Shown: positions 1 through 62,972, numbered from the whole stretch's first letter. The stretch: 62,972 nt of DNA, filler included, from Reticulomyxa filosa (GCA_000512085.1; 15 parts of 15 records of this genome joined end to end with filler, not necessarily neighbours in it); one strand, 5' to 3'. Notes: generated by a model from the letters alone, not told the origin. Translations and numbers: made by a program.

Positions 1-420
1 ATTATATAGGAAATATCGTGTCATTGTATGTCTTAGATTATAAGTACCTTCACAAATCCGATGTTGCTCTGTAAAGAAGAGATTTAATCCATGATTATTG
101 AGAAATGCCGATGATTTATGCTGTTGAATCAAATCTGGTTCAATTGCTAAGCTTTCTTGCGAGCATTATTTGCAACAAGATCCACTTTATCATTTCCAGG
201 AATACCAGAATGATCTTTAATCCAATATATCTCTGGAGCATTATCTTCATTAAATGATCTCAATATCTTCTGACAATCCATAATTGGCAATTTAAGAATC
301 CAATTTATTGAATATCGAAATGATCACTAACTTACAAATAAGTTAGAATAATCAATCTTCCACAATAAAAAAAATATATGTATGTATATCCCCTTGCATC
401 ATCATTGACTAACTAAAAGT
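1..420 (-). mobile_element. Degenerate non-LTR retrotransposon (LINE) fragment, RNase H domain
   Basis: The minus strand at ~170-235 reads EIYWIKDHSGIPGNDKVDLVA, matching the RNase HI C-terminal motif WVxGHxGIxGNExAD. Stops and frameshifts flank it. Boundaries are approximate. Confidence 0.75.
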
Positions 421-1078
421 CAACAGTTGTAAATGCCGGCGCGAAAGGGATTGGCAGAAATGCCAAAATACTTCCCCTCATCGCGACTAGTCATCTCATT
501 AACATGCGCTGATGCCGAACGCTCCCGCGCCAAAAGTACTCGAAGATCCAAAGGCTCCGAGCAAGGCCCGGAAAGCAACGAAAATACTTCCAAAGGCCCG
601 GAAACCAACAATAAAGAATGCTATTAAAAAAGATTTTTTATCACAATAAAAAAAAATTTTACTAAGTAACTAGTTATTTTGTGCTTGTTTTCCTTCAAAA
701 CAAAACTTTTTTTCAAGATCTTAATTCTCCTAAAAAAACAAAAATTAGTATATCATATCAATTATCTATGTTTAATAATATTTACTACCTCAAAAACTGT
801 CATATATTACAGTTACTGCAAAAATAATCAATTATTGCATTGTTATTAAGTATCAGTAAATAATTGTAAGTACAATATTAATGTAATTGTTCATACACTA
901 TATAAGAATACACATTTGCAACAACTTTATTTCTGTTTTTAAATAAAAAAGTAGAAGTAAATGTGCAATATCTTTCAGAAAGTTAGTCACATTGTCTATT
1001 TTTTATAGACAAGTTCTAGTGCTAATTAATTATTTGTCCTAGATTAAAAGTCTAAAGTCTTTAATGCATGATATATAA

Positions 1079-2645
1079 TCACATCTTTGAGTTTATCTGC
1101 TCAGAAAAATGAGATTTCAACGAACTGAATCTTTGTCCGATAGATAAGATTGTCTTTTCAGACACACAAAATGTAAAGCGTATGTATCCAAATTTGCCTC
1201 CCGTCAGCCCATTTTTGAAACTCCTGGCATTAGAGGTCGGCAAGTCAATGCATTTGGGATCGTCTTTAGCTCTATCTTCATCAAATTCGAAGAAGGCACT
1301 CATGGGTATGGTGGCGACGTTGATATTTTTATTTTGAATTAAATAGGCCACAAATTTCCAATCGGGAAGCAGTTCCGACTTTTCCAATGATAATAAATTT
1401 GAATGTGTGCTGCTGTCTGTCGTCTGCTCTTGGTACCTGTTAATGTACATGGATGCATCGGCGCATACAAAAAAAGTGCCCTGAGGCACAATGGGCTTCA
1501 TGTTGCAATTTTTGGATATCATTTCCACCAACAAGTTCCTTTTATTTTCGTACATCGATTTGAGCCACATGTAGTAGTTGTCGAATCCATCAAAAGGCTT
1601 GTCTGCTTCCTTCAAAGCATCAGCCAAGGCTTGCTGCAGCGGTGTGCACTGACACCATGTCTGTGTCCTGGTAATAAAGTTGATGGCCTGAATCAAATGT
1701 TTGGGTCCCACGCACCAGCCTATTCAAGTAATGTCAAATCAACACAAAGACAGGGACGTCGTGTGTTTGGCGCACTTGTTTTTGAATGCACACACCGATT
1801 TTCCATCCAGTGGCCGAAAAAGTCTTTGCAGCACTGGAAAGGGTCAGAGTACGCGCATACACGTCCGAATTGACAGCAGCAAAGTGGTAGTGCTTGTTGT
1901 TATCGTACACCAAGTACTCGTATACCTCGTCACACGCGATAATAACATCGGGAAAGTCTTTTAGAATGCTTGCAATTTGTTGCATTTCTTTCCACGACAT
2001 TACATACCCCGTTGGGTTATGCGGCGTGTTGAGTAATAACATCTTTGTTTTGCTGTTCAGCACTTTTTTGAGTGACATCGGATCAAATGTCCATCGCTGT
2101 TGGTTGGCAGACAATCTCAATGGCACCGTTTTGTGTACTCCTTGAGCTTGTGCAATCTGGAATTTGTAAAAGTCAAAATAAGGTTCCAACGTAATCACTT
2201 CGTCTCCGGGGTTTAAAAGCGCCTCGAAAATAGCGTTGCACCCACCACAACAGCCATTCGTTATTTGGATATTCTCTGGCGTCAATTGGATCTTATCTCT
2301 TATTTTACCAGGTTCGTTGTTCGATGCCAGAGATATTTGACCGTTAAATTTATTATTATAAATCCGTATCAACTCGTTCACCAAATTACCTTGACCTGTT
2401 GTTGCTGTGTACTGATTGAATTGATTAAATACTGCGTGCTGTGCTGCTTTTTTTAGAAAAATAGGACAGTCAATGCTTTCGTCAGGAAATCCTTGACCCA
2501 TATTTATGGCTTTGTGAGGGATACGCAAGCCGTTCACAAACGTCCACACGCTTTGTCCATACTCATAATTTAACCACAAACGATTCCAAGCCAACATTTT
2601 CTTTTGCTTTTCCTTCCATTCATCACTTTTTTGCTGCGTAGTCAT
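1079..2645 (-). CDS. Class I/II PLP-dependent aminotransferase, kynurenine-oxoglutarate/glutamine transaminase K type (2 exons)
   Basis: Motifs INMGQGFPD, LEPYFDFY, LNTPHNPTG and DEVYE are present. The PLP-lysine motif SAAKTFSATGWKIGW is restored by a GT-AG intron at 1720-1795. The C-terminus has YIRFTFC. ATG is at 2645. Confidence 0.93.
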
Positions 2646-3682
2646 GTTTAACAATTAAATCAAGGGGATAAATTAACTAAAGCAAACAACAAAAAAACTT
2701 TAGAAAAAAACTACAGTACACTGCCGTCTTACGTTGTTTTACTCAAAAAAGACCTTAACAAAAATTATTTAAGCTATAATTTACCAAAAATGTTTGAACT
2801 ATGTAGCGGCAGTATCATGATACATCTTCTGTCAAATAAATATAAACAAGTTATCTGTTCCAGTTTATTTGTAACTTGTGTTCTATATTTCAAACTTAAT
2901 ATCGTGTCAAAGACGTGCTGATTGCTGTTTGCAGTCTTTGTCTTAATTTTTAAAACCTTCTTCAACACTGCTTAGCAAAGAATGTTTACTTTGCTAATGA
3001 AAATATGACATAGTGAGCTGAAAAGATAGCAATGCTTTCCTTCTTCTATTTATCGAGATACTTCTGCCCCGATCGTGTGCTTCTAGATCAAAAGTGTTAT
3101 CGTTGGAATGAGTGTTAATTGAAAAATTACAATACAAATTTTGATCTTTAAAAAGCAACAAAAAAATTTAATTCAATAGTATTAAAAAGCAAATACAACT
3201 GGAAAAAAAGAAATAAACAAAAAAAAATTAGGTTTAAATGTTTATTTTTTATGGGGAAATCGATAATCTTCATGAGTAGGCATTTTATGTGTTCAGTTTT
3301 TTCTGTTGTTTAGCGGGTATATCTATTCTGCTCGTTTTCAGAAAAAGAAAAAAGGTGTATGAGTTTTAATAAATGAAACAATTTTTTCATAATTCTGTGA
3401 AACAAAAATAAGTCAAAAATTAAATATTTTTGAAATGTTGATTTTTCATGAAATTTTTATTATTTAAATTTCACAAGTTTTTTGAGATTCGTGTACAATA
3501 TTGGTATGTGTTTTTTTTTGCACATTTGAAGCCAGGATATCATCACGATCGTTTCGAAGGATTGAATTCAACCAAGACAAATATACTGAGGTTTGCAAGG
3601 TACTTAAAAATGGAACCTTATTAAAGAAATGGAAAAGGTAAAAAAAGAAAAAAGTACTGTTTGCAAAAGATGGAAAAGACTC

Positions 3683-4975
3683 TCAGGTGGTAGTACAAAT
3701 CGAGTGAAAAGGCCGAATGAATGGTGGATGATGATGAAGAACACGGATAATTGGCGGAAGTGAACCGAATAACATGCCTTCGAATTGTAGTATTTGATCA
3801 CATTCAAAGCATTTAATTTCAAATAAATCATGATAAGACCATAGCAAACACGATATAGCATGGATCGACAACAAAGTGCGATGAACACCTTTTTTGGCAA
3901 TAGTGTCGTTATAACACCATTTGATGCACCAATTCTGAATGAAATCAATGTTATCTGTTTCCATAAATTCGGCATGGCTAGCATTCAATTGTTCAACAAA
4001 CGTTTCAAAATGTTGATTTAATTTGTCAAACACTCTGCTTTTATTTGATAGTTTGTTTACTTTTTTTTCGATATGCATTTCTGATTCAGATTCTAATTCT
4101 AAATCAGCCCTTTCCAAGTTTTGGTCCTTCATTTCTGCTTTCACTTTTTTTCCACTTTCCTCAGAATCCTTTCCCATTTGTGTTTGTATTTCTGTCTTGC
4201 TTTCAGTATTTTCTATTTCTTGGCATTCCTCTTCTTCACGTCCAAAAGCAAAGATACTTTTGATAAGAGAAAGATTTTTATGGTTGGAATCATTGTGTTT
4301 TTTTTTGTTGATATTCTTAATTAAATCAAAGAGATTATTCAAATGAACAATTACTGTGAATTCTTTGCAATTCTTTTTTCCAATGGAATATTTCAATTGG
4401 GTTATCTGAGATGCTTTTGTTGTTATTTTATATTTGCATTCTAAAAATAGGTTTTGATTCAGTGCATTTAATTCAATACTATAATTTTGTAGATCTTTGT
4501 TACTGAGAAGGTTGATTTTTTTTATTATTATTTCCTGTTATCAGACTATTCAGCTCATTTCTATATTATCAATGTGTACATATATATTGATAATTGGAAT
4601 GTCTTTATTTTTTTATGAATTGTGACAAACTTTGGGAAAAATGAATGAACAAATTGTAGTGGCTTTGGTGCTTTCCATAATGTTGCTGAAGATGACACAC
4701 TCTGACGATTGGATATCACGTTTGTTGTTAACAATAATTTAATTTTATCCATATGTTTTTTTGTTTGTTTATAATGCTTTGACATAGTGTCTATCACTTC
4801 GACATAATCCAATCCTTCTTTTGGTGTACTTTCACTTGTTTCTTGTCTTTTGTCACTACTATTGCTACTTCTTCCGAAACTTTCAAATAATTTTTCTACC
4901 TCTTTTCTCGCTGCTCGCACCTTTGTTTTTTCCCCATCGTTCCTTTTGTGTCAGCTTTTTTTGTAAGTTGTTCAT
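3683..4975 (-). CDS. MED27: Mediator complex subunit 27 homolog (multi-exon, two apparent 1-nt frameshifts in homopolymers)
   Basis: The C-terminus LWSYHDLFEIKCFECDQILQ...LPPIIR...PFHSIC matches the Med27 Zn motif (SY..LF..PC..C...L....LPP.WR.....FH..C). SRVFDKLNQH and the N-terminal VRAARKEVEKLF also fit. Joining the ORFs needs intron(s) plus frameshifts near 4930 and 4520. Confidence 0.75.
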
Positions 4976-5490
4976 TACCAACAAAAAATAAAAATAACCT
5001 CTATCTGAATATTCTCAAGGTGTTCCAATTTCATATCAATGTCTTGGCAGTGAATCATTTTTGTTTTATTGTTACAGATGACGCAAAACCAATATTTCAC
5101 CCTTTTCGTTTTTCTCTTCAAAGGATATACTTTGTTTACAAATGTGATCGATTTTTTATGTGCTTTCAAATACAAGTCAAATCTTAATTTATTATAAATT
5201 TTTAATATTTTGAAAGTCAATTTTAGAAAAAAAGGCATTTCTAAAAATTGGATGTTACGACTTCTTATCTTTTTGTAATAGTCAATATTTTCTTTGTTAA
5301 TTGATCTAAATTGAGCCACTTTTTCAGTGGCAAAGCGTGTCATATTACCGTATAAAAAATAAAAGTAAAATTCAACAGTGTAGTTTAGCATATTTCTAAA
5401 AACAGGAAAAGAGTAAACAAAAAAACAAGTATGCAACTTTATTTTTGGAAAAGAAAGATAGTTTAAATCGGATCTGACAAAAGGATAAGC

Positions 5491-6969
5491 ATGCTAAACT
5501 TAGGGGATAGTTTGACATCACCCATTTCCTCGCCTCAGTGTTTGTCGTCTCCTTCAAGCGCGGAAGAAGAGCCTGCCAAACTAAAAGACGTGGACAATTC
5601 ATTGTCCAATAGTCCAAGACATCGGAGTACTATAACTCCATTGATACCGTCAGAAATGCTTGACATTGCAACATGCACTACACCGCCTGGGATTAAACCA
5701 GCCATTCCCCATCCACAAACACTACATAAGATGCTGCAAACGGTGCCATTAAGTTCACATGAAAATGGGCAACTACCTCCCTTTCCAATGTCGCCTCATT
5801 CAAAACAAACACCAGAAAGTCTTTTGCCAGTTGTAACCAAAAATTTGCAAGATGAAAAATTGAAGATAAAGAGAAAGCCCTTTTCTATCATTCGATTAGA
5901 ATCAAATACAAGTAGCACCCCCACACCATTATCCATGAAGCCGGTAACAATCCCATTGTTTGGTAGTGATGACGAGCGCCCTTCAAGACGACGCCACACG
6001 AATGCGATCAATAGAACCAAGTTTCTCTTTCGAAATGCCACCGATTCAAAGAATATTTTTCGTCGAGCAAAACATAGTGCTCACGATATTAATGACACTA
6101 AAAAACTCCTTTGGCAAATTATAGACATTCGTGGCATGCAGCCAATCAAAAAGAAAGCTTTTAATAAAAACGCAGAACTGGGGAAATATGATGAAAAAAA
6201 AGATGATAAATGGGAAAAACCAACAAGTTGTTGGTTTCGTTGCCAATATCAAAAAGCTTTGGTATTGACAGCGTGTGATGTACTGGAGCATTACTTTCAT
6301 CCCATTGATCCCAGGCTGTGAAGCATAATTGCTTTGGTGCTTATGTGTATGGAAGTCATGTTATATTATTTGTAAACTTTCAAGAGTCTTCATTTGTCAA
6401 CAGTAGTGCTTTAAGTGGTTTATCTTCTGTTCGATTTATTCACCATTTGGCCAGACAAGAGTTTCCGAATGGAGCTGAGTCAGCTTCCTTGTTTGATTGG
6501 GACAATTGCTACACGCACTTTGAATGGTTCGATTCTGTTTGCTATTTTTATTTTGAAAAAATAAGTGATGTTTTTATTTAATAGTGTGACGACCAAGGCA
6601 TTAGACATAGCAAAATGTCTAACCTACTTGGATGCAATCAACCATTTAAATCGAAGAAATGATGAAAAAATGAACTCTCCAAATGAATGGGAAAGCTACA
6701 AAGGGACACTAATTCGCTTGCAGCATCACGAAAGCAATGATCACGTATCTATATCTTCACCTACACAAAACGATTGCTATTATACTTTTCTTCCTTTACA
6801 TGAAATTATCAAAACCAAGACCAAGCATGGTGGTAATGAATTGGTTCACAAAATCATCACTGAACCACGGGCTAATCGTACATGGAACTATTTGATCCAA
6901 AGCAGAGGTGAATACCATAATAAACGCAAAGGATATCTTTCTTTACCAAAAGCAATTGTTACAAACTGA
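5491..6969 (+). CDS. Hypothetical protein, Ser/Pro-rich N-terminus, about 3 exons
   Basis: Three consecutive ORFs (5491-6321, 6318-6581, 6565-6969) can be joined by short AT-rich GT-AG introns. No family recognised. Confidence 0.65.
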
Positions 6970-7507
6970 TGAATATGGATTTTTGCTTATCCAAAAAAAG
7001 AGTGTTATGGACAGTTTTTTTAGTTTTTGGTTGGTTGTTTTAGTTGAGATTAGTTAATTTATTTTAAAAATAATATATATTGTTTTATATATTGTTTTTA
7101 TAATTTACTATCGTAAATATATTTGAAACGGTCAATACGACGCAACCAAAGAAATTCATGGAATCCTGTTTTTCAACGTTATTGCATTGTGAAAATCTGC
7201 ACAGAGATTTTTTGTAATGACAGTGCCGTTAGTCATCACTTAAGAAAGGAAAGTAAGGTTTACAAGTGTACACATTCTACTCAACAACAAATTTAAAAAA
7301 ACACTGAAAAAAGTTAAAAAATGTCACAGTGCACTCGATTTGTCGGTGCAAAGCAAAGAAAGGAAGGAAAACCAAACAACTTTTTATTTAAGAATGGTGA
7401 GACGGCACGTTTCCAGATATTTGCGAATGGAAAGTGTTTGAAAAGTTAGGCCTACAGAAAAATCAATAGGCAAACTAAGAATTGGCTTGATTGTTTGTGT
7501 ACCGTTG

Positions 7508-10500
7508 TTAAGGCATTGTAATTTTTCCCTCTTCCACGAGACGTTTATATCGATCTGATGTCATAAACTCCGGGAAGACGCGTGATATGAGATCCGATTT
7601 TACTTCTTGCCTGGCTTTATCCAATAAATCTTCTGGCAACAAATCACTCTTCTTTGTTTGAACAAAGCTTTTCATTGCTTCATGCCGTGTAGTTCCTTGG
7701 ATAGTTTCCAAAAACTTTGGACTTTCAGGCTGTAATCAAAACGTATCCAGTTATTTGTATTTCCAAACTAAAAAAAAAAAGACAACTGACCAAGAAAAAA
7801 GTTTCGATGATCAATTTTGCGTTGTCTCGTTGCGATCTAGGATTACAGGCGGGATCCTTGCAAAAAATTTTGTACTGATTTGCCATTAAATAGAATTCGA
7901 GCAACTTGTAGTCACCACTTTTCCTATAGTAGTTTGAACACGTAATTGTCTACTATCATTCAAAAATTAGAGAAAGAAAAGTTGGAACTAACTTTTTTAA
8001 GTATTTCAGTAATACGCGAAGCAAGTTGGTATCTTCCAAAAACGTGGACAAATCTCCAACAGGGACACTGTCAGCACCAGATTGCGCCTTTGCTGGTGCA
8101 ACATTATTGCTTGACGACGCAGGAACAGGTTTTATTTGCTTGTTGGCAATCGTACCGTCAGTATTGAGCATACCACTCCCAGACACAGCCTCTTTTTCTC
8201 CTTCACTTCCAGTTTCGACTTGTTGTGGCCTGGCAACTCTCGAATCACGTCCACTTAGATCCGCCGGGGGAATGAAAATATCTGTTTCATTTTCATCACC
8301 TTTCGTTAGCTCTACCACTTCACGTTTTGAATTCTCTTTGACAACGTTTGACTTGTCACTTTGTGGATCAAGAGATTTGGACTCTCTACGGTTTTGCGCC
8401 CTTGATTTTAAATCCTGAGCGCTTCCATTAAGTGAAGTCTTACTTGTACCAACCGCAGATTCTCGTTTTTGTTGAATAAGTATCTGTTCTCGAAATTGTC
8501 GATTTGCACTAGGCATAATTCCACCTTGTTCCAGAACATCACTTTCTTTGTAAGAGGCAATTCGAATAATAGGCCCTTGATTTTCGGTTTCATTTGAAAT
8601 ATTTCTAAGCCTACTGTTATCTTTTTGAATCGTTGCATTTTCTTTTTTTTCTTCTTTTTGTTCTTTCGCCTCTTCTTCTTCCTCTTCCTCCTCTTCTTCT
8701 TCGTTATTGCGTTCTTCGGAGTCTTCGTATTCGAGGTCGTTCTGTTCTTTCAGTTTTTGCAATTGTGCACCGCCTAATGTATGGACTCGTGAATGAGTAC
8801 CGTCATTTCCTCCAACTCCTGCAATCTTTTTCATTACTTCTTCTATTTTTTTTTTTTTTTTTTTTGATATTGTTAAATGTTTTGGTTGCTTGTATGTGTG
8901 TAGTAGGAAAATAACCTTTGTATTGTTTTTCGGTAGTTTCGTCTTTTTTATCCGGTACATTATTTTGGGATGACTTGTCCTTTTCTGGCAATTTTTTATC
9001 GCCACTGACGTTGGCCAAAACATTGCTCTCGCTGAGCACGACTTGAAGACGACCGCCGTCCTCAACATTATCATCCATGTCCGACACATTGCTGCTTTGC
9101 ATTTGATGCAAAATGGGTTTCAGCATTTGGTCTTTCGATGCCTCTCTTTGTATTGGTACGCTTTGTGATGGAGATTTCTGTGGACTAGACACAGATCGTT
9201 GCAACTTCAGGTTGTTTTCAGCAGAAGCGGCTTCGCTGCGTGCGTCTTTGGGCTCCATCATTAACAAACGATGTAACTGTGCGGCACATCAAACACAAAA
9301 TAAAAGATCGAGTCATGAGATTGGACACAAAGAGAAGGAAAAAAAAATCCTTTTCCTTTCCAAAATGGACCGAACTTTGGGATCGATCTTCATATCGTCT
9401 GGATACTTGGCAATTATTTTTGTTGCTTTTTCCAAAATTTGTGACAAGTTAGACAGTGTTGAAGACATGCCGTCTTCAAACAAATCATGTTCGTGTTTGA
9501 AGGGTGGGTACAAGTTGCTTTGCTGAAGTCGGACCGAACACAAACACAAAAGCCGATTCAAGAGACATAAAAGAAGCACATGTGATGATAAAAAAAGGTA
9601 AAATAAAAACATACCATAACACGTGACTTGTGTGCTGTAGCTTTGTATTCATTTTTGGTTAATAGCAACACAAACTCATGTGCTGCTTGTGCCACCGTTT
9701 CATTATCACAAGATGTAAGAGCCACACACTTTGCAAATGTGTCATCAAAGCACTATAGTTGTGTAATACATACATTTGCATTTTTTGTGGTTTTCAATTT
9801 TTTTTTTAATAAATAAAAACCAAACTGAAATTACTTCTTGAAATACACTTAATTGCTTGCATTGCTTTAGCAATCGCGGAACAAACAACTGAAGAGCTTG
9901 GATGCATCCCAATTTTTGCAAGTTGTCACCAATGTCCAAACAAATTGCAAACACTCGAGCCAAAGTAGCGGCTTGTGAGGGTATAAACAAATCGATTAAT
10001 GCTTGACAAAAGTCCCCCAACGCGTGATGGATCGATGGCTCTTCAGATGTCAAGCATGCTTTCAATGTGTTGGCAATATGAGTGATGACATCGTAAATCT
10101 ACATTTCAAAAGAAAATAATTTTTGTATTGCTTTTATTTTATTTGTTCGCTCTATCCTCCAAAAAAAATTTTAAAAAGTAGGATCAAAGTAACTGAAACA
10201 TAAATAGATCTGAAATTACTATCAATTTTGGACCAACTGGGCACTGGATATTTGGACAAATGATCCTGGTTATCAAAATCGATGGTTCCTAAATTGACAT
10301 TTTCTTCTACAATGTTTTGCTGCAGATATAATGCTAATAATGTGAACATTCGTGCATTCTTTTCTCTCAATTTCTTTCCAACTTCGGCTCGCCTTCATTC
10401 GTAAGCGTGTGTATATGTTAGATATAAGTATATGTTTTCATTTACACACGTGCGGAAGAATATGCATGCACAGAACTTTCTTAAAATTTCAGCCCTTTCA

Positions 10501-13500
10501 ATGGGATCAACGGTGTCCAGTTCGTCTTGGTCATCATCCTCAGAGGCTTCAATATGCAACAAATCGTTGGGGTTTTTGCCATCGACAGATACTCCATTTC
10601 TGTCCACATATTTGGTATTGTGGCTGTCTTTGAACCCGGCAATGTGGTGTCCTAATTGGTCCATTGAAAAGTACTGAGGATGCAGCACAGCACAAGCGTA
10701 TGGAAGGAAGAAGGCGATGTTTGCAGGCACACGCGAATGCACATTACGATCGTGTAACACGTCACAGCGCACCAGCCAACAGCAGGTCAATATCATCATC
10801 GCATCCACAGACAAAGGAACTGGGGAAGACTCTCCGATCGAATATGTCAAAGAGGAAAGCAGCCGTTCTTGAATGCCTTGGAAATTGGGTTGTAATGTTT
10901 TGTACAAGTCCCAAAACATTGTCAATGATCCACTGTCTTTGCGGATACGCGTGCCATCTGCGTTTTTGGCATGTTGGAAGAGCCATGTGATCCATTCTTT
11001 ATGGGCCATTACATGATACAGTAACTATTTTTCCAATATTCAAACGTGCCGTCGTGTCAACATTTTTTTTTTTTTTTTTTAAAAAAAAAAATAGACGCAA
11101 CTCTTCTTGAAGCAATCTGTACTGATGCGGCTCGACACTGCAACAACGATAAGGCAACCCAAAAGATGACCAGGATAACACGGAACAGTGATTTGGACCA
11201 TTCTTTCTTTGTTTGTACAATGATCGTCAACGTTTCAATGGCACGGACGGCCAGTAACAAATCGTTGTCGGCTCGCATGTACCTTTGTTCAGGAGGTTGG
11301 GAGCTCCAAAATGTTTCGCTGGCCTTTAATCCACGGATAATTGTTTGCAAAATCATAGTGACGACTTTCAAAGTCAAAGGCTCGGCGACAATGCAATATA
11401 AGCGTAATGCTCGACTGGCAATTTGTCGTGCTTTGAACACGGTGCCGTGATCGGACAAGTCAACTTCGACAGTGGCCCATTGCAAACAGCGCATTCCCCA
11501 TGCCGTGGCAGCTTCTTTCGATCCATATCGTAGTTTAAAACACGCGTACATCAATCGACTCAAATCGTCGACGTAAAGCGTAGTCTTTCTTGCGAACCAT
11601 CTTTGCAAATTCAAACGCGTGCCTCCATTTGCAGTGAATATAAGTTCGACTTCTCGGTTTATCTCTTCGGTCGTCCAAGGCTCCGAATCTGTGATAGGCT
11701 GTTCATTCCATTGGAATTGATACGTGCGACGATCTCGCAGCCACATTGCCAATTGAATGACTTCATCATCCACACTAATACGTGGAGGTATCAAGGCCAC
11801 AAACAAATGGGAGAGCAATTCTGCGTTTGGATTTGCCAATTGCTCCATCGGCTTTGCAAGGAACAGCAGCGAGTGAGTCATTATCAATGGCAACGCGCAG
11901 CGAATGCGTTGGATATCTGCACGCACATATTATCAAGTAAGTAATATAGTTTATTGTATCGATATGTGTACTCATTGTTTTAATCGACATATCCAAAAAA
12001 CAACAAAAAAAAAAAAAAAACAAAACTTCGAATAATAAGTGAGGAAACCCATCGTATGACCACCTCGGTCACTAAATGAGCATATTGTCCTCCGCCCAAC
12101 TGCAATGAACTATCGACGTACTCGTTCTGATCTTCTCGGACAATCTGCACATGATCCGGATTCGGCAGCACCCGACCACCCAATCCACAGCCGACATTGA
12201 GTATTTGCAACAGACTCGACAACACGGATTCGGGATGGGTGACAAATATTTGTCGCAAAATGTTTTCGCACATCAGAATGAATTGTTCCGGCGTCAACAG
12301 ACCTCGACGCATGTCTGCGATGTGGGCCAGACTGGGACGTGTTACGCCTCCCGTGTCTCTTGTTTGGTCCAATTCTCGCGAGGATTTGCTCTTGGCGACC
12401 ACATTGAACAACGACTTGGATTTGTGTCGGGTTTGTAATAGCAGTTCGTCTTGCAAGGCTTGCTTGGCTGTCGCTTCCATGTTTGCAATCTCTTTCATAT
12501 CTTGTTGATAGCCCTCGTATCGACCAATGACAGTGCGAATCAAAAACCGCACGGCATCGTCGATGTTCTTGGGCTCGGGATGGGACATCAATGTGGTGTT
12601 GTTCGTCAACACTGCGTGCCAAATGCGATGGAACTGCGTGTCGATTTCCGGTCTTCGTTCGTGTCCGAATCTCAGCGTCAAATTGAGCAATCGTTCCATG
12701 TACAACCCGATGTTGCTGGAACTGTGCAAAGGAGCATTCGCAAACCATGGCAACGCGATTTGCAGCAGATTGTGGACCAAAGTCAAGTGGTTATCTTGCA
12801 CAATCGGCGACAAAGCCTCTTGTTGTTCTAAATCGTTCATTCTTGTCGCCATTTCTTCCAATATCTGCAACACGTGGTGGACAATGGCATGCGAAGTTTC
12901 ACTCGATGCCGCATTCGCAAATAAAATGGAGATTTGCATTGCCGTGTGTCTCACATCGCGGATATCCAAGGACTGCAAGCCCATTCGAAGTTCGAACAAC
13001 TGGTCCAAGGGCTCATCAGAATGACATAGCTTTTTGGCCAATTTGTAGAGCAGCGCAAATGCGCGACGACTCATATTTATCGCATGCATAATGTCGTCCG
13101 CCACTCGAACAGCGATAATCGATTCCGTCCGAGAATAGCCCCCGTCTTGCATGTCCGGATCCGCTTTCTTGTTGGAAGATGCCAAGGCTATTCCCTGGGC
13201 AATCAATGTCGGTGAAAGCAGTTTCGGACGCGAAATGTGTTGACTTCCTTCCTCCTCCGCGTATGCCACGGCTTGCTGCATGTCTTGAGTGGATAGACTC
13301 ACGGGCAAAGACAAGGAATAAATGGACCCGTAATTATCGGATGGAATGCCTCGCAGAGTGACCAAGGAGGACGCATCTCTTTGATGTTGCGCAATGTTCT
13401 TGCCGTTCAGAATTACCTGTCGATCGACAAATGGGATTAGAAACATTAAACAAAACACAGCGAGTTGTTTGTGGATATCATTTGCATTCGCGTCAACATC

Positions 13501-16500
13501 ATCATTGACAATTGCATTGCCATTGCCATTGCCATTGCCATTGCTCATTGACATTGACGTGACCTGCCTTGGCATCATCCAGATTCGAGTCGGGCACATC
13601 CAAAGAGACAATAACATCGAAAAATATTTTGGCATGTCCATAGCCACCTCGAGCCAATTCAGAATAGAACATATGCAAAATGGACTGGAGCACGGTGGTG
13701 TAGTAATGCTTCATCAAATACTTGAGCGAGGGGATGCCTTCTTTTTGTCCGTCGATTGCCCATTGCAACCACGAAGAGCGATGTGCTTCGTTGTCTCCGT
13801 CCTTTGGCAAAATGCCATCTTGTTGAGGCGACAACACCGGACCCAATGCCAACACCGAAGTCGCTGTGCGAAATGCTTGATATTCCAATTGCAATATGCG
13901 CAATCGCAATTGTCTTTCTTGCACTTGGTCAGCCGCTTTATCACGTAGCACTGCGCGTTTATCCCATATACTCGAAACCAGCTGTTTGCCTTCAGGGTCC
14001 TGTCCGCTGCTGCACTGCGACCATATTTTCATCATTTTCAACACGCGCGCTCTTTGTTGGGCGTCCCACAGCTGTTGCATCCATTCCATGTTCTCTGCGG
14101 CTGCGATGGTCGACATGGCCATTCGCAAGGCAAAGGCCACGTTTTCGACTATTCGAGCGATGCAACGGAATCTCTCTGGATCTCCATTGCAATGTTCCAA
14201 CAAATGCTTGTCGTCCAAATCACAACAGAATTGGATGAGTTCTTTGTGTATTCCATCGAGTTTGATTTGATCTTTGCTATTTTCTTTCTCCTTTTCCTTT
14301 TGCTTGTCTTTCTCTTCCTCTTCGTCCTCCTCTTCTTCCTCTTCTTTCTGTTTCTTATTTTTATTCTTATTCTTCTTCTCTTCGACTTGGATTGGGGCCA
14401 ACTCTCGTTCCATCATTCGGATCAGTCTTTCTTTCGAACTGAAGGCCAACACCACGTAGTTGTATATCCACACTCGTCGACAATTGGAATAGAACATTTG
14501 CATTGCTTTCTTTTTTTTTATTCGGCCTTTTGGATGTTGATAGTTGGCTTCGTACCATGCACGCAGCGACTTGAACAGCGGTACCAATCGATTGGAGTGA
14601 GCGCATTGAAGAGTATATAAAATGGTGTTGATGAGTTGAGTGTCGTTGTCATTTGCAAATCGCCAAAATTGAATCCAAATGCTATTGTAAAACTCGACTT
14701 CATTCAATCCATTGTCCTCACTGAATCCGAGTAATGGGATCAATGCTATGCACATACTGCCGAGGACGTCTCTCTCCATTGACTTTTCATCCACACCCAA
14801 CCATTTTTCTTGCAGCAGTATTTCTTGACAGCAATCCACTCGCAAAAATTTCATGTATTCACTGCCCTGTTCGCACAGCGCTTCCATTTTCTCCACAATG
14901 ACATCCATGCACGCGCTATACGGGGTGAAGTCATTTGGGTCGAGCAATGCTCTCCACACTCCATGTGTCGGACTATATCCGCCTGCGTTATTACGATTAT
15001 TGTTATTGGCATTGCTGCCATTGGCTTTGTTGTTATTGTTATTGTCATTGTTTGTGTTGATATTACTAATGCTGGTATAATAGGTCTCCATCTTGTTCGG
15101 TTCAAACTCGCTTGTGGTCAGTTTAATATTGTCTTGATGATTTTTGAATTTGACCGCGGCTCGATACACCATTTCGTCCGAGTACAATTCCAACATTTGT
15201 CCAATTGAAGATGGAAACGACAGTTGTTTTTGTTGCTCCAGTGGTGACTTGTCCACGTAGTAATATCCAATCAACAGTTCCATGGCCTTTTGTACAGACT
15301 GGAGCAGTTCCACACTGGAATGTCGAATGTAAATGTTCGTGTGACACAAAAACGCAAAGGCCAGGGCGTCCAATCGATGCAGTGCCACACACAAGGTTTC
15401 CACTGTTTGTTTCTGATTCACCACTTCCACACGTTTCTTATTCGTCAGATTCACAAACACCATGACTAATTCTACACTTTCCATCCCACACATACACGCA
15501 TGTATACACGCATGTATACATTATGCACATATATATGCAACACAAACAAAATATTTTATCACAAAATGCATTCCAACAACAAGCATTGCAAAACTGGACA
15601 GAGCTTGAATCAATACACTAATGCAAAAAGCTTCGTGGATAAAGAATTGCAAAATGAAGTTGGTTAATTCGGTCAACAGCCGAGGCAACAATATTCTTTT
15701 ACAAGTGTCAATGATTATATCAAAATATACCAATTTTTGCCAACACAAAAAATAAAACAAAGCAAAAAACAAATAAAATGAAATGAAACAAAAGTGAAAC
15801 TTTTCTTGCTTTGCCACTTCAATCAACACGCAAAGAGCGAGTTGCGCAATCTCGTAATCTGGGTGCAACAATAAATATCCAATGTAAAGTTTATTCCCTT
15901 GTTTGGCGTCGGTAAGGATCGACGAAGGACGCAATGCCAATGAGGCACGCAAACACGCTTTTAAGACTTGTAGATATTCTTTACGACTAGTCGCCTTTGC
16001 TTTCTTGACCATTTCTTCCAATGTGTCGAAATCATTGATTTTCTGTCTGGCGTTTAAAACGAATTTGGCAATGCTATTGTTATGTATAAATGCAAGTTTC
16101 AATAAGTCTTGGTTTGTCAGTGATGCATAAGCAGGATGGTGTATAATGGCATCGTCTTGTTTTTTGTCTTCCATGATTTCGTCCACCACACTTTTTTTTT
16201 CTTCTTCGGGGTCGTTTCTGTAGTTCCACCACAGAGAAGAGGCATCATCGCCATCGCCGTCTTGAAACAAGGGCAGTCGATGAAGAGATGGTGATTTCAC
16301 CCGAGTGATGTCAATGGATTCGGGCTTGTCTTTATCTTTATCCAAGCGATAATGAGTTGGTGATACCATCGGTACAGAAGGAGACGAGGTGGATGGAGTC
16401 ACGGTAGTAACGACGTCGCTAAATACCAAAGGTTGTGTGCGTCGACCAATTTTTTCCACGCCAATGAATTGCTCCGCTTGCCACAATATGGTCGGCAAAA

Positions 16501-18926
16501 AATCATTGAGGGTTGACAACAAAGTCGGACTCGGTTGGTGTTGACGAACGAAATTGCCGTCCAATCGCACAATTTCGCTGACGCAGTCCAAGCCCAATAC
16601 AATTTGATCGACTGTCGATTTTCGAACATCAAACAGCTGTGGCAACAGCGTTTGAACCGCGAGTTCCAAGTTTTGGGCGCACAAATGCACAAACACGCAC
16701 ACACATCGATGCCAGTGTCGATGGTACATCGTCTTCAGCGCCTTGCCACGCAAAAAGGCCTTAAACACTACGTGCATATGATTTTTCTTGGCGTTTTCAT
16801 CGTCGTCACTACGTACACTGCTGAGCCAATTGATGGGTCTTTTTTCGTGAAATGGAAAGGGGTTGTTTGTTCCCTCGAAAAGCATTTGCAGCATTTCCAA
16901 TGCGTCTCCGACCTTGTCAGCTTCATCCAAGTGATTCAACACGTGATTTTCCAAAAAGGGTTGAAGCTTTTCGTACATCGAAGTCGGCCCACGCAATATG
17001 ATTGTCAACATTAATAAGTAGCATGCCTTTTTCACGGGACGACCTTTGCCCGAAGTTGATAACTTTCTTACAATTTCAAAGATCTCGTTGAGTACCTTTA
17101 TTTCGTTGGTCTTACGTCCGACAAAATCCATTTGCTTCGCTACATTCAATATCGTTTGCAAATGCGCAATCAACACCTCCTGCGACGTTCGTCGATTCGC
17201 CACTTTCAGATACTCTGCGTGGAAGGTCAGCCAATTCTCTTGGTTGTTCTTGTCCACACGTATGTAACGTAGCATTGCAAAGTACACGGCCGCTTTTCCC
17301 GACATTTGCTGTTTCTCCACACATTCTTCCAACTGACTCTTCAACATCGTTTGAACCTATTTTTTTGTCATTGCAAATTTAATAATGTGCCTTTGGCATC
17401 AATCAATTTCGAGACATTGCAAGCAAGAAAAAGAATGAAAAGCCTTCATAATGGATATGCCAAAGCGAGATTTGCTTAACTTGGGATGAGTGCTCTGTTG
17501 CAGAGACAAGACCAACTATTTTGGCCCATTCCATTGTTGATCGATTTCCATATTCTTCTAGTAGCTTCAATTATCACACACAAGTTAGGGACATATGATC
17601 GAATCGACCAACAAAATAAAATACATATATATATATAAACATATATGTATGTATATGTACATATATGTATGTATATGTGTATATGTATATGTGTATATGT
17701 ATATAGTGTCGTATGTGTGCATTGATTTGGCCCCCAATGGCAAGTAAATACACACAAACAGGAGATTCGTGTTTTCGTTGTGTGGCTCTGTCAATATTAA
17801 ATTTGACGACGTCCATTAACCATTGAACAGTAAGTTCGTCAATCTTCAATATATACACACGTTCTTGATTGGAGATATTATATTGTTTTTTCTCATCGTC
17901 CTCTTCTTCATGTTTATGATTTACCGCCTCACTTTGTTCCATTTTTCTATGTGTCGAAGATCGTATAAAGATCGTTTATATATACATATATGTATATACA
18001 TGCATATACAATATCATGGAGGTGATCATTTATAAACACAAAAAAAAGAATATTTTGTTTAACGATAATATACGAAGAAGCATTCTCGACACGACAAAGT
18101 CGATGATAGGTTCACACATTTCGGCAGTTTTTTTGGACGAATTGTCGTCATTTTTTACAGCAAATTTATTATCATTTTCCACACTGTCACGCTTTTCATT
18201 ATTGCTTTTACCATTCTCATTTTTGCTTTCTGAGCCTCGTTTGTCCTTATTTTTGTCCTCGACATCTCCGGACTTATAGCTTTGATGCTTTTCTGCTACA
18301 TTGCGCACTGGTTCTACACTTCCTCGAAAGATTGGAGCTTGAGGATATTTTTCTTCTATTGCACCAATTACATTGCGGAACGCACTTAATTCACGGACCA
18401 CTCCCTTTTGTTGTCGTTGTTTGTTACTTCGGTTACTACTGCTTTCTTTCATTTCTACACACTAACCACCTTCCTACGGCGGATAGTGCAGTACACTTAA
18501 AAATAAAAAAATATGCTTCGCCATTTTTAAAAAAATTCAATGCAAAAAAAAAAACTTTTGCTTTATTCGGATATGGCAATAGTTCCAACAGCCCTTCGAC
18601 CAAATTTTGGGCAGATTCATTTCGATGTATTTCAGCTTCAAAATTTTTGGCAAAGTTATCAAAAAATGCTCGGTCTGGTAAAAATACGTGCCCTTGGAGA
18701 GCAGTATCCTTTTGATATACCAAATCTGATGTCCAGTTTTTCACGAGTGCATGTAAAAAGTTGCTGAACAAAGTCGTAACATGGTCATTATTTTGCATAG
18801 CAACTTAGACAATAATTTAAAGAAAATAGATTTAACGGGGTCTTTTAAAAAAACTTCGTACTTTCGTAACACTATCCTGTTTGATACATTAAATATTAGA
18901 CTTAAAAAAAATAATCTGTAAACCAT
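7508..18926 (-). CDS. FRY: Furry/Tao3/Mor2-family cell morphogenesis scaffold with a C-terminal RGS-homology domain (many exons; start tentative)
   Basis: Furry-family blocks occur in the expected order: IIDFVVSRMLLRIL; MLRYIRV; LDALAFAFLCHTNIYIRHSSVELLQSV; ALPWFAN; LLNLTLRFG..IWHAV..KNIDDAVRFLI; LPLIMTH; WGMRCLQWAT..IASRALRLY; IFWVALSLL. The 3' exons encode an RGS fold: LSTFLED..LLKYL..LLEFY..AKLIIETFF..LLDKARQEV..VFPEFMTSDRY. Confidence 0.85.
17622..17720. repeat. Intronic (TA)/(TG)/(CA) microsatellites
   Basis: Imperfect dinucleotide runs; similar runs at ~20220-20275, 21147-21200 and 42178-42305. Confidence 0.85.
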
Positions 18927-19213
18927 GTCACTGTTTTTATTCCAATATTAGGCAAGAAACCGGAAATAATTTAAAAACTAAGAAATATAAAATAGAATGC
19001 AGCAGTTTCTGATCCAAAAAATTATGCAATATTTTTAATTTTGTGACAATAATCTACTATGCTGAATAAAACCCCCCTTTTCAATTGGTTTGAAATAGAA
19101 CAGAATACCATAACTCTAAAACTTTTTGGAATGATTACGCAGTAGCCCCACAAATCCTAGGTTTTCACAAAGTCAAAAGGGGAAAATTGATTATATTTAT
19201 TATCTATAAAATA

Positions 19214-22200
19214 ATGAGTTATTCAAACAAAACAAGGGAATCAAATGTGTCAGATCTGTCATGGCAGACAGATTCTGTAACGCAAACTCAGTCTGGCCAA
19301 CGTTATCCAATCTTTGACATTTCGAACGTAGGGGAAGCAATGATGAGTGATAGTAACACATCAGAAGGACAAGAAGGCCTTCCATGTTCAGCATTCGTGT
19401 TTCTTATACTAGTATTATCAATAGTATTCACGGTGTTATTTGGTGTGTTCCTGTCATCCGAAGCTTATGGTAATTGTGTTGTTTCGATTAAAAACAAGTA
19501 TTTTTTTGTTTGCAAAAAAAAAAAAAAAGGCACAGGAAAGCGAATATCATTGAGAACATTACTGTTGATATGTGGGACGGTGCTTCTTATTGGATTGTTG
19601 ATTGTAAACATATTATCTTGCATATCACCGAAATGGTCCATATTTTCGCAAGACCCTTTGGATGCATTGGAGGAAATGGACATATCTCGTGTTTTGAACA
19701 CTCCCGGTGGCGATGATGCCAGTACCATCCAACCATCGAGAGGCTTTTTCGACCGGCTTAATACATCTGCTGCTTCACGCAATGTCGGATAACTGTACCA
19801 ATTAATACATTTATATCTTTGTTTGTATATATGTCCCGTCCTCCCCTTCTCTCTCTCTTTCTCTCCTTTTTGACAATGATCTTTTTGGGCGAATTTGTGT
19901 CAAAAAGAATAGGAGTACGTTTGACAATGACGACCAATACCTCCCTGTCGGTAATGTGGAAGGATCACTCGGAGGAAGGGCGACTGCCGACTTTGTTGCA
20001 AAGCCAATCCGCGACAGAGATCAGTACGCTACTCAATTTTCCAAAGCACCATTCCGCAGTGAATCACTTTCTTCACACGTGCTCAAGAAGCCTTTGTCTT
20101 CTTCCCTTCATCAAGACTTGTCTTTTGGTAAGAACGTGACTGACATATGCATTTATATATTATAACATCTTTTTTTTATTATTATTATTTTATTGTGCAA
20201 GGATAAGTGCAAGAATATTTATATATGTATATGTGTATACATATATATTTATATATATATATATATGTATATATAAAATGAATTTATTGATACAGATGCG
20301 AAATTGGACACTAGTGCATTAAACAATTCAAAGCTTGCAGATGAATACCAATACGCCGGTATGAGCCAAAAGCCAACAGGATTGCACGCAAGTGCTCGTG
20401 GAATGGAACATCGTGCACGTCAAGGAATGGCGCCAAGCGAATGGGAAGCCACACGTCTCATTGCGGATCATGAGCCCTCCGCATGGAGATGGTTTCAAGG
20501 GCAAAATACAATACTAGCTCAACCACTAAAGAAACGCCCTTTTGGTACTAACATTTCGTAACTGCTGTCTATATTATTTGTGTATTTGATTTCTTTTGCA
20601 TTTTATGTATGTATGTATGTGTATGTTTACAAAACCAATAGGCATAAGTGAGCCATTGAGTACAACAGAGAATGTCGATGCAAGTGAGAGCAGCAGGACT
20701 CGTCACTATGACTCAAATCACAAATATCGTTTTCATTGGTCAGCAGGCAAAGAACAGCCTTCGGAATACTCGGGTGCCACACAAAATCCACAGGACATTA
20801 TCCAAACCTTGGGCTCGTTGACGTTGGACAAACGAAACGCTCCTTCCTCTACCATTGCTCCTGCTCCCGTCACAGCCGCTGCTGGTAATGCTCCCATTCC
20901 TTCTGCAAGTGTATTTAAAACCAAAAGGAGAAAGATAACCGAGTTATTGGATCAATCAAAGACATCGACTATTCAAAACTGGGATTTTCTATATTCCGAA
21001 TTAGCACAACAATTGTGTTCTCAGCTTGATATCGGACTTTTCATTCATCAATGGGCTGAGTCAGCAAAATGGGTATCACGCAAAAACGCTTTATTCTTCA
21101 TTTCCAGGGAGTGAGGAGGGGCTTTGCTTTTCGTCGGTGCAAATCAAATACATATACACATACATTTACATTTACATTTACATTTACATATACATATATA
21201 TGAGAAAATTAGTTTTTGACGACGGCTGTGTGCAAAGAAAAATATAATGCTTGGATTGAAAGCAATAAAATGATCGAATCATTGGTGGAGCAATTAAAAA
21301 CATGGTATCCAAAGATGAAAGAAGGATTCAACAAATTGACATCTACCGACAGTAAATCTCATTTTTTGCTGGCCAACTACCGACAAATGCAGCAAGTGGC
21401 CCAAGACACACAGTCTCCGCGAATTCTTGAAGGACTGGAAAAAAGAAAGCAATTACTTGAAAATTTGGAAAAACTAATGAAAAGCAAAACGGTAAGTGAG
21501 GCCAAGACGGATGAATCTCAAGCTAGTGCTTCGCAGCCTCGTGAAAAACAATCTTTGCCATATCAACCAATCATGAACAGAGTAGAAAAGTTTATCAAAA
21601 ATGAGTGGAAGGCTGATGATTTATTAACTCCTTATCCCCATATTGGCAATCTCACCGATGCTGAGATACTGATGCAATTGTTTATTCAACATATGGACGA
21701 TATTTTATTCCCAACCGCTTTGTTTAGTAACAAACATTATTTACAAATTCCTTTGTCAAAGGCCAATGATTTAAAGTTCCTCCAAAAGTCATTTGATGAC
21801 ATTGCTATCGTTTGTGTCACCAATCAGGACACTGAACCACAAGACAAAAACAATGACAGGTACTTTTTTTTTTTTGGACATTTGGTTGAAACATGCACAT
21901 GCAATGTTACTTGGTTGTTTTTTGAAATCGTACATGCTCACAATAAAACAGCAAGACCACAAAGACACCTTTCTTGCCTTATTATTTTTTGATATTTGAT
22001 CTAGCTTTAGTAGAAAAATCACCTTTCAAAAGACTCGCGTCAACGATTACTACTACTGATAAAAAGGCTGTCGGCACATGGTACGTGCAACCAGGTAATT
22101 CAAACGTATTTTATTGCATTGCGTTGCTTGCTTTTTTTATTCATCGGGTTTTAAAGGGCCATTTGGATGGAATTAACTTGCAACAGAATCCATTTTTGAA

Positions 22201-22289
22201 AACTGTGCTGTCATATAATTTTTTTAATGTTTTCTATTAATTGGATGGAACTATTTATTTTTTTGGCCAACCAAACTCACAGCCGATAA
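19214..22289 (+). CDS. TMEM209: TMEM209/PNET1-like nuclear envelope / nuclear pore membrane protein (multi-exon)
   Basis: Two N-terminal TM helices and an S/T/P-rich linker precede the C-terminal motifs LTDAEILMQLFIQHMD and GNSNVFYCIALLAFFIHRVLKGHLDGINL. These match TMEM209 (TDSAIIMHVFCTYLD; GRNNMFHTLLMFLY..GMLGRVNL). The stop is either 22240 or 22289, depending on a last intron. Confidence 0.8.
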
Positions 22290-23102
22290 CGTACCAATGA
22301 AAACTTGTTTGTTGTTAGTACAAATTTTTCAGTATTTACTTGAAACACGAAGGCAAATCAAGAACAATAGAATTTTAATATTCTTTTAGAAACATATTCT
22401 ACGATCGTTAGTCACTGAAAAATGAAAAACTATTTTCTTGGAAACTTGAAATAAAAAATTTAAACTGTACATTGTGCAAAATATCTCACAAATAATATTT
22501 CTCGTGACACAGCTTTTTTAATTTCTTGTGATCGTTGTTTGGGCAAAGTTACAAATTTCAACAAAAACGAAAACTCAAAAGAAAAAGAAATTTTAAAAAA
22601 CCAGAATCGAAAACAAGACTATCCAGAGTTTTATGCTATATAAAAATAAGACAAAAATATGTATTGTTTTTTAATTTACAAAACATTTAACCAATAAAAA
22701 ATATATCAAAAAACATTGCCAAGATCCTCTCACTTCAACAGTGAACAAGTGAGAATCACTCTTTATCAACAGTAACAATTAATTACATTTTGGTGATGAT
22801 TTGTTAAACGTTCAAATCGCAAATTGTGCGTACATAAACTTTCGGATATTTTTTCGACAGATGTAACAAAAATGTACATCATCCAGCCAAACTTATTGAC
22901 AAACGAAAAAAGTGAAGGCAAAAACCGGGAAAGAGTATAGACAAATAAGGATAAAAAATAGTTAAAACACTAATAATCTTTTATTTAGTCGAACAGATCG
23001 CTTCCACAAAAAAAAAAAGCAATCGTTTAACTAACTTCAAGAAAATTGAACCAAAATGTAAGGTGCGATTTTTGTTTGTGCCTTCCTCCTTCGTTCTTTT
23101 CT

Positions 23103-24630
23103 TTATTTGGATGAACCTGAAGCAGTGATTGTCTCAATAGTAGTGTCGTCGCTACTTCTCGATACCCTAGTATCCGTAGGAATAGGTAACAAGGCAGGTT
23201 TGCTATCACCTGCTTCTTCGGTGCTCTGATTGTTTTCATCTTTGGTAATTTTGTTGGTGTCCGTTTGCGTTTCAGGTTCGTCATTACTCTCGACACTTGG
23301 TTTGTTTTCTGTGTCTTGGGGCTCAGTCCATTTCAAATTTATACAACTTGAACAGCACTGCGAACAAAAGAGCCCAACACAAAATTGTTGCATCTTTGGA
23401 AAGCATAAGCAGCCAATCATCTTGTCATACAGTGCACTTTGAGATTTGAACGACAAAAAAATGCTACACCCCTCAACACAACAGCACATTTAAAAAATGT
23501 ATGTTATGTCATAATTTTTTTGTAATTTAAAAAAAATTTCAAAAAATTAACCAAAAAGCATTGATACAGCTATCAATAACTCCAGACAGTGTAGGATAGA
23601 TAAGCCATAAGGAGAAACCCAAAATCAATGTAGCAAACGCACAAATGAAGGACAAAATGGTCATTTTTAGCATCAATTGAAGTAAGTCTCCAATATAAAT
23701 GTTCCCGCGGACATTTATTTGCATGTTTTTGCCATTTATCGACACCAGTTTCTAGCATCACACAAAAAAGAAATGTATACGTTTGATTGCACAAAGGCCA
23801 TTTTACGTATACTAAAAAAAATTTTTGATATTTTTAAGTTGTGAATAAATACGTAACGGTCAGACGGGCCAATTGTAACAAAAACAAGAACCAACACGAA
23901 AGCGACCATCCACTGTCAAAAGACGCACCGATCAAGATAATAGTAGAAGTATTAGAGCTCACTTTCATTAACTGGCATTGTTTTGGAGTGGATATTGTTC
24001 CCAAATTGCTCAGGTCAACATACAAAAAATACATATAAAAAGCACCAATGATTGCCATTCCCCCAAAAAACAGTCCTGTCACAAACAATAGCCATTTGAC
24101 TGGAATCGCGTATACACTTTCCTTGAAACACGAGTGGATGCTATTTTTTATCGTGCGCAAATTATTGAAGGGTGCGTAGTTTCCTCCTTTGTAAGGTGCA
24201 TAAAGGACTGCATGCTTTTACCAAAAGCAAAAAGGGATAAGAAAAATACTGAAGGATTTTGTTTTTTTGTTTACCGATAGGTGAATAAACAGTACATAGA
24301 CAATTTGCCACCCATAAAAAAAGCAATTCCGTAAATTTCCACAGCGCAAGTCATTGTAAAGTATTTCACTCCTGCATAATATGCCGATTTCCATATGGCT
24401 AATATTGCCATCATCGTGCAGTATAACGCAAAGCAAGACAGCGCAACCAACGACACTATTTGGGTCTCGCGATTCATTAACTTGTCCTGGTCCCTTTTTG
24501 TCATTCTTCTTGGCTGTTTCTTCAAGTTGACGAGATTATACGTATGAATTGTGACCATGACAAGGGCTAAGACGGCACAAATACAAATGATTATTGTAAA
24601 GGAATGTATAATCGAAGAGATTGACACCAT
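23103..24630 (-). CDS. Seven-transmembrane GPCR-like receptor (4 or more exons)
   Basis: About seven hydrophobic segments lie across ORFs 24271-24630, 23834-24160, 23539-23745 and 23103-23489. TM3 ends in YCLFTYR and is followed by F..SVYA. The tail has a Cys-rich stretch and then a polar S/T/E-rich region. Confidence 0.7.
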
Positions 24631-24892
24631 CCTTCCCGTTTTCTCTCATAAAATGTCAACAAAAAAGGTGAGTTCTCCGTTCGTCAGTAATCAGCTTTAT
24701 ATTACCAGAAAACTTGGCAATCTCTTGAATAAAAATAAAAAAGCGCGTATTGAAAAAATTGTTTAAATCATCTTTCCGAATTTTTGATTGGATAATGTGC
24801 TGATGACTTTTTTTTACTAGTGACAGCCAATTGCGAGTTAAAATATAAAGATTTTCGTTTTTACTTTTAAAAGTTTATATAAAATTTTCGCA

Positions 24893-26546
24893 TTAATTTT
24901 GTTGATAGGCAGAACGCACGATATCTAACAAAATATCATCATTGTCCATCAAAATATTTTGCTCAACATCGTCTTGTTCATTTCTATCTTTTAAAATAAG
25001 CATTTGTCCATTTTGTAAGAGTGTTGCCAATTCATCTTGAAATTTTTTATGAACAATTTGAAACTCCATCACCGTCTTGGGCTTCTCTTTTTTCCAAAAT
25101 TCGTTGAACAAGACGAAATAAGAGCCTTTTTTTTTCCCCCCCCCCCCCCCCACCGCACAAAGACATTTTTTTTTTGTTAAAATGAAGGAAAAGAATATAT
25201 AGCAAAACAAAAACAAAAAAAACGCAACTGAAAAATTGGAAAACAACAGACAATCTCAATTCATCGATATGGTGGCATTGAAACCCAAATGCTTGTTCAA
25301 ACTCGTCAGCATAAGAGGATGTATCTTCACGCTTGTCGCGACGCGGAGAGGTTTGACTTTGTTGTTGCAGTAGGGCGTTTGTCTGTAAATATTGGTACCG
25401 TTTCAAAAATATGCCGTCATGACTTGTCGCAATATGTTGTAGAAACCATTGACAAACAAGTCGATTGTGATCATTCCAGCAAGGTAAGGGCGTTGTTTTT
25501 TTAGCATTAATAAAATCATTGATACTACACCCAACAAATAATTGATACGTCGCAAATGTGAAATTGATTCCAGTGATAAAATAAGAAAACCAATCATTTG
25601 AACGATCGTGTGCAAGAGTGTCGTATAAAATACGTTGGTTATATTTTTCATACTTTTCACCAAACCACAACACTGCGTTCAGACTCAATAGATCCAGTCC
25701 ACGAAAATCGGATCGAGGTGTTTTTCCTTGAAATCCTATCAACTGCCATCGACTATCACTTTGGAGATTTATCTTTCTTCCATTTTTGTTCCATTTGTTT
25801 TCATATCTTCCAATTGTTTGTTCCCACAGCTTTGTTCATAACAATTACATTTTGATGACGAAGCCAATCAATTCAATAAAAACGCATTCAAAACAATAAT
25901 AAAAAAAAAAGAGGCGAAAACATTAAAAAAGAGTACAATATTCAAAAACGAATCGGAACTAGTTTTTTTTTCAAAAAAAAAAAAAAGGAGAGAGAACTTG
26001 TTCGAGCAGTTTTTGATTGCCCTCGTTTTTGTGGTCAAATCTTTGTAGCGAAATTTCGTTCAAATCACGAGTAATTTCATTCCAACTACTCAAACACAAC
26101 AGGCATTGACGTAGGTTCTCAAGAGATTCACGAGATGACCAAGACTTGATGTTTTTGATTTTTACAATGGCTGATATCTCAGATTCAATGTCCAAGTCTG
26201 GTGTTCGAATTAGCTTTTCGTATGTTGTTCGATATGGCCGGCTTCGTTTTAGATATGAAAGCAACTTCCAAACCATTGGAGCACTAAAAGAGCCTTTACT
26301 TAGGATGCGTTCAATTTCGTGAGTCCCACTTATCCATCGCACTATGTTTCAAACATTTCAATTGAAAGCTTATTTGTCTGCTTGTGGCTGATGCCTCTGC
26401 TTGCTCAAAATTTGTTTGTTTATTTTCTTTGTTTTTCTTCAGACAACTGAACGGAATACTTTGAATATACGAAAAAGCAAGAGAAACCATACAAAAGAAA
26501 ATAATTTATTGAGAATTTGCTCAAATTTTTCTGCTATACCAGCCAT
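24893..26546 (-). CDS. ELMO/CED-12 domain protein (ELMOD-type Arf/Arl GAP), multi-exon
   Basis: The signature WQLIGFQGKTPRSDFRG includes the catalytic Arg. FSYFITGINFT and FNEFWKKEKPKTVMEF are present, and the N-terminal RWISGTHEIERI resembles ELMOD1/2. Confidence 0.9.
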
Positions 26547-26743
26547 TTGAAATGTTTTAAATTTGGGTAGAAACTCCCCCGCAACAGAACAAAACCACAG
26601 TTTACTGCTTTTTAAACTAATTGTTGTAATACTCAACAGAAGATCTCAACTTATATTGGAATATTGTTTTGCTTGAAAGGACTTAGAAAAACTTTTTCAA
26701 TCAATTCTTTGGGCATAGTCTTGTTTTGAAGCATAATAAAAAC

Positions 26744-28707
26744 ATGGAACATATATCTCACGAACATTTTAAATCAGTTGGTAGGTACGGCACATAATTT
26801 TGTAATGCACTCTTATTTTTGTTTTTTCAGCAGCTCAGCCAGTAAGAGTGCAACAACAAATTGAAACTGTAATTGTTAACGGGACGGGAAAACAACAGTG
26901 AAAATATTTGTCGTAAAGTGTGAGCCAAACTATACGAATCCATGGCAAATGTCTCACCAGACGAAGTCGAACTATAGTGGTTTTATTATAACAAACAACT
27001 ATATTATGTGCACAGCACATGCAGTAGCATTTGCAAAAAGCATACGGTGCGTTATAACAACAAACAACGCACATGTATATGTAACTTTCTCCCCTCCCCA
27101 CGTGATATACACAATTCTGTGGCGTATGCGTATGTGGTATTATCATCGACTTGAATATAAGAAATAGATAGAACAAAACCCACAACGTATACGCTCTTTA
27201 CGCTCACGCGCAAAAAAAAAAAAAAAAAAAATGGAACGTTGTGTAAAAAAAAAAAAAATTAAAAAAATGAATGTGATAGGATTCGCAAGCACAACGACAG
27301 AAGTGGTAAGAAATATGCAGCTCGTGTGGCACATGTCGGACACGTGTGCGACCTAGCACTGTTGGAAATCGAAGACGAGGCGAACAGCGGAACGACAAGT
27401 GAAAAGTTTTGGAGCAACACAACTCCGTTGATCTTTAGTGAGGTACTGCCCAGTTTGCAAGCGACAGCATTTGCATTGGGATACCCTGCGGGCGGAGATA
27501 CCATTTGTGTGACGAAAGGAGTAATAAGTCGGGTGGGGCTCATCAAGTACTTCCATAGTTCTCGAAGCTTGCCCACTATCCAATTTGACGCGGCAATCAA
27601 CGAAGGAAGTTCCGGGGGGCCCGTCATGCAAAAAGATCATGTCATTGGGATGTGTCTCCAAGCATTGGAAGACAAACAAAACATTGGGTTCTATTTTTTT
27701 TTACTTTTTAAAAAAAATAATAAAATAAACCCTTTTTTTTTAAAAAAAAAATAATAAATAGGTATTGTGTTCCATCAGTGGTGATCAACCACTTTTTAAC
27801 GGATTGTTTTGTACATAAGAGAGTGGCGAATTTTCCAAAGTTAGGATTTTCGTTTATAAATTTGGAGAACCCCTCTCATAAGAAGCAGCTTGGTCTGAGC
27901 GATGAACAAACGGGTGTGTTGATACGATCGCTGACGCCGTTGACAGACGCGAAAAAAAAACTGGAGGTAGGCGATGTGCTGTTAGAGTACGATGGTGTTG
28001 TAATTGCGGATGACGGGACCATTCCGAATTTGCTTCGCGACAAAAAGGACGACATTGGAGAGCGCGTGGAATTTACGGTGTTGGCGTCTCTCAAATTCAA
28101 ACACGAAAAATGTCGATTAAAAATTTGGAGAAATCAACAAATGCAATGGATTGATGTCAACGTCTTCGCGTCCTCTAGTCTGCTGGTCCCGTTGCATTTG
28201 TATTATCTCAGCGATAACGAGATGCGCGAACACAAACAACGCTACGAGGAAGGCCTACTTCGAAGTCGTCACGCAAGGGATATCACGCCGAGCGTCGAAC
28301 AAGAAGAAGAAGAGAAGCAATTACACCAAAAGCAATTACGTGCGCCATTGCAACAGCAGTTTTTGCAACCACAGGCTGCCACTCAGTCCTCGCCACAAAT
28401 CAATGCTAACACTAGCACCACTCTTACTACTGCCACTGCTATTGCCACTACTACAAATATAGCGGCGACAACAACGGCAATATCGAGTGAAACGACTACT
28501 TCAAATGCAAATGCAAATATAAATGCAAATGCAAATGTAAGTGCAAATGCAAATGCAATAGCATCAACAACAACCACAGTGACGATAACAGCTGTGGGTA
28601 CAACAGATTCGACTATCAATGCTAATGCTATCTCCAACAATAATACTAACACGACGACAAATGCAAATGCAAATGCAAATGCAAATGCAAATGCAAATGC
28701 AAATGCA
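26744..28707 (+). CDS. Deg/HtrA trypsin-like serine protease with PDZ domain (Deg2/9/10-like); 3' end truncated by a gap
   Basis: VKIF..PNYTNPWQ is present. The triad is TAHAV (His), CDLALL (Asp) and DAAINEGSSGGP (Ser). GYPAGGDTICVTKGVISR and the PDZ region LENP..GVLI..GDVLL..IADDGT follow. Confidence 0.93.
28500..28707 (+). repeat. (AATGCA)n hexamer arrays encoding Asn-Ala repeats
   Basis: A perfect run at 28660-28707 ends the contig; an imperfect run lies at ~28502-28560. Confidence 0.9.
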
Positions 28708-28807
28708 NNNNNNNNNNNNNNNNNNNNNNNNNNNNNNNNNNNNNNNNNNNNTTAATTAATTAANNNNNNNNNNNNNNNNNNNNNNNNNNNNNNNNNNNNN
28801 NNNNNNN
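28708..28807. other. Artificial contig spacer (N44-TTAATTAATTAA-N44); first of 14
   Basis: Identical 100-nt spacers with stops in all six frames start at 28708, 30253, 34808, 35946, 37046, 40387, 43625, 44870, 47197, 49049, 51895, 53955, 60255 and 61403. Confidence 0.99.
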
Positions 28808-30391
28808 GCATCCAAGCAGTCACGAGAGCTATACATCAAACGTCATACAGTTTGTGCTGATTTACGTCTACACGAATACAAAGCAACAAAGTTAAACGTT
28901 AATATATGTACCGTTGGCAAAGCAATAAACGACACCAACTTCCAGCGCTTACACTTACACGGTCCGAGACCACATTCACTTACTTATTTACTTCCACCTA
29001 TATATTTAAACAAAGCGTAGCCATTTCATTAATAAATGCACTTTTATGCTTTCATTGATTATGTACATCAAGTTTTTTAAATACCAATGCAGCCAATAAA
29101 GTTTGAAATACTCGATAATAGATACATATCGTTCTTTAATGCGCACTTGTAAAAAAATAAAACAAAAACTGGTTGTCTTCGAAATATAACATATCAGCAA
29201 ATTGCATAGCAAAAAATCTAGATCAAAACTGACCTGTAAGAGATATTCGCAAACAAGACACAGTACATGTATTGTGTGAGCGATGACAAACACTGCAGAT
29301 GTTGCGATCACAATTGCTCCAACACACATAAAAGTTTGAAACGGCATTGCCACCATAGAAACAAAATCTTGTATTCTTTGACTGTAAAATAGCCTTGGGT
29401 TGAGAAGCATTTCATTTAACAACTTATGTCACAACGTCAACTTGAAAATAAAGAAAGAAAACAAAGAAAAGAAGAGTCTAGGGAGTGTTGTTTGCTTACA
29501 ATGAAGCACAACATCTGAAAGGTTTTGAGAGTATAAAGAAAAGATTGAGGTGGAAACATGATAAAGTTCCATATTGCCGGAACGCGGCCTTCGTTTACTT
29601 TTTTTCCAAAAAAGGAAAAAAAATTTGTATTGTTTGATAGTAGACTTAGGATTAAATCATAAGCTACTCATTTTGGACAATGTGTGATCTGAGTTTTATA
29701 TGAAAAAAATATGTATAGACATCAGTAGATGGATATTATTCCTGTTGTCATTAACATATTTGTAAATATGTTGAACTTTTTTAACACAACTTTTTTTGAC
29801 ATGATAATTTGTTAATGGTCTTATATCTATTTTTGCAAAAGAAAAAAAAACTTTTGATTCAAACATTAATAACGTTATTTCTTTTAATGAGTATGTAAAA
29901 TGGTATTTTTGTTGAAACTGCGGATTAGTATATGCTGAAATGCATGATTAGTACTAATTTATTCACATTCCACATTCGCAACAACAGTATTAACAGCAAT
30001 GGCAATGTGATAAGCCAAATAGATTATTCATTTTTTTTTAAAACGATAAATTATACATAAAAATATTACAGGCGCAAAGTACGAAGATTGTAAGAAAAAA
30101 GTTATCACTTGTTTCTTCACTTTTATCATAATCGGGACATTTCTGCCAACTTCACCAGGAGACTATTCCAAAGACAAAAGTAAATATACAAACATTTGTT
30201 ATTATGATTACAATCCCCTCCATTTATCTTTTTTTTTATACCTTTTTTGGCANNNNNNNNNNNNNNNNNNNNNNNNNNNNNNNNNNNNNNNNNNNNTTAA
30301 TTAATTAANNNNNNNNNNNNNNNNNNNNNNNNNNNNNNNNNNNNNNNNNNNNTAATGAATTCCCTTCTCTTTTTTTTTTTTTTTTTTTTGG

Positions 30392-31429
30392 TTAAGAAAT
30401 AACTTTGGAAGCACGGTTCAACGAAGACAGATCAACAAAGTTCCAATAGCGTTCTCTGGACTCGGCCATAGCCTTGGCCATGTCCGGTGAGTTGCGATGA
30501 TGCAACCAGACATGCCAGCGCAGTTCATCCAACGACGTCAAATCTTTGTCGTGTTGGCAAATGAAGCACTTATATCCGGGAACTTTGGGGACTTTGCCAT
30601 CATCACAACCGAGATAAAACGACGCAATTATCAAATAAATTTCCTTTTTTTTTTGTTTAAATTTGGATGTTTCAACATTTTTTAAAACTTAAAAAAAAAA
30701 AAAAATTCGAAACGTTATGTTCCAACCAAACGGCACAATCAACGAATTGCCGCAAGGTTTTGTTGGTGTAATCGTCGTAGTAGTCGTTGGTGCCCCAGAC
30801 CGGGAAAGCTTGCAGATAGATTCTGTCGATTTGCGGCGTCGACTTCTTCAGCACTCGCAGCTGCCACGGCTGCATTTTCGCTATGTCCGCACTAGTTTCG
30901 AACCCGTAGCTCACCAACCGCTTCAGTATCTCGTGGATCTTCTCGATCCCCAAACTCGAGTACATTTGTCGATTCCTCACGTGACGTAGCGACAGTTGGT
31001 CACGTGCAAACACAATGTTGTTGTTATTGCTACTGCTTGTTGTCGACGTTGTTGTTCCACTTGTATCTTTTTTTTTTAATTGCCCCCCTTTTTTTTTTTC
31101 TTCCCCCCTACTCCTTACCCTTTTTGGGTTGCAATACTTTTTTTTTTTGATTGAATAAAAACCTGGTCTGTTGTGGACGTATACTCGACGTGTGTCAATA
31201 TGCGGCGGCCCATTAGAAACATTCACTGCCGAGGTGTTGCTGCAAATCGGGGTGGTGCTTGTCTTGGGGTTGCTTGGCCACATTGACGAACGAGTCGGCT
31301 GCGCATTTGGGATGTGGAATACCAACGGTGCTTTTTAAGGGCAAATTGTGTAAAGTGGTGGTATGTACTTTTTTCCCCACAATCAATCGCACAGCGAGGA
31401 CGAAAAGTTTGAAAAGAAAAGGACGCCAT
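30392..31429 (-). CDS. Hypothetical protein with a SAM-like helical segment and a C-terminal C2H2-type zinc finger (about 4 exons)
   Basis: YKCFICQHDKDLTSLDELRWHVWLHH fits C2H2. LGIEKIHEILKRLVSYGFETSADIAKM weakly resembles SAM. GT-AG introns join the ORFs in phase. Confidence 0.55.
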
Positions 31430-32651
31430 TCTAACTTTCGTTGACGCTGCAAAAAAAAAAATAAAAAAAAAATAAAAATTTAACAACGTCATTTTTTTTA
31501 CCTTGGCCTAAAGTCTTCTGCAAACGTTGACAATGAGGCGCAAATGACATTTCTTTTTATGTCTTAAGTTAGATTATTTATCTTTTGGGTCCCGAGTTCG
31601 GTTTTCGAAGCTTGTGCAAAATCTTTTTGAAACGTCTTTTGTTTACAATAAAATTATTTTGTTCACTTTGGCACAAAAGATATTCTTTTGTTGGTTTGAT
31701 AATGAAACACACCAAACCCTGCCAAAGAAATCGAATTATAAAATAATTGGACAGCTCGTATTTGATTACCTCTTCTGATCTGGTTTTCGTGTCTACAACT
31801 GTTTTTTGGTGAGACAATGCTCTACTCGTTAAAACCAGCACATCTTTCAAATTTTGTGTCAAGTTATAATACATTTTCACCATTAAAAAAAACTTTATAA
31901 TTGACCAATGAAATCAAGTGTAGCGTTTTTTTCTATAAAAAGAATCAAATTGGTGCTATAAATAAAAATTCAAACTAAAAAATCTTTGCTTGTTCCAGGG
32001 AGTTGGATGATGATGAGATTTTCCATCACCACTCCCGAAATACGGTTGCTGAGAGAAGAAAAAATTGTATTCCGGTCTCCTGTCGTCAAGATTTTACCAA
32101 CAAATGTACCAAATCCAACCAAAAAAAGACGCAGGAGGAAAACGGAAAAAGCAACAGCAAACCGGGTGTTTTTTAACGCCGCCAAACTTGCTGCTGTTTG
32201 CTTTTGGACCTGATAAATTAAAAATGATTCTGGAATAATTTGTTTGCTGTTGATAAAAAAGCCCTTTTTTCTGACTTCTGGCACAGTAATTTTGAGATTT
32301 ATGAATACCAACAACTATCAAAAACTGCTTATAAGTGCCCAAAATGAGTTTACACAATTTGCAGCTTTAAGACTTCTATCAGGCTATTATGATTTTACAA
32401 ATTTTTTATACGACATATGATGATTAAGAGCACGCAGAACGTAAAATTTTTGAAAGAGTAGTTGTTTTCAATGGGTAAAGTGAATGTTAAATTTTGAACT
32501 AACCCTTTTTCCGTCGAAATTAGATGCTTTCGTATTTGTTGTGATGGACCCAAACTTCAAAAAAAAACAAAGCAAACGAAACGTCAACCCCAAACACTTC
32601 AATCAATTGGTTCCAAAACACGAATTCGTTCTGTTCTTATTTTACACCATC

Positions 32652-32982
32652 TCACAAACCGCCTCGCAACATGATGGCAGAGTGCAATGTCATTCCGGCT
32701 TCAACACCTGTCGTTTTTTATTTATTTTCGCAAAAACAAAATTTTTTGAAAAAAACGCGATATTTCGGATTAGAATTTTTGTAAGATTTGTCGAATTACT
32801 TAACCTTTGTCTTTCAATTTGTCGGTGTCATTCAAAAGCTTGCCCTTGAAAATGATTCTCAGTTGATCTGAAGGAATTCCCTCTTTTTCTTGCAATATCA
32901 ACTTGACTTGTTTGACTGTTGCATCATCGTCAACGTTGATTTCATTTTTGTTCCCGTTCAGTGATTTCACGGAAATGAACAT
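32652..32982 (-). CDS. Ubiquitin/NEDD8-like modifier, 77-aa precursor ending LRGG-L (2 exons)
   Basis: Removing the intron at 32708-32804 gives MFISVKSLNG...EKEGIPSDQLRIIFKGK...TLHSAIMLRGGL*. The di-glycine is at positions 75-76. Confidence 0.9.
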
Positions 32983-33672
32983 TGTTCGCTTTTTTTAAGA
33001 TCTTAGTGCTATTCGTTTTGCACATCAAGATTTATCACTAGGGAATGCAAACAAAAAACAAACAATACCAAGGGTTCTAAAAAGGTCTGATGATATTCAA
33101 AAGTGAACTTTCCTATTATCACTGTCTTTAAAAGCTAAACCCCCTTACCTGAGTTTAAGACTATATTCCGAAAGCGGTCAGTTGTTGGAAAGCTTTTCGC
33201 AAGTTGAATAATGTTGTCTCGGGTAGATAAAGAAACCTTGCCGTCCTTTTTAAAAAAGTGTTTCCAGCTATCGCTGATGGTTTACTTTGAAAAATTTTCC
33301 TACAAAAAAGATTTTGCACAAAAATAGATAATTTTGTAAGGTCAAAAAAGTTTCCGTTGTGCGGGCAAATATTTCTGCTTTACGTCACAGCGTTTGTGCA
33401 CGATAAAACATTTCAAAACTATTTCCTATCAATTTTTTGCTTGATAGAATCATTAAAAGATGAAGCTTCTTGCTTCAATAAGAAAAAAATTTAGTTTATG
33501 ACAATAATTCAACACCAAAAAAACAAAAAATTTGTTTTACTATAACACTCGCAAGGTTTCATAAGCAACATCAAATCCTCTGGCATTGAACATGTCGGCT
33601 GTTCTGTTGCTGGACAATTTGAAGTTTGTTGCTTTTCTCTGGTACAATCGAAGTTCATAGTTTTCTTTAAAT

Positions 33673-34790
33673 TTACTTTTTGCAAACGTCGCTTTGCGTA
33701 CAGTCACTCGATGAATTTTGTTTTTCTTTTGGCAAATGGTTAAAATGTTCTAAAGGAAAAGCACCCCGTTTCCATTGGTCTTTGTCTGTGTAAAAGAATC
33801 TATTCCACAAAAATTCAATCAAAAATTTTCGTTTGTATTTCTAAAATTTTTTTCCTTCTCCTCCAAGTTACCTGACAGTGGAATTTAATATTCGTTTGGA
33901 TTGATGTTCTCTTTGGATGGTACGATCACGATGAACATCAACCCCCATCAAGCGATCCTCCCAACTGATTCTAGGTGCTCGGTCTTCATGGGAAGGAGGT
34001 AAGTAAGAATCATTGAAATAATGTTGTTTTAAATGTTCGTTTGGACCTATGTGATGGTAATGTTCTGGTAATCGAAGGGGTTTTTCTAACGGTATGCCAT
34101 GTTTGGCTGCCAATAAACGCCCAACATTATCATAAGCATCTTTCTCCTCTCCTGATAGCCGAGTGTCCATGCGAGTGTTTAACTCTTCCCAACGATAGAA
34201 TGGGAAAGGTTTCATTAACAAATTAGAAGGCTCCAATGTTTCCCAGTTTTCTGATTTATCTGCCAGGCCTGCCATCACTGGTGACGGTGATGAAGAACCT
34301 TGCTGATCTCTTTTGTGGATGATTTGGCGGCGGACATTAGCTTCGACAGATTGTTCCCACATATCCAATGAAAATTCTCGAAGCGCCTCCCATTCATCGG
34401 TTGTATCATTCATTTGAAAAATGATTTCCCTTTGTTTTTCCAACAGCGCTGCAAAAGGTTTGATGAGTGTCGCGTCAATTTGATGCAATATTTCATTTCG
34501 TTCGTTCGCATTTACCGCTACACCTCCAGGTTCTAATGGATTTTGGTTTTTGGAGAAAGGGATAAACTCTTTTTTGAGCATTACACCTGCAGTTGTAGAG
34601 AGAATCTTGTTTACGATGAACTCGGTAAGACTTCCCATTATGTTATCTGAAGACAGCAACGTTAATACGCTTGAAAACTCCTTGCTGTTTATCACTTTCA
34701 ACATTGCTTGCTTTCGATATTCTTCTTGTTCCAGTATACAATTGTCGTCCACGATTTCCGTATTTGGTGTGGGCAGCACTAATTCATCCT
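33673..34790 (-). CDS. Hypothetical protein, 3' part (5' end lost in a gap)
   Basis: A 303-aa ORF with normal composition, plus a final exon FFYTDKDQWKRGAFPLEHF...KK* after a GT-AG intron at ~33800-33872. Confidence 0.7.
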
Positions 34791-34907
34791 ATATATATAT
34801 ATATATANNNNNNNNNNNNNNNNNNNNNNNNNNNNNNNNNNNNNNNNNNNNTTAATTAATTAANNNNNNNNNNNNNNNNNNNNNNNNNNNNNNNNNNNNN
34901 NNNNNNN

Positions 34908-35654
34908 CGGCCCGCGAGGCGGCGTCGTCGCGATTCTGGGCAAGAGCTGAGTAAGCGCGAAAGGCGAGGCGGAAGGCCTGGAGGCGATCGCCTTCGACCA
35001 GCGGATTGGATTCGGGAGGGCGATCGATCCGACAAGACTGGAGAAGACGGTGGTGGCGGTCGACCGATGGGATGACGATGGTGTCGTCATCAGGACATCG
35101 TAATCCAGCAGGATGGCCTGCGGCCGGGTCTTGGGGTCGAAGTACTCCATTCGATGATCCAGATCGGCATTCTTCAGTCCCGTTCCCGCGCGATTCATGG
35201 CGCTGGTGGGAGTCGTCGGAATGTTGACGATGGGAATCTTCGGCGCGGCCAGGCGCGGGCTGTAGGCCGGCTTGTCGGCCGGGTACTGCGTCATGAGCTC
35301 GAAGGGACTGCGGTCTTCTCCAAGGAAGATCGCGACGGCCCGCGTGGCCACCAGCACGCTTCCGCCGCCGACGGCGATGAGGAGATCGGCCTTGGCCTCG
35401 CGGGCGGCATCCCTTGCGGCGCAGACATTGGGATAGGGGCAATCTTTTTCGATCCGGTCGAAGACGCCGGCGAAGGTCGGTCCCAGTGCCTTCTCGATAC
35501 GACGAACGGTGTCGGTTCGCCCGTTGATCGACGGCGAGCAAATGACGAAGGCGCGCCGGGCGCCGGCGCGAGCGGCGACCTCCCTGAGGGAACCTTCGAG
35601 GACGTTCGTTCCGCAGTACAGACGCCAGCTATGGCCCGAGGCACGAAAGCTCAC
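34908..35654 (-). CDS. Bacterial iron-containing alcohol dehydrogenase (partial, frameshift near 35010)
   Basis: High-GC contig with a GGAGG RBS before the GTG at 35654. It has the ADLLIAVGGGSV and IVNIPTT motifs of the Fe-ADH family. The C-terminal NPLVEGDRLQAFRL continues in another frame. Confidence 0.88.
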
Positions 35655-35766
35655 TGGATTTCCTCCTGGTCTTCGCGATCTTGCGACACGGATAGCATAT
35701 TTCGCCGCTGTCCATGGCTGCAGCCCGCTATAGTGGCGGCGTCCGTCGTGTGGGGAGTAAGGTCCA

Positions 35767-35945
35767 GTGGCATCGCCGTCGTCCGTTACCGTCATGAGCG
35801 GTCTCGCCCTCGAGGTGGCCGTCAATCGCTGGCTGAAACCGGCCTTCGAGGCCGCCTCACCCTTTCGCCTGGAGATCGACTGGCGTCCGACCACGGCCCT
35901 CATGAAGTCGATTGCCGAAGGGCAGCGCGCCGACGTCATCATCGC
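35767..35945 (+). CDS. Bacterial ModA-like ABC transporter substrate-binding protein (N-terminal fragment)
   Basis: A GGGGAG RBS precedes the GTG. VTVMSGLAL..LKPAFE....PTTALMKSIAEGQRADVII matches ModA-like N-termini. Confidence 0.75.
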
Positions 35946-36472
35946 NNNNNNNNNNNNNNNNNNNNNNNNNNNNNNNNNNNNNNNNNNNNTTAATTAATTA
36001 ANNNNNNNNNNNNNNNNNNNNNNNNNNNNNNNNNNNNNNNNNNNNTTTTTCATTTTAAAAAAGTGAAAGAAATTTCTATCAAATTCTATGTCAAGTTTTT
36101 TTGGATTAGATTTTTGGATAGTTTTATTATTTTTTTAGGGGGGAAGAATAGATTTGTTTCACTTTTCTCTCAGTTCAATTTTGGTTCCTTGTTTCAAAAA
36201 AAGGTAAAATAAGAAACTTTACAGAGATTATTTTTCATTTCAATTACACATATTTGTATAATTTGTTTTTTCTTTCAGTCCGAAGCTTTAAAAGTTCCAA
36301 TTTTTTTCGATTTGCTTGAAAGTGCGTGTTCTTGAAAGTAGCGCCTTGGAAAAGCTTAATTTTGTGATTATTATATTTGCTATTAGTAAATATAACAATA
36401 TAGCAAATAGACCTTGTTTGTATAAATTATATACGTATGAGTATAACGAAGGTCAACCCAACAATACATTCA

Positions 36473-36900
36473 CTAAATAAAGAAAGAGAACACTTGAATT
36501 TGTTTACCAGATCGTATATCCCATAAACGAGCAGTATTATCTGCAGATCCAGATAATATTGTATTTAACATTTCACTTGATCTATATTTTATACTTCTAA
36601 CATAATATGTATGTCCTTTAAGTACATTGAGTTGTTTGGTCGTTTCAATATCACATATTCGAACGGTATGATCACATGATCTAGAACAAATTGTATATAT
36701 ATTTCCACCAATCACAATAATATTATTTATTTTATTATTACCATTTTTGTTATGGCTTTGTGATTGTGAAATATAAACACACCAAACAAGACATTTATAT
36801 CCTTTAAAAAAATGTAATGATTTTGATGTTTCAGCATCCAAACATAAAGAATGTAATTGACTATTTAACAACAATGATAAAAAATAACAAATACATTTGT
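36473..36900 (-). pseudogene. Degenerate WD40-repeat gene of a lineage-expanded family
   Basis: It contains GHTYYVRSIKY..ILSGSADNTARLWDIRSG, with decayed repeats (ICSRSCDHTVRICD) and premature termination. Confidence 0.75.
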
Positions 36901-37145
36901 TTATTTTGTTTTAATTAAATGAAAGACAAATGATGAAATATATTGATTCAATGGGTTTTTTGTGTTGAGATTACAAGTGATCACATTGTTTTTTTTGCAC
37001 TTAAATTTTTCTGCAAAATATCAATACGTTGCTAGAGCAGCCACTNNNNNNNNNNNNNNNNNNNNNNNNNNNNNNNNNNNNNNNNNNNNTTAATTAATTA
37101 ANNNNNNNNNNNNNNNNNNNNNNNNNNNNNNNNNNNNNNNNNNNN

Positions 37146-38210
37146 TTGTGACAAACACACAACATATATTTATAGATTGCAGATAAACACACAAAAAAAA
37201 GATTTTACCTTATCTGGTGCACAATATTGCGATCCAAATATCACATTGAGTGGCCACAACGATATTGGTGAAATGCAATCATCATTTGGGCCGCTTTGTT
37301 TACATCTTCAAGCTCCCACGTATACTGTACACAAGCCACAGACAAGAGATAACATCTTTATCGCAGAAACAAAAAAAAAAAAAAGAAAGATAACTTGGAA
37401 GCAGTACATAATCGACGTAGATTTGATGATGGAATTGTTTGTAAATGTGCATGACATTGTTGATCGCGAATGTATAGATGTGATTGTCGTGTCGGAGCTG
37501 GAGCAATGTGTGAATGCAAGCGAGTTGGCTGGTGTTCAAGGCAATGTGGATCTTGCATTGACGGCGTAAGTGCCATTGGAAGCCACTTATTGGATGAATC
37601 AGCGCATCTTTGCACAAAAAGAGTATAAGCATCACGGCCGACTTGCAATAGAATTGCTCGTCGGTTGCGTTATGCTCATTCCTCTTATTTGTGCCAATAG
37701 CGCTTCAGTCGCCTTAAGGGCATATAATGTGCAATCGTGCAATGAAACGGATCTTCACTCACGACTTGTACCAGTAGTCGCTGGTCGAACCACACGTTGG
37801 AGCTTTCATCGCCGTCTGTCCAGGACTCACTTTGTAATGCTATCACATCATTACATATATCTTGACGATCTGTATGATATATACAATTTTTTGTTTATTT
37901 GCTTTTTAAAAAAAACAAAACAAAAAAACTAACTTAACATTGTAGAATTGGATAACACTTACAACATAGCCGGCGAAGTTTTGCAAATCGATGATAAGAA
38001 TTGGTCAGCGATACGTTGGAATGATAAATTTGCTGCGATGGATAGGCAGTGTTTGCAGCTGAGTTCTGCTCTCGTGTCACTGTGGTACCTGGAACAATTG
38101 ATTGCAAACATTGTCTTGAATGCCATGCTCATTCCTGATTGTTGGCACAGTCTGCACATTCCATTCGACGATGGTGTCATCAACACTTCCGCTTTGACAT
38201 TTGTAAGTGC
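37146..38210 (+). pseudogene. Disrupted coding fragment, possibly VPS13-like
   Basis: Exon-like blocks with an in-frame stop at 37567-37569. GEVLQIDD..CLQLS weakly resembles the VPS13 LQIDN region. Confidence 0.3.
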
Positions 38211-40486
38211 AATATTGTTTTTGTTATTTGTTTTAAAAATATTTTTTGGATCAAATTCCTTATATTTGCAATACATACTTCCCTTGTTATCTTTGATATA
38301 CGTAAACGTACAATGTTTTTTTGTAATGAACATTTTTTTTTCACATTTGATCTTTTAGTCAATGTTATTTACCTGTATAATGTTGATTCGCAGCCCAATT
38401 TATGAAACGTTGATGAGATTATCAAATTAGACGGGAACATATTTATGAAAGGCGTTTTGTTGTGCGGGCTCTTATTGGACTTCTTTGGATTGCTCGGTAG
38501 CTTGTTCCGGAATACGTATACTTTCGTTATTTGATAGTATTGATTCCTTATTGAAAATTTGCACCAACGATACGATTATCAGGCCATTGACTTGTGTATT
38601 GCCTACGTTTCGATTTAATCAATTCTTCAAGTAGTTGATAGAATTGTTCATTGATAGTTGTAAATATATTTATATTGTCGTAGTGGTCCAAGCGTGTTTG
38701 TCCGTTCCCAGTTGGATTGCACATTTTCATTTTTTGCACTAGACACCACCATGAACACATTTAATAAATGTGGAAGCACCAACGCCAAAGTGGATTTCAC
38801 GCTGCTGCCAACAACTAAAAGTTTCCAAATATTTTCTACTTGGTTTGTCCCCTCCACTCGCCGAACAAAAGAATATCAAGTGGGCAATAAAGCCGCTTTA
38901 AGAAAAAACAAAAAATTTGTGGCAAATGATTTACAGCAATGCCGAGTTAATTGGAAAAATGTGATTTGTAGCACTTTGTTTATACACATTTGAATAGCAA
39001 AACGCAGAAAAAAAGTTATATTTTTCTCATTTCAAAGTTCTTTTCAAGCTAATCTCAACCTTGCCAAAAAAAAGGTTAACGGATAAAAATAATTTCCAAT
39101 TAAAAACAAAAAATGGTAAAAGCAGGACCCAATAATTTTCAACAAAGAAAGAATAAGTATTTCGTAGCTGCCGGGCATAGAAAAATGCTTTAGCTTTTAT
39201 ACGATCAAGTTTGTAATGCAATGACCAACTTTCTACTATTGAATATGACAAAAATCTTCATTCTTTTATGTGCTTATCGTTACACGTGTTGGTAGTTTTT
39301 TCATTGAATGCATCATATTGTTTTGTTTAACAGATCAATTGTAAAATCACGCATTCACAGCATAACAAAAAAACAATTCAAAAGAGCATGAGCAAAAACA
39401 AGTAAGTGATGGAGATTTGACAAATAATAGCATTACTGTGAGTATCCATTTTTTGGATCAAAAATGGCAGTATGTTATATCACTTTTTTTCAAAGTTACA
39501 GGTAATTGTTAGCACTTTCTTCAAAAAAAATGGGAATAAATAGGTCCCGACTAGAGGAAGGATCCCAACAAACAAAACTGTCTTGATACAAAGTGAAAGA
39601 ATAATCGAATTACAGGTATACTGTCTGACGAGATATGTTTTTTAAAGAAATAAACAGTCTCTTCCCTCTGCTGCATTCCTCTTTGGACTCCATATCCAAT
39701 TCAAATCAACCAATCACTACGAAGAGTGCAAGAGCACCATATTCAAAAGCAAACTCATGTGCATATGCCACAAACCTTTACAAATCTCTGAATCTCTTTG
39801 ATATGGTCATTGTAGCAATCTCGTGTTGTCCAGTACAGTCTTTGAATGTATCTTTTACCCGTTCATCAACTTTTTGCTATTGCCCCAACAAAATCTGCTT
39901 CCTTCTGGTCTGCTTATCGTTACGTGTGTACTACTTATTATCATGTTTTTCGTGTACATCTTACTTCAATTCTGTGTAAATATTAGTTTATGAATAACTA
40001 TCAATTGATGACTTCATAATCTTTTACAATTATCTTTCTTTGTGCTGCATAATGAACCATTTTTGAAAAAAGTATATTTTTGTGATCATTCACTGGTTGT
40101 GCATTATCCTAAAGTAAATAACTATGCAGTTGACTGTGCGAGAAAAATTAAAAGAAAATTTGACGTGAAGTGATCCAAAGATAAAATAATGAAAGAGGAT
40201 ACATGATTAAATTATTAGTAAAAAAATTAAAATAATTTACTTTGTTTTTTTAACAACAACATTATCCTCACTCAAGATTATCTGGGAATAAAAGTTGTAT
40301 TATACCAAATTTTTATCATTGCGTTCTTATGTCCAATTTTTTGTAACAATATTCACTCTTTGCCTACACGAACAGAAACAACGGTCNNNNNNNNNNNNNN
40401 NNNNNNNNNNNNNNNNNNNNNNNNNNNNNNTTAATTAATTAANNNNNNNNNNNNNNNNNNNNNNNNNNNNNNNNNNNNNNNNNNNN

Positions 40487-40525
<39 letters not shown>

Positions 40526-43500
40526 CGAGAAAAAGAAGATGAAAGAATCAATTTGGAAAATGAAAAACGTAAAAAAGACGACGAAGTGATAGTGCCTGTG
40601 TCCGTGTCAGTGGCAGCAGAAGACTCGACTGATGATGGTGACGTCGACGTCGACATGGAGGACGACGTGAATGCTAAAAACGCAGGCCAAAGAAAAAAAG
40701 AAGACAACGGTGAGTCTCTATCATCGAGTCGAACAGTGGGACCCTTTAATAAGCAAAACTTCCCTGCGTTGAAACTGACGGCGTCCTCGTCGTACTCTTT
40801 GATTGATACCGACTTGCAGAAGAAGAATAATAATCAACAACAACAACAACAACAACAACAGCCATCGAAAAAAGCGACTGTTCGAAAAGCCCCAACTCTT
40901 GTAAATATCTATGATTCTCGAAGAACTATTCACATCTCCATCACAAGTGGCGCCAAAAAAAGTATGAAAAAGCGCACGACATTGAGTCAACTCTTTCCAA
41001 CCCCTTCTCCGGATGTCGACCGCTACACCAGCAACACTAACACTCCTTTTGACTCAGACAAAGAGAAAGAGAAAGACAAAGACAAAGACAAAGACAAAGA
41101 CAAAGACGCCCGCAAAGACTTGGGCCAATCTCTTGTTACCCCCGCCGCCCTCACCGAAGAGAGTATACGTCAATTGTACAATCTCAGCAATCCGACCATT
41201 GTCAACAAGGCCAGGGCGAATTCCGTTGACAGTGTCAAGTCCAGCGCAAGTGCGGCCAGTGACCTGTTGAAAACGCCACTCCGTAGGCTTAGTGTTGAAG
41301 TTTTGTTTACACGTTTTTATCACAGTTTTTTTTTTTTTTTGATGAGAGTGAAAAAAACAGGATCACTGCAACCAATCAAAAACGAACATCTCTTCTTTTG
41401 TATTACATTTAAAAAAAAAAAATAACAAAACACACACACACACACACACAAACATTATACAATTACATTGATCTCTGTAACTTATGCAAGCCAAAAACGA
41501 ATGACGATTTTTCTCCTTTCAGTTATGGTGCATCTCCTGCAGTACAAAATGGTCCTGATCAAAGTGTTGTGAAAGTGGAGCTAAGTAGATTATCCACGCC
41601 ACGTATCGATGGAGATACGATAACACCTCTTCTTTCAGTAGACGTGTCAAGACGCAACTCTGCAGATAATCTGCCGTTGGTCAAAGACACCGAGTCAGAG
41701 GGCAAACAACAGTCGCAACAATCACAGCAACAATCACAGCAACAACAACAATTGCAACCACAATTGACAGTCATCAACGAACAATCCAACTCAAACAAGT
41801 TTGAGGACGAACAGCCCTCTTTCCGGACCATGACCGAATTGGGGAGCACAGCCATTGGAATCGAGGAAAGCAGTGGCAACAAAGACTACATCGAAAACAG
41901 TTCGAAACGTTCCCCCAAAAAAAGAAGACAAAGTCTGATATCGAGCAGCGAAATCCCAATCGAAATCCAAGTACCAGTAATACCCGTTGTCAAGCATTTG
42001 GAAAACACGTTGAGTCGAGAAAACTTGGACGAACAAGAATGGGATGAAGACTATCTCAACGAAGTGAATAACAAAAATCACCGACGCACCAAGTCCTTGG
42101 ACGAGGGATTTGAATTGTTGCTGCCAGGTGTGCATTTCAGTCAAGGCAAATACTTATTTTATTTTATTTTTGTATTGATATATATGTATATATATATCTT
42201 TGCATGTTGTGTACACACATATACATATACATATGCATATATACATTTATGTACATATACATATATATTTATGTATATAATGTACATATGAACATGAACA
42301 CATATACAGACGAACCAGAATCAATGTATTTAGTGTCGCCTTCGTTGGAGTCAATGCGAGTTCAGTTTTTAGAAGAAGCTGCTGAAATGGGCATTATGCC
42401 GCCAAGCGTTTTTTCGAGCGAACAAAAACAACTTCAAATCAAGTTATGTGTACACATACTGGAATCTTATTCTTTTTTTTTTTTTTAAAAAAAAAATAAC
42501 TGCTTGTCAATCTCTGTATTGAGGATAATAATAGCATAAAATAAAAATAAAAGAATAAAAAAAAAAAAAAAACACTGACAGCACGTTCACAATAGGCGAA
42601 AGGGCACAAACTCCGGGAGCAAAAGCGTCGCTTACACCAACACCGCAGAGTATTTCATCGCCAAAAAAAAAAACAAAGCAAGGAAAATTTGCGTCGATTC
42701 GAAGACTGTTTGGCTTGGGCAAGAAAAACAATACCGAAAAATCAGTACTGTTCAACAACGACATAACAAATGACAAAGTGCTCCCCTCAAGCGCCACAAA
42801 TAATAAAAGCGAAGAAACGGATTCTAAACAGCCAGTAAATGGATCACAACCCTCTTCATCTTCATCTTCATCTTCATCTTCATCTTCATCTTCATCTACA
42901 TCCACATCCATGTCCACATCGACTCCAGCAATTCCAAACAAAAAAGTGCAGTTTGCATTGGCCGCATTGGGTTTGTTGGACGAAAAGACGCAGCGAGAAA
43001 TCGAGAAAGTGCAAGAGCAAGAGCGTCAAGAAAAGAAGCGAAGGAAGCTGCAAAAGCAACAAGAGCGACAGGAGCGACAAGAGCGCCATCGAAACAAGAA
43101 GTTATATGGAGGCATTGGCGGTGTAAAAGTGACAATGGCCAAGGCAAAGAAAGACAGCGTGGCAGAGGAAAAAGAAAGAGAGAAGGAACGAGAAGAAAAA
43201 GAAAAAGAAAAAAAAGAAAAGGAAAAAGAAAAAGAAAAAGAAAAGGAAAAAGAGGTACTGTATCAAGAAGACGCATTAAAAATCTTTACTCATTTTGAAT
43301 ACGCCAGGAGATATAATAATGGCATCTCGTTGTCCCGCGCTTGTGAAGTGTATAAAGTAGCATGGGAATTGCAAGAGGAAAACGAACGCGTTCTTCCTTC
43401 CCGCGTCAGAAACCATTTCAAACAAGTCCTACCTTCCAGAAAAAATGCCGGTAAAAAAAGTGTCGATCAGAAAGCATCCCAGCGTCATAAGACTAAAGAC

Positions 43501-43624
43501 CGACGTGACCACGTCTCCTCTGTCAAAACTGACAAAGATAAAGGTCGTCACAAAACAACTACAACTACAGCTGCAACTACAGCTGCAACTACAATTACAA
43601 CTACAATTACAACTGCAACTGCAG
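40487..43624 (+). CDS. Large low-complexity hypothetical protein (internal fragment, multi-exon)
   Basis: Long ORFs 40553-41425, 41569-42291 and 42715-43624 are separated by GT-AG introns. They contain poly-N/Q/S, KD and KE repeats. Both ends are cut by gaps. Confidence 0.75.
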
Positions 43625-44387
43625 NNNNNNNNNNNNNNNNNNNNNNNNNNNNNNNNNNNNNNNNNNNNTTAATTAATTAANNNNNNNNNNNNNNNNNNNN
43701 NNNNNNNNNNNNNNNNNNNNNNNNAAGCTTTTTTTTGAAACTGTCTTATAAAATGGATCAAACTGAAATACCTCTATTAACTCCTTTTTGTGTATAACTT
43801 AAATCGGTATTAACAAAACAAATTGTAATGATAAAAAGAGATTTGAGCAGTAAACATAGCAAAAAATTGGCAATTTTCCTATGCTTTCAAAACATAATTA
43901 AAATTGGAGATATTGCTGTTGCTAATTATCTTTTTTTGTTTGTTTGTCTTTTTTAAAAAGATTTCACACAAATCACTTTGATCTTTTAAATTTAAGTAAC
44001 AGCAATAATGTGGAGTTCAGAAACTGAAAAAATTTTGGTTAAGAACTTTGGAATACTTGCTATGTCATGAACGCAGTAGAACTGGTCTATGAAAATCACA
44101 AAGAAATGAAAACTGCACTGATTATGGGAGAGAAATGTCCGAAGCAATATTTGATGCAGAAATCAATGTCAGGCAATATGTAGACAAATTGGTCCCTTTT
44201 TTTTTTTTGTTAAGTCATATGCAATCAAAAAAATCTTTAAAACTCAAAAAAAGGGATGCTAAAATTATGCTGATCTTTCATTGGAAAATTAATTGTAAAA
44301 TACAAATAATAAGTATATAAACAAGTTTAGTCTCCGATTATTATTTTTAATGAAAAAATTGCTGAAATTCAGTCAAAAGAATCAACA

Positions 44388-44869
44388 CTATCCCCAAAAA
44401 CAAATAGCACCATTGTATAAACCGTAACACAAATTAACACCACAACAAATATTATTATTGTTGTAAATTTTTTTTCCTTTCTTTTTTAATTGTAAAAACT
44501 TGAGACAAAAAATTCCATTATCGTTTTTGATTACATACAATTCCTTTTTGTTTGATCGAATATCCCAAAAACGAATTGTATTATCACTTGATCCAGAACA
44601 TATCACATTTGAACTACCACCAACTTCGATGCTATCTACTACAAATGGTGAATATTCAACAGTATACACCAAACTTGTATGTCCATTAAACATTTGAATT
44701 TGTTCACCGGATCGAATATCCCACAAATGAACACTTTTATCATGTGATCCAGATAATATTGTATTTGCACCACCAATATTTCCTAATTCATTTGATCCAT
44801 ATTTTACACAACCAATCCAATCTGTATGTCCTTTGAATACATTGAATTGCTTTGTTGTTTCAATATCCC
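44388..44869 (-). CDS. WD40-repeat protein, C-terminal part (expanded family)
   Basis: An uninterrupted frame from the contig edge reads DIETTKQFNVFKGH..ILSGSHDKSVHLWDIRSG..FNGHTSLVY..ICSGSSDNTIRFWDIR..CFWG*. Confidence 0.9.
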
Positions 44870-45849
44870 NNNNNNNNNNNNNNNNNNNNNNNNNNNNNNN
44901 NNNNNNNNNNNNNTTAATTAATTAANNNNNNNNNNNNNNNNNNNNNNNNNNNNNNNNNNNNNNNNNNNNGAGAAGTTTCATATCTTGTTACTTTTCTACA
45001 AGTCAAAAGGAGGTCAATCAATTATTTTGTGATGATCGCTTTTCTCACCCAATCAAAAAAAAACAAAGTGTAAAACGATTGCAACGTATACAAAACTAAA
45101 CAATGTTAGGACGTTCAGCTGAATGCAACAATGCAATTGACCCGATGTTGAAAGTGGCATTGAAAATAAATATGAGGCGCTTTTATGCGATATGGATATA
45201 CTGATCTTCAACTGTGGGAATCTTCAATTGTATAAATGGAAAACCATACACAGATATTGGAATGATGGCACATGTATTGCGATGTCAAATTTGCAAACAA
45301 AAATTAATGAAAGAAATTGTATATCGGACAAATTTAAAGATGTTTTTGTTATGTTTCGCCATTGTAGAAGCAAAGAGACAACATGAATATGGTCAAAATA
45401 ATAAATCCATAAAAGGTGCTGACACTTGTCTAATCAAGACTATGAGTGGTTGTGGATGATATTTATGAAAATAAAACACTGGTGATAATGCATTGTTATG
45501 TGTTTGCAATACTCAGATTACATGCACTTTTATTACTCACCCAATCCGACTTATCAATCTGCATAATTGGTCCAAACATCAGTTGCTGCTTTTTACATGA
45601 ATTTGTAATTATGTGGTATGTGACTTCAGATGTTAACACACCAAAGATGCGTGAAAAACGTTTCCAAAATATTATTGCTATGACTTTCATGTTTGATTTG
45701 GTGGAAAATATTTTGTTATCATTGTCAAGTAAAATTGGTAGGAAATGATTGGGTCTATTGATTCGAATGCATTTGAGAGAAGATAATGAAGGAATCACCT
45801 GACATTGAAACACATAGGTGTCAAAATGAAATTGGATCCATTCATTATC

Positions 45850-47196
45850 AATCTCTTTAACACTTTGAATACATTTCGGAAATTTAGATTGATAAAACTA
45901 ATGTGTTCCTTCAACCATTCTTTGTTTATTTCAATATTTAAACTATTTCATTGGAAGTATGCAACTAAATATGGTTGAATCAATATATCATTCTTTGGAT
46001 GAGGTGTATTCAATGGGACTGTGTCCATCGATTATCCACTCACACCAAAACAGGATCCAATATTTTACACAACCCCAAATAAACACAATGACCTTCATGA
46101 CCAATCACCAAACGCATTTCACAACATAAATTTGATTTCAAATTGATCAATCGACTCACCACATTGCAACTCCAATCATCCATCAAATCTGGACATTTAT
46201 GTTCAAACTCTTCAACTGTGATATAATCCCAATAAGTTGTCAATTGCACTCGCAATTCTTTCACACCTCTTTCATATACTTGTTTGAATGTTGAGCCTCT
46301 TGGTAATCGCATCTGACTTGTTCCTACCTGTCTTAATCCAATACATATTTCAAACAACAAGAATATTCGAAATGTTAAAAATGAGAATGAATCACATCCT
46401 TCATCAAATTTTTTTACATTTGAATTTTTTGCTTTAATTAATATGATACTTCGACCAGCAGCCCAATACAATAAATTATTTTCTATTAATACTTTTTTTA
46501 ATTGCTTCTGAATCAGTCCCAATAAAAATGTTATTCATGTCCTTTTTATGTTTCATCATAAATTCATCATATTTTCAAAAGGAGTTCTTAAGATAAGAGA
46601 GCTGACAGCACTCTCTCTGGTGTCAATATATGCACCTTGTTCAATGCAATAACGAGCATCGAAATGGCATTATCATCAATACTCCAAGTGATTCTGTACG
46701 ATTCAATCTATATTTACCTTTGAATCCATCGATCAAAGTATTAATTGCATTTTCCAGTTGTTTTTCATTCAATTTCTCTGAAATTACTCCAAGTAATTTG
46801 CACGATCTATGAGCAATGTTATCTTCATCTTTTAATCCACTTATCAAAGCATTGAAAACATTTTCCAATTGTTCCTCACTCGCTTTTGCTGCAATTATTC
46901 CAAGTGATCCTACATATGATCCACGAACATCTCTATCTTTATCCTTCAATCCATTGATCAAAGCATTAATTGCGTTTTCCAGTTGTTTCTCATTCAATTT
47001 CTTTGAAATTACTCCAAGTGATTCTGCACATAATTCACGCCCCCAGATATATTTATCTTTTAACCCATAAATGAAAGCACTGAAAACTCTATCCAATTGT
47101 TGATCACTCAATTTTTGTTGAAATTGTTTGAAGTGATTTTTCACATAAGGCATAATACATTTATTTTCATCTTTTGATCCATTCAAACATTCGAAA
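45850..47196 (-). pseudogene. HEAT-repeat (PBS-lyase-like) family gene with a downstream globular domain, disrupted
   Basis: ~40-aa repeats (QLENAINALINGLKDKD..V....SLGII) lie in 46641-47186. A domain with RLVIGHEGHCVYL follows, with stops and frameshifts between and after. Confidence 0.75.
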
Positions 47197-47339
47197 NNNN
47201 NNNNNNNNNNNNNNNNNNNNNNNNNNNNNNNNNNNNNNNNTTAATTAATTAANNNNNNNNNNNNNNNNNNNNNNNNNNNNNNNNNNNNNNNNNNNNAAAA
47301 ACACAAGATATTACCTTTATTGATATTTGCATTGCAATT

Positions 47340-48620
47340 GTCAATTTCACACTTCTTCACACAGCAACGAAATTATGTTCCATTGTCCGCCGTCCATCCA
47401 TTTACTTCAACCATTTGCCATTGTTGATCTATACAACAACAAAAAACATATCTTATTATTATTATAACGACAAAAATAAAATAAAAATAACTTGACAAGA
47501 CCACATTGGTCACAATGTGCTATTGGATAGACCAATGCCTTGTGGAAAGTAACTCTGCAGCACAAAAAAGGTTTGGCATCACCACTGACTTGCAACTCGA
47601 TTGCTCGTCAGTTGTGATTTGCACAAATCCCTTCTTTGCGCTAGCAGCGCTGCTACCACATAAGGCAGGTGCTGATCCATTATGACCATTGATACCACCA
47701 AAATTTGTACCAACACTTGCAGCTAATTGGGCAATGTGTCAAAGCCGTCATTGTGGTACATATCATCAATGTTCTTTTTTTGCGCCAAATCGTACGACCT
47801 GCCCAATTTTTTTTTTTTGTGTTTAAAAAAAAAGTCGTAAAAAAAAAAAGAACACAATCGAAAAGTATTTGAAAAGTATTGCTTACCAATTGACTTGCGA
47901 CTTGGAAAATATCGAATTGTAGTACATTGCAAAGTTGCTCGTGTTGATGATAACAGCATGGACGGTGGTGCGCTTATCACTATTACAACCACATCTACTT
48001 CAATTCCCGCACATACACTATTTTTTTTGTTTTTTTAAAAATCCATTTTAAATCAAATCAATCATACGTACAATACATCATCCCCTTACTTTTTCTTGAT
48101 GTACGTAAACTTCTCTTTTTTTTTTTTTTTCATGAACATTTTTTTTTTCTTTAGATGTTTCTGTCCCTGTCGTTTACCTGTATTTTGATTTGAAATATGT
48201 CGACGAGATGCTTGAAGTTGTGAACATATCAATGGCCGGCGTTTTTGTGTATATATTCTTGGACTGCACTGTGGTCATTTTGATAATACGTATACTTGCG
48301 TATTTCAATTGCACCGACATCTCTGTTGCGTTGTCAAAGTATTGTGGACATTGCACGCATTTCAACGTTTTTGATTTCCACATTCGGTTGGAAGAGTGGT
48401 TGGATAACTTATTCAATGATAATAATGATGTGCACATGCGGTCTTGATTATTTGAATATATTGTGTCGTTTGAGTTTGACTTTGAGTTTTCTTTAGCCAC
48501 ATTGCTTGCACTTGACATTGCCAGAACTGCAGTTAAGACTTGCAGTAATATCAATACAATTTCATATACCAACGATGGCTTCATTTTGTCGTTGAAGTAG
48601 CCAACCTTTGCACGCAATCT
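47340..48620 (-). pseudogene. Decayed coding fragments of unknown family
   Basis: Exon-like blocks separated by poly-T/A introns, with several in-frame stops. Confidence 0.35.
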
Positions 48621-49148
48621 TTTCTCCTCCGTTTGTCCCCTTTCTTAACAGGTACACTGAAATGGAAGGACATCAAATGAACAATAAAGCCACTTTAAGA
48701 GAAAAACAAAAAAATTTTGTGGCAAGCGAATACATTTATAAAATGTTAAATGAATGTCATAAAATGTGCAGAAATGCCGAGTTTATGGAGAAAGGACATA
48801 TGTATAAGAAATCTTAGTTATAATTGAAATAGTGCAAATACGCATCCACCAAATAAAAAGAGTGCCAAAAAAAAGACTGTATTGTCAATAACAATCGTTT
48901 TTAGAAATAAGAGTAAGCAGCTCATCAATCCAAATTCTTCTTTTTCGCCAGGTTTTTTGAAATAATGAAAAGTACAGTCATTGTTAGTGACAACCAATAC
49001 GTACACACACGCAACAAACGCACTCAAGTGTTGCAATGCTTTCCGAATNNNNNNNNNNNNNNNNNNNNNNNNNNNNNNNNNNNNNNNNNNNNTTAATTAA
49101 TTAANNNNNNNNNNNNNNNNNNNNNNNNNNNNNNNNNNNNNNNNNNNN

Positions 49149-51860
49149 AATTGCTGACGCAGAAAATCGATGACGTGTTTCCGCAAATGAGATGAATGGG
49201 TATGCGATAATGGTGGTGCCAATGCCGAGTCTGTCCAAAAAGATCAAATGCGCGCCTTCAATGTACGCTTGAATCCAAGGCTTATGATTTGCTTGCGACT
49301 GCTTTGTGCCAAAGTGCATTATAAAGTCAACCCAGCTAACAATATCTCGCAACGAAACGACGATTTCATTTTGCGATTTTAGCTACTTCATAAAATCGAT
49401 GATTAACGGCACAAAGTGGACCAATTCGCTTTGATTACTTGCTCGCTCGTTGATAATGGCCAGCAAATCTTCATCGCTTTCCATGAGCAAAGGTACCCAT
49501 ATTTCGATAAATCGATTTCGTAACGCGGGAGACAGCTCCTTCTTTCCAAAGTCTCCTCGGGGTTCATTGTGCTCAAGATTCGAAACGATGGATTGGCGAC
49601 AATCTCATCGGTCTGATTGCCACCCCTTTTCGGCCAAGAACAAAGTTTTGGATGGCTCCAACACAGCGTCTTCGGCCAGCGAGATTTCATCGATCAACAG
49701 GATATCTCCGTCTTTCATCGCCGAAACCAAGGGACCGTTTTGCCATTCAGAGTTTGGACTTTGTTCATATCCAGGAGTTCATGGACATTGGAGAGGAATA
49801 ACTGTGGCTCTGTCGTTTTCCAAAGACTTACGACTTGGCGATACAATGCCAGTTTGTCGTTCATGGCCAATATCCCGTGGCCCGTTGTCAACTGCTGTGC
49901 AATTGTGTGTTTGCGATTATGGACAGAGCTGCTGCGTCAGCTCCGCACGATTGTAACTCGGACTGGGGTCAGATAAATCCAACACGATTACCACATTGCA
50001 AATGCTGGCAATGACGTCCAGATATTTATCGATGGAATGCTCCAATAATACTTTCATTTTGTCTTTGCCACGGGACAGGTCGAAGGCCTCCCAAAATATC
50101 ACTCGTTTCCTTGTTTTGGTGACAATTAATCATTCGCAAATTTTGTCGTCGCAAAAATGCCGACATTTGAATCACGGTCGTTTTGCCGGCACCAGTCGGA
50201 CCTACCAACAGCACGGGCACGCGCTCACCAATGTGAACAGTCGCTTCATCGAGTATGTCCAACTGATACTCTCAATTCCTTTCTTTGCGTTCGCATAAGA
50301 AAAATCTTTCATGTTGTCGTTGCTACTGCCGTGACTACAATTGCTGCGACAGCCTTGCACATTCCACGCGGTTATACAACGACTGCTCGTCCATTTGGTG
50401 TTTGTAATATTTGTTCAGTACCTCCATCACAATCTTTTTTTCCTCCACGTTGCGACAGCGCTCTGCTATTAGCATAAATCCGCTCTCACTTAGCGCTTGA
50501 TACGATTGTATGTGTCGCTCGGCCCAACGAAGCAAGTCTCGTGCTGTGATGGAATGACGTCCTGCAAATATGTCTCCACGAATTCATCTTTGTTGGAGCT
50601 CTTGCATCACTGACATCATGCAGCTAGCAAATGGTTCCACTCCAAATCTGTTCCAATCAAATGCAACATATATACATATATGTATATGTTGTTGTCGTAA
50701 TCATACAATAAACTAATCTTTTGCGTAAAATGTCGATCAATTCATTAGGTGGAATTTCATCGACAGTCAATTAATAAAACGGTTTTTAAATGCTCGCGAC
50801 AAATTGCTTTTGACCGCTATAGACACCAGCCGAGTTTTGTGTAGTGAATATGATAAAATTGTGATGATAGCACACCACTTTTTGTGTTTCCGTTATGACC
50901 AGTTCTCCAGTAATTGGTTCAATGTCTCTAGCTCTTCACTAGGTGCCAAGTTTAATTTGTCCAAGATTACCCATCGGCCATTTCGCATGGCTTCAATCAA
51001 TATACCTTTTTTTTTGTTTTCAAAAGACATATTGACACATATACATATACATATATATATTCGATCAAAAGGCCTCTCACAAATACAAATGCGAATTGGT
51101 CGCGAGTTTTGTGTAGCATTTGTTCCAAGCCTTATACGTTGTCTTTCAGTCGTTGCCATTCGCGTTTCAACGTTTCACTTTCCATCGTCGTCGGCTTCGG
51201 TCGTGTATTCAATGTAGATTCTCTTTTTCGTCTGTCGTTGTTGTGCATGCTTTTCTTGGCTTCTTCAAAGGTGGCTAGTGTTGTTGAGTCTGTCCAAATG
51301 TTTCATTCCAGTTGCGTTTCTTGACAGCTGTGTCGACTGTGTTGACTGTGAGTCAAATGATTGTTGATGTTTTCATTGATATTTTTATTTATATTTTCGT
51401 TGATATTTTCATTGGTATCGGAATCGATAGAAGGCAATAACAATGACATCATAATTTTCGTTCGACCAATCATGGCCGCTCAATTTTTGGAATCAAAGTT
51501 ACGCTTGATTTCATCGGTGGCGTATTTGTACGGATTTTGCTTCAGATTCAGCCACGACAATGTCTTAGAAAAGAGCAGGCCAAAATGCTTCATGATGGGC
51601 AAAGCGTGGATACACATATCAACGGATTTGTACCCCCCCAAAAGGTCGCTACTGTCGGTGGACTGGGACATGTTTTGAATGACCAGTTTCTGATTCATGC
51701 GTTGTGCCAGATATTAGATGGACGCCGTTTTGCAATTGCCCGTTTTGCCTATGAGTAGGACAGATTCGTTGTTGACCACACACATTGCAATCTGTTCCAT
51801 CAAACACAGCGCATGTCGAGTGTGAATAAAGTTGGTCCACGATTGTCGTTTCAGCTTTTC
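49149..51860 (-). pseudogene. MDN1: Midasin (Rea1) AAA+ pseudogene fragment
   Basis: Ordered midasin motifs: VLLIGKTGNCKT; NMSQSTDSSDLLGGY; GILIEAMRNGRWVILDKLNLA (Walker B E to K); ITARDLLRWAER; VLLVGPTGAGKT; NCHQNKETSDILGGLRP; GPLVSAMKDGDILLIDEISLAEDAVLE; DFGKKELSPALRNRF; SLRDIVSW. Many frameshifts, stops and deletions. Confidence 0.92.
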
Positions 51861-52696
51861 AAATTCGTGTTCACTTGCATTGGCATTGGCATTGNNNNNN
51901 NNNNNNNNNNNNNNNNNNNNNNNNNNNNNNNNNNNNNNTTAATTAATTAANNNNNNNNNNNNNNNNNNNNNNNNNNNNNNNNNNNNNNNNNNNNATGTTT
52001 TCAATAATCGAGCTATTCGTACACTTGATTTTCGCAACAATCTTTTTTTAAATTAAAAAAAATAGCGCAGTTTCACGAAAAACGTACGTTTTTTTCCAGA
52101 TCACGTACAACTCTTCTCTTTTCCCTTTTTCAAACTTGGCTGACAGTTTCACACGTTTCAAACGCTAATCTCTTGCTGCCCTCATAAAGACGCCTGCTAT
52201 TCCTGTGCATCTTTTAACACATTTGTCAACTCGTTACCCCAACAAGTAGCCTACCCTGTGCTTTCTGCTTTTCTGACGCTTAAAAAAAAAGGACGTTCCA
52301 CAATGATCTTCACCCTTGTTATAGACCTAGAAGCACAGCAAAACAAGTTTTGCTTTGTGTGTTGTCATAATAGGTACTTGAAGAAACCAAATCCATTTCA
52401 AGATTTTGTCAACGAGAAGGGTCCATATACATATATTTCTCTCGTGAAATCGCACCCAATTTGTATTTTTTTTTGTTACCTTTGCTCCTTCAAAAAAAAA
52501 AATGTATGTACCTAATTGCGATACAGGTAGAAAATTCGATGAGACATTATAAAAATGTTGATAGTGGTGTACCATTTGGAATATTTCCTGTTTATTCCCA
52601 AACTACTAGTTATGATAACAAAATATTGTTGATATGTATGATTGTACGAAACAAAGGAATGTTGTTTCAATAGAAAAGGTGAAATGTAGTGGAGGC

Positions 52697-62972: not shown

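Follow-up and report, generated by a model that had tools for sequence, protein, structure and literature searches.

Among described proteins, those closest to the locus considered here include the NDR kinase scaffolds Furry, Tao3, Mor2, Pag1 and SAX-2, and signalling proteins that carry an RGS-homology (RH) domain. The RH domains of GRK2, the RhoGEFs, SNX13/14/25 and D-AKAP2 serve as binding modules rather than catalytic GAPs, while the RGS-homology domain of Axin binds APC, not G-alpha. Promiscuous fusion of RGS domains is a feature of protists in which these domains have expanded. We know of no report of an RH domain at the C-terminus of any Furry, and our literature search found no published description of a giant scaffold joined to an RGS domain.

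We analysed a 62,972-nt stretch of DNA from Reticulomyxa filosa (hereafter, the window), in which contig C21653 carries a minus-strand gene running from 18798 to 7508. Judging from its sequence, this gene is very probably a real fusion that combines known kinds of domain in a new way. A chain of 17 exons leads from the ATG at 18798 to the TAA at 7510-7508, giving a 9,696-nt CDS of 3,231 codons plus the stop; frame bookkeeping, with every intron GT-AG, found no internal stop among these codons. The features are as follows.

7508..18798, minus strand: whole gene (frame bookkeeping; tblastx against paralogue C24088)
18556..18798, minus strand: exon 1, start ATG 18798-18796 (MQNN...); donor picked by junction-peptide match to C24088
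18404-18064, 17946-17760, 17564-17481 and 17356-15600, minus strand: exons 2-5, N-terminal helical scaffold (C24088 junctions have the same phase and similar peptides)
15476-13616 and 13563-12027, minus strand: exons 6-7, central scaffold (paralogue identity; colinear with P0016 and L031)
13540..13615, minus strand: frame change in an (AATGGC)n/(GTCAAT)n microsatellite (sequence)
11916-11102, 11024-10477, 10392-10194, 10098-9826, 9752-9615 and 9522-9376, minus strand: exons 8-13, C-terminal scaffold, ending in ...KIDPK (introns fitted to intron-poor homologues)
9277..9375, minus strand: intron 13, 99 nt, phase 0 (GT-AG boundary conserved in five copies)
8070..9276, minus strand: linker, formed by exon 14 (9276-8916) and most of exon 15 (8842-7993) (open frame in every copy)
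8915-8843, minus strand: intron between exons 14 and 15, 73 nt, phase 1 (independently derived)
8778..8795, minus strand: HSRVHT, then LGG (fits the HxRxxS/T consensus)
7511..8069, minus strand: RGS-homology domain, formed by the end of exon 15 (to 7993), exon 16 (7923-7791) and exon 17 (7729-7511)
7992-7924 (69 nt, phase 2) and 7790-7730 (61 nt, phase 0), minus strand: RGS-domain introns (independently derived)
7508..7510, minus strand: stop codon TAA (sequence; C24088 similarity stops there)

By tblastx, colinearity with paralogue C24088 extends over 18833 to 7499, with no similarity outside these limits. The initial annotation had placed the gene at 7508-18926. Its 3' end stands, but its start does not: the ORF at 18741-18926 is unconserved, whereas the ATG at 18798 and the codons following it are kept in C24088 (at 3514), and the DNA upstream of this ATG is not conserved. 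The four introns listed there (~9278-9374, 8843-8915, 7924-7992 and 7730-7790) were rederived and agree within 1 nt, although the list was incomplete, lacking for example 9825-9753 and 9614-9523. Amino acid identity to the paralogues is 58-70% for exons 6-7, which run colinear to P0016 and L031, two homologues with a single ORF, and 62-90% for exons 8-13; the least certain junction of the model is that of exons 5 and 6 (intron 15599-15477). The gene is predicted from genomic sequence, and its splice model was checked on intron-poor homologues from unannotated assemblies, which can serve to validate such models without RNA. The public annotation splits the locus into at least two models, RFI_25193 (P0018, 1,143 aa) and RFI_25192 (P0001, 727 aa), and misses the architecture.

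Whether the locus holds one gene or two turns on intron 13. In five R. filosa copies conservation ends exactly at ...KIDP[KR]/GT and restarts at AG/L[HNS]RLL[MK]MEPKD, the intron sequences between being unalignable; the window boundary, KIDPK/.../LHRLLMMEPKD, has its phase and position conserved in all five. The same intron is present in L031 and absent in L033, where the scaffold/linker junction lies in one uninterrupted ORF (...KPDVRLQRLLKMQPND...). The public model RFI_25192 reads through the intron and stops at 9313, which is exactly the end expected if there were two adjacent genes, a scaffold gene terminating at TGA 9313 and a linker-plus-RGS gene starting at ATG 9261/9258 (MMEPKD...); the methionine right after the acceptor (..MEPKD), conserved in five of five copies, would suit such a start as well. 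Nevertheless, we regard two genes as very unlikely. The read-through tails are unconserved and differ fully in sequence and length, so no C-terminus or stop is shared, while the L-x-R-L-L codons between the AG and the methionine are conserved, conservation beginning right at the AG. Moreover, L033 holds scaffold and linker together, the implied "intergenic" gap would measure about 50 bp, and for this locus the public R. filosa annotation retains obvious introns in its models. The R. filosa assembly is known for truncated gene models (PMC5784254). Scaffold, linker and RGS domain therefore very probably belong to a single fused gene, and the initial reading of scaffold exons running through a linker into an RGS domain with no stop between them agrees with the stop-free 17-exon chain.

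The order scaffold, linker, RGS domain was found in at least three further R. filosa paralogues with identical exon order (C24088; C17350 plus C26077; C6959), and the same architecture occurs on two contigs from other samples, L031 and L032, the former encoding the linker and a complete RGS domain in one 498-aa ORF. The genome has at least 61 RGS matches, but this RH subtype is confined to four loci, each a member of the present gene family. Sequence comparison thus supports a very large helical scaffold fused to a C-terminal RGS-homology domain, an arrangement that the paralogues share, as do homologues in the other samples. The fusion proposed in the initial annotation, which had also raised the question of its occurrence elsewhere, is borne out by exon continuity and by the conserved order in these homologues.

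Purifying selection acts on the scaffold, the linker and the RH domain alike: pN lies at 0.08-0.13 for exons of the RH domain and the scaffold and at 0.27-0.31 for the linker, against a pS of 0.58-0.90 overall and 0.71-0.79 in the linker. These values bear on the frame change near 13,560. A 52-nt GT-AG "intron" at 13615-13564, adopted by the public model RFI_25193, restores the frame, yet it deletes the conserved residues VIVSLDVPD; in paralogues C24088 and C17350 a single frame runs straight across the equivalent of 13540-13615. A 1-nt indel, be it an assembly error or a real frameshift, appears likelier. With such a change this particular copy may be damaged, and one could suppose that it is a decaying pseudogene, given that the frame shifts where two paralogues stay open and that several family copies make redundancy possible. 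We consider this highly improbable, however, since the 3,231 codons are otherwise free of stops and frameshifts, every exon tested has a pN far below its pS, and the lesion sits in a repeat of hexanucleotides, a common place for assembly indels; the canonical 52-nt intron could also rescue the frame.

The scaffold comprises about 2,640 residues and is predicted to be all-helical (HEAT/ARM-type). The initial annotation had labelled it Furry and named the Pfam models MOR2-PAG1_N, _mid and _C as a check, none of which matched. On the window exons they gave no match at E<=1, and on the 1,593-aa and 462-aa homologue ORFs none at E<=10, the L031 ORFs scanned at this threshold beginning downstream of most of the MOR2-PAG1_N region. 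MOR2-PAG1_N (PF14222) likewise had no match at E<=0.1 on P0016, a 1,824-aa homologue spanning the N region; a six-frame genome search with it found nothing anywhere, so this search was perhaps insensitive. MOR2-PAG1_mid (PF14228), without a match in the window exons or the homologues, weakly matched the true R. filosa Furry gene on C4544 (E 8e-5), and MOR2-PAG1_C (PF14225), equally without a match in the window or its homologues, matched five other R. filosa contigs (E 4e-11 to 7e-7). The Pfam-detectable Furry genes of R. filosa (C4544/RFI_05118, RFI_16323, RFI_01379) form a separate family on other contigs and carry no RGS domain. By these profiles, the scaffold is not the recognisable Furry orthologue of R. 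filosa.

When 1.84 billion proteins were searched exhaustively with a HMMER profile, 14 matched, all of them members of this family and none a Furry protein. Atlas features of the first exon alone were mixed (Tra1, neurofibromin, PSME4); the Atlas model of a 608-aa ORF from the N-terminal part was all-helical and importin/HEAT-like at low confidence; AF2 modelled the scaffold C-terminus poorly (pLDDT 55), with generic HEAT proteins as the Atlas fold matches of that model. Together with the Pfam results and the location of the detectable Furry genes elsewhere, such findings would suit a real fusion whose scaffold is an unrelated foraminifer-specific HEAT/ARM protein, its Furry likeness reflecting generic alpha-solenoid similarity. 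This is quite conceivable, if on the less probable side, as the longer 1,593-aa ORF behaves differently: among its Atlas (protein-language-model) neighbours, 7 of the 10 best named clusters are MOR2-PAG1, with scores of 0.92-0.93. Furthermore, hhalign against the PF14225/PF14228-bearing R. filosa family gave three colinear matches (P 0.0039, 0.0041 and 0.00048, with probabilities of only 8-32%; Fisher combination 1.5e-6) that outdo all reversed, block-shuffled and DOCK controls (P 0.11-0.93). One of them (P 4.8e-4, probability 32%) falls at the start of the MOR2-PAG1_C region, on a motif of two blocks that begins shortly before the MOR2-PAG1_C match of the true-Furry family and extends into it; this exon 9 motif, FWDLYKTLQPNFQGIQERL...DVLHDRNVHSRVPANIAFFLPYAC, aligns with the start of the MOR2-PAG1_C-bearing exon in the true R. 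filosa Furry genes. Overall, the Furry label fails by Pfam and HMMER and gains weak favour from remote homology, so that the balance tips slightly towards a scaffold homologous to Furry. It would then most likely be a very divergent, lineage-specific Furry/Mor2/Tao3 paralogue.

The acidic linker described initially is real: a disordered segment of about 450 aa (about 380 aa for the interval 8070..9276), rich in Ser, Lys and Glu, with a poly-Glu run and 42-51% amino acid identity to the paralogues. In six of seven homologues it contains one Hx[RK]xxT[LF]G site, at positions that cannot be aligned. HxRxxS/T is the NDR/LATS phosphorylation consensus, and the site suggests regulation by an NDR/LATS-type kinase.

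At the C-terminus, exon 17 by itself scored 22.0 bits (E 2.2e-4) with the Pfam RGS model (PF00615). This falls just short of the gathering score of 23.9 bits, as three exons share the domain; the paralogues reached 29.4 and 27.1 bits. On homologue L031, which is intronless here and whose reading frame crosses both splice junctions of the window without a break, the model gave 42.9 bits (E 7.6e-11, profile positions 2-117 of 117). A structural model was built on this L031 domain (AF2, pLDDT 87.9, pTM 0.82), which has 51-66% identity with the RGS exons of the window and of the paralogues; Foldseek matched it with probability 1.00 to RGS8, RGS1, RGS16, RGS4 and the Axin RH domain (TM up to 0.76/0.89; 0.71-0.89 against RGS8/RGS1/RGS16), the GRK2 RH domain also being among the structural matches. 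The RGS fold proposed earlier is thus upheld by profile and model, and the domain is almost certainly a true, nine-helix RGS fold as modelled.

Function is another matter. The initial annotation suggested that G-protein signalling may be coupled directly to the NDR pathway. On this reading the domain would be a working GAP, or would bind G-alpha directly through the canonical RGS surface, and would tie GPCR signalling to an NDR scaffold for morphogenesis. A true RGS fold that superposes on the RGS8, RGS16 and RGS4-G-alpha complex structures with an rmsd of ~2 A, strong purifying selection on the domain and an abundance of partners (in six-frame translation, the R. filosa genome has at least 145 matches to G-alpha and at least 61 to RGS) would all be compatible with this. 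Yet the G-alpha switch-contact residues (RGS4 numbering) are replaced in all copies: E87/N88 by K/L, N128 by a residue that differs between family members (T, K or L), and D163/R167 by R and E or I. Where canonical RGS domains of the same genome (e.g. C27629, C19748, C20725) retain E-N, I-N-I-S and D-S-F-x-R-F, the window family has K-L/L-L, E-[TKL]-[IV]-Q and R-V-F-P-[EI]-F. In addition, the best PDB sequence match of the domain is the Axin RGS-homology domain (E 2e-5). A canonical G-alpha GAP is therefore unlikely from the residues present, as is the coupling first proposed; the RH domain is probably no GAP. Since every canonical contact patch is replaced, we infer a docking module rather than a classical GTPase-activating domain.

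Taken together, we lean slightly towards one R. filosa gene encoding a protein of ~3,230 residues that would consist of a divergent Furry-like scaffold, a disordered linker and a C-terminal nine-helix RH domain acting as a docking module. Such a module would tether the scaffold, or its cargo, to a partner, which might be an activated G-alpha held in effector fashion, as in the GRK2 or RhoGEF RH domains, or equally a non-G-protein ligand, as in Axin; an NDR/LATS-type kinase might regulate the protein through the linker HxRxxT site. It is tempting to go further and suppose that a foraminifer-specific Furry paralogue gained an RH domain that docks the NDR-kinase scaffold onto activated G-alpha in effector rather than GAP mode, the scaffolded kinase feeding back via the linker site. 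This specific scenario is distinctly unlikely, and any G-protein/NDR coupling is speculative; if true, the machinery behind branching reticulopodia would receive receptor and G-protein signals directly, in an organism whose genome has at least 145 G-alpha gene fragments. Should the predicted protein be made, it would join a giant Furry-like alpha-solenoid to an RGS-homology domain at its end, a combination undescribed so far, kept by purifying selection in several copies and related organisms. It would also be a candidate link between surface signalling and cell-shape control in a naked foraminifer whose G-alpha and RGS repertoires have expanded hugely. Caution is due because RGS fusions are promiscuous in protists with such expansions, the scaffold is assigned to Furry on remote homology, and GAP activity of the RH domain is improbable.

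Compared with known systems, the predicted protein shares with Furry, Tao3, Mor2, Pag1 and SAX-2 the size class (~2,600 aa of helical repeats), mostly MOR2-PAG1 language-model neighbours and three weak colinear profile-profile matches; unlike them, it fails all three Pfam models and carries a C-terminal RH domain. This domain belongs to the same Pfam family as the canonical RGS domains of the same genome, but differs from them in the contact motifs. The Axin RH domain (PDB 1dk8, 1emu, 7y1p) is its best solved sequence match and among its top Foldseek matches, and shares with it "LL[DE]F[WY]" in the place of the canonical "EN[IL]xF[WY]" as well as the lack of the G-alpha-contact Asn. However, the remainder of the protein is unrelated to Axin, and the predicted fold lies nearer to R4-type RGS domains (TM 0.71-0.89, rmsd ~2 A) than to Axin (TM 0.60-0.69, ~4.5 A); to our knowledge, APC-type ligands are not known in foraminifera. 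Finally, GRK2, the p115/PDZ/LARG RhoGEFs, SNX13/14/25 and D-AKAP2 likewise attach an RGS fold to a large signalling or scaffolding protein. None of these has a Furry-like or giant HEAT scaffold, whereas the gene described here would place its RH domain behind a disordered linker, at the extreme C-terminus of one.

Every long ORF piece between 18.8 kb and 7.5 kb of the window lies on the minus strand, and these pieces compose a model of 17 exons in which all introns are GT-AG.

Exons of the scaffold-RGS gene (17-exon model, window coordinates)
18798-18556, 18404-18064, 17946-17760, 17564-17481, 17356-15600; minus strand; exons 1-5
15476-13616, 13563-12027, 11916-11102, 11024-10477; minus strand; exons 6-9
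10392-10194, 10098-9826, 9752-9615, 9522-9376; minus strand; exons 10-13
9276-8916, 8842-7993, 7923-7791, 7729-7508; minus strand; exons 14-17

By frame bookkeeping on this model, the coding sequence measures 9,696 nt (3,231 codons), with the terminal TAA as its sole stop. To choose between candidate splice sites, junction peptides of ~20-25 residues were scored locally against translations of intron-poor homologues; at junctions 1-4, sites had to share their phase with the paralogue on contig C24088 and give a peptide resembling its own. The joined protein served for frame and stop bookkeeping only, while single exons or natural intron-poor homologues were the queries in protein searches, folds and family scans. 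The four introns listed in the initial annotation were recovered independently, within one base; its gene start at 18926 was not borne out, the start being the ATG at 18798, which is kept in C24088. Introns of the window gene (17600-17760 and others) are full of (TATACA)/(CATATA)-type microsatellites, and the introns of the paralogues and of L031, a homologue-bearing contig from another sample, are alike in this respect. Four further ORFs flank the gene.

Neighbouring ORFs, each separate from the scaffold-RGS gene (window coordinates)
1079-2654; minus strand; class I/II aminotransferase match
3683-4396; minus strand; Mediator subunit Med27 match
25047-25742; minus strand; ELMO/CED-12 domain match
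27778-28704; plus strand; PDZ domain, just under the Pfam cut-off

Public annotation divides the 7508-18798 gene into at least two models, RFI_25192 (P0001; exact protein match to ETO12189.1) and RFI_25193 (P0018). RFI_25192 keeps several introns as coding (for example, ...LSLLQLLQEELRLFFFLKKKKKNVDTTAQWITW...) and stops at 9313 because it reads through intron 13. Truncation of R. filosa gene models is already known (PMC5784254).

The choice between one gene and two can be approached through the other copies. In a protein search of the R. filosa assembly (102 Mb, 50,809 contigs), the final scaffold exons and the final RGS exon were found together on C24088, in the same order and on the same strand. 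The window gene, on contig C21653 (18833->7499), is fully colinear with C24088 (3479->14077) by tblastn and tblastx, and neither search detected similarity outside either end of this span. Further copies cover the scaffold (C17350), the linker and RGS domain (C26077), and exon 10 through the RGS domain (C6959). In five copies, the intron 13 junction reads ...KIDP[KR]|GT on the donor side and AG|L-x-R-L-L-[MK]-M-E-P-K-D on the acceptor side; the intron itself is unalignable among them, and the read-through tails vary in sequence and length.

Homologues with 31-63% identity were also present on four contigs of other samples, the sources including SRR32380747, SRR7648297, ERZ28548065 and ERZ23499475. 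L031 (Logan SRR32380747) carries a 1,593-aa scaffold ORF, a 462-aa ORF with the KIDPR end before the same intron and, after that intron, a 498-aa ORF in which the linker is joined to an RGS domain that is complete and free of introns. The order of scaffold, linker and RGS is preserved in L032. In L033, ...KPDVRLQRLLKMQPND... lies within a single uninterrupted 766-codon frame, and since this one frame crosses the scaffold/linker junction, no splicing is required at the junction there. The fourth contig, L040, has a single 1,824-aa ORF (P0016) and an intron at the site of window intron 8. This exon 8/9-site intron (L040:6291-7582, SRR7648297) spans ~1.3 kb, and within it a 350-aa ORF, possibly a nested gene or mobile element, occupies 6357-7409 on the opposite strand.

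The linker is the faster-evolving part, with pN of 0.27-0.31 still well under pS of 0.71-0.79; pN in the RH (RGS-homology) and scaffold exons is 0.07-0.13. Because paralogue colinearity, the conserved junction, the L031-L033 ORFs and pN below pS combine, one scaffold-linker-RGS protein would be by far the simplest reading of these sequences. The single-gene fusion proposed in the initial annotation finds its support in the colinearity, the conserved intron 13 boundary and the continuous ORF of L033. Overall, a helical scaffold, a disordered linker and an RGS fold form a conserved, selected architecture within a single gene.

The sole lesion of the window gene is at 13615-13540 (minus strand), where the frame shifts within an (AATGGC)n/(GTCAAT)n microsatellite. 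RFI_25193 spans this frame change by using a 52-nt GT-AG intron. Such an intron removes VIVSLDVPD, a peptide conserved in paralogues, in which the same region is a single frame and is read through. A 1-nt indel at ~13615-13540 is more likely here than a true intron.

When exons were scanned singly with Pfam RGS, exon 17 was the sole match (22.0 bits, E 2.2e-4; cut-off 23.9). Paralogues scored 29.4 and 27.1 bits, and the intronless L031 domain reached 42.9 bits (E 7.6e-11), covering the entire profile. The latter (...LKFLKKKTQDYKLLEFY...IIETFFLPDSKKFLEKVQG...) is uninterrupted across the positions of both window splice junctions, and introns 15 and 16 are validated because L031 reads straight through them. 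C24088 and C26077, considered as paralogues with intronless RGS exons, were rejected, their introns being merely in-frame. The AF2 model of the L031 domain is confident (pLDDT 87.9); RGS8, RGS1, RGS16 and RGS4, some of them as chains of G-alpha complex structures, match it with TM 0.71-0.89 and rmsd of ~2 A. Together with the L031 Pfam match, these structural matches bear out the RGS fold that had been claimed for the C-terminus.

The claim of a Furry/Tao3/Mor2 scaffold fared less simply. Pfam scans of the window exons, of P0016 and of the two L031 ORFs (1,593 aa and 462 aa) were all negative for MOR2-PAG1 domains, so the scaffold falls outside Furry as Pfam defines it. When a 428-position profile of the exons 8-9 region was run exhaustively with HMMER against 1.84 billion proteins, it matched 14 of them, all from the window-gene family (unnamed environmental ORFs besides R. 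filosa models), and word-indexed searches for homologues of the 1,593-aa ORF found no relatives outside this family. Among solved structures, no Furry relative was found, sequence searches of the PDB with scaffold pieces and profiles returning noise (EGFR kinase, E ~1). For the scaffold C-terminus (426 aa), the AF2 model built from a 14-row alignment was too poor to inform (pLDDT 54.7), and its generic HEAT fold matches in an Atlas search (Maestro, VAC14; TM <= 0.41) were set aside at that pLDDT.

The genome holds a separate, multi-copy Furry family that Pfam does detect, on C4544/RFI_05118, C12149, C1408, C9656 and C6774 (L034-L039), with MOR2-PAG1_C at E 4e-11 to 7e-7 and a weak _mid match. 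No RGS match shares a contig with any of these five, and a local HMM of the window family matched them only weakly (4-7 bits). In C4544, a DOCK-family gene (DOCK-C2, TPR_DOCK, DHR-2) comes after the true Furry gene, in the same orientation. On the other side, seven of the ten best named matches (0.92-0.93) to the 1,593-aa ORF by Atlas features were MOR2-PAG1 clusters, and hhalign of the window-family and true-Furry-family alignments gave three colinear local matches: in the N region (P 0.0039), at the end of "mid" (P 0.0041) and at the start of MOR2-PAG1_C, in a two-block motif FW..x..P.F.G.Q + DR...A.IA.LPY.C (P 0.00048). Their Fisher combination is 1.5e-6; controls (reversed, block-shuffled, DOCK) gave P 0.11-0.93. 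Weighing both sides, we lean slightly towards the scaffold being homologous to Furry.

The linkers of six of the seven homologues, L031-L033 included, hold one Hx[RK]xxT[LF]G site, which fits the NDR/LATS-type consensus; it is missing from C6959. The window site is HSRVHT (8795-8778, minus strand). These sites are not at alignable positions, and the linker is poorly conserved elsewhere. It is tempting to speculate that the site might be in keeping with a Furry-type NDR scaffold.

Six-frame matches in the R. filosa genome number at least 145 for G-alpha and at least 61 for RGS, many on short contigs, so potential G-alpha partners for the RH domain would be abundant. No intronless R. filosa G-alpha ORF was found, all inspected copies having introns. 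A single co-folding run of the L031 RH domain with the foraminifer-like G-alpha P0025, GTP and Mg scored 0.00 ("no answer"), which speaks neither for binding nor against it. The RH domain may act as a docking module, binding either a G-alpha in effector fashion or some other partner.

Canonical R. filosa RGS domains retain E-N before F-[YW], I-N-I-S and D-S-F-x-R-F, whereas the window RH family has K-L/L-L, E-[T/K/L]-[IV]-Q and R-V-F-P-[E/I]-F instead. We take the replaced positions to be those of RGS4 E87/N88, N128 and D163/R167, the three G-alpha contact patches; the counterpart of N128 varies even inside the window RH family. Because these contact positions are replaced, we would class the domain as an RGS-homology domain for which a classical GAP role is unlikely. 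The Axin RH domain provides its only solved relatives by sequence at E<0.01 and is also among the top structural matches of the L031 model. We found no paper joining Furry/MOR2-PAG1 to an RGS domain or treating this R. filosa family. Shuffling of RGS domains is widespread in protists whose RGS repertoire has expanded, and the scaffold-linker-RGS architecture is a variation on kinds already known rather than a new kind.
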